This document shows, in pieces, positions 1-64,000 of a stretch of 64,000 nt of DNA. How positions within the stretch are numbered: position 1 is the first letter of the stretch; every line of letters begins with the position of its first letter. Made by a program: the position numbers and the translations under genes. Source of the stretch: an uncultured Planctomycetaceae bacterium (lineage in GTDB: Bacteria; Planctomycetota; Planctomycetia; Planctomycetales; Planctomycetaceae); contig CAWFGE010000013.1 of NCBI GenBank assembly GCA_963815195.1, positions 608,001-672,000 of the forward strand, in the 5' to 3' direction. The notes under the pieces are model-generated. The model worked only from the letters and a program-made list of their open reading frames with translations. It had not been told where the DNA came from and searched no databases.

Positions 1-744
1 CCCAGCGACCAGCGCCCGATCCAACGAAATCCCCCGCCGAAAGGCCACCGGCGGCTCGCGCCAGGTCACGGGGACGCTGGAACCGGCCATCATGGGGAAT
101 TTGAAATCTTGCGACTGGCGGTGCATCCACTCCGCGTTCTCCCAGGAATAGGAGAGATGCTTGTCGTTATAAACAGGAACGCTTTGCCCTGTCGCCTGGA
201 AAACTTTGACGATCTCTTCAAACAACCGCCGGCGGGGATAAAGTTTTTGGCCCTTATTGTTGAGTGGATAATCTCCGTGTTCGCCGATGAGCAGCACGGC
301 ATCCGCCGCCAGGTCTTTGCGGCCGAGCGTGAGCGCCTCGGCCGGCGTTTTGAACAGAGGGATGCCATAACGGGCCGCCATGCCGCGGGAAATGTCGGTG
401 TCGGGAAACTGCTCCACATACAGGCCCACGACTTTGCAATGCGGCTCATGCAATCGGCCGAGGAGTTCATAACCCTCGACGAATTTGGTGATGATGTCGT
501 CCGCGTGCGAATACTTCCACCACGTGGTGGTCAGCGCGACGATTCGCTTCTTAGGTCCATCAGGTGCCGGCAATCGGTCCGTCGGCAAGTGCACTTTTGG
601 CGACGGGCGCCCGTAGCCTTGAGTGATGAGCGTTTCGCTCGATGGTTCTTTAGCTTCCGCCATTTGGTGAAGCACTCCGGATGCCAGAACACCGGCGGTC
701 CCGGCGAGAAAGGTTCTGCGTTCGATGGGCGAATCTTGACTCAT
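1..744 (-). CDS. Tat-exported conserved hypothetical protein (possible Rossmann/oxidoreductase-like); 3' end runs off the window
   Basis: Manual translation from ATG at 744, open to position 1: MSQDSPIERRTFLAGTAG (twin-arginine motif) ... KYSHADDIITKF ... IGEHGDYP ... LYPRRRLF ... NDKHLSY ... MMAGSSVP. Not in the ORF track because it has no stop in the window. Confidence 0.75.
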   Translation of the reverse strand, partial: MSQDSPIERRTFLAGTAGVLASGVLHQMAEAKEPSSETLITQGYGRPSPKVHLPTDRLPAPDGPKKRIVALTTTWWKYSHADDIITKFVEGYELLGRLHEPHCKVVGLYVEQFPDTDISRGMAARYGIPLFKTPAEALTLGRKDLAADAVLLIGEHGDYPLNNKGQKLYPRRRLFEEIVKVFQATGQSVPVYNDKHLSYSWENAEWMHRQSQDFKFPMMAGSSVPVTWREPPVAFRRGISLDRALVAG

Positions 745-775
745 CACGAGTTTCCCAGAAGGTTGATGAAAAACC

Positions 776-832
776 CTAGCGCCGGCATCCTGCCGCCATT
801 GTTATTCTCGGCGGCTGGAGGCCGCCGCTACG
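776..832. repeat. REP-like inverted doublet, family C
   Basis: ctagcgccggcatcctgccgcc (776-797) ... ggcggctggaggccgccgctacg (810-832); homologous copy at 58549-58607. Confidence 0.7.
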
Positions 833-3550
833 AACGGTCCACGAGTATTCGGAGCGCCCAATCGCCGGCTGTTGGTGCATTAAATGTCTGATTGCCACCA
901 GCGACGGAATGCTCGTTTTCAAAGTCTCCCTCTTTCCCGTGGGCGGGATTCCACCAGGCGGCGGCATAACGTTTGTCTTCGGCAAGCCGAATCGTGAAAC
1001 GGCCGCCTTGGGGCAGATAGACCGCATACGCTTTCCCCGGTTGGGCGAGGCAGAAGGCTTCTCCATTTGTGACGAGTTCGTTGTGCGGCTGCATCTCGGC
1101 AAACGGCAGCGTTTCCATGAAGGTCCGCGCACCGCCAAGTTCTTTCCATGTCGTCGCCCACGCGGAATAGGGCCGGTCGTAAGGCTCCGTCACATGGGCT
1201 TCCCATACACCGCCGCCGAGGTACGCACTCCACCACGCCCGCCGATCGTGTTCGGGCCGGCCTTCATCGAAGTTGATCATCAACACCCGGCGGCCGCGGG
1301 CTTGAGAGCGGGCGATCCAATCCACCGCGATCTGATTGTGCTCGACGGCATATTTCACCGCCGAGGGCCGGCCCGGTTGGCCGGTTTGAATCGAAGTCAA
1401 ATCGACATCGGGCGAATCGATGTAGGCATCGCTCGGCCGGTTGACGTTGTGGATCCCCAGTGGATGGTTATACGGATCCAACTCTTTGAACCGCTTCGCC
1501 AACGCCAGTCCCTCGCGGAGCGGGTAGTTCTCGTTGTGCTCCTCACCGAGATTAAACACCACCGCAGGCAAGTCGCCGAACCGGGCGATGATTTCGCGAT
1601 AATAGCGGTCGTGGTCGTAGCCTTTCCACGCGCTGTCATCTTCCAGGATCAGATAAGGCACGACGCCCCGCATCTGCATGTGCGCAAACAATTCCCGCCA
1701 TTCTCTTAGCTTCGCAATATCGAACCGGGCATCCTTGCCGCCATTCGCCTTGGCTTCTTTCGGCGTGTTGCCGAGCCAGGGCCAAACGTCCTTGTCGTCC
1801 CCGTCGATGTTGTGCAGCATGATGTAAAGCGAATTGATGCCCCGCTCGGCCAGGTAATCCACCGCGGCTTTGCGTTTGGCGAGCGTGTTATAGTTCTGGT
1901 CATGCCCCAGAAAATTCTCGGGATCATCGCAGCCGGCCTTGAGCCAATACTCGCCGTCGCGGAATTTGAGATAGCGGATTTTGTTCGCCGGCGTGCCCAC
2001 CGCTTCCAACCGGCCCCACTTCCAGAACCCTTTGGCATCGGCGGGAACATCCGTAACAACAAACGGTCCGGACTTTTTGTCCAAATGGTGGTCCGAGCTT
2101 TCGGTGATATACTTCCATCTGCCGGGTTCATCCGCGGAGAAGCGGACTTTCCACAGGTTGCCGTTCTCTCCGCCTTGGCCGTCGCCGTCGTAGAAACCGG
2201 GAACGCGATAAGACTTGCCGCTCGGTCCGGTAAAGGTCACATCCAATGCGATCCGAAATGGATTCGGCATGCCCCGCGTTCCGAAGCCGGGCCGGGAAAC
2301 GTGAGTTCGATCGTGGACCATTTCGGATCGCTTGCAGGAGCGGCCGGCGCTGCCGAGGTTGTCTTTTCATCTTTGTCCGGCAACACGCAGGCACACGCCC
2401 GGCGGAGATACTCGGCATATTCCCAAGCGCCGCTGCCGCCGGTTTGCCGGGTGATGACCAGATCGAGGCTGGGAACAAACGCGATCAACTGTCCGCCGGA
2501 ACCGGGTTTATAGCGGGCATCGGCGGGAATGCCCCGGCCGCCGGGGGTGCCGTTTTCTCCCGTCAACCTGGCGGGCAGTTCCCAGCCATGCGAAAAGGTC
2601 TGGGCGTTGATCTTGAACCGCAGTTCCGGCTGCTTGACGTCGTGGGTGGGCTTCGCGGTTTCTTTGATGAACCATTTCGGAATCACCTGCTGATTCTCCC
2701 ATCGGCCGCCCTTCAACATGCAATACGCAATCCGGGCCAGGTCGCGGGCGGGCATGCCCATCGAGTGTGAAGGATGCCGGCCGTATCCCTCCCCACCACC
2801 CTCAAAAAACTCAAACCACCAATGCTCGCAGCCGATCGGTTTGAACAGGGACTCGATCGCAAATTGATCGTAAGGTTTGCCGGTGACGTTTTCGCACACG
2901 AGCGAAGCATGATAGAGGGCGAAGGTCGAGTAGCCGGCTTTCGTGCCGGGATCGAACATCAACTTCGCCGTGCGCGGATCGCCATCGTGTCCGAGCACGT
3001 GCTTCCACGGGCCTTTGTTGGTGGCCCCGCTGGCTTCCGGGGTGATGCCGGAGGTGTGGTTCAATAGCTGCTTGACCTTGATATCCGCTTTGCGGGGATC
3101 GCTGAGCGGCTTCGCCTGCGGGATAAAATCGAACGCCGGGTCGTCGAAGCTCATCTTCTTCGGCGTTTTTCCGTGCTGGCTTTGCTCCGAAGCGATGGCC
3201 AGCACCGTTGCGCAGACCGCTTTCGATACGGACGCCACGCGACGGGCATCGGTCTTGGCACTGTTCCCCCGCTCGACTTCCAGCACGATCTGGCCGTGGC
3301 GAATCACCACCGCGGCGAAGTTGCGCTTGTCGCTGTGCAAGAGCCACTGTTTGAGTTCCGCGAGCTTGGCGGGATCCATCCCGCCGATCCGCCGGATGTC
3401 ATCGGGATCGTCCAACGTCCGCCAACCGCCCTTCGACTCCGGGGGCGGATAGTATTCGCCCTCCTCCGCGTTCGATTTGGCGAACGGCAGCGCGAGCAGA
3501 ATCGAGAACACGCCGATTAAGCAGAGAAGTGGTTGCATGGTTGTCCTCAA
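828..3550 (-). CDS. Secreted serine hydrolase (beta-lactamase/AmpC-like) fused to DUF5060/DUF4038-like glycoside-hydrolase-related and C-terminal beta-sandwich domains; one frameshift near 2285
   Basis: ORF 2237-3550 has a signal peptide and SxxK (ASVSK) and ends ...PKWSTIELTFPGPAS. ORF 828-2321 continues ...PNPFRIALDVTFTGPSG...VPGFYDGDG...WKVRF, a typical DUF5060 start, so the two join by a frameshift. Confidence 0.7.
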
Positions 3551-3586
3551 CAGATTTGAACCGCGCAGGTTCAGAGACGCGAACCT

Positions 3587-5002
3587 CTACGGCTCGACAG
3601 CCTGTGGTCTTCGTTTCCAGCATTCGGTCGCGTTTTGGAAGGCGGCGGCGAGCCCGAGGACGCCGAAGTCGTCTTGATGGCGGCCCACGATTTGCACGCC
3701 CACCGGCAATCCGCCGGGCGTAAAGCCGCAAGGCACCGAAATCGCAGGCAGCCCCAGATTGCTGATGTAATAGCAGGACTTCATCCAATCGATGTAGGTC
3801 TGCATCGGGGCGCCGTTGATGTTCGTAACGTAAGGCTCGTCCACGGAAAACGGGGCGACCTGGCTGACGGGGCAGATCAGGAATTCGTATTCCTCCAGGA
3901 AGACCCGCACGCGGTGATAGAGCTGCGTTCGCTGCCGTTCCGCCCAGGCGATTTGCGGGCCGGTTTGCTTTTGGCCGGCTTCGACGTTCCAAATCATCGT
4001 GTCCTTGATCTGGCCCTTGTGCTTTTCCACCAAGGGGCCGTACTTCGATTCAAACGCCCAGGCCCTGAGGATTTTAAAGACCTCATCCGCATCGCGGAAA
4101 TCCGGCTCGGCGTCTTCGACAAGGCAACCGAGTTCGGAAAACGCCGAACGCCGGCTTTCCAGCGCTTCGGTCACGGCAGGTTCGACGGGAAGTCCGCCCA
4201 GGTCCCGGCTCCAGGCGATTTTCGTTCCGTGGAAGTTTCGCTCCAAAGGCTGGGCAAATATTTCCGCGGGCTCGGCGATCGCAATCGGCGAACGCGGATC
4301 GGGGCCGGCGATCGCGGTAAGCATAAGCGCCACGTCCTCGACCGTGCGGGCCATCGGACCTTGGACGGAGATGGTATACCACGCCCGTTCCGCGGGCCAC
4401 GCCGGAACGCGGCCCGGCGAAGGGCGGAACCCGACGACGTTGCAAAAGTTCGCGGGGTTTCGGAGCGAACCGCCCGTATCGCTGCCGTCGGCAATGGGGA
4501 TCATCCCGCAAGCCAAAGCAACCGCCGCCCCGCCGCTGCTCCCGCCGCAGGTTTTTGTCGTGTCATAAGGATTGAGCGTCGCCCCGAACACCGGATTGAA
4601 CGTCTGTGATCCCGCGCCGAATTCCGGCACGTTCGTCTTGCCGATCGTGATCGCCCCCGCCTTCTTCAGCCGTTCCACGATCAGCGCATCTTCCTCGGGC
4701 ACGAAGTCGCGAAAGATCGGCGAGCCGAAGGTCGTGCGGATGCCTTTGGTGGCGACCAGGTCTTTATGGGCGATCGGCAATCCGTGCAACGGGCCCAAAG
4801 CTTCGCCGCGGGCTTGCCGTTCGTCGGCCGCTTTCGCGTGATCCATCGCGAGATCGGCGAGCAAAGTGATGACCGCATTCACGCGCGAATTGACGCGGTC
4901 AATCTGCGCGAGATGGGCCTCCATGACTTCGCGGGCGGAGAGTTGTTTTGCCGCGATGAGCCGGGCGAGTTCCGTGGCCTTCTCAAAACAAAGGTCGCTC
5001 AT
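3587..5002 (-). CDS. Amidase signature family protein
   Basis: GPLHGLPIAHKD, GKTNVPEF, GGSSGG, GSDTGGSLRNPA; ATG at 5002 (alternative start 5041). Confidence 0.92.
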   Translation of the reverse strand: MSDLCFEKATELARLIAAKQLSAREVMEAHLAQIDRVNSRVNAVITLLADLAMDHAKAADERQARGEALGPLHGLPIAHKDLVATKGIRTTFGSPIFRDFVPEEDALIVERLKKAGAITIGKTNVPEFGAGSQTFNPVFGATLNPYDTTKTCGGSSGGAAVALACGMIPIADGSDTGGSLRNPANFCNVVGFRPSPGRVPAWPAERAWYTISVQGPMARTVEDVALMLTAIAGPDPRSPIAIAEPAEIFAQPLERNFHGTKIAWSRDLGGLPVEPAVTEALESRRSAFSELGCLVEDAEPDFRDADEVFKILRAWAFESKYGPLVEKHKGQIKDTMIWNVEAGQKQTGPQIAWAERQRTQLYHRVRVFLEEYEFLICPVSQVAPFSVDEPYVTNINGAPMQTYIDWMKSCYYISNLGLPAISVPCGFTPGGLPVGVQIVGRHQDDFGVLGLAAAFQNATECWKRRPQAVEP

Positions 5003-5118
5003 GTGGGGGCCGTTTCCAGGAGAGACTTCGAGGCGGGACATTTCTCATGCGTTTGTTTTACACCGCCGAGAAACAGAAATCACGCCTGGAGCGGGCTGAG
5101 CCGTTCGATTGGACTAAG

Positions 5119-5251
5119 GAGCCGCGCACGCAGTAAGCGGAAATTCGGACTGCTGGCTGCGTGCGCGGCCGGGTGGCACGACCCGGAGCGCAGCGAAGGG
5201 CGTGGTTCATTTCGCACCGACCACGCCCTTCGTTCCTCAGGGCCTGCCACC
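5119..5251. repeat. Two adjacent palindromes: a degenerate family B REP doublet (5119-5171) and a second long hairpin (5171-5251)
   Basis: gagccgcgcacgcagtaagcgg...ctgcgtgcgcggcc, then ggtggca...gaagggcgtggt...accacgcccttcg...tgccacc. Confidence 0.65.
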
Positions 5252-5260
5252 AATGCAGAA

Positions 5261-6125
5261 CTATTGCGCCTGGCGGGTCAGGTTGCGAAAGCGTTTGAGG
5301 AGGTCCTGCGTGATCGGGCCGGGCTTGCCGGTGCCGATGGGCCGGCCGTCCAGACTGACGACGGCGATCACCTCGGCCGCGGTGCCGGTGAGGAAGCATT
5401 CATCAGCCACGTAAATATCGTGGCGGGTGAAGGCGGTTTCCTCGAAAGGGATCTCCGCCTCGCGGGCCAGGCCGATCACGGCATTGCGGGTGATGCCCTC
5501 CAAAATCCCGGCTTCTGGCGGCGGCGTTTTGAGGACGCCCCGCTTCACAATGAACAGATTGTCGCCCGTGCATTCGGCGACTTCGCCTTTGTGGTTGAGC
5601 ATCAAGGCTTCCACGCTGCCGGCGTCGGTGCCTTCGATCTTGGCGAGAATGTTATTGAGATAATTCAGCGATTTGATCCGCGGGCTGAGCGCGGCCGGGT
5701 GATTGCGGATCGTGCTCGCCGTGATCAGCTTCATCCCGTTCTGGTAAATCTCTTCGGGGTAAAGCGTGATCGTATCGGCAATGATGATCACCTGCGGCTC
5801 GCTGGTCTTGCGGATGTCCAGCCCCAAACTGCCCGCGCCCCGCGTGACGACGAGCCGCACGTAGCCGTCGCCGATCCCGTTGGCCTTCACCGTGTCGTTG
5901 ACGGCGGCGATCATGTCGGCCTGGCTCGATGGGGATTTCCAGGCGGATCGCGCGGGCCGACTCGTAAAGCCGCTCGATGTGCTCGTTGAGCAAAAACACC
6001 ACGCCGCCGTAAACGCGAATGCCCTCGAACACGCCGTCGCCGTAGAGCAGACCGTGATCGTAAACGCTGATCTTGGCGTCGTCTTTGGGGATGAGTTTCC
6101 CGCTGATATAAACCTGGGCCGGCAT
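5261..6125 (-). CDS. ilvE: Branched-chain amino acid aminotransferase; frameshift near 5928
   Basis: [15 protein letters not shown] in ORF 5652-6125; [29 protein letters not shown] in ORF 5261-5914. Confidence 0.93.
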
Positions 6126-6147
6126 TTTAGTCTCGGTAAAGGTGTCT

Positions 6148-6351
6148 GGCGAGCGGGGGGCGTCAGCCCCCTGGTTTCGTCGAGAGTTAGTTCGTGTTGA
6201 TACCGCGGCGACCAGGCTCCATTGCGATCGTGTGCTGAAACTGATGTTGTCAGTGACCAGGGGGCTTACGCCCCCCGCTCGCCTGTGCGCTCGATGTTGT
6301 CAGTGACCAGAGGGCTGACGCGGGCACCGACCGAAGGTTGGTCCGCTCGCC
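6148..6351. repeat. Family A REP cluster: copies at 6148-6175 (+), 6256-6283 (-) and an interrupted copy at 6306-6351 (-)
   Basis: Consensus GGCGAGCGGGGGGCGTAAGCCCCCTGGT; the flank gatgttgtcagtgaccag is duplicated at 6243 and 6293. Confidence 0.9.
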
Positions 6352-7161
6352 TACGCGACCTTCAGCGTTTCGATCTGGCCTTCGCTGAGCCGCACAATGC
6401 GGTCGGCCTGGCGGGCAATGTGGTCGTCGTGGGTTACCATAATAATAGTGAGTCTGATCTTGCTCGTTCAAGCTCTTTAAGAGGCCCATGATTTCCTGCC
6501 CGGTGCCGGCGTCGAGGTTGCCCGTCGGCTCGTCCGCCAACAGCACCTGGGGCCTGGCGACCAGGGCCCGGGCGATCGCGGCCCGCTGCATTTCGCCGCC
6601 GGAAAGTTTCGACGGCTTATGCCGGACGCGGTGTTCCAGCCCGACTTTCTGGATGATCTCGCGGGCCTGGTTGCGAAGCTCTTTCCGCCGACGCCAATAG
6701 CCCAACAGGGAATGCCGAATCATCAGCGGAGCGACGACATTTTCTTCGAGGCTCAGTTCCGGCAGCAAATGATAGAACTGAAAGATGAACCCGAACACGC
6801 GGTTTCGCAGTTGGTCCCGCGTCTTGGCGGGCAGGTCGTCGATCCGCCGGCCGTCCAGAAAAATCTCGCCGACGTCGGGCGTGTCCAGAAGCCCCAGCAA
6901 ATGGAGCAACGTGCTCTTACCGGAACCCGACTGCCCCACGATCGACAGAAACTCCCCGCGCTTGGCGGCGATCTTTACGCCCTGCAGCACGCGGATTTTT
7001 TCCTGCCCGTAGCGGTAGGATTTTTCGAGCGCCACCGCTTCGACGTGCAAAGGCGGCTCGGCGGTTCCCGGTGGTTCGGTTTGATCTAATGCCAACGTTT
7101 CGTCCGTCCGATCCGTGGCCGCGTCCCGGGCCACACGATCCGCGATTCCAGCTTGTCCCAT
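6351..7161 (-). CDS. lolD: Lipoprotein-releasing (LolD-like) ABC transporter ATP-binding protein; frameshift near 6453
   Basis: [28 protein letters not shown]. The shifted frame restores LTIIMVTHD...[10 protein letters not shown] and ends at TAG 6351-6353. Confidence 0.85.
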
Positions 7162-7231
7162 AATTCGCCTCCATGACGAAGGTTGATTGTTTGCAATAAA
7201 ACGAACCCAAGCGTTCGCAAGTCATCAGCCT

Positions 7232-7259
7232 GGCGAGCGTGGGGCGTGAGCCCCATGAT
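7232..7259 (+). repeat. Family A REP variant (single copy)
   Basis: ggcgagcgtggggcgtgagccccatgat, with a compensatory G-C to T-A change in the stem. Confidence 0.75.
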
Positions 7260-7290
7260 CATTTCCGATCGATGCGAATGCCTTTTGATA

Positions 7291-8979
7291 TCACTCGTAC
7301 CGCAAGGCTTCCACCGGATGCAGCCTGGAAGCCCGGCGGGCGGGGAGCACGCTGGCGAGAACGGCGATCGTCATCGCTCCCAAAGCGACCCAGAACACCA
7401 TCATCGGATCGACGGCGGTGGGAATCTCCGGGAAGTAATAAATCTTCTCGTCGAAGACTTTCCGGCCGGTCAACCAGGTGATCCAGCCTTCGATGGTGTT
7501 GATGTATCTCACGAACACGAGTCCCAATGCCACCCCCACGCCGCTGCCGACGATGCCGAGGGCCAGACCGTACGAAAGGAAGATGCTCATCACGCCCCGC
7601 GAACTGGCGCCCAGGGATTTCAAGATGCCGATGTCGCGGGTTTTCTCGACGACGATCATATAGAAGATCGCCAGGATTCCGAACCCGGCCACGGCGATGA
7701 TCAAAAACAACAGCACGTTGAGAATCGCCGATTCCACTTCGACCGCCGCCAGGAGCGGGCCTTGCTTTTGTTCCCACGTCCGCACCGTGAACACGCCGGG
7801 CGGAAACGCGGCTTTCAGGCTTTTGACGACCTCGTCGGCATCGTCAAAATTCTTGAGCTTGATTTGAATGGAGGTGACGTTCCGAACGCCGGTGACGGGC
7901 GCGTACATTCCGCGCATTTGCTGGAGGTATTCGAGGTTGCAGAACACGAGGCTGGAATCGTATTCGCTCATCCCGCATTTGAAGACATCCACAACGGTCG
8001 CGTTGAAGCGGCAGGGTTCCGGCGGAGTGCTCGTGCCGATCGTGCTAATGACCACATCGTCGCCGGGCCGGACCATCATCTGTGTTTTGACTTTGCCCGT
8101 GCCGGTTTCATCGTAGGGGAAACTGATGAGCCCCAAGCCGACGTAAAGCCGGCCCGGCAGCGGAGCATTGGGGTCGGCGGGCTTGGCCGGAGCGGTTGGT
8201 GCAAACACATCGTCGATATTGGCGGCCGCGGCTTTCTCGGTCAACTGATCGAACGCATTTTTCGGCGCCGCCACGGGCTGCTTGGGTTTCTTCGAGCCTG
8301 CAAATGGAGGGGTGTCTTTCGCTACGACGGGGGCGTTGGGCGATTGGTCCTTCTCTCCGCCCGTGGCGAAAGGCGGCGGTTCGGCGGGCGGGAAGGGGTT
8401 GGGTTCGGCTTTTTCTTCGCGCGGGTCCTCCCGGCGATGGAATTGCTCCATCATCCATTGCTGGCGTTCCATCCAGATCTTGCGGTAGGCGAGCGCCTCT
8501 TCGGTCAGCTTCCAACCGGGCGGCGCATCGCGGGAGCGAAGCGGGGCTCGCACGACCTTGCCGTCCTCTTTGAGCTGGTGGTAACTCTCCAGATAATCCA
8601 CCAGCGGTCCAACCTTGGCTTTGCTCTCCGGCTTGATCCCGATGAGCGTCACCGGCCGGGTGATATATTGCCCGGCGTATTGAAAATGAAGCAGCCCGAC
8701 CACTTCGACAGTGGCGGTCATGGCCTCGACTTTGTCGCCGGCCACTTCGCGGATGCGGGCCATCTGCTTCTCGGCATCCGGGACACCGTCGATGCTGTTG
8801 GTCTCCACGATCACATCGGCGAGTAACCCTTTGATGCGGTCCTGCATCTCCGTGCTGAAACCCGCCATCACGCTGTTGACCACAATCATCGTGGCCACGC
8901 CCAGCATCACGCTGATAATGCACGCCAAAGCAATATACCGCGTGCGAAGATACCTGAGACAAAGCAAAATCTTGTACAT
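7291..8979 (-). CDS. LolC/E (FtsX-like) ABC transporter permease with a long Pro-rich periplasmic insertion
   Basis: N-terminal TM with VNSVMAGF; C-terminal EKTRDIGILKSLGAS ... PARRASRLHPVEALRYE; directly upstream of lolD. Confidence 0.88.
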   Translation of the reverse strand: MYKILLCLRYLRTRYIALACIISVMLGVATMIVVNSVMAGFSTEMQDRIKGLLADVIVETNSIDGVPDAEKQMARIREVAGDKVEAMTATVEVVGLLHFQYAGQYITRPVTLIGIKPESKAKVGPLVDYLESYHQLKEDGKVVRAPLRSRDAPPGWKLTEEALAYRKIWMERQQWMMEQFHRREDPREEKAEPNPFPPAEPPPFATGGEKDQSPNAPVVAKDTPPFAGSKKPKQPVAAPKNAFDQLTEKAAAANIDDVFAPTAPAKPADPNAPLPGRLYVGLGLISFPYDETGTGKVKTQMMVRPGDDVVISTIGTSTPPEPCRFNATVVDVFKCGMSEYDSSLVFCNLEYLQQMRGMYAPVTGVRNVTSIQIKLKNFDDADEVVKSLKAAFPPGVFTVRTWEQKQGPLLAAVEVESAILNVLLFLIIAVAGFGILAIFYMIVVEKTRDIGILKSLGASSRGVMSIFLSYGLALGIVGSGVGVALGLVFVRYINTIEGWITWLTGRKVFDEKIYYFPEIPTAVDPMMVFWVALGAMTIAVLASVLPARRASRLHPVEALRYE

Positions 8980-9064
8980 GGGGGACTTCCTTGTCCAAAC
9001 AGAAAAGGCGAGCGGGGGGCGTAAGCCCCCTGGTCACGCACAATTGATTATCAACAACGGATTC

Positions 9065-9619
9065 TCAAGACCATTCACGAGTGAGAACCCAGCCTTCATC
9101 AACTTCCAACACCAACGGATACTCTTGATTCCGCACATATTCCACCGCGGCATAAATCGCTTTTTCATTTCGCAGCTTTCTTACCGAAGCCGATTCCGTC
9201 CACCAGGTTCCACTTTCCGGTTTCGACCAAGTTCGATTCAGCCGCCGGCTCGCATAACTTTTGAAGTCCCGCATAATATCCTCTGGTTCCGGGTCACCAT
9301 TCACTCCGACAACCAGATGCACATGGTTTCGCATGATGGCGAATGCCAGGAGCTTCCAACCGCGGTATTGGGCCGTCTCTAGGAATTGCTCTGCCATCGC
9401 TTTTGCTTGGTCTTCGACGAGGTAGATGGGTTTCGATTTCAGTTGGGAATTGGAATACGTTTTGAGTTCTCGAATGTCTTGGAAATAAGGTGTTTGAGGA
9501 CGATTCTCGATGCGGTGTGTTCCTGTTTCTTCGTCGAGGATGCGGCCGACAAAACCACGCTCATCACCGGGACGCCACGTCCCATACGTCGTCCAAGTGA
9601 TGAGCCAATATCGGTCCAT
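9065..9619 (-). CDS. REP-associated tyrosine transposase (RAYT / TnpA-REP; IS200-like HUH Y1 family)
   Basis: YWLITWTTYGTW, HUH motif MRNHVHLVV, FKSYASRRL, WWTES, catalytic Tyr motif EYVRNQ; no TnpB; flanked by REP hairpins. Confidence 0.88.
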   Translation of the reverse strand: MDRYWLITWTTYGTWRPGDERGFVGRILDEETGTHRIENRPQTPYFQDIRELKTYSNSQLKSKPIYLVEDQAKAMAEQFLETAQYRGWKLLAFAIMRNHVHLVVGVNGDPEPEDIMRDFKSYASRRLNRTWSKPESGTWWTESASVRKLRNEKAIYAAVEYVRNQEYPLVLEVDEGWVLTREWS

Positions 9620-9769
9620 TAACAAATCCAGGCGAGCGGGGGGCGTAAGCCCCCTGGTTTATTCTGAATGGTCAAAAGAGATTTAGATTTGGATTTTGAT
9701 TGTGCTTCCTGGCGACTGATCTTCAAGTGGAACAGCTTTGCTTATTGCACGTGACCAATTGATGTATTG

Positions 9770-9943
9770 TCAAATGACACCACCGAATGTTCGGTAGACT
9801 GGTTCCATTGAAGTACCTTCAGGAACTTCTCTTGTCCTCAAGGATTCCTCTTTCCTCAAGGATTCCTCTTGTAGTGACGAACATCCGACGAATGCGAAAA
9901 GACTCAGCCATAAAAACAGAAAATACTGAAATTGATTCTTCAT
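9770..9943 (-). CDS. Small AT-rich putative lipoprotein, possibly truncated
   Basis: MKNQFQYFLFLWLSLFAFVGCSS has a lipobox-like FVGC; internal 18-bp tandem duplication (EESLR x2); the frame stays open past TGA to TAA at 9683. Confidence 0.4.
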   Translation of the reverse strand: MKNQFQYFLFLWLSLFAFVGCSSLQEESLRKEESLRTREVPEGTSMEPVYRTFGGVI

Positions 9944-10000
9944 TTGGAGAACACCTTGAACCAAGTGAGTAACCAGGGGGCTTACGCCCCCCGCTCGCCT

Positions 10001-11588
10001 TTAGGTGCCTTCCGGCCTTAACAGCGGAAAGAAGATCACATCCCGGATGCTTTGGCTGTTGGTGAGCAGCATCACCAGCCGGTCGATGCCGATGCCCAGG
10101 CCGCCGGCGGGGGGCATGCCGACTTTTAAGGCGCGGATGAAATCGTGATCCATCTTGGCCATCGAGTCTTCCTCAGGCAGCCCCGCGAGTTGGGTGCGGA
10201 ACAGTTCTTCCTGGAGCCTAGGGTCGTTGAGACTCGGTGTAGGCGTTCGCGAGTTCCATGCTTTGCACGAACAACTCAAACCGCTCGGCCACGCTGGGAT
10301 CATCCGCTTTGCGCTTGGTCAGCGGGCAAATGCTCGCGGGGTAATCGATGACAAAGGTCGGATTCTTCAGATGCTCTTCGACCGTGGCTTCAAAGACTTC
10401 GTTGACGACGACGTCGGGATGGACTTCTGAATTGTCCATCCGCTCGATGAGTTCCTTGCCGATCTTTCCATGCTGAGCCAACTCGTGGGCCTTCTTGGAA
10501 ACGGCGGCCGTGTCGCTCATTTCGCAGCCAGCGTGTTCGCGGAATAGATCGGCATATTTCAAGCGCGGCCAGGGCGGCGTGAAATCGATTTGATCCTCGC
10601 CCCAGGAAAAGACTAATGATTCTTCCAGGTGAGCGGGGGGCGTAAGCCCCCTGGTTGTCGCGGATGCAGATCCATCGGAAGAAACCAGGGGGCTGACACC
10701 CCCCGCTCGCCTGGTCGCGCGGGCGGCGTTTACGATGATGGCCTCGGTCAAATCCATCATCGTTTCGTAGTTGCCGTAGGCCTGGTAGATTTCGATCATC
10801 GTGAACTCGGGGTTGTGCGTCGTGTCGATGCCTTCGTTGCGAAACACGCGCCCGATCTCGTAAACCCGCTCGATGCCGCCCACCATCAGCCGCTTGAGGT
10901 GCAGTTCCAAAGCGATCCGCAGGAACAGATTCATATCCAGCGTGTTGTGGTGCGTGATGAACGGCCGGGCGGCGGCACCGCCGGCGATGGCATGCAGCAC
11001 CGGCGTTTCCACTTCGTGGAAGTCCCGCTCAGTCAGCGTTTGGCGGATGGAATTGATGATCCGCGTGCGGCCGAGCATTCGCTCCAAGACGCCGTCGTTA
11101 TAAATCAGATCGATATACCGCTGCCGAAGCAGCATCTCCGTATCTTTGGCTCCGTGGAATTTCTCCGGCGGCTGGCTTAACGACTTACAAAGGATCGTCA
11201 GGTCCCGAACGAAGATCGAAATCTCGCCGGTGTCGGTTCGGCGGAGCGCGCCGTCGACGCCGATGAGATCACCCAGGTCCAACTGTCCCATCAGTTCCCA
11301 TTGCTCGTCGGACAAGTCGCCGCGCGAGAACAGGAGTTGAATCTTGCCAGTGTAATCTTGAATGTCATAAAACCTGAGCTTGCCGGCTTTGCGGCGGAGC
11401 ATGATCCGCCCCGCGACCCGCACGTTTTCGCCTTGGGTGCCCGCTTCCGTTGGGGCTTTCGCGCGGACTTGGGCGATGGGCTGGTGATCGTCGAACCGGC
11501 GGCCGAACGGATCGTGTCCCAACTCGACGATCCGGTCGAGTTTCTTCAGGCGTTCCTTTTCAAAGCGGTCAATTTTCTCGGCGGACAT
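10001..11588 (-). CDS. lysS: Lysine--tRNA ligase (class II); frameshift near 10232; in-frame REP doublet at 10625-10714
   Basis: OB-fold [21 protein letters not shown]...[21 protein letters not shown] (split by one extra base), [15 protein letters not shown]. Confidence 0.96.
10625..10714. repeat. Family A REP doublet inside the lysS coding sequence
   Basis: ccaggtgagcggggggcgtaagccccctggtt-26 nt-aaccagggggctgacaccccccgctcgcctgg; 90 bp; translated as [29 protein letters not shown]. Confidence 0.92.
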
Positions 11589-11875
11589 CAGGGCAGTCGA
11601 TTTCTCTTGGCAGTCGTTGTTTTCGTGAATTCAATGGTTTGGACACCAAAACCCGGTCTGGGGAACGCCGGGAATTGGGGAAAGTCGGCAAATCATGGAA
11701 AAAAGTTCAAAATCCGTCAATGGCAAGTCCGGATACCTGCGAACATAGAGAATCCCGGGGAAACTGGGAAGCGCAAAGTCCCTGCGTGCCGCAGGAAACC
11801 TTGCCGGAGGACCGAGCCGGCTGGTTGGCGAGCGTGATCTGTAACCCGAAGCGCAAGTTTTGAAGTTGCGCTGTT

Positions 11876-11913
11876 TTAGCCACGAAGTGGCGACAGCACA
11901 TAGCCTTGGGCGT
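11876..11913 (+). repeat. Truncated left arm of the family D palindromic element
   Basis: ttagccacgaagtggcgacagcacatagccttgggcgt resembles ttagccgcgtagcggcggcagcatacagctgcgggcgt at 39008. Confidence 0.6.
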
Positions 11914-12208
11914 GATGTCTTCCCGCATCCGATCGCTGCGTCTGGCCAACCTCTGGCCACGTCCGCACGGCGTTCGCCCGCGGGCCTACACACCTCTCCC
12001 ACGTCACGCCCATGAGCAACTGGTTCTTCGGGACTGAGCAGCCCCGCCGTGGCATCCGCCTTTCTGTTTCTTTCCTTCACTCACCCTAGGATCGCCAGGC
12101 CCCAGGGGGGAAAGGGGGCGGTTCGCCCATCATCCGATCCCCAACCCGCGCCGCGCACTTTCCGCCACGGAGATACTCACCACACACGAACCTGATGAAT
12201 AATTCGGG
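11912..12208 (+). mobile_element. Possible decayed right end of an IS1380-like element
   Basis: Degenerate peptide VMSSRIRSLRLANLWP resembles IS1380 transposase C-termini; atgaataattcggg (12195-12208) resembles the IS1380-type terminal IR (recalled pattern, not searched). Confidence 0.35.
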
Positions 12209-12335
12209 TTCAAGATCAATAGTTTAAGATCAAGCAAACTCCCATCTTAAGAACGGCGTTGCATGCCACCCCGTCGCACATGGCGAGATACAGGACACCA
12301 TTCGCGAAACAGGGCGATGAGTAGCCGGTCGGCGT

Positions 12336-15300
12336 TCACCTTCGCGAAGATATTGTACTTTCCGTAGTGAAATTCTGGCTGGATCGATCCTGGTCCGCAG
12401 CAGCGCACCACAGTTTGATCGTGCGATCGATACTGCCCGTGGCCAAGGTCTTGCCGTCGGGCGCGATCGCCACGGAGATCACGCGATCGCGATGCCCCAA
12501 GAGCGTCATGCGTTCCTGACCTGTCGGCACGTCCCAAAGCTTGACCGTCCCATCGTCACACCCCGAGACGATCGTTTGACCGTCTGGAAAAATCGCCAAC
12601 GCCGTGATTCGAGCCGTGTGACCACGAAAATCGGCCAACAGCCTCCCCGTACTCGCATCCCAGGCCCATAAAAAGCCATAGGTCCCACCGGTCACCACCG
12701 TCTTGCCATCCGGAGAGACAACCAGAGCCCAAGTTCCCCTCGTCTCCCCCGTCGCATCACATCGCTGAGTTCGTGTGAGCGTTTGCGGATCCCAAAAATC
12801 GACCCATCCCAAATCGTCGGCGGTAATTATTCTCTTTCCGTCAGGCGAGTAAGCCAATGCAGTAACTGCGCTCCCACCCGGTGCTTTGAATGTCGCCCGC
12901 AATTTGCGGCTTTCGAGATCCCACAGGTTCATTTCGCAGGTCACAGAAGAGACCACCAAAGTTTTTTCGTCGGGCGAGAGCACCATGGACCAGAGCGCCA
13001 TGGGGATTGTCAATCGAAGCCAGTTCCTCGCGAGTGACGACATCCCAAAGCTTGAGCGGCCCCTTGAGACTCCCAGCAGCTAGATGGCGGCTGTCCCGAG
13101 AGAACGTGACCCACGAGATGAAATCCCCCTGGCAATCGAAGGTCGCTTGAGTTTCTCCCGTGACGGGATTGCAGATTCTGATCGTCCGGTCATTTGCCGA
13201 GTAGGCCAAAGTTTTTCCATCGGGAGAAAACGCAATGCCGGCTCGACCGGCTTTATGCCCTTGGATGGTCAGTTCATCCGGTTTTAGATTGACATCCCAG
13301 AGTTTGATGGTCTTGTCAAAACTTACGGAGGCCAGGGTTTTTCCGTCGGGGGAGAAACGGACGCCCGATATTTGGTTGAGGTGGGCCATTGTCCGAGACT
13401 TTCCTGTCTCAGGCTCCCAGAGCCTCACGGTTCGATCGTAGCAGCCCATGGCCAGTGTCTTGCCGTCAGGAGAATAGGCAACCGCGGAAATCTCGGCGAC
13501 TTGCGTATCGTACACGGCGATCTCGGCTTTCGTCGCCACATCGAGAATTCGGAGAGTGCGGTTCCATCCCGCATCCGAAGTGGCCGCCAATCTTGTCCCA
13601 TCGGGGGAGAAGGCGACGGCCCAAGCGCCTCGCCATTCGTGGATCAATTGCGGGGGTGCGGTTGCCAAGTTCCACAATTTGGTTTTGGAAGTATGCCAAG
13701 CCGAAGTCGAAGCCAATTTCGTGCCGTCCGGCGAAAACGCCACGCAGTGAACCTCCTCATTTACCTGGAGCGTTTGACGCACGGTTCCCGTCGCGAGATC
13801 CCAGAGTTCGAGCGAAGAACTACCCACCGCCAAAGTTTGGCCGTCCGGGGAAAACGCCAAGGAACGTACCGGCCCCGTCAAACATCTGAGGGTTGCCGTC
13901 TGCTGCCAGGTCGCCACGTCCCAGAGTTTGATTGTCCGATCATTTCCGCCGGTCGCCAGCACCTGGCCATCGGGAGAGAATGCCACACACCAAACCCAGG
14001 ACCGATGGCCCTGGAGTGATACCAGTTCTTTCCCGGTCTTGGCGTCCCAGACCTTCACTATCGAATCCTTACCACCCGAAGCCAGTTTCGTTCCGTCTGG
14101 GGAAAACGCCACCGAGGCCAGGGGTCCCGTGTGTCCCGTCAAGGTGAGACGGTGAGCCCGATGGCATAGCCGCCACAGGTAATACCATTCAAAGGTTCGC
14201 AGATCTTCTTGTGTCCCCTGGGGCCGCAGGCTTTCCAGCAAGTCCAGCACGCGGGTGACATGCCCCTTTTCCCAAGCCTGATGTGCCAGGTTGATCTGTG
14301 AGGCGTAAAGCCTCCGACGGCCCAGCAAGTCTGAGTCCCGCGCCTTGTCTCGTTCCACGTTTGCGAGCTGACTCTGCTTCTCAGCCTCCATGCGGAGTTG
14401 ATCCGCGAGTGTTGCATTGGCCTCGGCTTCCTTTTTCCGCTGATCCGCGTCACTTCGGGCGACTTCGGCCCGCTGTTGGGCTTGCTCGGCTTCCACTGCG
14501 TTTTCTCTGGCAAGTTGTGCTTGTTGCATGGCGATTGCCTTCTCGCGAAATGCCTCGTCAGAATTGTCATCGGCGCCTGTCGATGAAACGCTTCGGATTC
14601 CGCACGACGTCCGGCTTCAATGGCGAAGTACGAGGAGACAACAACGCCGATCACAAGGCACAGTGCAATGGTCGCCAGCAAGCTAGCGACTGCAGAATTT
14701 CGATGGCACCATCTCCAGGTTCGCTCAATGGCATTTATGGGCCGAGCCACAATGGGTTCGCTGCGCAGAAATCGGCCGAGGTCATCGGCGAGGAGTTGCG
14801 CTGTGCCGTAACGGCGGTGCGGTTCCTTCTCCAGGCACTTCAGGCAGATCGTTTCCAGATCGCGGGGAATCTTGGGGTTCAACAATCGCGGCGAGGCGGC
14901 TTCAATGTGGATCACTTGCTGAATGGTCTCGACAACTGACGCGGCCCGGAACGGCGGGCGGCCCGTGAGGCATTCATAAAGGATTGCGCCTAACGAGTAC
15001 ACATCGCTGCTGGGACCGATGAGGCTTCGAAGACCTTGGGCTTGCTCGGGGGGCATGTAACTCGGCGTGCCCACGATTTGGCCGGTGCGGGTCAGGTCGC
15101 TGTTTTCCTCGACTCGCGTCGCCAATCCGAAGTCGGTGATCCAGGCCTGGTCTAGCGCGTCGATCAGCACGTTCGAGGGTTTTAGATCGCGATGCAGCGT
15201 CCCTTTCTGGTGGGCATAGTGGATCGCTTCGGCCAGTTGGCGGACATAGATCGCGGCTTTTTGAGGCGACAACAGGTTCTCGCGGAGCAGCGCCGACAGG

Positions 15301-15827
15301 TCGTGGCCCGCGACGTAGTCCATCGAAAAAAATTGGCAGCCCTCGTGTTGGCCCACTTCGTGGATCGCGACAATATGCGGGTGCTGCAAACTGGCCGCCG
15401 CCTGCGCTTCCGTCTGAAACCGCTTGACATCCTCTAGGGTGGCCAGTCTCCCCGAGGCGATCATTTTCACGGCCACGATGCGTCCCAGCGTTTTTTGCCG
15501 GGCCTTGAATACCACTCCCATCCCGCCGCGGGCGATCTCTTCCAAGAGTTCATAGTCGCCAAAATAACCGATCGACTGCCCCGGCCGAATAGCGTTGTTC
15601 AGCGACTGGCCAAACCCGCGAATCGGCTCCGCCAACCGATCGATGCGATCCCGCTGAGCGAAGAACGTTTGCAGATCGTCCGCAAGCTCTGGATGGCGTT
15701 CCAGAATCTCCTGACGATTCGGCGGATTGCCGGTTTCGCAGGCGCGAATGTAATCGGCGATCACCGCCTCCAACTGTTGTTCGCGATTCTCATCTTCCTC
15801 GGATTTTTTTCCCTGGACTTTAGACAT
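12336..15827 (-). CDS. Membrane Ser/Thr protein kinase with C-terminal WD40 propellers; frameshifts near 14572 and 13003
   Basis: ARGGMGVV, VAVK, HRDLKPSN, DFG, GTPSYMPPEQ, a TM helix and coiled coil, then many GH..V.SVAFSPDG...WD repeats across ORFs 14139-15827, 12841-14529 and 12336-13043. Confidence 0.9.
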
Positions 15828-15833
15828 CGCCCA

Positions 15834-16394
15834 TTACTCGCACAAGAGGGTTTGCAGGGTTTTCAGCCCGCGAAACAATAGCCCCGCCACCGACGATTCG
15901 CTCCGGCCCATCTCCCCCGCTACCTCGGCCAGCGTTAGGCCTTGCAAATGGTGCAGCACGATCGCATCGTGCTGGGGTTCCGCCAATTCAGTCAGGGCCT
16001 GGGCCAACCGCAACAGGTCCTCTTCCTTGATTGCCCTTTGACTGGGCGATGACTGCACGGCGGCCAGCCAGATCATGGTGCGGTCATATGACTCGTCGAT
16101 CGCGCCGTCCAGCGACAGTTCCCGGCGGACATCGCGTTTATCTCGCCGTTGATCGCGGAGGGCATCCGCCAGATTGTGCTTTAAGATTTCCCGCAGCCAA
16201 CCGGCCAACTCAGCCTGACTGGAACCGCGAAATTGCCCGCGCTTGGCAAAGGCATCCAGCAGGGTTTGTTGCACGATGTCCGATGGATCGAGTTTCGCCT
16301 GATGGCCGGAGTGGAGATGCGTCCGCGCCAGCAGTGTGAGATAGGGGCGGAACGACTCCAACCCCTGTCCCTGATCTTCGAATTGTGGTTTCAT
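15834..16394 (-). CDS. Planctomycete-type ECF sigma-70 factor
   Basis: FRPYLTLLAR...KLDPSDIVQQTLLDA...FRG...WLREIL (region 2), SSPSQ linker, LTLAEVAGEMGRSESSVAGLLFRG (region 4 HTH); ends 6 bp before the kinase gene. Confidence 0.9.
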   Translation of the reverse strand: MKPQFEDQGQGLESFRPYLTLLARTHLHSGHQAKLDPSDIVQQTLLDAFAKRGQFRGSSQAELAGWLREILKHNLADALRDQRRDKRDVRRELSLDGAIDESYDRTMIWLAAVQSSPSQRAIKEEDLLRLAQALTELAEPQHDAIVLHHLQGLTLAEVAGEMGRSESSVAGLLFRGLKTLQTLLCE

Positions 16395-16470
16395 GCAAGG
16401 GTGGCCGGAAAGGCGCGGGCCAAAGCTGGGATTCACTATGACAGAGTTGTCGGTCCGCAGCAATACCCAA

Positions 16471-17043
16471 CTATTCACCATGTTGTTTGCGGAGGAATTC
16501 GAGAACCACTTGGCTGTCTTTCACAGGCGACGACTGGGTCTCCCGATAAAGGATTTTTCCATCCGTGCCGACAATGAATGTCCAACGTGCCGCTGAAAAC
16601 TTGCGAGGGATTCTGACCGCATTGCCTTCTCGGTCAATCGCCATTGCCTTGCCGCCGGCTCGCAAGGGCACGCCAAACTTCTTTGCCACACTGCCGTCGC
16701 CATCGGACAGGAGCGTGAAAGTCAACTCGTTTTTCATCTTGAAGAGTTGATGGGCCTGAACGGCATCGCCGCTGATCCCAATCACCTCCGCACACTGCTT
16801 GCCCAAATCCTTTTGATCTTTCTGATAACAACGGGCCTGCCGGGTGCAGCAGAACGCGAAGTCGCTGGGGTAAAAGTAGATCACAAGCGGGTGCTGGCCG
16901 ATGTGGTCCCGCGAATTCCAAACTTTGCCCTGGTCGTCCAGGCACTGAAACTCGGGCATCACGTCACCCACGTCAGCGGCGCGACCGCTCTCTACCCAGA
17001 CAACAATCGCTAGAAACAACACGACCATGATGAGATTTCGCAT
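16471..17043 (-). CDS. Secreted peroxiredoxin (BCP/AhpC-TSA-like) with an atypical active-site motif
   Basis: Signal peptide; VGD.MPEF, VIYFYPSDFAFCCTRQA, VIGISGD, FTLLSD, ARWTFIVG. Confidence 0.82.
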   Translation of the reverse strand: MRNLIMVVLFLAIVVWVESGRAADVGDVMPEFQCLDDQGKVWNSRDHIGQHPLVIYFYPSDFAFCCTRQARCYQKDQKDLGKQCAEVIGISGDAVQAHQLFKMKNELTFTLLSDGDGSVAKKFGVPLRAGGKAMAIDREGNAVRIPRKFSAARWTFIVGTDGKILYRETQSSPVKDSQVVLEFLRKQHGE

Positions 17044-17384
17044 GACTTGCCCTTTTCTGAGACCAACGACACCGGACGGGAGATCGCCTCTATTCTTCCA
17101 GACGCCATCGAATGTCCAGCGGAGCGCGGAAATCTAGAATAATCTGGGCCATCAGGATCTGCAGGATTCAGAATAAATGTTCATGCAGACGTGGCAATCG
17201 CGGTCGCTTGGCCCCGAAACTCGCGTTTGAAACAGGGAATGGTGGGCCAATCGAAACATCCAAACCCCTGGCGTTCGTGCCGTAATTTCTTTAAGTCGCT
17301 TGCGGAAGTGCGTGCGCACATCGCGGACCGGGGGTGTCCGCAGACAGTTGAGCGAATCCTTTCAGCGCACCGACTCGACAGGAT

Positions 17385-17575
17385 TCACGCCTCAAACGAG
17401 TTTGGGCCACCCAACCGCATTTCCTTCCACATCTCCCGCTGCCTCTCCCAATCCACTTCCGCCGCAACCGGTCTCAGCATTTTTTCATGAACCGACTCCT
17501 TGCCAGACATCACCCGCGGCAGAAACAAGATCTGTTCTTGAATCTCCGGCGTCAAATACAAAAGATGCTGATTAT
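17385..17575 (-). pseudogene. C-terminal remnant of a conserved small protein usually found beside serine recombinases of integrative elements
   Basis: HLLYLTPEIQEQILFLPR..SGKESVHEKMLRPVAAEVDWERQREMW fits the recalled pattern LLxLAPDIQEEILFLP...LRPIAAExDWxxQRxxW; no N-terminal half. Confidence 0.5.
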
Positions 17576-17948
17576 CACGTTTTATGGGGGGGCTCTGTAT
17601 CCGCCGCATGAGGCGGAGATGAGGAGGTTTTCTTTTTCCTTGGAACATTCCTTTGCGCCCCAGCCACCCTGCCGCTTGCGGTGTGGAGTTCAGTGATACG
17701 TCGCATGAACATCAGGTTGCGGAATTTAAGAGATTGGCGATGGCATTGGCATATCCGCCACGGGTCGGCCGCCAGGCCAAGACTCTGGATGGCCCTGTGC
17801 CCATCCCAGCGGAGTTTGCCCCTCCCTCGTCTGGAAAAAACGCTATAGACACTTGTGGAAACATCGATGTGTAGACATAATTCACTCATTCACCCGTCAC
17901 GCATTCCGTTCCGAATTTCACCTCTTCCATTCCTTTCGGAGGCGTGCC

Positions 17949-18982
17949 ATGTCCATTGGTCAAATCTCGCAGTTTCGTTTGAAGAGACGTTTTCGAGCCT
18001 TCACCCTCATTGAGTTGTTGGTGGTAATTGCGATTATCGCCATCTTAATTGCCCTGTTGCTGCCCGCGGTTCAGCAGGGCGCGAAGCGGCCCGCCGGTCA
18101 AGTTGCAAAAACAACATGAAGCAGATCGGCCTGGCGTTGGCGAACTATCACGATGTCCACAGCCGATTTCCCATCGGAGAAACCGGTGCAGGCATTTCCA
18201 ACCGGGACGGAGGCGGCCGCTGGCATGGTCCCAACTGGCGGGTGTTCATTCTTCCGATGATGGATCAAAACCCCATTTACAAGAAATTCTCGTTTGGCCG
18301 CACCTTCGACGCTGGCCGACCTGGCGTGGGGGCGAGCAGCAGTAATCCCAATAAGATTCTGATTGGGTTTACGATGACCGTTTACAAATGCCCTTCGAGC
18401 GCGGCCCCTATTAACGGCCTCAACCGATCCCCCAGCCCGACGAACAATAATAAACACAACACGATGCTGATCGATTACGTCGGCATGGCCGGCGCCACGG
18501 GCCAAAACGGATTTTCCGTCACAGGGCAATGTTCCCGCCAAACAGGTTACGGGGGGATTTATTGCAACAACGGGATTCTGGCCCCGAACGATAGCTTCGC
18601 GTTTCGGGACATTATCGACGGCCCGTCCAACACGATCATCGTGGCCGAACAATCCGGGATGATAAACAACTTGTACGACATTCGCAGCAATTACTACGGC
18701 GGATGGTGCGGACATACGGATTCTCGAAAAGCTCCCCAGATGACCGGCAGCCCGTGGGGCAGCGGAACCACGGCCGTCCGCTATCAAATCAATACCACCT
18801 CGCGCCCCGGAGGGGCTAACAGCACCTGGGACGCGAACACGATCCTCAATTCATTCCATGTCGGAGGCATCCACGTCGCTTTGGCGGATGGCAGCGTTCG
18901 ATTTGTTTCGGAGAACATCAATATGTTGACGCTGAGACGCTTGGCTTCCAAACAAGATGGCCAACCGATCGGACAGTTCTAG
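17949..18982 (+). CDS. DUF1559 prepilin-type N-terminal cleavage/methylation domain protein; frameshift near 18078
   Basis: [53 protein letters not shown] ... [11 protein letters not shown] ... [23 protein letters not shown] (H-x9-DG). Confidence 0.93.
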
Positions 18983-19018
18983 CCGACCGTTTTCGCCCCA
19001 TCCTTAGCAATTCTTGAT

Positions 19019-19054
19019 GGGAAGTCGGGCAATTCCATCATTGCCCGACTTCCC
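19019..19054 (+). terminator. Perfect 15-bp-stem hairpin after the DUF1559 gene (terminator-like, no strong U-tract)
   Basis: gggaagtcgggcaat-tccatc-attgcccgacttccc. Confidence 0.55.
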
Positions 19055-19372
19055 GGTCGTGGGCCTTTCATCGTCTGCGATTAAAGACACTTCCCCTTTT
19101 TGTTTGAATCCGCATCCCTCCTGAGATTCCTCTGACCTGAGAACTGGTTATCCTCCCCCGAAAAGCGTCGGCACCTGTCGCAAGACGGATGTCGCGTTCT
19201 CGCCCTCACAAAAACTCTCCATTCCCTCTGCTTTGCATCATCTGGGGCCCGAGCCTTCCATTTCACCATCGGGGCATCGAACGGCCATCCGCTTCATTCC
19301 AGCGATGGAAACTGACTCGAACGTGTTGATAAGTAATCGTAGGGCAGGCTCCTGCCGGGTCCTGACCAGCCC

Positions 19373-20836
<1,464 letters not shown>

Positions 20837-20864
20837 GGAGCGAACTCTCTTTTAAGAATGTCCC

Positions 20865-20988
20865 GGCGAGCGGCCAGCGTAAGCTGGCTGGTGACTCACG
20901 ATTGCTTGTGTTGGGTTACTTTTTTATGTTTCCAAAGGCGCGTTTTCTGGATTGCAACGAACCAGGGGGCTTACGCCCCCCGCTCGCC
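20865..20988. repeat. Family A REP doublet with a covarying left arm
   Basis: ggcgagcggccagcgtaagctggctggt (20865-20892) and accagggggcttacgccccccgctcgcc (20961-20988). Confidence 0.88.
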
Positions 20989-20990
20989 AA

Positions 20991-22064
20991 TTACAGAATC
21001 TCCAGCGTGGGCATTGTGGGGGTGTCCAATAGGGTCCGCGCGATTTCGATCGCCATTCGCTCGGTGGCGTGGAGCAAAGGTTGGCGGGCGGGATTGCCTT
21101 CGTCGAACAGGGCCGAGATTTTGCCTTCATCGCCTCGGATGCGGATTTGGGCTTCGGTCGGCACTTCACCCAGGAACGGGACCTTGAGTTGCTCGGCTTT
21201 GGCTTTCGCGCCGCCTCGGCCGAAGATTTCCCCCGACATGTTCTCGACGATCCCCAGGACGGGGATCTTCACTTGATGGAACATGTCAATCGCCCGCACC
21301 GCATCGAGGAGCGCCACTTGTTGCGGCGTGCAGACGATGACGGCTCCCGCGAGTCCCAAGAGTTGGGAGAGCGTAAGGGAAACGTCCCCGGTGCCGGGCG
21401 GCATGTCGATGATGAGATAATCCAACTCGCCCCATTCGGTGTCTTTGAGGAATTGCGTCAGGGTTTTGTGGAGCATCGGCCCGCGCCATACGATGGCTTG
21501 CTCCGGGCGGACGAAAAAGCCGATGGACTGCACCTTGATGCCGTCCACGTCGTGCGGCTGGATGCGGACCAGGCCCGGTTGCGGTTCGGTGACATCCGGC
21601 TGGCCGGAGATGTTGAGCATGTGGGGAATGCTCGGGCCATACACATCGGCATCCAAAAGCCCGACTTTGGCTCCGTAATGATTGAGGCCGTAGGCCAAAG
21701 TCGCGGCGAGCGTGCTTTTGCCGACGCCGCCTTTGCCGCTGCCCACGGCGACGACGTTTTTCACGCGGAGTCCAATGGTGCCGCCGGTGTTCTTGCCGCG
21801 GACTTTCCAGGGAAACGTGACTTCGACGTTCTTCACGTCCGGGAATTTTGCGGTGAGGGCGGCTCTGATGTCCGAGGAAATCTTGTCTTTGGAGTCTTGC
21901 GGGTAGGCGGGCGTGGGGAGTTCCACGGCGACCTCCACGCGGCCGGCTTCCTGGATTTTCGCCTCTTTGAGCATATGCAAATCGGCCAGCGATTTGCCGA
22001 ACTCGGGCTCTTGGACCGCGTGCAAACTGCTCAGGATTTGGGATTCGGTGAGGGTTTCGCTCAT
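20991..22064 (-). CDS. mrp: Mrp/ApbC/NBP35 family ATPase with N-terminal DUF59-like domain
   Basis: GSGKGGVGKST, DADVYGPSIP, WRGPMLH, DMPPGTGD, GIVENMS. Confidence 0.9.
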   Translation of the reverse strand: MSETLTESQILSSLHAVQEPEFGKSLADLHMLKEAKIQEAGRVEVAVELPTPAYPQDSKDKISSDIRAALTAKFPDVKNVEVTFPWKVRGKNTGGTIGLRVKNVVAVGSGKGGVGKSTLAATLAYGLNHYGAKVGLLDADVYGPSIPHMLNISGQPDVTEPQPGLVRIQPHDVDGIKVQSIGFFVRPEQAIVWRGPMLHKTLTQFLKDTEWGELDYLIIDMPPGTGDVSLTLSQLLGLAGAVIVCTPQQVALLDAVRAIDMFHQVKIPVLGIVENMSGEIFGRGGAKAKAEQLKVPFLGEVPTEAQIRIRGDEGKISALFDEGNPARQPLLHATERMAIEIARTLLDTPTMPTLEIL

Positions 22065-22113
22065 GATGAGATTTCTGGTTCTGAAGATTGTGTTGACTGA
22101 GTTATTTTGATCA

Positions 22114-22190
22114 ACGGGAACTCGCTGGCGTCCGGTTCTCGGGTGAACCGGGGCGGACCACCCTGCGGGCGGTGCCCCTCCTGTGGCTAA
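22114..22190. repeat. Family G REP doublet carrying the 23-bp mini-element (22155-22177)
   Basis: ...gcgtccggttc...gaaccggggc[ggaccaccctgcgggcggtgccc]ctcctgtggctaa; homologous to 42440-42585. Confidence 0.65.
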
Positions 22191-22558
22191 TGAACGCGAA
22201 ATTGCCGGCGGCAGTGGGCGGCCATTTCCTCGCCGGGGACCGGTTCCTCCAGGAAGGTCACGGCTCCCAGTTCGCGAATGGGCCATTCTAACTTTCGATA
22301 GGAAGGCGTTGCCACCACGAGGACCGCCTGGCCCGGCGTGCGGGACATCAGGCGTTCCAAAACCTCCAAGCACTCCGCGGGGTTTGCTTCCACGTCCATG
22401 AGGACCACGCCGTTTCCGGTCCGCGCGAGGCGCGATTCAATAACCCGCGGCCGGCCGCATCCCCGAACGCGGACTTCCTCGCCCGCAAATTGGCGTTCCA
22501 ACTCGGGAACCCAACGCGGCCGGCGCTCGAAGACAAAAATCGTTGGCGTCAGCATCAC
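22187..22558 (-). CDS. Degenerate single-domain receiver (CheY-like) protein
   Basis: (beta/alpha)5 pattern IFVFE...VVLMDV...VLVVAT...ELGAVTFLEEP; acidic pocket and conserved Lys are degenerate. Confidence 0.55.
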   Translation of the reverse strand: MMLTPTIFVFERRPRWVPELERQFAGEEVRVRGCGRPRVIESRLARTGNGVVLMDVEANPAECLEVLERLMSRTPGQAVLVVATPSYRKLEWPIRELGAVTFLEEPVPGEEMAAHCRRQFRVH

Positions 22559-22852
22559 CCGTTCATCCTTCGCGAATTGTAAGGATTGCCGATGTCGAAC
22601 ACAACGTTCGTGGGCCGAATGCGGCCGGCGTGCCGATGAGAAAGAAAGCGTCCGCGGTTCGATGGGGGCCAGAAATCGGATTGCGCGGATTGCGCGGGCG
22701 GCGGCATGCCAAAAATGCGGGAACTAGGGTGCGTCTCTTCATCAGGGGCGGCGATTGTGTAGTAGCGTTTTGGCATCACGATCCCGCATTCCCTCAAACG
22801 GCGAGGCCTTCAGGAATTGTGGGGGACAAATCTCTTGGGAAAGCGGCGAGCG

Positions 22853-25544
22853 ATGAGTCTGACAGGCTGGATTCTGGATCGAGTCACGCGGCGGCCGACC
22901 CGCACGCGGGCCGGGTCTCAGCAACGCCATCGGCGGCGCGAAGACGCGGGCTTGTATCTCCGCCGCCTGGAAGACCGCCGCGTGCTGAACGTCGCCGCCG
23001 TCGCCGACGCCTATTACATGAATGCCGGCGACAGTTCGCTGTTTGTCAGCTCGCAACAGAGCGTGTTGGACAATGACGCCGGCGCGCCGCTGACCGCGAA
23101 CCAGGGCACCTTCACCACCGATCAGGGCGGGTCTGTGATCGTCGACACCGCCGGCTCGTTTTATTACACGTCCCCCTATGCGTCCGGTTCCATCTTTACC
23201 GATCATTTCACATATACCGCCACCGACGGCAGCCAAAACAGCCAGGGCGATGTGACGATCTTCGTCGGCGAGTTTCAGGCCCCCTTCAATCAACCGACGC
23301 TTTTGCCCACGATCGGCGTGGAGTCCGAAACGCCGATGGACTACACGCAGGTCCATCTGCAATCCTCAACCGGCGCTTCGTTGTTTCTGCTCAATCCGGG
23401 GCCGATCAGTTTCGACCAGGGCACGGCCAACGGCGGCAGCGAATTGTTTTTGAGCGGCATGGCCAGCGACATCAACCACGCGCTCGAGTCCGTCCAATAC
23501 ACTCCGCCTCCGGACGCGAGCGGATATGACGATGTGCTGTTCGAATACGCCTCCCTCAACGGCCAGCCCCCTCCGCCGCCCGGCACGCTGCTCCCGCCGG
23601 ATTATTCGGAGTACGTCACCGTCTACATCGAACCGGGGCCCGGATCGATCATCGCGAACGACGACCTCTATTTTGTCGATCCTTCGTTTTCGAGCTTTTC
23701 GGTTTCCTACGATGCGGGCGTGTTGTCCAACGATTCCAGCGCCTCGGGAAGTTCGCTGTTTGTGTATTCGGGGGCCTACTCCACCGATCTGGGCGGCAGC
23801 GTGGACTTGTTTTCGGACGGCAGCTTTGTCTACACGCCGCCGAATCTGCCCGATCCGGATTTCATCGACTCCTTCCAATACGTCGCCTCGGATGAAATGT
23901 CCGACAGCAATCCGGGAACCGTGCTGTTATTCGTCGGCGACGTTCCGGTCCCGGAAGACGGCCTCGTGGGCCTGCCTTTGTTTACCGTCGAAGGCTACAG
24001 CCCCACCGAGACGGTTTCGGCGCGGCTTTCTTCCTCAAAAGGGGCCTCGCTGACTTTGTTCGATACGACAGGCGTGAGCTTCGTTTCCGGCACGAACGGC
24101 GGCAGTTCCTTCACCATCGGCGGAACCGCGCACGATGTCAATTCGGCACTCGACTCGCTGGGCTACCTCTCGCCTCTGAACTACAGCGGAAACGACAATC
24201 TCACGTTCCAATACATCGCCTCCGGCAATCGGGGAGGAGGTCTCGTTACGCAAACCGCGGTAATCGCCGTCGAGCCGATCGCCGACCCGCCCGCGCTCGC
24301 CGTTGGGCCCGAGCCCGCGTTTTATCAACCGGGCCTTCCCGTCCCGGTGAACATCAACGTGGCGCTCACCGATACGGACGGCTCGGAGTTCTTGGGCTTT
24401 GTGGTTTTGGATCAGGTGCCGGCGGGTGTGGTTCCGTCGGCGGGCCAGAATTCCGCTCAGTATCCGCAAACTTATTTCCTGCTGCCCAGCCAGTTGGCCA
24501 ATTTGACGTTTACCATCGATCCCGGCGCCGGATTCCTTCACGATTCCCGTCTTTGGCACGGCGATCGAACGGACCGGGGAGCCGGGCGTGTTCGGCGGAC
24601 CCGGCGGACCATTGTTGCCGGACTCGCCGTTTGAGCCGCGGTTCGCGATTTCGATGACGTTTCTGGATTTTGTCCGCTTGCCCCCGGGCGTCGCTCCGCC
24701 GCCCCCGCCCGGCACGACTCAAGCCGTGTTCTTGTTGGGACCGTTGACCACGACCAATCCGCCGCCTCCGCCGCCCGGCCCGCATGGGGCGCCCGGTCCG
24801 CCGGGAGCTCCCAACGGTCCGCCCACGACCGCGGCGAGCATTGTGGCGGCATCCGCGCCTCCTGGAGGAAATCAAAGCTCGATCGGTCCCGTGGTCTCGG
24901 CTCTCAAACAGGACCCGTTTGCAAACGTCAACATCGCGAGCCAGGAGCGAAACGACGAGCAAGGCCGGCTGTCCTTTGAAGGCGCCGGGATTTACGTGCA
25001 AAAGCTCGGCTCGGGCGATCCCGCACAAACCGCCCGCCTGCCCGAAGAAGTCAGCGAAGACTATTCCCGGTTCATCGAGTTTTTGAAGACGCTGCCCAAC
25101 GGGGATTATGTCGTGTACTTCAAACGCGGCGGGCAGTCGCACGAGCAAGCCGCCGCCCGGCAGCGGGTCGTCAAGGTCCGCGTGGTGAACCACCGGCTGA
25201 ATCCCGATTCGGGCGACTTCAAACCCGCCGGCGAAGTTGCGGAACCGCCGAAGAATCCCGATGCGGCGAACGATTCGAGCACGACCACCAAAGCGCCCAC
25301 CGATAATGAGCGGGCCGAGAACCCGGTGCCGGCCGAGTCCGACACGCTCGGCGACATCTCGGCCAATCCCCCGGCGGATTGGGCGACTCTCGCCGCGGGC
25401 GTGTGGCTGGTGAGCCGAGCCTCCCGCGAGTTCCATTCCAAGCCGGACGATCGCACGGCCCACGTCGATCAACTCATGGAGCAATTCCCGTCAAAACGAA
25501 AGCGGCCTGACTGGCGGCGAAAGCTCAAATCGCAAAAGTCATAA
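22853..25544 (+). CDS. Extracellular protein with planctomycete LEPR-xLL-like N-terminal motif, Ig/cadherin-like repeats and Pro-rich linker; frameshift near 24528
   Basis: YLRRLEDRRVL; repeats A.AD.Y...VL.ND...GS..Y.P...D.F.Y.A.D; the shifted frame PDSFTIPVFGTAIER joins ORF 24588-25544. Confidence 0.75.
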
Positions 25545-25601
25545 CCCGGCCGCTCGGCTCGGCACGCCGCGCGGACCCATTTCAACGGACAACGGACACA
25601 A

Positions 25602-28600
25602 ATGATGTTGACATGCCCCCATTGTGAATCGTCGCTCGGAGCGGCAAGCGGCTCCGCGTCGCTTTACGAAAGCGCCACGTGGGACGGGAGGTGCTTGCAT
25701 TGCGGGCGGAGCATCTATCAAAAAGCTCCGCACGACTCGCAAACCCTCGACGGGCGGCAGATCGGCGAACACGCCCTCGGCTTGTTGGACGAAACCGCCG
25801 ACCACATCGGGCAAACGCTCCTGCCCGATTGGGGGAGCGGCGAAAAACAGCGCGATAAGCTCGAAGACATCTGGGGCGAAGCGCGGTCGGCGGAAAACGC
25901 CGGGATGACGATCAAATGGAAATCGGAGTCCAACGACATCGCCCCGTTGGCGACCGAACCGCTCACGTTTCCGGAACTGGAAACGAAAGCCGACTCGGAA
26001 GACGAAGGGCGGGCCAGCGTGAGCCATTTGCAAACGCTCCTGCCGGCCGGAGCCGACGGCGGGGACGACGAAGACGACCCGAGCATGCAGATGACGTTCG
26101 CTCCCGAACTGTTGCCGACGATCGAAACCGAACCGTTCGACGCCAGCGCGAGCACGAGCCGCTCGCTGTCGATCCGCGCAAGAACGTTGGACCACAACCC
26201 CGCGCAGCCCCGGGGCAATTCCGATTACGAGCTGTTGGAACGGCTCGGCCAGGGCGGGATGGGCGTGGTCTATAAAGCCCGGCAGGCGTCCATCGACCGG
26301 CACGTTGCGGTGAAGATGGTCAAAACGGACTCGGTCAGCGAGAAGCAGCGGCGGAGCTTCGTTTCCGAAGCGGTCGTCACCGGCGAACTCGATCACCCGA
26401 ACATCGTGCCGATTTATGACCTGGGCACCGATGAATCCGGGGCGCTGTTCTACTCGATGAAGCAGGTCGTGGGCACGCCTTGGAAAGACGCGATCCGCCA
26501 GAAATCGCAGGCCGAGAACCTGGAGATTTTGATGCGCGTCGCCGACGCCGTCGCTTTCGGGCACTCCCGCGGCGTCGTGCACTGCGACCTCAAGCCCGAA
26601 AACGTCATGCTCGGCGATTACGGCGAAGTTCTGGTGATGGACTGGGGCCTTGCGCAGCTTTTGCCGGCTTTTCAGAAGCCCCGCGAAATCGCGAAGTCCG
26701 CCGACGGCGGCGGCACGCCCGCGTACATGGCGCCCGAAATGGCGGCCGGCAAAGCGGGGCTGATTACGATCGCCAGCGATGTGTATCTGTTGGGGGCGAT
26801 TCTGTACGAGATCATTGCCGGCAAGGCGCCGCACGCCGGCAAGAACGTGATGGGCTGCCTCGTCAACGTCGCCAAAAACGTCATTCAGCCCACCGACAAA
26901 ACCGGCGAACTTTTAGACATTGCCTACAAGGCGATGGCAACTCAGCCCGAAGACCGCTTCGCCGACGTGCCGGCGTTCCAGGCGGCGGTCCGCGATTATC
27001 AATCGCACTCCGAAAGCACCCGCCTCTCCGACCGGGCCCTGGCCGGTCTGGAAGAAGCCTGCGAAAAGCAGGACTACGAACTTTTCGCCCAGGCGCTCGC
27101 GGCGTTTCGCGAAGCGGTTTTGTTGTGGCGCGAAAACTCCGCGGCTGACGAAGGCTTGGGTGCCGCCCGTTACGCCTATGCCCAGTGTGCTTATCAAAAA
27201 GGCGACTACGATCTCGGCTTGTCGCTGCTCCAGGAAGACAATCCCGAGCATGCGGAGCTGTACCAGAAAATCCAGGCCGCCCAGCACGAGCGGGAAATCC
27301 GCCAGCAGCGGCTCCGCCGCACCAAACGGCTCGTGGCGGCGCTTGGGGTATTGATGGTGCTTGGAGCCTCGGCGGCGGCGTTTGTGATCAACGAAGCCCG
27401 CAAAGAAGCCGACGGCCAGCGCGAGATCGCCGAGCATCAAGCCGAGGTCGCCGACGAGCAGCGGGGCATCGCCCAGAAGCAAACCCAACTGGCCCAAGCC
27501 GAGAAACAGAAAGCCGACGAGGAACGCCAAAACGCCGAGAAATCCCGGGACGAGGCGGTGCTGCAAAAGCGCAAAGCCGAAGATGCCAAAAAAGCCGCCG
27601 ACGCAGCGCGGACGCTGGAAGAAAAAGCCAAGATCGCGGCCCAAGAGGCGGAGCAGGAAGCCGTTTCCGCCCGGCAAGCCGAAGCCTATGAAGCCTACAT
27701 CGCCCGGATTCAATTGGCCGCCGCGAAAATCGATGAAAACGCCTTCGACACGGCCCGGCGGTTGCTCGAGGAATGCCGGCCCCAGGGCGGTGAAAAGGAT
27801 CTCCGCGGCTGGGAATGGGCCAGGCTGATGCACCTTTGTTGGCAAAGTGAGCGGACTTGGAAGATGGCCGCCCCCGCCGAGGCCGTTGCCTTTTCGCCCG
27901 ACGGTTCGCGGTTTGTCACAGCGGCCTGGGACGGCCATGCCCGCGTGTGGGATTTGGCCAGCGGCAAGGAACTTCACGATTTGAAACACGAAGGCCAATA
28001 CGTGCATGCCGCGAAGTTCTCGCCCGATCGAAAACTCATCGCCACCGGCAGCAACGATCCCACCGGCTTCGTGCGGCTCTGGAATGCCAAGACCGGCGAG
28101 CCGGTGAAATCGTTCTTCGGCCACACCGATGCCGTGCTCAGCGTGCGGTTTTCGAAGGATGGGCGCAGGCTTGTCACCACGTCCTACGACAACACCGCCC
28201 GCTTGTGGGATGTCCAAACCGGCAAGGAAATCCAGCGGTTTGAAGGGCACTTCTGGTGGGTGTGGTCGGCGGCGTTCTCGCCCGACGAGAAACTGCTTGT
28301 CACCGCCAGCCACGACGGCACCGCAAACGTTTACGAGGTGGACACCGGCAAAAAGATCGCCGACTTCACGGGACACCAAGGCCCGGTGTTCGCGGCCGAA
28401 TTCTCGCCTGACGGCCAGACCGTCGCCAGCGGCGGGTTCGATCATCGCATCTTGATCTGGAAGCCCGAAGAGCAGGCCTGGACCGATCTGCAAATGCTCG
28501 CCCAAGGCAAGCAGAATCATTCGCCGGTCTTTACCTCCCTCGACGGCCACACCTCCGGCGTGCGTTCGCTGGAGTTCTCCGCCGACGGGCAGCGGTTGCT

Positions 28601-30671
28601 CACCGGCTCGGATGACAACACGTTAAAACTCTGGAACCTGGAAACCAAACGCACGATCGAAACGTTGCGCGGGCATGACGGTTGGATCGCCTGCTGCACG
28701 CTTTCGCCGGATGGACAATGGGCACTCTCGGCCGCGCACGATCAGCACGTGCGGTTGTGGAACCTCAACGGCTACGAAGAAACCCGCGTGCTCGGCGGGC
28801 ATGTCTTGAAGGGACACAGCGAAGCCGTGCTGAGCGCGGCCCTTTCGCGGGACGGCCAATACATCGCCACCGCCAGCCGCGACCGCACCGCACGGTTGTG
28901 GTCCGCCGCCGACGGCAAGGAACTGAGAACCTTCGCGGAAGGGCACAGTTTTCTGTCGATGCGAGCCGCGTTTTCACCGGACGGCCGGTGGCTGTTCACG
29001 GCGGCGTTTGACAACACGGTCCGCGTGTGGAACGTCGCCCACGGCACCGAGATCGCCCGGCTCGATCACACCGGACGCAACGCAGCGCTCGCGGTCTCGC
29101 CGGACGGCAAATATCTCGTCACCGGCAGCGACGACAACTCCGCCAAGGTTTGGGAACTCGATGCCCTGCTCGAAGCCGCCAAAGCCCAGCGGCCGCCCGA
29201 ACCCTTGTGGATCCTCGAAGAGCACCGGCGGGAAATCACGGCGATCGCGATCTCGCCGAACGGCCGCTGGATTTACACAGGCGACGCCCGCGGGCGCGGT
29301 TTTCTGTGGGACAAGACGACCGGCAAAATTCGCCACCGCTATATCGGGCACGCGGGTGCCGTCACCGATGCCGCGTTTCTGCCCGACGGGTCCCGCGTCC
29401 TCACCGCCAGCCGCGACAACACCGTCGGCCAATGGGACGCGAACACCGGCGAGGAGCATCGCAAACAAATCCTCCGGCATTCCGAAGCGGTGAGTTCGCT
29501 GGCCATCCTGCCCGACGGCCGCCGAGCGATCACCAGCAGCGACGACAAAACCGTCCGGCTGTGGAATCTGGAAACGGCCAAGGTGGAAACGACATTGCAC
29601 GAAGGCGACGACATTCAAACCGTCGCCGTCTCGCCCGACGGCCGATTGGCGTTGGGGCTGAGCAGTGTGGAAGGGCGGATTCGGATCTGGCAGTTGGACA
29701 CCGGCCGCGAGTGGCTGCCCGTCGATAACAACGGCCGGCCGGGTCCGTTTTTTGAATTGACCTCCGAAATGGATTCGCTGTGGTCCGCGACGTTTTCGCC
29801 CGACAACCACGGTCTGCTCACCGTCGCAGGGAACGATGTCCGGCTGTGGGATCTCAAGACCCGCGAAGAACGCATGAGCTTCAATCCCCACGGGGCCGTG
29901 GCGTCGGCGGAGTTTTCGCCCGATGGAAAATGGCTCGTGACAGCCGGCTGGGATCACACCGCCCGGATCTGGAACATCCAAACCGGACGGGCCGAGCATA
30001 AGCTCGTCGGCCAGCACACGGACGACATCAACCACGCCGTCTTCTCGCCCGATGGCCGGCAGGTCCTCACGGCCAGCGACGACGGCACCGCGGTTTTATG
30101 GAACATCGAAACCGAGTCGCCCGCAGCGATTTTGCGCGGGCACGGCAAGCGGATCAACTCGGCCGTGTTCTCAAACGATGGCCGATGGATCGTCACGGCT
30201 TCGGACGATCGCACCGCCCGCGTGTGGGACGCGAAAACGGGCACGGAGCTTCTGGTCCTCACCGGCCACGAGTGGGCTGTGCAGTCGGCGGAGTTCTCCA
30301 AGGACGGCCGGCGGATCATCACTGCCAGCGACGACAACACCGCCCGCGTCTGGAAGCTGGTGAAGCCCGGCGTTCAACCGGATAAAGGAAAATGGACCGC
30401 GGAACCCGGGTGGGTGCTCAAAGGCCACTCGGCAGGCGTGGTTGCGGCGGGCTTCTCACCGGATGGAAGACGAATCATCACAGGCAGCCGGGACGACACC
30501 GCGATCATCTGGGACGCAGACACCGGCAAAGAGCTTCTGACGCTCCGCGGCCACACGCAGGACGTCACCTCGGCCCGCTTCTCGGACGACGGCCGCGAAG
30601 CCCTCACCGGCAGCCGCGACGGCACCGCGATCCTTTGGCTCACCGACAAAGGCGATTTCAGACGGCAATAG
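25602..30671 (+). CDS. Ser/Thr protein kinase with N-terminal Zn-ribbon, TM helix, coiled coil and many WD40 repeats
   Basis: CPHC..CLHC, GQGGMGVVYKA, HCDLKPEN, DWG, GTPAYMAPE; GH...SA.FSPDG...D.TAR.WD repeats. Confidence 0.93.
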   Translation: MMLTCPHCESSLGAASGSASLYESATWDGRCLHCGRSIYQKAPHDSQTLDGRQIGEHALGLLDETADHIGQTLLPDWGSGEKQRDKLEDIWGEARSAENAGMTIKWKSESNDIAPLATEPLTFPELETKADSEDEGRASVSHLQTLLPAGADGGDDEDDPSMQMTFAPELLPTIETEPFDASASTSRSLSIRARTLDHNPAQPRGNSDYELLERLGQGGMGVVYKARQASIDRHVAVKMVKTDSVSEKQRRSFVSEAVVTGELDHPNIVPIYDLGTDESGALFYSMKQVVGTPWKDAIRQKSQAENLEILMRVADAVAFGHSRGVVHCDLKPENVMLGDYGEVLVMDWGLAQLLPAFQKPREIAKSADGGGTPAYMAPEMAAGKAGLITIASDVYLLGAILYEIIAGKAPHAGKNVMGCLVNVAKNVIQPTDKTGELLDIAYKAMATQPEDRFADVPAFQAAVRDYQSHSESTRLSDRALAGLEEACEKQDYELFAQALAAFREAVLLWRENSAADEGLGAARYAYAQCAYQKGDYDLGLSLLQEDNPEHAELYQKIQAAQHEREIRQQRLRRTKRLVAALGVLMVLGASAAAFVINEARKEADGQREIAEHQAEVADEQRGIAQKQTQLAQAEKQKADEERQNAEKSRDEAVLQKRKAEDAKKAADAARTLEEKAKIAAQEAEQEAVSARQAEAYEAYIARIQLAAAKIDENAFDTARRLLEECRPQGGEKDLRGWEWARLMHLCWQSERTWKMAAPAEAVAFSPDGSRFVTAAWDGHARVWDLASGKELHDLKHEGQYVHAAKFSPDRKLIATGSNDPTGFVRLWNAKTGEPVKSFFGHTDAVLSVRFSKDGRRLVTTSYDNTARLWDVQTGKEIQRFEGHFWWVWSAAFSPDEKLLVTASHDGTANVYEVDTGKKIADFTGHQGPVFAAEFSPDGQTVASGGFDHRILIWKPEEQAWTDLQMLAQGKQNHSPVFTSLDGHTSGVRSLEFSADGQRLLTGSDDNTLKLWNLETKRTIETLRGHDGWIACCTLSPDGQWALSAAHDQHVRLWNLNGYEETRVLGGHVLKGHSEAVLSAALSRDGQYIATASRDRTARLWSAADGKELRTFAEGHSFLSMRAAFSPDGRWLFTAAFDNTVRVWNVAHGTEIARLDHTGRNAALAVSPDGKYLVTGSDDNSAKVWELDALLEAAKAQRPPEPLWILEEHRREITAIAISPNGRWIYTGDARGRGFLWDKTTGKIRHRYIGHAGAVTDAAFLPDGSRVLTASRDNTVGQWDANTGEEHRKQILRHSEAVSSLAILPDGRRAITSSDDKTVRLWNLETAKVETTLHEGDDIQTVAVSPDGRLALGLSSVEGRIRIWQLDTGREWLPVDNNGRPGPFFELTSEMDSLWSATFSPDNHGLLTVAGNDVRLWDLKTREERMSFNPHGAVASAEFSPDGKWLVTAGWDHTARIWNIQTGRAEHKLVGQHTDDINHAVFSPDGRQVLTASDDGTAVLWNIETESPAAILRGHGKRINSAVFSNDGRWIVTASDDRTARVWDAKTGTELLVLTGHEWAVQSAEFSKDGRRIITASDDNTARVWKLVKPGVQPDKGKWTAEPGWVLKGHSAGVVAAGFSPDGRRIITGSRDDTAIIWDADTGKELLTLRGHTQDVTSARFSDDGREALTGSRDGTAILWLTDKGDFRRQ

Positions 30672-30673
30672 TA

Positions 30674-30701
30674 GGCGAGCGGCCCGCGTAAGCCGGCTGA
30701 T
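30674..30701 (+). repeat. Family A REP variant (single copy)
   Basis: ggcgagcggcccgcgtaagccggctgat, just after the kinase stop codon. Confidence 0.7.
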
Positions 30702-30751
30702 TCCGTACCTCAAGAAATTGATGCCATCAGCAACGAATAAGAGAAACGCCG

Positions 30752-31643
30752 CTACGAAGCCGCGCGGAGACGGAGTTCCTCGGCGTTGAGGGCGACGATG
30801 GCGATGCCGAACTTGTCGGCCATCGCGATCACCTCTTCCTCATCCAAGAGAATCGTTTTTGCGCTTTCCACCGCGAGCACGCGGCCGCCGGCTTCGCGGA
30901 TGGTTTGGATCGTCTGCGTGCCGATGGTGGGCACGTCGAACCGCATGTCCTGCTGCGGCTTGGCGACTTTGACGACGGAAAACTTCCCCCGCCGGCAGAG
31001 CGTGCCCGCCCGGCGGATGCAGGCGTCGGTGCCTTCGATGGCTTCCGCCGCGATCACCGCCTGATCGGAAACCACGACCGTCTGGCCGATGTCCAATCGG
31101 CCGAGTTCCTTCGCCATCTCCCAGCCGAATTTGATGTCGTTCCATTGAACGGGCGTGGGGCGGCGTCTGGTGAGAAATCCGTGTTTCACGAGAAGCTCCG
31201 GGCAATAGTCCAGGGCGGATTCAAAACGAATGTGATCCCGCTCGAACTCGCGGATCACGGCGAGCAGCAGCGTGTCGTCGGTTTTGTTGGCCGTGGCATA
31301 GCGGAACCACATGTGCAGCGCCCGCCAATCCGGGAAATGGCGGAAGATGCCGAACGGCTTAAACAGCACGGTCTTTTCGATCTTGCCCGCCATGACCACC
31401 CGCTTGACGCCGGCCCGCTTGAACAGCCGAATCGCCTGGCCCAGTTTGCCGAGCGGCGCGGTAACGAACTCGTCGCAAAGGTCGCCGAGTTCTTCGGGAG
31501 CCATGTCCCTTACGCCCATGCAAAACACCGACAGCCCCTGCCGGCACGGCTTTTGCGAAGGTCACGGGAAACCGCCCCGCGCCTGCCAATAATCCGATGC
31601 GGCCCGGCCGCGCGTGCCGGGATAGAGTGCGTGATCCATCCAT
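30752..31643 (-). CDS. lpxI: UDP-2,3-diacylglucosamine pyrophosphatase LpxI (DUF1009); frameshift near 31545
   Basis: IGLLAGAGRFP; VVMAGKI, DIGQTVVV, AAEAIEGTD, KVAKPQQDMRFDVPTIG; adjacent to lpxD. Confidence 0.88.
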
Positions 31644-31720
31644 GGAGACTGTGGGTGGAGAATATTTCCTTGGTTGGTTTTCGTGTTCGGTTTTCAGCTC
31701 CCCAAGAAACAGGGAGACAA

Positions 31721-32817
31721 TCATGCGGCCGATGCAGAACTGTCATCCGGCTTTGCAGCCGGTTTGGTCAATGATGTGATTTGAGCTTGAAGGGCTTTCA
31801 CCTGACGGACCAGTTCGCGAATCTGTTCCCGCATTTTGGGCAGCTTGCGAACGGCCATCATTTGTTTTCGCCCCTCATCGATGGGCTCGGCGGGGAAACC
31901 GATATACGTCTGGCCTCCCCCCAGCGACTTCGGGACGCCCGCCTTCGCGGCGAGCACCGTTTTTGCGCCAAACGGACGTGGTCGGCGACGCCCACCTGCC
32001 CGGCACAGACGACATAGTCGCCCGTCGTGACCGAGCCGGCAAATCCCACCTGCGAAGCCAGGATATTGTGCTGCCCCAATTGGCAGTTGTGGGCCACCAT
32101 CACGAGGTTGTCGATTTTCGTGCCCCGGGCGATCAACGTCACGCCGACGAGCGCCCGGTCGATCGTGGTGTTGGCCCCGATTTCCACGTCGTCTTCGATT
32201 TGCACGGTCCCGTAGTGCGGGATCTTTTGATGCCGGCCTTCGACGAGTTGATAACCGAACCCGTCCGCGCCGATCACCGCCCCGGCGTGAAGAATCACCC
32301 GCCGGCCGATCTGCACATCGTGATACAAAACGACGTTCGGATAAAGGATCGACTCATCCCCGATCTGGCAGCCCGGACCGATGCACACGCCCGGGTGGAT
32401 GTCGCAATTCTCTCCGATGACCACATGCTCGGCGATGTGAGCACCGGGATGAACGTTGGTGCTTTTACCGATTTGGGCCGAGGGATGCACGGTCGCGTGC
32501 GCGGAGACGCCGAACTCGGGCCGCTTCCGCTGTGGATGAAACATTTCCAAGACTTTGAGAAACGCCTGCCGGGCGTCTTGGACAATCAGCACGGTTTGGG
32601 AGACGCCTGGATGAAGGGATTCCGCGAGCGCCCCGCCCACGAGAAGCGCGGAGGCCCGGCACGATTTGAGGTTTCGCGCACGGGCTTCATCGCTGACGAA
32701 GGTGATCTCGCCTTCGCGGGAATGCTCCATATTTTGAGCGCCCGAGATAGACAGCGAGCGATCGCCCCGTACTTGGGCGGAGAGTTTTTCAGCCAATTGC
32801 TCAATGGTGAATGTCAC
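31721..32817 (-). CDS. lpxD: UDP-3-O-acyl-glucosamine N-acyltransferase; frameshift near 31970
   Basis: Hexapeptide repeats, IGADGFGY, EIGANTTIDR, TKIDNLVMVAHN, GQVGVADH; C-terminal G.PA.P in ORF 31721-31957. Confidence 0.93.
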
Positions 32818-33108
32818 GGTCCCAGAGTCCTTTCCGGGAGGGAGTATCCCTGAGTCTCGCCCCGCAAGTCCGGCGCGAATGGGGCTTTTACAAGAAAATC
32901 GCCTTCCAATGCAAGAGGGAATTCACCGGGTTTTCAGAGATTTTGAAACGATTACAAGGGCAGCGATTTGCGGGGAGTTCTGGTAAAATGCCAAAATCGA
33001 ATTGATCCGCTCCGTATCATCGGAAAAAAGAATCCGCAATCCTCCTTCGAGAAGCATCAATCGTCTTTACCGAAATCACTGCGTTTGTCGCAAACTGGGA
33101 GATTCCTC

Positions 33109-34575
33109 ATGCGCTTGCACCACATTGGCAACTGGATCGGTCTCTGTTTGGCTTGGATGGGAATGACGTTCTCCGTCCCCGCGAGCCGGGCGGCGGAGAA
33201 ACCGAATATCGTCCTGGTGATGGCGGACGATCAGGGTTGGGGCGATATGGGTTATTATGGGCACCCGGCGATCAAGACGCCCAACTTCGATGAAGCGGCC
33301 GGGACCGGGCTGCGGTTCGACCAGTTTTACGCGGCGGCCCCGGTGTGCTCGCCGACGCGGGCCAGCGTGATGACGGGCCGGCATCCGAACCGCATGGGCG
33401 TGTTCAAGTGGGGTTATCCCATCCGCCCGCAGGAAGTCACCATCGCCGAGGCCCTCAAAACGGCCGGCTATGCGACCGGACACTTCGGCAAATGGCATTT
33501 GGGATCCGTGCGGAACGAAAGCCCCGTGCATCCGGGCCACAACGGGTTCGATGAATGGCTGAGCGCCCCGAACTTCTACGACAACAACGCCATCCTCAGC
33601 CACAAAGGCAAGGCCATCCAAACCGAGGGCGAAAGCTCGCACGTCACCGCGGACGCGGCCCTCCAATGGATGGGCGAAAAAGTCGCCAGCGGAGACCGCT
33701 TTCTCGCGGTCGTCTGGTTCGGTTCGCCCCACGGCCCTCACCAGGCCGCCGAGGAAGACCGCAAACTCTACGAAGACCAACCCAAAAACAAACAGAACTA
33801 CTACGGCGAAGTCACCGGCATGGACCGGGCCTTCGGCAAGATTCGCGACGGCCTCTCGAAGCTCGGCATCCGCGAAAACACAATCCTCTGGTATTGCAGC
33901 GACAACGGTGCCCTCCCCGGAGTCGGTTCCAGCGGCGGCCGACGCGGGAACAAAGGCAACATCTATGAAGGCGGTCTGATGGTCCCCGCGATTCTGGAAT
34001 GGCCCGCCCGCATCCCCAAACACCGCGTGACCAACGTGCGGGCCAACACCTGCGATATCTATCCGACGCTCTTGGACATCGTCGGCGTGAAAGTCGAACA
34101 CCAGCCCGTGCTCGACGGCATCAGTTTATTGCCGCTGATCGAAGGCCGCATGGAGCGCCGGCGCAAACCGATGGGCTTTTGGGATTATCCGAAGCCCGGC
34201 ATCAGCACGCCCTCGGCAAAATGGATGGGCGACCTCTTAAAGGCCCAACAAGCCGGCGGCGATTTGGCTCCGCATCCTTCCAGCCAGAACGCCGCCCAAT
34301 TGCCGAGCCCGCCCTATCCCACCGATCACTTCCCCGGCCACTCCGCGTGGATCGACGGCGATTGGAAACTCCACCGCATCGAAAACAAACAGGGCAAAGT
34401 CAAATGGGAACTCTATAACCTCGCGAACGATCCCGACGAAAAATCCGACCTCGCCGAACAGGAAACCGCCGGCATCAAGGAAATGCAAAAAGGGTTACAA
34501 GCCTGGCTCAAATCCGTCGTCCAAAGCCTCAACGGCGAGGATTATGCGAAGGATTCAAGTTCAAACGGACAATGA
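33109..34575 (+). CDS. Sulfatase (S1 family, arylsulfatase-like)
   Basis: Signal peptide, KPNIVLVMADDQG, CSPTR, GKWHLG, SDNG. Confidence 0.93.
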   Translation: MRLHHIGNWIGLCLAWMGMTFSVPASRAAEKPNIVLVMADDQGWGDMGYYGHPAIKTPNFDEAAGTGLRFDQFYAAAPVCSPTRASVMTGRHPNRMGVFKWGYPIRPQEVTIAEALKTAGYATGHFGKWHLGSVRNESPVHPGHNGFDEWLSAPNFYDNNAILSHKGKAIQTEGESSHVTADAALQWMGEKVASGDRFLAVVWFGSPHGPHQAAEEDRKLYEDQPKNKQNYYGEVTGMDRAFGKIRDGLSKLGIRENTILWYCSDNGALPGVGSSGGRRGNKGNIYEGGLMVPAILEWPARIPKHRVTNVRANTCDIYPTLLDIVGVKVEHQPVLDGISLLPLIEGRMERRRKPMGFWDYPKPGISTPSAKWMGDLLKAQQAGGDLAPHPSSQNAAQLPSPPYPTDHFPGHSAWIDGDWKLHRIENKQGKVKWELYNLANDPDEKSDLAEQETAGIKEMQKGLQAWLKSVVQSLNGEDYAKDSSSNGQ

Positions 34576-34666
34576 TTTCTGAAAAGATTTGACCAGCGGT
34601 CGGCTTCTTTCCGGCCGGTCGGAGAAACCATTACCGGAATTCCAATATCGCGCAGGTTGGCGACAA

Positions 34667-35710
34667 TTATTTCCTAGTGGCGACGGTCGTTTGCTTGCCT
34701 TCGGGGCCGATTTGTACGGTGTAGCTCTTGCCGTCCGGGGCGACCGAGGCTTTCACCCAGACGCCCTCGCAGCCCGCGGTGCCGCCGTGGTTGGCGATGA
34801 ACTCCTGCGGGGTCTGCTCGTCATCCTTCAGCTTGATGTTGCGGTGGAGTTGATAAAAGTGTTTCAGCGATTTGCATTTCCTCAAAGTCGCAATCGTGTC
34901 GCCGTGGCCGCCTTTCGCCGGGCCGTTGCACATCACCGCGACCACGGGATCGATCGCCCGCACGAGGACGGGATTGTTGCTCGCGGCCAGACCGTGGTGG
35001 GTCACCATAAACAGATCGACCTGGCCCAACGGGTTGTTGGGCGTGACGAGCTTGGCTTCGACGTTCCACGTCAAATCCCCGCAGCAGAGAAATTTAAAAT
35101 CGCCGAACGCGAGGAGAAAGCTCAGGCTCGCCGCGTTATCCGACGGATCGCGCGGCCGCGGCTGGTTTTCTTCCGCGAACGGGTTCGGCTCGCCTTCGTT
35201 GGGAATCACCTCCCGGCTCGCGGTGACGATCTTCACCGACAACGGCGTCTCGCCCGACTTCAAAGGCAGCATGTCCCCGGCCTTCAAGGTCTTCGATTGA
35301 TTCTGGCTCGCCGCCCGGTACGCAAAGATGCGGTCGGCGAAGGCTTTGTCCTCCGCGAGCCCCGCGGGGATGCCCCGGTCCCAGAAGTTCTGGATCTTGA
35401 TCTTCGCCGCGAGCACTGCATGGTTGCCGTAGTGGTCCAGATGCCAATGCGTGACGGCCGCGTGATCCAGCCGCGACTTCTTGGCGATGTCGCGGACGAC
35501 CTTCAAAATCCGGTCGCGGTCGCGGCCGCCATTGTCGGGATAGCCGGAATCGATCAGCAGCGATTCCCCCGCGGGCGTGACGATCAACGTCGCCGCTCCG
35601 CCTTCCACATCGATGAAATAAAAGTCCAGCCGGCCGTCCCGCTCATCGGCCATCGCCGGCAGAGACACGAACAAGCCCAACACCACCAACGCACAGAGCA
35701 GGTTTCTCAT
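34667..35710 (-). CDS. Secreted MBL-fold (ComEC/Rec2-like) metallo-hydrolase
   Basis: Signal peptide, FIDVEGGAATLI, LLIDSG, THWHLDHYG, FLCCGDL, VTHHG. Confidence 0.85.
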   Translation of the reverse strand: MRNLLCALVVLGLFVSLPAMADERDGRLDFYFIDVEGGAATLIVTPAGESLLIDSGYPDNGGRDRDRILKVVRDIAKKSRLDHAAVTHWHLDHYGNHAVLAAKIKIQNFWDRGIPAGLAEDKAFADRIFAYRAASQNQSKTLKAGDMLPLKSGETPLSVKIVTASREVIPNEGEPNPFAEENQPRPRDPSDNAASLSFLLAFGDFKFLCCGDLTWNVEAKLVTPNNPLGQVDLFMVTHHGLAASNNPVLVRAIDPVVAVMCNGPAKGGHGDTIATLRKCKSLKHFYQLHRNIKLKDDEQTPQEFIANHGGTAGCEGVWVKASVAPDGKSYTVQIGPEGKQTTVATRK

Positions 35711-35728
35711 AAGGGATCCTTCGAGGAT

Positions 35729-35846
35729 GTGTCCCTTTCCACTCGGGGGACAGGACGCAAAAAAGGTTTTGTCCCCTCGGGCGAGAGGGAACGCAAAAAA
35801 GGTTTTGTCCCCTCTCCCCTTGGGGGAGAGGGTGAGGGTGAGGGGG
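35729..35846 (+). repeat. Family F REP-like hairpin with upstream partial tandem duplications
   Basis: cccctctccccttgggggagagggtgagggtgagggg (35809-35845); acgcaaaaaaggttttgtcccctc repeated at 35755 and 35791. Confidence 0.65.
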
Positions 35847-36071
35847 CCGAGCGGCTTAATCGCAGAGCCGCCCGCAGCACAACAATTCACCAGATTATGC
35901 CCCAACCGGCGGCCTCTCGCAAATGGCCGGCGTCCCGGCCGACGTTCGTTCCCAGAAAACGCGCGGCCCGAATTGAACAAACCGGCCGGATGCGATAACG
36001 TCGAAGAGGAGGAATCCGCCGGGCGATTCTCCCGCGATTGGCGTCTGTTCGAGGCAAGAAAGGCTGACGGC

Positions 36072-38955
36072 ATGAAAGGCTGGCCGACAATTCTGTTGAT
36101 GCTCCATTTCGCGGCGACGGCGGTGTCCGCGGCCGGGGAGGATCCGTTCCAGACGGCCCGGCTGCATCGTCAAAAAGGCCGGTACGCCGAAGCCGAGGCG
36201 GAGCTCAAACAACTCACGGAGCAAAAGGCCGACCCGCGCGCCTCGCCGTCGAGTTGAGCCGGGTGTACGAGGCGGCGGGCCGCTGGAAAGACCTCACCGA
36301 AACCCTGGAAGCCGCCACCAAGGATCACGCCGAAAATCCCGATTTGCTGGCCCGGCTCGCGGAAGCCTATTTTCTCCAAGGCCGCTATCCCGAAGCCGAG
36401 AAAATCGCCCTGCGCGTGCTGAAACTCGACGGCCAGCATCCGTTGGCCCATTTCGTCCTGGCCGACATCCAGACTGAAACCGGCCGGCTGGACGAGGCAA
36501 TCGAGAGCTATGTGTGGTTCGTGCGGTTCTATAACCGCGCACAGCCGACCGATGCGGAAACGCTCGGACTCATCGCCCGCGGTTCGCTGCAATACGCCCG
36601 CTGGAAAGCGTCTTCGCAGATCCTCAAGTTTGTCATCAACACGTTATGCCCCGATGCCCTCAAAGCGGACGAGAACTATTGGCAGGCCCACCAGATCGCC
36701 GGCGATTTGCTCTTGGAAAAATACAACCGCGCCCAGGCGCTCCCCGAACTCCGCCGGGCCTTGGTCATCAATCCGCGGGCGGCGGATGTGTTGGTTTCGC
36801 TGGGGAGCGCCGCCTTGCAAAAGCACGACATCAAAGAAGCCGAGACCTACGCGGACCAGGCCCTCAAGATCAATCCACACCACATCGCCGCGTGCTGGCT
36901 CAAGGCCGACCTGTTTATCGAGGAAGGCCAGTTCTCCAAGGCGCAAGAATTTATAGACGCCGCCTTGGCCGTCAACCCGCATGAGCAGCGAACTCTGGCC
37001 CGCCAGGCTGCGATTGACATCCTCCGCGACGGTCCCCCCCCGGCGGAGGATTTGAAAGACCTGCTCGCGAAGCTCTCTACCATTCAGATCAAGAACTATG
37101 AACTGGACGAGTCCGACAAGTTTAGAAAACTCGTGATCGATCTGGCCAGGCGCAATCCGCATCCGGGTTACTTTTTGTCGATCCTCGCGGAGACCTTGGA
37201 ATCCCGCCGCAAGTACGACCTGGCCCAGACATTTTATGAAGCCGCCATCGACTCCATGCCGCAACTCTCCGCGCCAAAACTTCGCTGGGCATGCTCTCTA
37301 TGCGGATCGGCAAAACCGCAGAGGCGAAAAAACTCCTCGACGATGCGTTCGACGCCGACCCGTTCCATGTCCGCGTGAGCAACATGCGGAAAGTGCTCAA
37401 GCTTTTGGACGGATACGAAACAATTTCCACCGACCATTTTGTGATTCGTGTGGATTCGGAGCTCGATAAAGTTCTGGGCCAATATATGGCCGACTACCTG
37501 GAAGAGATCTATCCCGAGCTCACCAGGCAATTCGGCTACGAGCCCCCGCAGCGGACGCATTTTGAGATCTATAACAAAGCCAACGGGCTCTCCGCCCATC
37601 AATGGTTCAGCGCCCGCATGGTGGGCCTGCCTTGGATTCAAACGATCGGTGCGTCCACGGGAGTGATCGTCGCCCTGGCTTCGCCCACGGCGGCGGACGA
37701 GCCGTTCAACTGGGCCCGCGTGCTCAAGCACGAGTTCGTGCACATCATCACCTTGCAGCAGACGAAGTTCAATATCCCGCACTGGTTTACCGAAGCCCTC
37801 GCGGTGTCGGCGGAAGGCGGCACCCGGCCGGAGATTTGGAACGAACTCCTCTTAATCCGCGTTCCCAAGGGCGAGCTTCGCAGCCTCGATGAGCTCAATG
37901 ATGCATTCAGGCGTCCCAAAACTCCCGCGGACTGGCAGTTCGCTTATTGTCAAAGCCGGCTGTACGCCCAATATATGATCGAGACCTACGGCAAAGACAC
38001 GATCCCTAAAATGCTCGACGCCTATCGGCGGAATGTCTCCACCAACGACGCCATTCCCAAGGTCTTCGGCGTCACGGTCGAGGAGTTCGAAACAGGCTAT
38101 CGGAACTTCTTAAAGAAGCTCGTCACCGAAATCGAAGGCGGGGTTCCGGAAGAGAAGCAAACGCTCGCCGAGTTGGAAAAGGCTTATGGGGCCAATCCCA
38201 AAGACGCCAAGACCGCCGGCCGATTTGCCGAGGCTTTGCTGGAGCTTCGCAAATGGGACGAGGCGAAAGACATCGCGGAGAAAGCGATCGAACTCGACAA
38301 GACCGAACCCCACGCCGCGATCGCCTTGGCGAAGCTGGAGGTCCGGGACCGCGACGTTCCCCGCGCGATCGGCTACCTGGAGCCGGCATTGGGCGATCCT
38401 CCCCATCGCGAGGTGCTGGAACTCCTGGCCCGGCTCAAGCTCGCGGAGCAGAAAACTCTCGAAGCCCGCGAACTCTACCGGAAAGGTCAGAAGGCATTCC
38501 CGCATTCCTCGACCTGGCTGAAAGGCCTGGCGGCCGTCGCGCTTCGGATGGATGACGAAGCCGGTTTGAAGTCGGCTCTCGTAGAACTCGCGGAGCGCGA
38601 GATCGACAGCCCGGCCTATCCTAAAAAGCTCGCACAGATGGCCCTCGCGGAAAAAGACTATGAGACCGCGAGAACCTATTGCATTAAGACCTTATATATC
38701 GACGTGATGGATGCCCCGACCCATCAGATGCTCGGCGAGGTTTACGCGGCGATGAATCAACATAAAAAGGCGGTGCAGGAATATAAAGTCACCCTGCAAC
38801 TCGCCCCCGCGACCGTGGAAGCCGAGCTTGGTTTGGCGAACTCCTATATTCAGGAAAAACAGACGAAGGAAGCGAGGGATGTCTTGGAAACGCTCTTGAA
38901 ACGCGATCCCGACAATGCAGCGGCGCGGGCGTTATTGAAGCAGATTAAGAATTAG
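36072..38955 (+). CDS. Secreted TPR-repeat protein with a central HExxH (peptidase MA-like) domain; frameshifts near 36240 and 37280
   Basis: Signal peptide MKGWPTILLMLHFAATAVSA; TPR helices; VLKHEFVH...PHWFTEALA. Confidence 0.8.
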
Positions 38956-39007
38956 ATCCAAGCAGATCAGGAACAAGCAGCACGGATTGACAGCGATAAG
39001 GAATGCA

Positions 39008-39235
39008 TTAGCCGCGTAGCGGCGGCAGCATACAGCTGCGGGCGTAAGCCCATAGTTTCAGTTCGGTGAAACAGATAAAGCCGCGTAGCGGCGACAGCAA
39101 TTCATAACGTTTGTTTTCGAGTGTTTCCTGTTCGCGGATTTGCTAGCGCCGCTTCGCGGCTCAACATGAGTTTGGGGGACTTCGGATCTGCGGGCTGGCG
39201 CCCGCAGCTAGATGCTGCCGCCGCTTCGCGGCTAA
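39008..39235. repeat. Family D nested palindromic element (REPIN/MITE-like)
   Basis: Terminal IRs ttagccgcgtagcggcggcagcat...gggcgtaagccc / gggctggcgccc...atgctgccgccgcttcgcggctaa, plus an inner inverted pair at about 39079 and 39140. Confidence 0.82.
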
Positions 39236-39313
39236 GACAAGGGCAAACGTTCGCCGCCGGTTTATTTCTTGTATCGATTTCTCAAATGCACCTTAACGAA
39301 TATTCAATCTTCA

Positions 39314-39631
39314 ATGCCTTCTGATATAACTCGCCCCCTGACGCTCGCCGGCGTGCAGCGATTGATTGCGGAGACCTATTCTCAAAAAGATGCAGCGCGC
39401 GGAGTGGAGGGGACCTATATGTGGTTGATGGAGGAAGTGGGCGAACTCTCGGCCGCGCTTCGCGAAGGCGATGCGCCGGCGCTCGCGGCGGAGTTTGCGG
39501 ACGTCTTGGCGTGGCTCGCCACCTTGGCGAATGTTTCGGGCGTGAATCTCGAAGAGGCCTTCCAAGACAAATACGGCCAGGGCTGCCCCGGCTGCGGACA
39601 CACGCCTTGCACATGCCAGGTGAAACCGTAA
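39314..39631 (+). CDS. MazG-like nucleotide pyrophosphohydrolase with C-terminal Cys cluster
   Basis: WLMEEVGELSAAL...EFADVLAWLATLAN; CPGCGHTPCTC. Confidence 0.85.
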   Translation: MPSDITRPLTLAGVQRLIAETYSQKDAARGVEGTYMWLMEEVGELSAALREGDAPALAAEFADVLAWLATLANVSGVNLEEAFQDKYGQGCPGCGHTPCTCQVKP

Positions 39632-39675
39632 TCGATTTCAACGCATCTGCTTTTAGATTTTAGAGTGAGACATCC

Positions 39676-40815
39676 ATGCAGGACATCCTGGAAACGCTCG
39701 AAACGGCTCTCCGAAAAGGCCAAGCCGTGGCCTATACGGCCCTCGTGGAGACCCGCGGATCGACGCCCCAAAAAGCCGGGGCGGTGATGCTCGTGTTTCC
39801 CGACGGTTCGCAGGCGGGAACCTTGGGCGGCGGCTGCGTCGAGGCCGAGGTCAAACGCCGGGCCCTCAAGCAGCTTACCGAGAACCGGCGCGAGATATTA
39901 ACGTATCAACTCGACAGCGATTATGGCTGGGACGATGGGCTGATTTGCGGCGGCCGGATGACGATGCTCGTCGACCCCGTCTCTCCCGAAGAAGACCAAA
40001 ACTACTTTCAGCGACTGCGGGAGTTGACCAGCCTCGGACAAGGCTGCACCGAGACCGTGGTCTTCAATGTCGATAGGGCCGAGGATTCGGATCCTCCAAG
40101 CGGCCGCGCGGGGGACCGGTTTCTGCTCGACCGGGAAGGCAACATCGTGGCCTCGCGTGCCGAGGGCCCGCCGCCGGAGGGCTTGCTTCGCAATCTGCGA
40201 TCGTTGGACAAACGGCCCCGGCCTTATGTGACGGCGGGCATCTCCTACCTGCCCCGGCTCAAGCGGTGTCGATTGGTGATCGTCGGGGCGGGACACGTGG
40301 GGCAAAAGGTGGGAGAGCTCGCGGCCGACGCGGACTTCGACGTCTGGGTCATCGACGACCGCGAGAGCTATTGCAATGCGGAGCGGTTCCCGGAAGCGAA
40401 GCGGTTGATCGTGAATCCCATCGACGTGGCCCTCAAGAATCTGGAAGTCGACCCCGATACGTTTTGCATCATCGTCACGCGGGGCCACAACCACGATGAA
40501 GAGGCCCTGTTTTTTCTCGCCGAAACAAACGCCCGCTACGTGGGCCTGATCGGAAGCAAGCGGAAGATCAAGTTGATCTTCGAAGATTTGCTCGCCGAGG
40601 GCATCGCCCGCGAAGCGTTGGAGCGAGTGCATGCCCCGTTGGGTTTTGACATCGGCTCGCAAACGGTCCCCGAGATTGCGATCAGCATCGTCGCAGAACT
40701 GATCGCGTGCCGAAACCTGGGCGAGGAGCCACTGTCTTTGGAGCGTCGGAGCTTGATCTCCGAATTGCCCGGACCGGCCGGCTCGAACAGCACCGAAGCC
40801 CCCGACAATGGATGA
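39676..40815 (+). CDS. xdhC: XdhC/CoxI family molybdoenzyme accessory protein
   Basis: TRGSTPQKAGA, GTLGGGCVE, GLICGG, VGAGHVG, VTRGHNHD, YVGLIGSKRK, APLGFDIGSQTVPEIAISI. Confidence 0.88.
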   Translation: MQDILETLETALRKGQAVAYTALVETRGSTPQKAGAVMLVFPDGSQAGTLGGGCVEAEVKRRALKQLTENRREILTYQLDSDYGWDDGLICGGRMTMLVDPVSPEEDQNYFQRLRELTSLGQGCTETVVFNVDRAEDSDPPSGRAGDRFLLDREGNIVASRAEGPPPEGLLRNLRSLDKRPRPYVTAGISYLPRLKRCRLVIVGAGHVGQKVGELAADADFDVWVIDDRESYCNAERFPEAKRLIVNPIDVALKNLEVDPDTFCIIVTRGHNHDEEALFFLAETNARYVGLIGSKRKIKLIFEDLLAEGIAREALERVHAPLGFDIGSQTVPEIAISIVAELIACRNLGEEPLSLERRSLISELPGPAGSNSTEAPDNG

Positions 40816-41886
40816 GCTGTCTCTTTATGATTACGAGCTGCCGGCGGAGTTGATCGCGGCTCATCCCTTGGCCAACCGGACCGATGCGCGAATGCTCGTC
40901 GTCCACCGCGCGGATGGGACGTTTTCGCATCGCCGGGTTTCGGATCTTCCCGAACTTCTCAACGCTCAGGATTGCCTGGTGCTTAACGACACCAAGGTTT
41001 TGCCGGCGCGGCTATTCGGCTATCGATCCCGGACCGGCGGGAAATGGGAGGGGCTGTTTCTGGGCACCGATTCCCGCGGGCATTGGAAACTGATGGGACA
41101 AACCCGCGGGAAACTCGAGGCCGGCGAAGAGCTGATCGTCGTCCCGGCCTCGTCCATCAAAAATTCTCTTTCCGCGGAGGCGACTCCGAAGGAACATTTT
41201 CGGTTGAAGCTTCTCTCGCGGGACCGAGAAGGCCTATGGCTGGCGGAGGTGGAACCGCCCGGCGATCCCGTGGATCTGCTGAACCGCTTCGGCACGATGC
41301 CTTTGCCTCCTTATATGAAGCGGCCGGTGGCGGAGGCGGCGGACTTTGAGCGATATCAAACGACCTATGCCCGCCGGCCGGGCGCGGTCGCGGCTCCCAC
41401 GGCGGGGTTGCATTTCACGCCCGAGCTGTTTGAAGAATGCCAGGCGAAGCAGATCCGCCGAACGTTTGTGACGCTGCACGTTGGCGTGGGGACGTTTCGC
41501 CCGATCGCGGTGGATCGGCTCAGCGAGCATCACATGCACGCCGAGTGGTGCGAGTTGTCTTCCGAGACGGCGGCGGCGATTGAAGAGTCGAAGCAAAAAG
41601 GCGGCCGGGTCGTCGCAGTGGGAACCACGAGCGTGCGGACGTTGGAAAGCGCCTCGCGGGAAGGTTCCCTCAAACCGTTCCGCGGGGAAACCGATCTGTT
41701 TATCCGCCCGGGGCATACCTTTGCGCGGTCGATGTGCTATTTACGAATTTCCATCTTCCCAAATCGACATTGTTGGTTCTGGTGTCGGCGTTCGCGGGGT
41801 TGGACCTGATCCAAACAGCGTATCGAGAAGCCATCCGCGAGCGCTACCGTTTCTACAGTTATGGGGATGCGATGTTGATCTTGTGA
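40808..41886 (+). CDS. queA: S-adenosylmethionine:tRNA ribosyltransferase-isomerase; frameshift near 41725
   Basis: [53 protein letters not shown]; the shifted frame gives LTNFHLPKS...[11 protein letters not shown]. Confidence 0.95.
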
Positions 41887-41948
41887 TGAGAAACACGATC
41901 CGCGTCGGGAATTGACGGGATAAATCGAATTATGTTGGAAGCCTCTTT

Positions 41949-42408
41949 ATGCAACGGTTTTTGATTGGCTTGTCGCGATTGGCGATCTCGGCTTGGGTGG
42001 GGGCGGCGGTATTGTTTGTCGTCACCGGGGTGCGGGAAGTCCGCGCCGGAACTCGATTCTATTGTTCGTGATGTCTTGGTGACGGTTCGGTTCCCGGCGT
42101 TTTATGCGTTTGGATTTGCATTGGTTGGAGTTGCGTTTCTCTCCACAGCGGCAGCGAGCTTCGCCGCGGCTGGGAGTCGCCGGCGGCTGTTGTTTCTTGC
42201 GGGTGTTCTTTTGATCGCGTTGTTGGTGATGGCGGGGGATTATTTCTATATCTATCAGCCGCTGGTGGAGATGGTCACGCCGCCGGGAAAGAGCCGACCC
42301 GCGGAGTTTGTGAGCTATCACAAAGCTTCGAAGTGGGTGAACAGCTTCGCGATTTTGCTGTGCGCGGTCGCGGCGATCGGTCTGTGCGGGCAAAAGAGCG
42401 GCGAGTAA
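41949..42408 (+). CDS. Small multi-TM membrane protein (DUF4149-like); frameshift near 42035
   Basis: MQRFLIGLSRLAISAWVGAAVLFVV, then VRFPAFYAFGF...FVSYHKAS in the shifted frame. Confidence 0.6.
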
Positions 42409-42439
42409 GGACCATTCGAGAAATCACTGTCTAAAGATC

Positions 42440-42585
42440 AGCCGGAACGCGTTAGTGTCCGGTTCTTCCCAAGAACCGGGGCGGACCACCCTGCGGGCGG
42501 TGCCACCCTGCGGGCGGTGCCCCCCTGCGGGCGGTGCCCCCCTGCGGGCGGTGCCCCCCTGCGGGCGGTGCCCCCCTGCGGCTAA
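42440..42585. repeat. Family G REP doublet whose right arm contains a 17-bp tandem array (about 5.6 copies, 42486-42581)
   Basis: gccggaacgcgttagtgtccggttc...gaaccggggcgga(cc[a/c]ccctgcgggcggtg)x5 cccccctgcggctaa. Confidence 0.85.
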
Positions 42586-42623
42586 TAAATCGGACAATTA
42601 TTGATCGAGCGATCCTAAGCCCT

Positions 42624-44556
42624 TCACTCGCCGGCTTTGCGGAAGGCGTTGTAGTGCAAGTATTCCCAATGCCGGTACGCTTCGGAGGTTTTGACGACTT
42701 CCGCGTGGGAGCCGACGGCGGCGACCTTGCCGCGATGCAAGAGCACGACCAGATCGGCCCGGCGGAGCGTGGACAGCCGGGTCGGCAGGAAGATCGTCGT
42801 GCGTCCGCGGGTGATGCGGCTGTAGGTGTCGTCGAGCATGGTTTTGGTGTCGTTGTCCAGCGTTTCGCCGGGCTCTTCGATGATCATCACGGCCGGGTTT
42901 CGCAAAATCGCCCGCGCGAGGCCCAGGCGAAATCCCTGTCCCACGTCCAATTGCTCCCCGTGCTCGCCGAGGACGGTTTCGTAGCCTTGGGGCAGATCGA
43001 GGATGAACTTGTTGGCGTGGGCCTGCTTGGCGGCGGCGGTGGCGTCTTGCATGGAATATTCATTGTTGCCGCAGCCGATGTTCTCGCGGACGGTCCCCGT
43101 GAAGAATGGATCGGCCGCCCCGACGAAAATCGTTTCGGCCCGCAAAGATTCCAGCGTGACCCAGGCGATGTCCTCGCCGTCGAACAGCACTCGGCCTTTT
43201 TGCGGCTCGATAAACCGGGGCAACAAATAGGCCAAGGCCCGCGGCTCCATGTCGTCCAGGGAAACAATCGAGACGGTGCTCCCGGCCGCGATCCGGAGAT
43301 CGAGTCCGTCGAGCACGAGCTTGCGGTTGGGCAGAGCATAACTGACCGAATCGAACGTCAGCATTTTCGAAAGCGGCTGCAGAAACTTGGCGCCCACGGC
43401 CTGGCCGACGGAGGGGATTTTGTCCAAGTAGCGATAGATGCGGTCGGCGGCGAGCGTGGCGTCGTTTCGGATCGAAGTCAATTCCCACAACTCTTCGAGC
43501 GGCCGGTACATCCACACAAAAATCGCCAAGAGCACCAACGCCGCCGAGAACGTGAGGCCGCCCGGCTGCAGAATCTTGAGACCCACCAGCCCGACGACGA
43601 TGCTCGCGGAGACGGTCACCACGCCCCGGCTGATCCAGCGGGAGGCGCGCTCGCTGCGTTTGATCTTGGAGACATCGCCTGCGAGCCGATCCATATTGCT
43701 TTGGAACTGCTCCAGCTCGAATTTCTCCATGTTGTATCCGCGGACCAGCCGGGTTTTCTGGAGGCATTCGGCCAACAGCCTGAGCTCTTCCTCGGCCCGG
43801 GACTGCGTTTGCCGAGTCGCTGCGAGGGTGCGGGCGTTTTGCTTGTGGACGAGATACCAGCAAAACGCCAGCGGGACCAGACATTGAAACGTGACCAGCC
43901 AATTGATGCTCGAGCGCCAAAACCAAGAGCATCACGAGCTCGAACGGATGGCAACTCAGCCGGCGAATCCAGCGGGCCACGCCGTCGCGGACGCGGTCCA
44001 CGTCCACGGTGAACAGTCCCAATACCTGCTCGGCTTCGGTGTCCAAAAGATCGCCCGGCCCGAGCCTGAGCCGCTGCCGGTGGATGGTTTTGCGGAGGCT
44101 CATCGCCCGGTCCAGTCCGGTTTGCGTGCTCATCCGCCGGGCCAACGAAGCGCACAACGTGCGGAGCAACCCCACGACCGCGCCCAGAATCACCAGGATC
44201 ACCAATGCCGGCGTGTTCGATTGAAAGGGAGAAAACTGCCGATACACCGCGGCGAAGGCACCGCCCCAGTAGCGGTCTCTTGCATGCCAGGCCGTGGGCA
44301 ACAGGCCCGCATCCTCAAAAATGGCGTCGGTCAGCCCTTCGCCGAGAAACTCCTGGAGCGCCTTGTGATCTTCCGCGGGAACCGCCAGCCGGCCGCGGGT
44401 TTCCAGGAGGTCGGCGGTCAAATAGACGATGAATAATGTGACCGCGAGCAAAATCGAAGCACAAGTGGACCAAAGGAAAGCGGCGCGGGCTTTGCCCTGG
44501 AACAAAGCCTTGCGGGGAAAGACCCGGTCAAATGCGGATTGATGGTTGTTGGGCAC
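42624..44556 (-). CDS. Fused TMD-NBD ABC exporter-like protein with a degenerate nucleotide-binding domain; frameshift near 43908
   Basis: Several TM helices; NBD scaffold (FDSVSY, GRVLFDG, GTVRENI, LPQGYETVLGE) but no intact catalytic motifs. Confidence 0.82.
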
Positions 44557-44699
44557 GTGTGACGCTGCTCATGAACGGGAAACTGCCCTCCGTGCGGACG
44601 ATCCAACCCACCGGGCCAAGCCAACGACTCCTCCGATTTTGCCGGGCCGGTAGAGACACCATTGCTTCAGACAGAAATTCAGTCGCTCCAAAAACGGCT

Positions 44700-44766
44700 G
44701 AGCCGCGCACGAAGTAAGCGGTATTGCGATGAATTGTTAAAGAACCGCTGACTTCGTGCGCGGCTC
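44700..44766. repeat. Family B REP doublet
   Basis: gagccgcgcacgaagtaagcggt-21 nt-accgctgacttcgtgcgcggctc. Confidence 0.85.
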
Positions 44767-45038
44767 AAGGAAATCAAATCATTTTGGGAACTACGGAAGT
44801 CCGGTTTGGCATTCGCTTTCGCCGGGAGTTTTGGGAATCGAATTGAGAATCGAACGCCGTTTTGAAAGAATTGTTCCGATACATTTTTTGCATTCTAAAG
44901 CATCACGCGAGGCGATGACAGGTGCCGTTTCGAATTTCTCGCGATTCGGCCAAGGGAAATCCCCCGAGCTGGCAACTTCGGCTCGGGAGACGACCCTGAC
45001 GCCAATCACCACTTCCCTGATTCCAACGCCGATTCCTT

Positions 45039-46547
45039 ATGCTCGAAATCTTCCCGGATCTCCTCGACGCCTCGCGGTCGCTGCTCGCCCCCTGGCCGCT
45101 GGGCTTGATGATGCTGGGCACGGCGCTCGGAATCGTGGTGGGGGCGATTCCGGGGCTGACGGGGTCGATGCTGATCGCCCTCGCCTTGCCGCTCACGTTT
45201 GCGATGGACGGGTCGGCGGCGATGGTGCTGTTGGTGTCGATGTATGTCGGCTCCATCAGCGGCGGATTGATCACCGCCACGCTCCTGCGAATGCCCGGCA
45301 CGCCGGCGTCCATCATGACCACGCTCGACGGCTATCCGCTCGCCCAGAAAGGCCAGCCCGGCCGGGCGTTGGGGTTGGGGATGACGGCTTCGTTCGTGGG
45401 CGGGTTGGTCTCGTGGGTGTTTTTGGTCCTCTTGGCGAAGCCCATGGCGGATTACGCGACCCGGCTCGGGCCGTTCGAGTTCTTCTCGCTTGTGTTGATG
45501 GCCCTCGTGTTGATCGCCGCCGTGTCCGGCGATTCGCTGTTGAAAGGCTTGCTGTCGGGCTTTCTGGGGATTCTCGCGACGCTGCCGGGCGTCAATCCGG
45601 TGACGGGCGAACTGCGGATGACGTTCGGCCTGCAAGAACTCGACGACGGATTGAAACTGCTGCCGGTGCTCATCGGCTTGTTCGCCCTCAGCCAGATTTT
45701 GCGGGACATTATCGACGTGGACGGCCCCGTGGAGACGGTCCGCGCCTCCACGGCCGGGCTCTGGCTCCGCTGGCGGGATTGGTCCAAGCACTGGGGGAAT
45801 ATGCTTCGCTCCTCGCTGATCGGAACCTGGGTCGGAATCTTGCCGGGGATCGGGGCCAACATCGGCTCGGTCCTGGCGTATGCGACGGCCCGCAACCTGT
45901 CGGACCACCCCGAAGAATTCGGCACCGGAACCGAAGCCGGGATCGTGGCGTCCGAAGCCGCCAATAACGCCACGATTGGCGGGGCGCTCATTCCGCTGGT
46001 GGCGCTCGGAATCCCCGGCAGCGTGATCGATGCGATCCTGTTGGGGGCGTTGGTGCTCCACGGCCTGCAACCGGGGCCGCTGTTGTTCCGCGATCATCCC
46101 GAAATCGTTTCAACGATCATCGTCACCATGTTCGCAGCCAATTTCTTTATGTTGCTGTTTATGATGGCCTCGGTGCGGTGGCTGGCCCGGCTGGTCGCCG
46201 TGCCCCGGGGTTATCTGCTCCCGGTGATTCTGGTGTTTTGCATCGTCGGGTCTTATGCGCTCGCCAACCGCATGTTTGATGTGTGGGTGATGCTCGCCTT
46301 CGGAGCCGTCGGCTTTGCCCTGGAAAATGCGAACATTCCGCTCGCCCCGTTCGTCATCGGCTTCGTGCTCGCTCCCGAAGCCGAGAAAAACCTGGGCAAA
46401 GGCCTCATCACCTCCGGCGGCAGCTTCTGGCCGATCGTGACCCGCCCGATCTCCGCGGTCTTTTTTTTCCTTGCCCTCGCGATGCTGTTCTGGCCGCTGT
46501 GGCGGCGCTGGAAAAGCGAGCGGCAAGGCGATAGCCCCCGGCCTTGA
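45039..46547 (+). CDS. tctA: Tripartite tricarboxylate transporter permease TctA
   Basis: VGAIPGL, PGTPASIMTTLDGYPLA.KG, GILPGIG, EAANNA, LGIPGS, GLQPGP. Confidence 0.92.
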   Translation: MLEIFPDLLDASRSLLAPWPLGLMMLGTALGIVVGAIPGLTGSMLIALALPLTFAMDGSAAMVLLVSMYVGSISGGLITATLLRMPGTPASIMTTLDGYPLAQKGQPGRALGLGMTASFVGGLVSWVFLVLLAKPMADYATRLGPFEFFSLVLMALVLIAAVSGDSLLKGLLSGFLGILATLPGVNPVTGELRMTFGLQELDDGLKLLPVLIGLFALSQILRDIIDVDGPVETVRASTAGLWLRWRDWSKHWGNMLRSSLIGTWVGILPGIGANIGSVLAYATARNLSDHPEEFGTGTEAGIVASEAANNATIGGALIPLVALGIPGSVIDAILLGALVLHGLQPGPLLFRDHPEIVSTIIVTMFAANFFMLLFMMASVRWLARLVAVPRGYLLPVILVFCIVGSYALANRMFDVWVMLAFGAVGFALENANIPLAPFVIGFVLAPEAEKNLGKGLITSGGSFWPIVTRPISAVFFFLALAMLFWPLWRRWKSERQGDSPRP

Positions 46548-46828
46548 CGCAATCTACGCCGGCTGATCACAAACACCAAAGAGTCCCCTCGGATTTGAGC
46601 CAAGTCGGTAAAGGGGTTTCGGGCCTGAACATGATATTTCTGGTTCTTCCGGCTAATGAGGGGGCAACTACGACGGTCTTAAAAAAAGAATATCTTGTGT
46701 GCTCTTTCACCTCCCCGAGGGGCCCGAAGGGGAGGTAAGATCCGCGGTTGATCAACCCACAAAAAGATCATCCGCGTCCGCCCCCCCCGATTCGCCGGAA
46801 GAGCAAAATTTTGCCCGTGCTCCGCCTG

Positions 46829-48508
46829 TCATTCGGATTTATTCGACGAAGCCAGGGCCTTGGGATCCGTGATGTGCAAGTAATGCCCGTGGTCGGCGGT
46901 GACGATCAGCAGCGATTCCCGCCAGTTGCTGTTCTTTTCGACCCAATCGGTGATCGTCCGCACGGCGGCGTCGCCATCCAGAACCGCACCGATCGAGTTG
47001 TCCAGGTTGTTGTCGTGGTTGGCCCAGTCCACGTCCCCGGCTTCGACCATCAGCCAAAAGCCCTTCGGGTTTTGGGACAGCACCGTTAGCCCGGCTTCGG
47101 TCATCTCGGCCAGGCTCGGGTTTTCCTTGAGGTCGGCGGGAGTGTAGGTTTCCAGGGCGTACTTCGTCCCGCGGGTGGGATTGTAGCCGCCGTCCGCGGT
47201 GCGGTAGGGCAAATGGGCGGACTTGGCTTCGCCGAAAAACCCGAACAGCCGGGTGCCCGCGTCCGCGGCGTGCCGGGCGGCGTGATGAAGGACCTCTCTC
47301 CCCGACTGGCCCGCCGTGCGGAGGGCGACTTGGTACCGGCCGCCGTTTTTCACATCGATCGCCTGGAGGTCCGCTTCGGGAAGATAGCGGTTCCCGGGCA
47401 CGAAGTTTTTGCCTTGGGCGGCATCTTTGGCTTTGGTCGTGCCCCAGCCCGCACCGATCAGCACATCCACGCCGGAGAGCGGTTGGTCGGGATGCGAAAC
47501 CGACGGCCGGCCCAACAGGTCGCGGGTGATGTCCTGGTAGTCGTTGCGGGTCACGTTGTGGGCATAAGCCGAGCCCGGTGTGGCGTGGCTGATGGGCACG
47601 CTGGTGATGATGCCCACGGCCCGGCCGCGTTCCTGGGCGAGATGGGCCACCATCGTCAGCCGCTCGCCCGTATGCCCGATGCCGATGGACCCGTTGTAAG
47701 TTTTGATCCCCGTGCACAGGGCCGTCGCGGTCGCGGCGGAATCGGGGACGGCATGGGCGATGTGGCCGTTTGACGATTTGCCGATCGGATAGCCGATGGC
47801 CGCAGGCTCCGGTTCGCTCCAGGCAAACGGTCCGCCGAGGTTTGCATCGTACCCGCCCGTCTCGCCGCCGAATTTGACGATCCGCTGCGTGTTGACATCT
47901 TCCTTGGTGCTGCCGTCGTGGGGACTGGTGACGACCTGCCCGAACTGCGTGGTGCCCCCGGCGGCATAATCTTGAAAATAGAGCCCCGTTCCGCGTCCGG
48001 CATGATAGGCGACCTTCCCGTTTTTATAGGTCGCGGCGGCGAAGGTGGTTTGCCAATCCATCCCGTCGAATACCACGAGAAAAATGTACTTCTTCCCCGC
48101 GTCCAAAGCCGTCTTTTGAATTTCGCCGATATTCGATTGATCGAAATACTCGGCGTTTGGATTCAAAGTGTGTTCGGGAAGCCGGCCGTAGATTTTTTTA
48201 AGAGCCGCCTCGCTGCGATAGGGGCTGTGTTCGCCCTGGTAGCTTTCGAGGTCGATGCCTTCGCCCGCCCCCTTGGTGCCGAAGGCGTAAACGGGAATCA
48301 GCCGATTGCTGTGGTTGGTCCAATTGGAAAACGTGTGCGGGTCGGTCCCCCAATACATCACGGGCGATTGAGCATTTTCGATCCCGGCTTTCTGAATCTC
48401 GCGAAGCGGATCGTCTTCTCCCCGCGCCGGTCCCGCCGCGGTGAAGAAAGTGACCGAACAAACAGCAAAACAAGCCGAGGCAAACCGGGTGTGATATTTC
48501 GTGAGCAT
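46829..48508 (-). CDS. Secreted alkaline phosphatase (PhoA family), apparently circularly permuted
   Basis: IFLVVFDGMD, PDSAATATA, HATP, MVEAGDVDWANH, IVTADHGH. Confidence 0.88.
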   Translation of the reverse strand: MLTKYHTRFASACFAVCSVTFFTAAGPARGEDDPLREIQKAGIENAQSPVMYWGTDPHTFSNWTNHSNRLIPVYAFGTKGAGEGIDLESYQGEHSPYRSEAALKKIYGRLPEHTLNPNAEYFDQSNIGEIQKTALDAGKKYIFLVVFDGMDWQTTFAAATYKNGKVAYHAGRGTGLYFQDYAAGGTTQFGQVVTSPHDGSTKEDVNTQRIVKFGGETGGYDANLGGPFAWSEPEPAAIGYPIGKSSNGHIAHAVPDSAATATALCTGIKTYNGSIGIGHTGERLTMVAHLAQERGRAVGIITSVPISHATPGSAYAHNVTRNDYQDITRDLLGRPSVSHPDQPLSGVDVLIGAGWGTTKAKDAAQGKNFVPGNRYLPEADLQAIDVKNGGRYQVALRTAGQSGREVLHHAARHAADAGTRLFGFFGEAKSAHLPYRTADGGYNPTRGTKYALETYTPADLKENPSLAEMTEAGLTVLSQNPKGFWLMVEAGDVDWANHDNNLDNSIGAVLDGDAAVRTITDWVEKNSNWRESLLIVTADHGHYLHITDPKALASSNKSE

Positions 48509-48703
48509 GTTGATTTCCAAGATCCAGGGTCAGAAGAAACCTCCATGCTAAGTCGCCGGCCCGGCCCAGACAATTCCGCCGCGGCAGATTTTGCCGATTC
48601 TTCTCAATCTGCGGGCGGAGATTGGCCGATAGGGAACAGACGGCGTTCCGTTGCGCTGGGCTTTTGGGGCAATCGGGATCATCTTTGGGGGAGAAAACGG
48701 CTT

Positions 48704-50665
48704 ATGGCGACCCGTTGGCTTTCGGTGTTGCTGGCGGGAGCGCTCGCGGTCGGGGTGGGGGCGGCTTGGGTCGCTTCGGATTTTCGCCCTGTTTCGCCGA
48801 GCCGCCAGACTTGCCGGGCCGACGTGGCTTACGCCGTCGATGTCCGCGAAGGCCAGGCCACGTTCGATTTGGCTTTTGAGGCCGATGCCCGGTATTGGGT
48901 GATCCTCGGCAGCCTGGCCGATCACGATGAGGAAACAGCCGTCGCGCTTTCCGCGGAGAAAGTTTCCGCGGTCGAGCGGTTTCCGCTCCGCCCCGTCCAC
49001 CCGCTGTCGTCGGACTTGCCCCGCCGATTGGACACGAGTTGGCAACCGCCGGGCTCGTTGCAGGATTCGGACACATTGTCAACAACACAAACCACGCCCT
49101 TCGTGCCTCAGGGCGTGGCACCCAATTCGCCTAAGTCTTCCGTGCCGATCGCGCACGAGTTTTATTTGCACGTCACCGATGGGCCGCTTAACGATCCTCG
49201 GCAGTACGCGAAAGTCCAGAGCCGGTGCGTCGCCGAGGGGCAGTTCGTGCGGGTGTTTTTGGATTCGCAAATGCAGACCCGCCAACTGGCCCACGGGTTG
49301 GTTCCCGAAATCGTCGCCTGGTTCGACACCGAAATCGTCCCCGGCAGCCGGCGGGCGTTGGGGACGTTTCGCGATGTGGACGGCGACGGCAAATTCGCGA
49401 TTCTCATCAGCCCCTGGCTCGGCAAGCTCGAAGGCGGGAAGACCTCGCTGGGTGGATTTGTGCGGGGCAGCGATTTTCAGGCCTCCGTCAAACAGCCCTT
49501 CGGCAATCGGGCGGATGTGTTATACCTGAATTCAAACCTCCGCCCCGGGCCGCATCTGCGGACGCTCCTGGCCCACGAGTTCGCCCACGCGGTTTGCTTC
49601 AGCGAACGCTTGCCGACGAAACTACAGCCCCTGGGCCTCGCCACCGAGGAAGATTGGCTCAACGAAGCCATCGCGCATGTCGCGGAGAATCTGCACGGCA
49701 CGGGGTGGACGAATCTCGATGACCGCGTGAGCCGATTTTTGGATGCGACCGACCGCTCGCCGCTGGTGGTGCCGAACTATTACGCCGACGGCCTGTGGCG
49801 TGATCCCGGCTGCCGGGGCGCGACGTATTTATTTTTGAGGTGGGTCGTCGATCAGTTCGGGGAAGAGACGCTTTCCCGGCTGATCCACAATCGCGACCTG
49901 GGCCGGCGGAATCTCGAAACCGCAACCGGCATTTCGTTTGCCGACCTGTTTCGGCGGTGGACGATCGCGCTGGCCGTCGCCGGCCGAGAGGCCCCGCGAA
50001 CCGGCCGGCCTCCGGAAGGCCGATTCACTTCGCTCGACCTGGCGGCAACTTTGGGTCGATGGAGCCTCGCCGGTGCGCGGGCGGCGGTTTGGGATCTTGC
50101 AGGCGAGGCTCCGCGGTGTTCGCTCAGCGGAACCACCGCAAAAATTTTCGAGGTTCAAACCCGATCGCCGGGCGTGTATCGGTTGCGGGTCCGGTCCCAA
50201 GGCTCGCCGAAGCTGCAAGTCACCGTTGTCCGCCAACCCGCCGATTGGCCCCGCTTTCAGGCCGCGGCCCGCTGGCAGGTTTTCGAAAGCCCGACGAACG
50301 GTCGGCATCCCGCGCTCCAAGTGCAAGCGGATTTTCCCTCGAACACCCATTTGAAAATCGTCTGCCTTGCCGTGGAATGCCGGCAGGGCACACAACACCG
50401 ATCATTTTGCGTGGCGGGAAAAGACGTGGCGTTCCGCACCGTCTCGACCGCCGACGGCCGGCGGGTAGAAGCCGCGACGCTGAATCTGCCGGAGGGTCGG
50501 TTTTCGCGGGCCGCGGCTTCCAGGGCGGAATGGCAGTTGAAGATCGCCTGCGAAGACGACCGCGGCCGCCGCGCCGCCTGCTGGGTCAATCTTCCCCTTC
50601 CTCCGCGAGACGCTCCGTCCCAAATCCCGCCTGTCGCCGAGAAACCCGGCCGCAGAATTCTGTGA
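48704..50665 (+). CDS. Secreted or anchored zinc metallopeptidase (HExxH, M30-like)
   Basis: N-terminal hydrophobic segment; FRDVDGDGKFAIL, GGFV...DF, DVLYLN, LLAHEFAHAV...WLNEAIAH. Confidence 0.75.
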   Translation: MATRWLSVLLAGALAVGVGAAWVASDFRPVSPSRQTCRADVAYAVDVREGQATFDLAFEADARYWVILGSLADHDEETAVALSAEKVSAVERFPLRPVHPLSSDLPRRLDTSWQPPGSLQDSDTLSTTQTTPFVPQGVAPNSPKSSVPIAHEFYLHVTDGPLNDPRQYAKVQSRCVAEGQFVRVFLDSQMQTRQLAHGLVPEIVAWFDTEIVPGSRRALGTFRDVDGDGKFAILISPWLGKLEGGKTSLGGFVRGSDFQASVKQPFGNRADVLYLNSNLRPGPHLRTLLAHEFAHAVCFSERLPTKLQPLGLATEEDWLNEAIAHVAENLHGTGWTNLDDRVSRFLDATDRSPLVVPNYYADGLWRDPGCRGATYLFLRWVVDQFGEETLSRLIHNRDLGRRNLETATGISFADLFRRWTIALAVAGREAPRTGRPPEGRFTSLDLAATLGRWSLAGARAAVWDLAGEAPRCSLSGTTAKIFEVQTRSPGVYRLRVRSQGSPKLQVTVVRQPADWPRFQAAARWQVFESPTNGRHPALQVQADFPSNTHLKIVCLAVECRQGTQHRSFCVAGKDVAFRTVSTADGRRVEAATLNLPEGRFSRAAASRAEWQLKIACEDDRGRRAACWVNLPLPPRDAPSQIPPVAEKPGRRIL

Positions 50666-50806
50666 AATCTCTCTCGCAGATGGCATTTGCGCTGTCGCGG
50701 CCTTGAAACTTCGGCGCGGGCTGCGTCTAATTGAGAGAGATTTCATCACTTGTGAGTCCACAGGTCGGCGGGTTTTTGTGGAATCACCATCCCGGAGGAA
50801 ACGACC

Positions 50807-51190
50807 ATGAAGACCCAATGGATTTGGCTGTTCGCCGGTGCCGCGGTTTTGGCTTTTGCGATGGGGGATTCCGCCCAAGCCCAGGTCTATGGATTGTATG
50901 GGGGCTACGCCAACGGGGGTTACAACAACGGGGGCTACACCTTTCAGAATCCCAGCTACGGAGTGGGAAACCCCACCTTCGGGACCTACGGCTACCCCGG
51001 GTACTTCAACCGCACCGAACAATATCACTACACGCACCCGCGCATCACCACCGGCTACGGCTTCGTCAACCGTCCCTTGTTCTATGGGGGATATGGTGGG
51101 TATGGGTATTCGGGTTACGGCTACGGCGGCGGGAGAGTCGGCGGAGGCGTTCGCGGTTACAACTCCTACCGCGGCGGCTTCAGGCGGTAA
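50807..51190 (+). CDS. Secreted Gly/Tyr-rich low-complexity protein 1
   Basis: RBS ggagg; signal peptide ending AQA; mature part made of YGG/GYG repeats. Confidence 0.75.
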   Translation: MKTQWIWLFAGAAVLAFAMGDSAQAQVYGLYGGYANGGYNNGGYTFQNPSYGVGNPTFGTYGYPGYFNRTEQYHYTHPRITTGYGFVNRPLFYGGYGGYGYSGYGYGGGRVGGGVRGYNSYRGGFRR

Positions 51191-51396
51191 CGCCGCGCAC
51201 GCCTTTTCTTCGCCTGGCTTTGTGCGAGCAAATCGCCCGCGGGGTCCTTGCGCAATCCGTGGGCTGGTCCCCATTGCGATTGGTCTTGAAAATCGAATTC
51301 CCGAGATTTCATAATAGAGAAGAAGGGAATAACAATCACCTGTGGTTCCGCACGTCGGCGGAATAGTGGGGAACCACCTTCCGGGAGGAAACGACG

Positions 51397-51804
51397 ATGA
51401 AAGCAAAATGGATCGGATTGTTTGTCGGAGCCATCGTGCTGGCCTTCTCGATGGGCGATGTGGCCCAGGCCCGGCACTGGCACGGGTGTTACGGAGGCTA
51501 CGGTTATGCCACCTACGGCGCATACCGCGGCTACGGGGGCCTCGGCGGGTTGGGGTATGGCTATGGCTATCCCCGCTCCAGTTATAGCTACGTGCCGTAT
51601 AGCGTCGGCTACCGCAGCTACCATCCGGCGTCTTACGGAAGCTACTACGGGGGCTATTCCGCATATCCCTCGTACTACTCCTCGTCCTATTATCCGGGGT
51701 ATTACGGCGGCCTCGGCTATGGCGGCTATGGCGGATGGGGCGGGTACGGCGGCGGCGGATTCGTCAACGTCGGCGGTTGGAACGGCATCAGCGTCGGCTG
51801 GTAA
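51397..51804 (+). CDS. Secreted Gly/Tyr/Ser-rich low-complexity protein 2 (paralog)
   Basis: RBS ggagg; signal peptide homologous to protein 1; ends GISVGW. Confidence 0.78.
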   Translation: MKAKWIGLFVGAIVLAFSMGDVAQARHWHGCYGGYGYATYGAYRGYGGLGGLGYGYGYPRSSYSYVPYSVGYRSYHPASYGSYYGGYSAYPSYYSSSYYPGYYGGLGYGGYGGWGGYGGGGFVNVGGWNGISVGW

Positions 51805-51836
51805 CGCCCGAAGACGCCTCTTTGGCCATCCACTCG

Positions 51837-51873
51837 AACGCCCCGCTGCCCGATCAGCGGGGCGTTTTTGTTT
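51837..51873 (+). terminator. Rho-independent terminator, possibly bidirectional
   Basis: aacgccccgctg-cccgat-cagcggggcgtt followed by tttgttt. Confidence 0.8.
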
Positions 51874-51999
51874 GTCTGCCTGGCCATGTTCGGTCAGACG
51901 TGATGACCGGAGTCGAAGTCGAAGCGAAAACGATGTTCGTTCGACTTGCCCAAACTTCTGCAAAACATTCAATTTTGCGAAGGTTGGAAGAATCCCTTC

Positions 52000-52197
52000 C
52001 TACGCCGGTCGCACATTCTCGGCACATGGGCCTTTTGGTCCATGACCTTCCGTGTAACTCACCTTTTGTCCTTCATACAAGTCGTCGAAACTCACGCCTT
52101 GCAGGTTTTTCGAGTGGAAGAACAGGTCTTTGGAACCGCCCGTGTTGATGAACCCAAATCCCTTGTCCGTCAATTTTTTGATCGTACCTTCCGCCAT
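52000..52197 (-). CDS. Cold-shock protein (CspA family)
   Basis: RNP1 KGFGFI, RNP2-like LFFH, GPKGPCAENV; 65 aa. Confidence 0.93.
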   Translation of the reverse strand: MAEGTIKKLTDKGFGFINTGGSKDLFFHSKNLQGVSFDDLYEGQKVSYTEGHGPKGPCAENVRPA

Positions 52198-52706
52198 GTG
52201 TCAGCCTTCTCGAATGGATTGTTGGGAAAGATGTTGCTCGCCGGAACATTTCCGGCCGCCGTTTCTCATTTACCAAAGTGTAGCGAAAACGGAGCCTCAA
52301 CGTAAGTCGGCGGTTCACGCTTTCCTGACGAACCTTCTGCCAATTTGCCAACGCCTCGGCAACTTCTTCGGCATTCGGCCAAATAACCCCATGAGAAGGA
52401 TTGCACGGCGGAAGCGAGTCTTCGTTTCTTCAATGCGAGAATCCATTCGCTTTTTGTTATCCATCAGACCTAAAAAAAGGCGTGCCGGTGCAAGTATCCG
52501 CGTTAAATGCTCGTTCGCCGGCTCGAGCATTCGCTGCCGATGAAGGCAATACTCGCGAGAATATCCCTCTTCCATTTCATTCCGCCCGTCCTTGCTGAGA
52601 ATCGCTTCGTTTCAATCGCGAACATCGCACCGGGCCGGTTTTCGCGGTCGCACCCACCAAAAGCAAAAACGCCTCAAACCCTTTGGCTTGCAGCGTTTTC
52701 TTCAAT

Positions 52707-52777
52707 TTACCCGGCAAGGATTCGAACCTTGACTAACAGAACCAAAATCTGTGGTGCTACCATTACACTACCGGGCA
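52707..52777 (-). tRNA. tRNA-Gln (TTG), CCA not encoded
   Basis: TGCCCGG acceptor stem, D-arm GTGTAATGGTAGCAC, anticodon arm ACAGA-TTTTGGT-TCTGT, T-arm CAAGG-TTCGAAT-CCTTG. Confidence 0.95.
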
Positions 52778-53232
52778 ATAAGCGTCGGAGCCCGCACCTA
52801 AACTCTTGACCGAGGAGGTGGGACATGCCGGATTCTAGCAAACTCCGGCCAGCGAAGCCAACCCAAGATGACCCGCTTTTTCCCCATCGCTCCGGCCAAT
52901 GGTGCCGGAAAATCAAGGGGCGTTTCTATTGCTTCGGCATTTGGTGAACCGATCCCGATGGCGTCGAGGCCAGGGCCCGCTACGAATGGGAAGCCCCCTC
53001 TCTGCTCAAAGGCCAAACCCGCCGCCGATGGTCGAGGACGAATGCACGGTCGAAAGGCTTTGCAACCGAGAGCTGTCGGCACATAACCTGGCTGCGTTTC
53101 TTGGCTTTTCTTGCCATCGTCGTTTCCGTCCTGCTCTACGCCATATCGCCGACATTGACCCGCCGTCCGGCGCGCTTGATACTAAAACTGCGTTTTCGAT
53201 TTGCCGAAATCACCCCATTGGGAGGCCAGCCC

Positions 53233-54624
53233 ATGTTCGTCTCGCGACATTCTCCGTTGAAAGGATTCCCCGTCCATTTACTACACAAATTTGCCACATT
53301 CATTCTTGTCCTCGGACCAGCAATTTTGTCAATCGGCCTTTGTAAAACGGGGCTATCGTCGGAAACAAAGCGTGTGCCTAATATCGTGCTGATACTTGCG
53401 GACGACATGGGCTATGCGGACGCGAGCAGCTACGGGAACGACCGCTATCAGACGCCGAACGTCGACCGACTGGCGCGCGAGGGGCTCCGGCTGTTGGATT
53501 ATCATTCGAGCGGCGTCGTGTGCAGTCCCACGCGGGCGGGACTCGTCACCGGGCGCTATCAGCAGCGGGCCGGCGTGCCCGTCGTGATCTCGGCGGCGAA
53601 TCATCGCGACGAAGGATTGGACCCCAGGGAAGTCACCTTCGCCGAACGCTTGAAAGCCGTCGGCTACCACACCGCCGTGATGGGGAAATGGCATCTGGGG
53701 TATCAAGTCAAATTCAACCCGCTCAGGCATGGGTTCGAGCAATTCCGCGGCTACGTCAGCGGGAACGTCGATTATTTTTCGCACATCGATCAAACCGGCG
53801 TCGACGACTGGTGGAACGGCGAGGAACTTGAGAAGGAAGGCGGCTATTCCACGTATCTCATCACCCGGCACGCGGTGAAGTTTATCCGCGAGCATCAGAA
53901 GGAGCCGTTCTGCCTGTATGTGGCGCACGAAGCGCCGCATTATCCCTATCAAGGGCCGCACGACAAACCCGTCCGCACCGTGGGCGGCAAATTCGACAAC
54001 CGGGGCAACCGCAAGGACGAAGCGACTGCGTATGCGGAGATGATGCGGGCGATGGACGCCGGCGTGGGCGAGATTCTGGAGACGCTCAAAGACTGCGGCT
54101 TGGAGAAAGACACGTTTGTGTTTTTCAGCTCAGACAACGGCGGGACGACCCTCGGGAACAACGGAAAACTTCGCGGGCACAAAGGCCAGATGTGGGAAGG
54201 CGGGCACCGCGTGCCGGGCATCGCCTGGTGGCCGGGCAAAATCTCGCCCGGCACGAGCGACGAAACCATCATCTCCCTGGATGTGATGCCCACGCTATTG
54301 GCGATCGCCGGGGCGTCGGTTCCCGAAGGGCATCACCTCGACGGCGTCAATCTTTTGCCGCATTTCCTGGAAGGAAAACCCTTGCCCGAGCGGACGCTGT
54401 TTTGGGAAATGTCCGGGCGGTCGGCGGTTCGCCGGGGCGATTGGAAACTCGTCGTCAATCAAGGCCCGAAAAGAGGCAAGACCAATTCCACGGCGCTTTA
54501 CAATCTCGCCGAGGACGTGGGAGAAGAGCGGGATCTCTCGAAAACCGATCCGCAAATGACCGAAGCGCTCAGGGAGGCTCTCAGGAGTTGGCGGAAAGAC
54601 GTCGAGACGAATCGAGTTCGCTGA
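53233..54624 (+). CDS. Sulfatase (S1 family, arylsulfatase-like)
   Basis: RBS ggagg at 53221; PNIVLILADDMG, CSPTR, GKWHLG, SSDNGG, EGGHRVP; exact start uncertain. Confidence 0.92.
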   Translation: MFVSRHSPLKGFPVHLLHKFATFILVLGPAILSIGLCKTGLSSETKRVPNIVLILADDMGYADASSYGNDRYQTPNVDRLAREGLRLLDYHSSGVVCSPTRAGLVTGRYQQRAGVPVVISAANHRDEGLDPREVTFAERLKAVGYHTAVMGKWHLGYQVKFNPLRHGFEQFRGYVSGNVDYFSHIDQTGVDDWWNGEELEKEGGYSTYLITRHAVKFIREHQKEPFCLYVAHEAPHYPYQGPHDKPVRTVGGKFDNRGNRKDEATAYAEMMRAMDAGVGEILETLKDCGLEKDTFVFFSSDNGGTTLGNNGKLRGHKGQMWEGGHRVPGIAWWPGKISPGTSDETIISLDVMPTLLAIAGASVPEGHHLDGVNLLPHFLEGKPLPERTLFWEMSGRSAVRRGDWKLVVNQGPKRGKTNSTALYNLAEDVGEERDLSKTDPQMTEALREALRSWRKDVETNRVR

Positions 54625-54627
54625 AGG

Positions 54628-55128
54628 CTACCGGTTGAAATTCGAGCGCTCGCACTTGAGGCCGGTGGTTTTTTCGAACTGGGCGACGGTTTCGTTGAGC
54701 GTGTCCTGGCAGTTCCCCTGCCAGGCGAGCACGCGTTTTTCGGTCCGGGTGAGGAGCCACAACCGGAACCGCCCGCCCATCCACGGGAACAGCCAGTCGA
54801 ACACCCAGAACGTAAACAGCGTGCCCACCCCGATGATAAACACCCACAACACGCCGACCGGTTCTTCGATGTCCACGCCCAGCGACTCGATCCGCTTCAG
54901 CCGGTATTTCTGGACTTTGAGGGGCACGAAGCCGACGACGAACTGTTGCTCGAAGCGGTCCTCCCGGAGCCAGCCGATGCGGTAACTGCCGATCATCAGC
55001 GTCCAAAAGATCAACGCAAAGGCTTTCGCTCCCCAGCCAACGCTCGAAAGGAACAACGGCAGCATAAACACCGCCAGAATCCCGGCGCACAGGCCCACGC
55101 GCGGATGGGGCTTGAGTTGGTAATCCAT
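54628..55128 (-). CDS. Hypothetical membrane protein
   Basis: ATG at 55128 (MDYQLKPHPR); several hydrophobic segments; codon usage like neighbouring genes. Confidence 0.65.
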   Translation of the reverse strand: MDYQLKPHPRVGLCAGILAVFMLPLFLSSVGWGAKAFALIFWTLMIGSYRIGWLREDRFEQQFVVGFVPLKVQKYRLKRIESLGVDIEEPVGVLWVFIIGVGTLFTFWVFDWLFPWMGGRFRLWLLTRTEKRVLAWQGNCQDTLNETVAQFEKTTGLKCERSNFNR

Positions 55129-55202
55129 ATCGTGTGAACGCAGCGGCGGCGGCGTTGGATCACACGTGGATTCACTTTTTTTCGATCTTCCGGGAATCAT
55201 CG

Positions 55203-55533
55203 TCAAAGGGCGTTGAGCAGGGCCAGGATGAACCAAATCGCAGGCAAGAATAACAAGGTCGTCATCAACGATGCGGCGGCCCATTTGAGTTGGAACGTTA
55301 GCATGTTTGAAAACGCCCAATCGACACCGATGAATACAACACGTGTGACCGTGGGATCCGAAGACGGGATCCACATGCTCCGATCAGGGTTCCGCTTCCG
55401 GTTCGCCCGCTTCAAGGAAAAGCACATCGATGCCTTTGGCTTTGAGTTGCCGGCGAACCGCTTCTTCGTTCTCTCCGCTCTCGTAGCCGTCAACAGGCTT
55501 TCCGTTTCGATGGCCTTGAAAGTAGAAGTTCAT
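55203..55533 (-). CDS. Small hypothetical membrane protein; frameshift near 55385
   Basis: MNFYFQGHRNGKPVDGYESGENEEAVRRQLKAKGI from ATG 55533 joins RVVFIGVDWAFSNMLTFQLKWAAAS...LNAL in ORF 55203-55493. Confidence 0.5.
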
Positions 55534-55644
55534 TGGCGGTTTTTTACTCCGTCCTATTGACAATTCAATTTTCGCCCCGTCAGAGTATAGGCTCTGTCCG
55601 GTGTGTTTCTCAATAGCAACGAGACGCCTGCAGCAAAAGGATTT

Positions 55645-55926
55645 AGGGCCGAAGGCCCGGCGCTATGTCAGCCCAGGCCAAGCGCAGCGCCGGCCTGGGT
55701 TACGGATGATGAACCAAACAAAAGCCCCAACGGGGCGGCCCGATAAACCAATCCGTGGCGAGGGTCCTCATCCACGTTGCGTTCTCCGCCAAGTCTCGCG
55801 AAGCATGGCTGAAGGATTGCGAATCGGGATTCCATTAGGGCCGCCCCGCTGGGGCTTTTTCGTTTTGCTCGTTCCCGTTCCCCAGGACTGTGTCCTGGGC
55901 TGACATAGAGCCGGACCTTCGGTCCT
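55645..55926. repeat. Family E nested palindromic element (REPIN/MITE-like)
   Basis: agggccgaaggcccggcgctatgtcagcccagg ... cctgggctgacatagagccggaccttcggtcct; inner pair aaagccccaacggggcggccc / gggccgccccgctggggcttt. Confidence 0.82.
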
Positions 55927-56067
55927 TTTTCCGTCATATGGAATCGTGCAAATCCCGCATGCTGATTTAGTCAACTTACCGCAACATGGGGAGCGGTTGG
56001 CGACATTGAGGAATATGTGAGGGTGCAATGACCCTAAACATCGCATCGGCACTCCGCTCGGCCCCGT

Positions 56068-56583
56068 TTACTTCCGCGCATTCTTGGCGAGCAGCGGGGC
56101 GATAATTTGCGGGGGGACGAAGTCTTTGAGCAGGCGGCCGCCGTCTTCGCCGCCCATCTGGGCGATTTGCTTGATGAGCGTGCTGGAGATGTGGGTGTAT
56201 TTTTCGCTGGACATCAGGAACACGGTTTCCAGGTCCGGGGCGAGCACGTGGTTGGCCAGGGACATCGTGAATTCGGATTCGATGTCGGTCAGCGTCCGCA
56301 TGCCTCGGAGCATGACCTTCGCCCCGCACTCGTGGACGAACCGCACGGCCAGCCCGGTGAATGTCGTGACCTCGATGTTGTTGTGATCCGAAAACACCTC
56401 CCGCATCAGTTCCATGCGTTCCTCGGGGCTGAACAGCGGGGTCTTTTCGGGATTGATCCCGATGCCCACGGTCAGCTTGCTGAAAATGCTCGCGCCCCGA
56501 TGGATGATGTCCACATGCCCCAGCGTGACCGGATCGAAGCTTCCCACATAGACGGCATGTTTGGGATCGAGAAACGCAGCCAT
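56068..56583 (-). CDS. coaD: Pantetheine-phosphate adenylyltransferase
   Basis: AVYVGSFDPVTLGH, NPEKTPLFSPEER, LRGMR, ETVFL, ISSTLIK. Confidence 0.95.
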   Translation of the reverse strand: MAAFLDPKHAVYVGSFDPVTLGHVDIIHRGASIFSKLTVGIGINPEKTPLFSPEERMELMREVFSDHNNIEVTTFTGLAVRFVHECGAKVMLRGMRTLTDIESEFTMSLANHVLAPDLETVFLMSSEKYTHISSTLIKQIAQMGGEDGGRLLKDFVPPQIIAPLLAKNARK

Positions 56584-56629
56584 GAAACGCTCGCCGAGTT
56601 GAAATCGAGTATCGCGAAGAGACACTTTG

Positions 56630-56691
56630 CTGCCAGTTTGACAGAACCAATCCAGACCGACAAGTCTGCGGGGCGGCTGTCAAAGTGACAG
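56630..56691. promoter_or_regulatory. Two palindromic operator-like sites CTGYCA-N3-TGACAG (candidate enhancer-binding protein sites)
   Basis: ctgccagtttgacag (56630-56644) and the perfect palindrome ctgtcaaagtgacag (56677-56691). Confidence 0.5.
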
Positions 56692-56812
56692 ACCGCGGGA
56701 GAATCCCTATTCCAATAGCGTTGGAGGTTTGTTTACTCAAGTTATTACCGTTAAATAGCTTATGATGATTTCCGTCTCATCCGCCTCCGGTGAATCCGCG
56801 ATATTCAAGTCG

Positions 56813-56828
56813 CGGCATGCGGTTTGCA
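56813..56828 (+). promoter_or_regulatory. Putative sigma54 (-24/-12) promoter of the Hsp20 cluster
   Basis: cGGcatgcggtttGCa fits TGGCACG-N4-TTGC with exact GG-N10-GC spacing. Confidence 0.6.
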
Positions 56829-56896
56829 CTACCATTCTTGGTACACACATATCCTACTGTTTTCGCCGGAGTGATTCTGAGGGAGAAACGCTTCCC

Positions 56897-57343
56897 ATGC
56901 CGATTTTTCGTTGGGGACATTCTTGGAATACATTTCGCGATCTGGAGCGCGAGGTGGATCGCTTGCTCCAGGGCGTGACGCTCGCGTTTCCGGGCGTCAG
57001 GTTGGGACAGCCTTACCCGGCGATGAATTTGTACGAATGCGAGCGGGAGTTCTTGCTGACGGCCGAACTGCCCGGCATCCGCTCCGAGGATCTCGAATTG
57101 ACGATCGCCGGCGGCATGCTGACAATTAAGGGGACGCGCAACGATTCCCCCGAAATTCCCGAAGAGCGGTTCCGCCGTAGCGAACGGTTCCGCGGATCCT
57201 GGCAGCGGACGATCGCGATTCCCGACCGCATCAAAGACGAGGAACTCTCGGCGGAATTCAACAACGGGATCTTAAAAATCCATCTGCCCAAGGCCGAGGA
57301 ACTCAGGCCCCGGCAAATTCCCGTCGTGGAGGGGAACGAATAA
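56897..57343 (+). CDS. Hsp20/alpha-crystallin small heat-shock protein
   Basis: YPAMNLYE, AELPGI, ERFRGSWQR, FNNGILKIHLPK, RQIPV. Confidence 0.92.
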   Translation: MPIFRWGHSWNTFRDLEREVDRLLQGVTLAFPGVRLGQPYPAMNLYECEREFLLTAELPGIRSEDLELTIAGGMLTIKGTRNDSPEIPEERFRRSERFRGSWQRTIAIPDRIKDEELSAEFNNGILKIHLPKAEELRPRQIPVVEGNE

Positions 57344-57813
57344 TGGAGCAGGAAACCAACACCAACCCTTCGATGAACGAACCAGAACCGGCGGCCGAAC
57401 CCGGCGAAGAGCAAGGCCAACTCGTGCCGCAGACCTCGGCGGAGGAGGATTCGATCTATTCGCGGGCCGAAGCCTCGAAGCGGATGCTGTTCAAGCCGCC
57501 GATCGACATTTACGAAACCGACGAGGGCCTCGTGCTTTTGGCGGATTTGCCCGGCGTGTCGGTGGACACCTTGGAGCTTCAAGTCCAAAACAATAAGCTC
57601 ACCCTGTTCGGCCGCGTGAAATTGCCCGTGGGAGAGGATGCGGAACTCCGGCACGGCGAGTATCATGAAGGGGATTACCTCAGGTCGTTCATCCTCAGCG
57701 AAGAAGTCGATTACGACCGCATCAAAGCCACGCTCAACAACGGCGTGCTCAAGGTGGACCTGCCCAAAGCCCAAAAAGCGGAGCCCCGCCGGATTCAAGT
57801 GCAGACGGATTGA
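57343..57813 (+). CDS. Hsp20/alpha-crystallin small heat-shock protein
   Basis: PPIDIYE, ADLPGV, YLRSFIL, LNNGVLKVDLPK, RRIQV; TAATG overlap with the previous gene. Confidence 0.92.
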   Translation: MEQETNTNPSMNEPEPAAEPGEEQGQLVPQTSAEEDSIYSRAEASKRMLFKPPIDIYETDEGLVLLADLPGVSVDTLELQVQNNKLTLFGRVKLPVGEDAELRHGEYHEGDYLRSFILSEEVDYDRIKATLNNGVLKVDLPKAQKAEPRRIQVQTD

Positions 57814-57957
57814 CGTGCGAAAGGCAGATTAAGATTAACTCAAGCGGTAAGCGGTTGGGTGGCCGGGGCGCAGATTCCTTTATGAATAAAGTGAGGCAAG
57901 CGAATTGCTGGGGCGATGAATGCATTTCTTTGCCCCCTAACCGCCTTATAGTTTGAG

Positions 57958-57988
57958 GATTAAGATTACGATTAAGATTAAGATTAAG
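57958..57988. repeat. Short AT-rich tandem repeat (gattaa)n
   Basis: gattaagattacgattaagattaagattaag; two more units at 57827-57838. Confidence 0.6.
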
Positions 57989-58049
57989 AAACTTAGAAGA
58001 TGGGCGAATTTAACCCGTATCCGTTCCGCGAGATGAGGAGAGAGTAACC

Positions 58050-58553
58050 ATGACCGACAGCGAAACCCGCGGCGAAGGGCCTTTGACTTCTTCGCTCGAA
58101 CGGATGCGGCAGGAACTCGACCGCTGGATTGAATCCGCCCGCTCCCAAGGCAACCGGGCACTCGATGCCTTCAACTTTCGGGGCGAGCACAAAGTCCTGC
58201 CCCGGCTCGATCTCATCGAAACCGACGATGACATCCGCGTGGTCGTCGATTTGCCCGGCATCGATCCGCACCTGATCAGCGTCTCCATCATTGGGAACAT
58301 GCTGACCATCAAAGGCCACAAGCCGCCCACGCCGGCCCAGGCCGACCAGACGGTGCATCTCAACGAACGTGCGCAAGGCGAATTTGAACGCTCGGTCCCC
58401 ATGCCCGCGCCCGTCAATCCGGAGGAAATTTCCGCCGAGTCCAAAAACGGCGTGTTGACGGTGCGGCTGATGAAGTCCGAACGCGCCAAATCCCGCCAGA
58501 TTCAAGTGAAATCCACCGACGCGAGCGAAGGCGGCGGATCCCCTGCAACGTAG
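58050..58553 (+). CDS. Hsp20/alpha-crystallin small heat-shock protein
   Basis: PRLDLIE, VDLPGID, ERAQGEFERS, KNGVLTVRL, RQIQV. Confidence 0.9.
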   Translation: MTDSETRGEGPLTSSLERMRQELDRWIESARSQGNRALDAFNFRGEHKVLPRLDLIETDDDIRVVVDLPGIDPHLISVSIIGNMLTIKGHKPPTPAQADQTVHLNERAQGEFERSVPMPAPVNPEEISAESKNGVLTVRLMKSERAKSRQIQVKSTDASEGGGSPAT

Positions 58554-58607
58554 CGGCGGCATCTTTCCGCCGTGAAACGGCTCGGCGGCTGGAAGTCGTC
58601 GCTAGCG
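58549..58607. repeat. Family C REP-like doublet
   Basis: cgtagcggcggcatctttccgccg...cggcggctggaagtcgtcgctagc. Confidence 0.7.
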
Positions 58608-58675
58608 TCCCGGACAAAAATCCTCCGGCGAGCCTCGGACTCGATCCCTTCCCTCAACCGCCGGGAGAGACCAAC

Positions 58676-60193
58676 ATGCTTGAACACATCCTGGAACGCC
58701 TGGGACTCCGCGAAAACAACAGCGGCGTGTTCGCCGGGGAATGGCTGACTCCCGCCGGCGGAGAGATCGAATCCCAGAACCCCGCCACCGGCGAAGTGCT
58801 CGCCCGGATCGAGACCGCTTCGCGGGAAGACTACGAAGAAGTCGTCGGCCGGGCGGAGGAATCTTTTCGCACCTGGCGAAACCTGCCCGCGCCGGCTCGC
58901 GGCGAGATTGTCCGCCAAATCGGTCTGGCTCTCCGCGAGCACCAGCGCGAGTTGGGGCTGCTCGTTACCTACGAAGTCGGCAAGATCAAAAGCGAAGGCG
59001 TGGGCGAAGTCCAGGAGATGATCGATATGTGCGACTTCGCCGTCGGCCTCTCCCGGCAGCTCTACGGGCTGACCATCGCCAGCGAACGCGCCAACCACCG
59101 CATGATGGAGCAATGGCATCCGCTCGGCCCGGTGGGGATTATCACGGCGTTCAATTTTCCGGTCGCGGTCTGGGCTTGGAACGCCGCCGTCGCCGCGGTC
59201 TCGGGAGATGTCTGCGTCTGGAAGCCCGCGCCGCAGGCCCCGCTGACGGCGATCGCGGTGCAGCGGATCGTCAACTCCGTCACCACGCACTATAATGTCG
59301 AAGGCGTGTTCAGCCTGTGCATCGGCGAAGAGGCCTCCGCGGGCGAATGGATCGCGGAAGACCCGCGGTTCCCGCTCGTCTCGGCCACGGGCAGTTGCCG
59401 GATGGGCCGGAGCGTCGGCGCGACGGTCGCGGCTCGATTGGGGCGGTCGCTGTTGGAGCTCGGCGGCAACAATGGGGCGATCATCTCCGACAAGGCCGAC
59501 CTCGATCTCGCGCTCCGGGCCGTGGTCTTCGCGGCCGTGGGCACCGCAGGGCAAAGGTGCACTTCGCTTCGCCGATTATTTCTGCACGAGGCGATCGCGG
59601 ATGATTTTCTGACCCGGCTCAAATCCGCGTACGACAGCATCCGCATCGGCGACCCCTGGGATGAGGCGACTCTTATGGGGCCGTTGATCGAAGAACGCGC
59701 GGTCCAAACCATGATGGCCGCTTTGGACGCCGCGCCGGATCAGGGCGGGGAAATCGTCTTCGGCGGCAAGACGATCGACCGCCGGGGCTACTTCGTGGAG
59801 CCGACGATCGTGCGGGCTCAGCCCGAGATGCCACTCCTCCAGGAGGAAACCTTCGCCCCGATTCTGTACGTCATCCCCTACCGCGACCTGCACGAGGCGA
59901 TCGCCTGGCACAACGGCGTCTCGCAGGGGCTGTCGTCGGCGATCTTCTCGAACGACCTCCGCGAAGCCGAGCGGTTCCTCTCGCCCGCCGGCAGCGACTG
60001 CGGGATCGCCAACGTCAACATCGGCACGTCCGGCGCGGAGATCGGCGGAGCCTTCGGCGGCGAAAAAGACACCGGCGGCGGCCGCGAAGCCGGCTCCGAT
60101 TCCTGGAAAGCCTACATGCGCCGCCAAACCTGCACCATCAACTACGGCAGCGAACTCCCTCTTGCCCAGGGCATCAAGTTCGACGTGATCTGA
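58676..60193 (+). CDS. Aldehyde dehydrogenase, ALDH7/piperideine-6-carboxylate dehydrogenase-like
   Basis: ITAFNFPVAVW, LELGGNN, GTAGQRCT, EETFAP, GTSGAEIGGAFGGEK, LPLAQGIKF. Confidence 0.92.
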   Translation: MLEHILERLGLRENNSGVFAGEWLTPAGGEIESQNPATGEVLARIETASREDYEEVVGRAEESFRTWRNLPAPARGEIVRQIGLALREHQRELGLLVTYEVGKIKSEGVGEVQEMIDMCDFAVGLSRQLYGLTIASERANHRMMEQWHPLGPVGIITAFNFPVAVWAWNAAVAAVSGDVCVWKPAPQAPLTAIAVQRIVNSVTTHYNVEGVFSLCIGEEASAGEWIAEDPRFPLVSATGSCRMGRSVGATVAARLGRSLLELGGNNGAIISDKADLDLALRAVVFAAVGTAGQRCTSLRRLFLHEAIADDFLTRLKSAYDSIRIGDPWDEATLMGPLIEERAVQTMMAALDAAPDQGGEIVFGGKTIDRRGYFVEPTIVRAQPEMPLLQEETFAPILYVIPYRDLHEAIAWHNGVSQGLSSAIFSNDLREAERFLSPAGSDCGIANVNIGTSGAEIGGAFGGEKDTGGGREAGSDSWKAYMRRQTCTINYGSELPLAQGIKFDVI

Positions 60194-60204
60194 GGCAACG
60201 GCCC

Positions 60205-60567
60205 ATGAAACTCTCCCTTATCATTGGAAGCGCGTTCCTGCTGATCGGAGCCGTCCTATTCCTGGCCGCCCCCATAATCCCACTCTTCGCTGACATGCCG
60301 CCCTCGACGCCGAAATATCCCATCAGTTCCCTTTACGAGGATTTTCAACCGAACGGCATGGAAGAAGAATCGCACGAATCGTGGCTCATGTTTTCTCCCC
60401 CGCTAATGCTCGATTATCCCATTCTCGAAATAGAAACCCGGAACGTGCTCGTGGGAACGCTTTTGATGGTCTCGGGAGCTTTCATTGCCCGCGGCAAAGC
60501 CGAATTGGCGCCGCGCAGTAGTTCCAAATCTCGTGTGATTGTGGTGCAACCGTCCGGGCTGCATTAA
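60205..60567 (+). CDS. Hypothetical small membrane protein
   Basis: Two hydrophobic segments; co-directional between the ALDH gene and glyQS. Confidence 0.45.
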   Translation: MKLSLIIGSAFLLIGAVLFLAAPIIPLFADMPPSTPKYPISSLYEDFQPNGMEEESHESWLMFSPPLMLDYPILEIETRNVLVGTLLMVSGAFIARGKAELAPRSSSKSRVIVVQPSGLH

Positions 60568-60674
60568 GCAGACGAGAGGCCTTCGGCCAAAAAACACAGA
60601 AGCCAACCAGACGTGCGAGCGTTATAAGACCCTTAAAGTTTGTTAAAAGAAAAGAACCACAAAAGGCAGGCCTC

Positions 60675-62306
60675 ATGGAAAACACGATGGAAAAAATCGT
60701 CAGCCTCTGCAAACGGCGGGGGTTTATTTTTCAGTCGTCCGACATCTACGGCGGCATTCAGGGATTCTGGGATTACGGCCCCTTGGGCACCGAGCTCAAG
60801 CGAAACGTCCGCGAAGCGTGGTACCGCGACATGGTCACGAACCACGATGAACTCGCGGTCCCCACAGGCGCCCCGCAGTCGTTCCAGATGGTCGGTCTCG
60901 AAAGCTCAATCATCATGCACCCGCAGGTCTGGAAATGCTCCGGGCATTACGATTTGTTCCACGACATGAAGGTCGATTGCAAAGCGTGCAAGTCACGGTT
61001 TCGTGCGGATCACATTACAGTCATTGAGCTTCGGGTTGACTCTTTTTCCGCGGACGGACAGAGCTATCTTTTTGCCGGAATCGGAACAGCTGAGGAAGTA
61101 AAACAAATCCACGCCGCAGCTATTAAGAAACTGAGCAAGAATCAAAATGATGTGTCAATCATTGAGTCTGGTGGTTATTTGGACTTAAAGCCAGATGCTC
61201 GCGCAAAAATCGCTTGTCCCGAATGTGGACAGGTCGGTCACTTCACCGAACCTCGCGAATTTAATCTCATGCTCGAATCGAACACGGGAGCCGTTCAAGA
61301 TGATTCCAGCCGCGTCTTTCTCCGGCCGGAGACCGCCCAGGGCATGTTCGTCAATTTCAAGAACGTGTTGGACAGCAGCCGCGTAAAAATTCCCTTCGGC
61401 ATTGCCCAGATCGGCAAGAGCTTCCGCAACGAAATCACGCCGCGAAACTTCACATTTCGCTCCCGCGAGTTCGAGCAGATGGAAATGGAGTTCTTCTGCC
61501 ATCCCAGCGAATCCCGCCAATGGTACGAATACTGGCGGGATCGGCGGTACAACTGGTACGTCAACCTGGGCATCACCAGCGAGAATTTGATCCTCCGCGA
61601 TCACGCGGCGGACGAGCTTTCCCACTATTCGGTCGGCACGGCGGATGTGGAGTATGCGTTTCCATTTTTGAACCCCGGCGAATATGGCGAACTCGAAGGC
61701 ATTGCCCACCGGGGGGATTTCGATCTGAGATCCCATCAGCACGGCAAGCTGATCCGCGATCCCAACACGGGGGAGCTTGTCGTGGAAACCGATGCCGAGG
61801 GCAAACCCAAGTACCGGGGCAGCGGCAAGGATTTGACGTACTTCGACGACCAGACCCGCGAGCGGTTCGCTCCGCACGTCATCGAACCGGCCGCGGGGGC
61901 CGACCGCGCGACCTTGGCGTTTCTCTGCGAAGCGTACGCCGAGGATGAGCAACCGGACCACGAAGGCAAAACGAAGACCCGCGTCGTGATGCGGCTGCAT
62001 CCCAAGCTGGCTCCGGTGAAAGTCGCGGTGTTTCCGCTGCTCAAGAAAGCCGGCATGCCGGAGAAAGCGGCCGAGGCCTATTACGCCCTCCGCGAAGCGG
62101 GCATCGCCTGCCAGTTCGACCAGCAGGGGTCCATCGGCAAACGCTACAGCCGGCAGGATGAAATCGGCACGCCGTTCTGCATCACCATCGACGGCGACAC
62201 GCTGGACGACGGCACCGTGACCATCCGCGACCGCGACACGCTCTCGCAGGACCGCGTGCCCATCGATCGCGTCGTAAACGAAGTGCAACAACGCCTTAAG
62301 GAATGA
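60675..62306 (+). CDS. glyQS: Glycine--tRNA ligase (alpha2 type)
   Basis: LCKRRGF, DYGPLG, LRPETAQG, FRNEITPRNF.FRSREFEQME, PHVIEP, GSIGKRY.RQDEIGTP. Confidence 0.96.
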   Translation: MENTMEKIVSLCKRRGFIFQSSDIYGGIQGFWDYGPLGTELKRNVREAWYRDMVTNHDELAVPTGAPQSFQMVGLESSIIMHPQVWKCSGHYDLFHDMKVDCKACKSRFRADHITVIELRVDSFSADGQSYLFAGIGTAEEVKQIHAAAIKKLSKNQNDVSIIESGGYLDLKPDARAKIACPECGQVGHFTEPREFNLMLESNTGAVQDDSSRVFLRPETAQGMFVNFKNVLDSSRVKIPFGIAQIGKSFRNEITPRNFTFRSREFEQMEMEFFCHPSESRQWYEYWRDRRYNWYVNLGITSENLILRDHAADELSHYSVGTADVEYAFPFLNPGEYGELEGIAHRGDFDLRSHQHGKLIRDPNTGELVVETDAEGKPKYRGSGKDLTYFDDQTRERFAPHVIEPAAGADRATLAFLCEAYAEDEQPDHEGKTKTRVVMRLHPKLAPVKVAVFPLLKKAGMPEKAAEAYYALREAGIACQFDQQGSIGKRYSRQDEIGTPFCITIDGDTLDDGTVTIRDRDTLSQDRVPIDRVVNEVQQRLKE

Positions 62307-62397
62307 TGTTGAGGTTAGAGGATAGCGGATAGAGGTTAGACGAGGGTGATGGTTTCTATCCTCCATCCTCCATCCTACATCATTCGCACATAGAGCC

Positions 62398-63231
62398 ATG
62401 AATCCAAAAATCGCGTGTTTCACCAACAGCTACGGCCGGTTCGGGGGCGAGGCGGCGGTTGCGCATTTGCCGACGGTGGGGATCGAATGGCTGGAACTGC
62501 CGATCCGCACCGATCCGGGGCCGGGCTTTTTTGGGGATCTTCCGCTTATTACCATAGAAGCCAACTCCGCCAAGATCGCGGCCCTTCAGCATCGGATCAC
62601 CAAGGCGGGTTTGCGGATCTCGAGTTGCAATGTGACCAGCGGCAATCCGCTCGATCCCGAAGTACTCGCCGTCACCAAAAAGAAGCTCGATATCGCTGCG
62701 AACTTCGGCGTGGAACTCGTCGTGGGCGGAGCGGGGGAAGCGGAAAGCGAAACCGACCGCGACACGTTGTACCGGCATCTGACGGAAATCGGCGATCACG
62801 CGGCCGACTTGGGGATCGTGTATTGCTTCGAGACGCATCCCGGCCTCTGCCAGCATCCGGGTTCCATGCTGGAAACAATGGACCGGCTGGGTCATCCGCA
62901 TCTCAAGTTGAACTTCGACACCGGCAACGTGCTTTACTACAACGAAGGTGCGGATGTGTTAATGGCTCTCCGGCAGGTGCGGGAGCACGTCCGGCACGTG
63001 CATTTGAAGGACACCAACGGCCGATACCGCGACTGGCATTTCCCCGCCTTGGGAGCGGGCGGTGCCGTGGACTTCGCGGCGGTCAAGCGGATTCTCGATG
63101 AGGGGAATTACGCCGGCCCTTACAGCCTGGAACTCGAAGGCATCGAAGGCGAGCCGGAATTGTCGCTGGCGGACTATCAAACCCGCGTCGCCGACAGCAT
63201 GAAGCACCTCAAAAGTTGCGGTTTTGCGTGA
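62398..63231 (+). CDS. Sugar phosphate isomerase/epimerase (xylose isomerase-like TIM barrel)
   Basis: Metal motifs FETHPG, NFDTGN, HVHLKD, YSLELE. Confidence 0.88.
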   Translation: MNPKIACFTNSYGRFGGEAAVAHLPTVGIEWLELPIRTDPGPGFFGDLPLITIEANSAKIAALQHRITKAGLRISSCNVTSGNPLDPEVLAVTKKKLDIAANFGVELVVGGAGEAESETDRDTLYRHLTEIGDHAADLGIVYCFETHPGLCQHPGSMLETMDRLGHPHLKLNFDTGNVLYYNEGADVLMALRQVREHVRHVHLKDTNGRYRDWHFPALGAGGAVDFAAVKRILDEGNYAGPYSLELEGIEGEPELSLADYQTRVADSMKHLKSCGFA

Positions 63232-63252
63232 TTTCCGTTGTTCGAAAGAACG

Positions 63253-63385
63253 GAGCCGCGCACGAAGTAAGCGGTCTTGAAATCGTCAAAACCGCTTACT
63301 TCGTGCGCGGCTCAAAAAATCAGAAAACCGCTTACTTCGTGCGCGGCTCAAAAAATCAGAAAACCGCTTACTTCGTGCGCGGCTC
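63253..63385. repeat. Family B REP with the right arm tandemly triplicated (36-bp period)
   Basis: gagccgcgcacgaagtaagcggt, then accgcttacttcgtgcgcggctc at 63291, 63327 and 63363 with identical linkers. Confidence 0.9.
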
Positions 63386-63390
63386 AAAAA

Positions 63391-64000
63391 TCAGTCGCCG
63401 AGTTTGCCGAGTTTGCCGAACTTGAGGGTGGTGATCCACACGAACGGCTGGCCGAGTTCGTCGATCTTCAAATCGTGCGACAAGCGGTTCGGATTGGTGA
63501 CGCCGCGGAGAAGCAGGCTCCAGGAGGTTTTGCGGGGCGGATAGTTCACCCGCGTTTTGACGAGGTCGATCCCGTTGGCTTCGATGCGGTAATGATCGTA
63601 GCGGATCGGGATTTTCGTTTTGGCCGAGATCGCGGTGAGCACATCGACGATGGGCAGATTGTCGAGATCGACAGGCACGAACTCAAACAGGCTGGGGGCG
63701 GTTTGCTGCCGGCTGTTTCTCAGCTGCCAACCTACGGGCCAGACCTCGGTGGTCTTTTGCAGCGGGACGACGGAGATTTCCAATTTGCCGGCTGGCGTGC
63801 GGACGGGACGGAAGCCCAAGCCGTATTCGTTGAGCAGCATCGCCAACGCGGTGCCGCGGGAAAACCCCTCGAGCGATTGCGGGAACGGGCCGCGGTTGGG
63901 AAACTCCGACTTGAGCCAATCGCTCGCGTCCTGGGTCATGCGGACCGGGTAGTTGGCGGGGATGTCCAGGCGGTCGATGGCTTTTTCCAACGACTGGTCT
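63391..64000 (-). CDS. Hypothetical protein, C-terminal part (5' end outside the window)
   Basis: Open frame to the window edge, codon usage like neighbouring genes; no recognisable motif. Confidence 0.65.
   Translation of the reverse strand, partial: DQSLEKAIDRLDIPANYPVRMTQDASDWLKSEFPNRGPFPQSLEGFSRGTALAMLLNEYGLGFRPVRTPAGKLEISVVPLQKTTEVWPVGWQLRNSRQQTAPSLFEFVPVDLDNLPIVDVLTAISAKTKIPIRYDHYRIEANGIDLVKTRVNYPPRKTSWSLLLRGVTNPNRLSHDLKIDELGQPFVWITTLKFGKLGKLGD

Follow-up and report, generated by a model that had tools for sequence, protein, structure and literature searches.

A 22-nt hairpin element with fixed ends was found in planctomycete DNA, where it stands in place of four target bases, and three copies of it lie in the window, the 64,000-nt stretch of an uncultured Planctomycetaceae genome that was analysed here. 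From the comparison of filled and empty sites the element is very probably mobile. The best explanation, to which we give about an even chance of being right, is that of a very small non-autonomous mobile element which would move as single-stranded DNA by means of a putative HUH-type enzyme and would spread further along with its host repeats.

Element copies and host repeats in the window

An initial annotation of the window had described a mini-hairpin at 6322–6344 in a REP of family A with homologs in REPs of family G. The first copy (GGGCACCGACCGAAGGTTGGTCC, 6322–6344, + strand) and its homolog (GGGCACCGCCCGCAGGGTGGTCC, 22155–22177, – strand) were both recovered exactly in the window sequence, and the A-T/C-G swap and loop difference between them are as stated. 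The copy placed at 42483 was present at 42483–42505 (– strand), but its first base is T, which leaves one mismatch, and it is the last unit of a 17-nt array.

With boundaries set from empty alleles, the first copy was reduced to a 22-nt core of the GACC-GAA-GGTT variant (6322..6343, + strand) between a C at 6321 and a C at 6344. A 50-nt stretch is duplicated in tandem here (repeat spacing 50). Its second copy holds the host, a filled family A REP arm (6306..6351, + strand); its first copy, an empty family A arm with the middle CCCCC (6256..6283, + strand), is the local empty allele, and an opposing empty family A arm (6148..6175, – strand) belongs to the same REP cluster. The second core, of the GCCC-GCA-GGGT variant (22156..22177, – strand), replaces the loop of a filled family G REP arm (22146..22191, – strand). 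The third copy lies in a family G arm (42474..42586, – strand) carrying five tandem 17-nt units that match the element's first 17 bases (42489..42573, – strand). This array probably arose by slippage between copies of an 8-nt repeat, CCGCAGGG, common to the host arm and the element; seven such arrays occur in the source genome. The opposing, divergent G-type arm (42440..42464, + strand) is without the element.

Searching the window with the element pattern at two mismatches or fewer gave five matches against 0.90 ± 1.03 expected, and none of 100 shuffles reached five; the match at 22402 looks like a chance occurrence and that at 42500 belongs to the array. Trained on 22 selected variants, two of them the window copies themselves, a covariance model recovered three strong copies only (6322, 22156 and 42483). 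Rfam analysis of window positions 5900–6800 returned a sole match at E 0.43, outside the element, and no curated family at the locus. For the sites at 6322 and 42483, the orthologous spacers in a sister genome (G001) and a relative (G002) lacked the host REP.

Anatomy and predicted fold

The unit consists of a 22-nt core, GGGCACC-N4-GNA-N4'-GGTC, which in most cases lies between a C and a G (among 88 metagenome contexts, base –1 was C in 72 and the last base was G in 61). These two flanking bases are mostly those of the host, and in some hosts an A or T has been turned into C or G. Cores of 24 nt with 5-bp stems, e.g. GCCGC/GCGGT, also exist. Constant features are the ends, GGGCACC and GGTC, and a G-N-A loop, the closing pair of which is nearly always C-G; when the ends alone were fixed, the GNA loop was present in 72 of 84 matches in the source genome (G000), with all four middle bases represented. 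The arms form an imperfect inverted repeat, and the inner stem varies with compensation (GACC/GGTT, GCCC/GGGT, ATGC/GCAT, GTGC/GCAT, CTGC/GCAG, ACGC/GCGT, GAGC/GCTT and ATCC/GGAT). In a stem pairing test 97% of positions were paired (0 of 500 shuffles), a result biased by the variants having been hand-picked as paired.

The element is predicted to fold into seven pairs, a bulged C and one more pair, and the forward strand folds better than the reverse; because the G-T pairs form there only, the GGGCACC strand would be the folded one. Folding z-scores of 25-mers were weak as DNA (–0.88 and –0.45) and stronger as RNA (–2.31 and –1.84), where G-U pairs contribute, and the computed energies alone slightly favour the RNA fold over DNA. 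The d(C-GNA-G) DNA mini-hairpin is unusually stable, and the covarying inner stem together with the GNA loop points to a single-stranded DNA hairpin, the form in which the element probably acts.

A variant with a G-C closing pair, GACG-GAA-CGTT, was observed at least five times in genome G510. Many other repeat families with C-GNA-G tips are present in G000, the largest having 83 copies.

Census in the source genome

The pattern GGGCACCG-N9-TGGTCC had 52 exact matches in G000 and none when reversed; for the ends-only pattern this reversed control underestimates chance, as many of the matches are unstructured. A relaxed census gave 88 complete copies, of which 45 lie in family A REPs, 31 in family G REPs and 12 elsewhere. 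Two of these 12 are in decayed A hosts; the other ten are in tRNA arrays (two sites), in a tandem repeat of an IS21-like gene that has empty neighbours, in protein genes (two), in another palindromic repeat (two copies) and elsewhere (two sites; gene names at non-REP sites are a reading of translations). An additional copy with one extra base interrupts a tRNA-Ala gene. In G000, 76 of 88 copies are in the A and G families. Ortholog-confirmed swaps outside REPs also occur, and the initial observation that the element keeps to REPs, which holds within the window, does not extend to the tRNA, IS, intron and chromosomal genes found elsewhere.

Both REP families are bimodal. Family A has a 5-nt middle in 160 of 212 REPs and the 23-mer in 27, and family G has a 5-nt middle in 117 of 155 and the 23-mer in 15, plus tandem forms; the estimate of about 5 nt replaced was therefore right in the 23-nt frame. 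The empty family G loop had been predicted as TAACG and is most commonly CGCTA (TAGCG on the + strand). The GACC stem was found in 40 of the 45 family A copies and the GCCC stem in all 31 family G copies. Both host subtypes include filled copies, and these show several different loop bases of the host, so that they do not belong to one clonal REP lineage. To call families A and G unrelated was an overstatement: they are laid out alike, and a second RAYT in G000, similar in type, has a flanking G-like REP. The element is on the foot-bearing strand in family G and on the opposite strand in family A, and at different positions, the foot strand being taken from the RAYT-flanking REPs. In a strand-bias count the filled A pattern caught nine copies, and G000 has no usable GC skew.

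A 17-nt middle, found in 15 of 212 family A REPs, arises where 12 nt of the arm are duplicated in tandem, and is a second common variant. The further palindromic repeat that hosts the element (G000:C19:13293, G000:C16:151205 and L031) has one copy between rplA-like and rplJ-like genes and one within an SMC-like ORF, these names again being read from translations. Three tRNA arrays were noted in G000 (C8:349600-352900, C12:573200-575450 and C5:30370-31950), two of which have copies interrupting tRNA-like genes.

Empty and filled sites

Sixty filled loci of G001, taken from the listed ones among its 127 exact copies, were compared with G000. The host REP was retained at the orthologous G000 site in ten cases, eight of them empty and two filled; 27 loci had no flanking orthologue in G000, 22 had no host repeat and one was spurious. 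Orthologous G000 spacers were without the host repeat altogether in 22 of 33 cases. Empty alleles of the host REPs do therefore exist, also at orthologous sites, and few target bases are replaced, in keeping with the minimal non-autonomous element that had been suggested.

Exact swaps of 24 bases for 6 were established against orthologues in a 353-aa gene (VTLTRGK-PDRPPDGAR-GSIPNF in G000, filled; VTVTRGK-SGG-GSVPNF in G001, empty), in a 108-aa gene where the element is present in G000 and G001 and the site is empty in the relative G003, and at the tRNA-Ala site, where four relatives have six bases instead of the element. The two chromosomal protein genes each gain six amino acids by this swap. 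In six G001 copies of an IS66 transposase the element lies in frame and the span measures 391 bases against 373 in homologues (+18), and a group II intron RT reads HD-GPTFGRCP-M when filled and HD-VL-M when empty.

The 406 distinct filled flanks were grouped into 183 context clusters. Among the 54 contexts with any empty match, the modal gap, including both flanking bases, was 6 in 29, 5 in 10, 7 in 9 and another value in 6, gaps of 5 and 7 being partly homopolymer slips or single weak matches. A modal gap of 6 means that the 22-nt core replaces four bases (24 for 6 with flanks), for a net gain of 18. A minority of sites have three bases replaced and form a real +19 class: the RT genes at L152, L193, L207 and L213 change frame at the element, whereas the RT genes at L192 and L202 gain six residues. 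The replaced hexamers lean to C-C-N-C-T-C, with G at 21 of 116 middle bases versus 32% in the flanks. Different stem variants were found at one site in 15 of 43 multi-member contexts, which suggests repeated targeting.

Target duplication was absent from REP families A and G and from the ortholog-confirmed swaps, as the initial annotation had reported. No footprints of precise excision were found in families A and G or in the IS21 repeat, where zero-gap matches were spurious, and the orthologous empty site for L458 gave no alignment. Pairs of filled and empty orthologues give no direction, and reversion to the empty state by conversion could explain some of them; the four lost target bases can be restored only from a template.

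Targets

The element is not REP-specific. It was found in both orientations in tRNA genes (11 of 87 sites), IS and intron genes and ordinary chromosomal genes, and its targets comprise many unrelated repeat families, IS66, IS21, IS91-like and IS701 genes, group II introns and the element itself (self-nesting at L197, L245, L307 and loci of the G440 set). Targets were more structured than the local background, with 30 of 87 in the lowest decile of a set that is dominated by repeats. Hot loci were observed, with three copies in one RT gene and at least four copies of three types in one tRNA array.

Exchange of a hairpin tip as a general rule was considered and rejected on weak flank complementarity. 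A search for a plasmid homologue of the IS66 piece found none. The inserted IS66 copies at L113–L116, L118 and L123 of G001 have two different upstream halves and look mosaic or partly replaced. At L199, L223 and L257 the element lies inside a sibling with an ATGC/GCAT-type stem. A planctomycete repeat with GGGGACAG-type arms (L020, L026, L107, L187, L210 and similar) hosts the element at no fewer than four positions, in some cases with two copies, and its central GNA-hairpin module may itself be an older small insert. The element is found just upstream of small HARE-HTH genes at L102, L106 and L267, in two distinct contexts. Two alphaproteobacterial records, L053 and L085, have one insertion site in common, at the end of an apparent gene.

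Distribution among genomes

None of 400 further genomes sampled from the phylum had the strict pattern. The relaxed pattern occurred in 24 of 400 genomes belonging to the class, a single one of them rich (63 copies); controls gave 0–1, and some of the single matches are due to chance. Searches of contigs returned at least 76 loci in genome contigs, at least 124 in metagenome contigs and six in viral contigs, while a looser viral search gave 69 matches, most with unpaired stems. Strict copies numbered 13–70 in nine of 30 genomes reached via these loci, and 157 relaxed copies were counted in G440. Most carriers are Planctomycetota by record title. Seven loci, with one or two copies each, are titled Gemmatimonadota, Acidobacteriota or Alphaproteobacteria, for which binning error is possible. 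All carriers seen appear to be metagenome-derived.

Candidate enzymes and proposed mechanism

A RAYT-like Y1 HUH gene (PF01797) is located in the window at 9065..9625 (– strand), flanked by empty family A REPs, and is the cognate of this host repeat. Six Y1 genes are present in G000, and no copy of the element lies closer than about 1.5 kb to any of them. The window RAYT had homologues in 5 of 12 element-rich genomes and in 8 of 23 element-poor ones; for a Y1 gene of any kind the counts were 12 of 12 and 18 of 23. Because these genomes are incomplete and related to each other the distribution is weak evidence, and it does not single out the window RAYT. No element-like hairpin was detected near the six RT genes of G000. 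Pfam analysis of 218 ORFs beside metagenome copies identified targets only (IS66, IS21, IS91-like, IS701 and group II RT) and no shared neighbour gene.

In the proposed mechanism, the core would fold into a hairpin of single-stranded DNA that has a bulged C and, at its 5' end, a G-rich foot. A trans-acting enzyme, most likely of the HUH (Y1) type, would release it by cutting at C|G at either end and join it into transiently single-stranded, often structured DNA. The target would be cut twice, some 4 nt apart, at C|CNCT|C-like sites, with loss of the small piece between. To our knowledge, target is not lost on insertion in known HUH transposition, and for this reason the two-cut step lacks a citable precedent; a HUH-type enzyme as catalyst is tentatively put forward, at slightly less than an even chance. 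As in TnpA-REP, for which cut sites are described as chosen by pairing of the 5' foot and stem irregularities as being read (PMC8266576), the G-rich foot would direct the cutting. Inside a repeat (REP, MITE, IS, intron or tRNA array) the core would be copied along with its host, and further spread to empty copies of the host repeat could proceed by short-tract conversion, which would give each G000 REP family mainly one stem variant; the RAYT may help in this later spread among REP copies. With a net gain of 18, many coding insertions would persist as six extra amino acids.

Alternative explanations were weighed against this single-stranded DNA reading. An RNA-mediated route, in which a hairpin transcript is reverse-transcribed or recombined into a nicked target and an offset second cut deletes about four bases in a TPRT-like manner, would fit the forward strand's good RNA fold with G-U pairs (z-scores –2.31 and –1.84), the six RT genes of G000 and the target-site deletions typical of some TPRT elements, and Elhai et al. 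reportedly proposed an RNA route for the SDRs of Nostocaceae. It is nonetheless unlikely, since the loop is fixed as G-N-A, the signature of a DNA mini-hairpin and not of an RNA tetraloop, the RT genes have no element-like hairpin nearby, insertions in tRNA and protein genes are in both orientations and the 6322 locus has no Rfam match. Capture by the host with no dedicated enzyme, through nuclease-resistant GNA fold-back oligonucleotides being taken up at single-stranded nicks by topoisomerase, primase or ligase, would account for a weak target consensus in very many contexts and for the failure to find a co-occurring mobile gene among neighbour ORFs or between rich and poor genomes. A specific protein is suggested instead by the fixed ends and the conserved bulge, by a deletion of nearly constant length and by the occurrence of different stems at one and the same site, and the patchy proliferation (none of the 400 phylum genomes under the strict pattern; 24 of 400 in the class under the relaxed one, a single genome being rich) also makes such capture improbable.

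The mechanism first suggested for the element, exploitation of the cutting and religation of REP hairpins by a REP-cognate RAYT, draws on the 76 of 88 G000 copies in REP families A and G and on the window RAYT with its flanking A REPs, and a RAYT could still drive secondary spread among REP copies. As the primary route it is about as improbable as host capture: many targets are not REPs, the strands are opposite and the positions different in families A and G, window RAYT homologues are not concentrated in element-rich genomes (5 of 12 rich, 8 of 23 poor), and the sister REP family around the second RAYT (199 matches) holds none of the 88 copies. That the element is the footprint or the fused ends of a larger IS which deleted four bases on arrival is very unlikely, in spite of its imperfect inverted-repeat arms and its many copies inside IS genes. 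Half-sites in G000, with flanks inspected by eye, were degraded copies, units of arrays, members of another REP family or what looked like chance matches, and none was seen to mark a larger element; the inner stem covaries as a unit and is kept, with the GNA loop, by structure, and the IS genes are targets for which empty homologues exist. A sequencing, adapter or assembly artefact can be practically dismissed. The metagenomic origin that all carriers seem to have and the probable indel errors in two window genes would speak for it, but stems covary, filled sites are shared between species, the records come from many unrelated projects, and contigs of an independent run end on filled REPs at 6312 and 22178.

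Comparison with known systems

The element appears by analogy to work like the SDRs of Nostocaceae. As reportedly described by Elhai et al., SDRs are gene-less hairpins of about 21–27 nt with compensatory changes, which are inserted in repeats and genes, nest within themselves and move by an unknown mechanism. The element is likewise dispersed and multi-copy (core 22 nt, 24 nt with flanks; 88 copies in G000, 157 in G440), keeps its structure by compensatory change, is present or absent at homologous sites, coding sequence included, and nests within its own copies. It differs in phylum and sequence, and its ends had no matches in 100 kb of a Nostoc plasmid. In this plasmid sequence, from Nostoc punctiforme, two copies of a 21-nt insert with C-GTA-G hairpins split HIP1 without target loss, thus sharing the tip of the element but not its geometry. 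One report describes a precise insertion of SDR5 in HIP1, between bases 3 and 4 (PMC4390886), a clean insertion that contrasts with the replacement of four bases at a loose consensus in varied sites. Another report found no SDR-like repeats in cyanobacteria that are rich in HIP1 but belong to families other than Nostocaceae (PMC5861425).

Like the REPs and REPINs associated with RAYTs, as presented in four sources, the element is a short hairpin, imperfect and bulged, with a foot at its 5' end; the same sources give class 3 Y1 proteins as mainly planctomycete and call REP dissemination poorly understood (PMC8266576, PMC6006769, PMC3116915, PMC3733652). The element is similarly found in REP-rich genomes with Y1 HUH genes. 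It lacks the GTAG, CGTC or CnGA foot, its 5' end being (C)GGGC, and whereas a cognate RAYT is flanked by its repeat, the element flanks none of the six G000 Y1 loci; REPINs are extragenic inverted doublets, and the element is single and lies inside other repeats, tRNA genes and protein genes. Rickettsia palindromic elements and intragenic REPs are palindromic inserts that persist in frame, as the element does, but RPE-1 is described as longer, and a fixed 4-base replacement is not among the features given there (PMC3733652). IS200/IS605 elements excise precisely and insert without target loss, while the element costs four target bases, and no excision footprints of it were found in families A and G or the IS21 repeat. 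Unlike MITEs derived from DDE elements, it has no target-site duplication, and no larger element is found at half-sites. IS1397 and other REP-targeting IS are reported to insert inside REP hairpins, like the element. These IS are kilobase-sized and encode a transposase; the element has 22 nt and is not restricted to REPs. No description of a 22-nt planctomycete element was found in a search of mainly open-access literature.

For work on how bacterial repeats of about 20 bases move, the element offers fixed ends, a covarying stem, an exchange of 22 bases in for four out, a large number of independent junctions, and sister genomes that either carry or lack it. It is conceivable, though we would sooner expect otherwise, that it represents a separate class of minimal selfish DNA, in which a 22-nt single-stranded DNA hairpin would be exchanged for a 4-nt piece of target by an undescribed enzyme, a swap and not an insertion, tuned to +18 to colonise genes, mobile elements and itself, with the Nostoc SDRs as the sister case. 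If so, the hundreds of precise junctions would be a handle for finding the enzyme, and an enzyme that swaps a short single-stranded hairpin for four bases would be new DNA-editing chemistry. The element would rank among the smallest mobile DNAs known; it repeatedly gives rise to 6-residue protein insertions and broken tRNA genes, and it parasitises other mobile elements.

Other features of the window

An ABC ATPase ORF (6250-7161) has a frame shift near its end, and a class IV aminotransferase gene (5261-6125) is split over two overlapping ORFs; each is probably due to a single-base assembly error. Another REP-like unit is present as three tandem 36-nt copies at 63288-63395, with a fourth copy at 44741.
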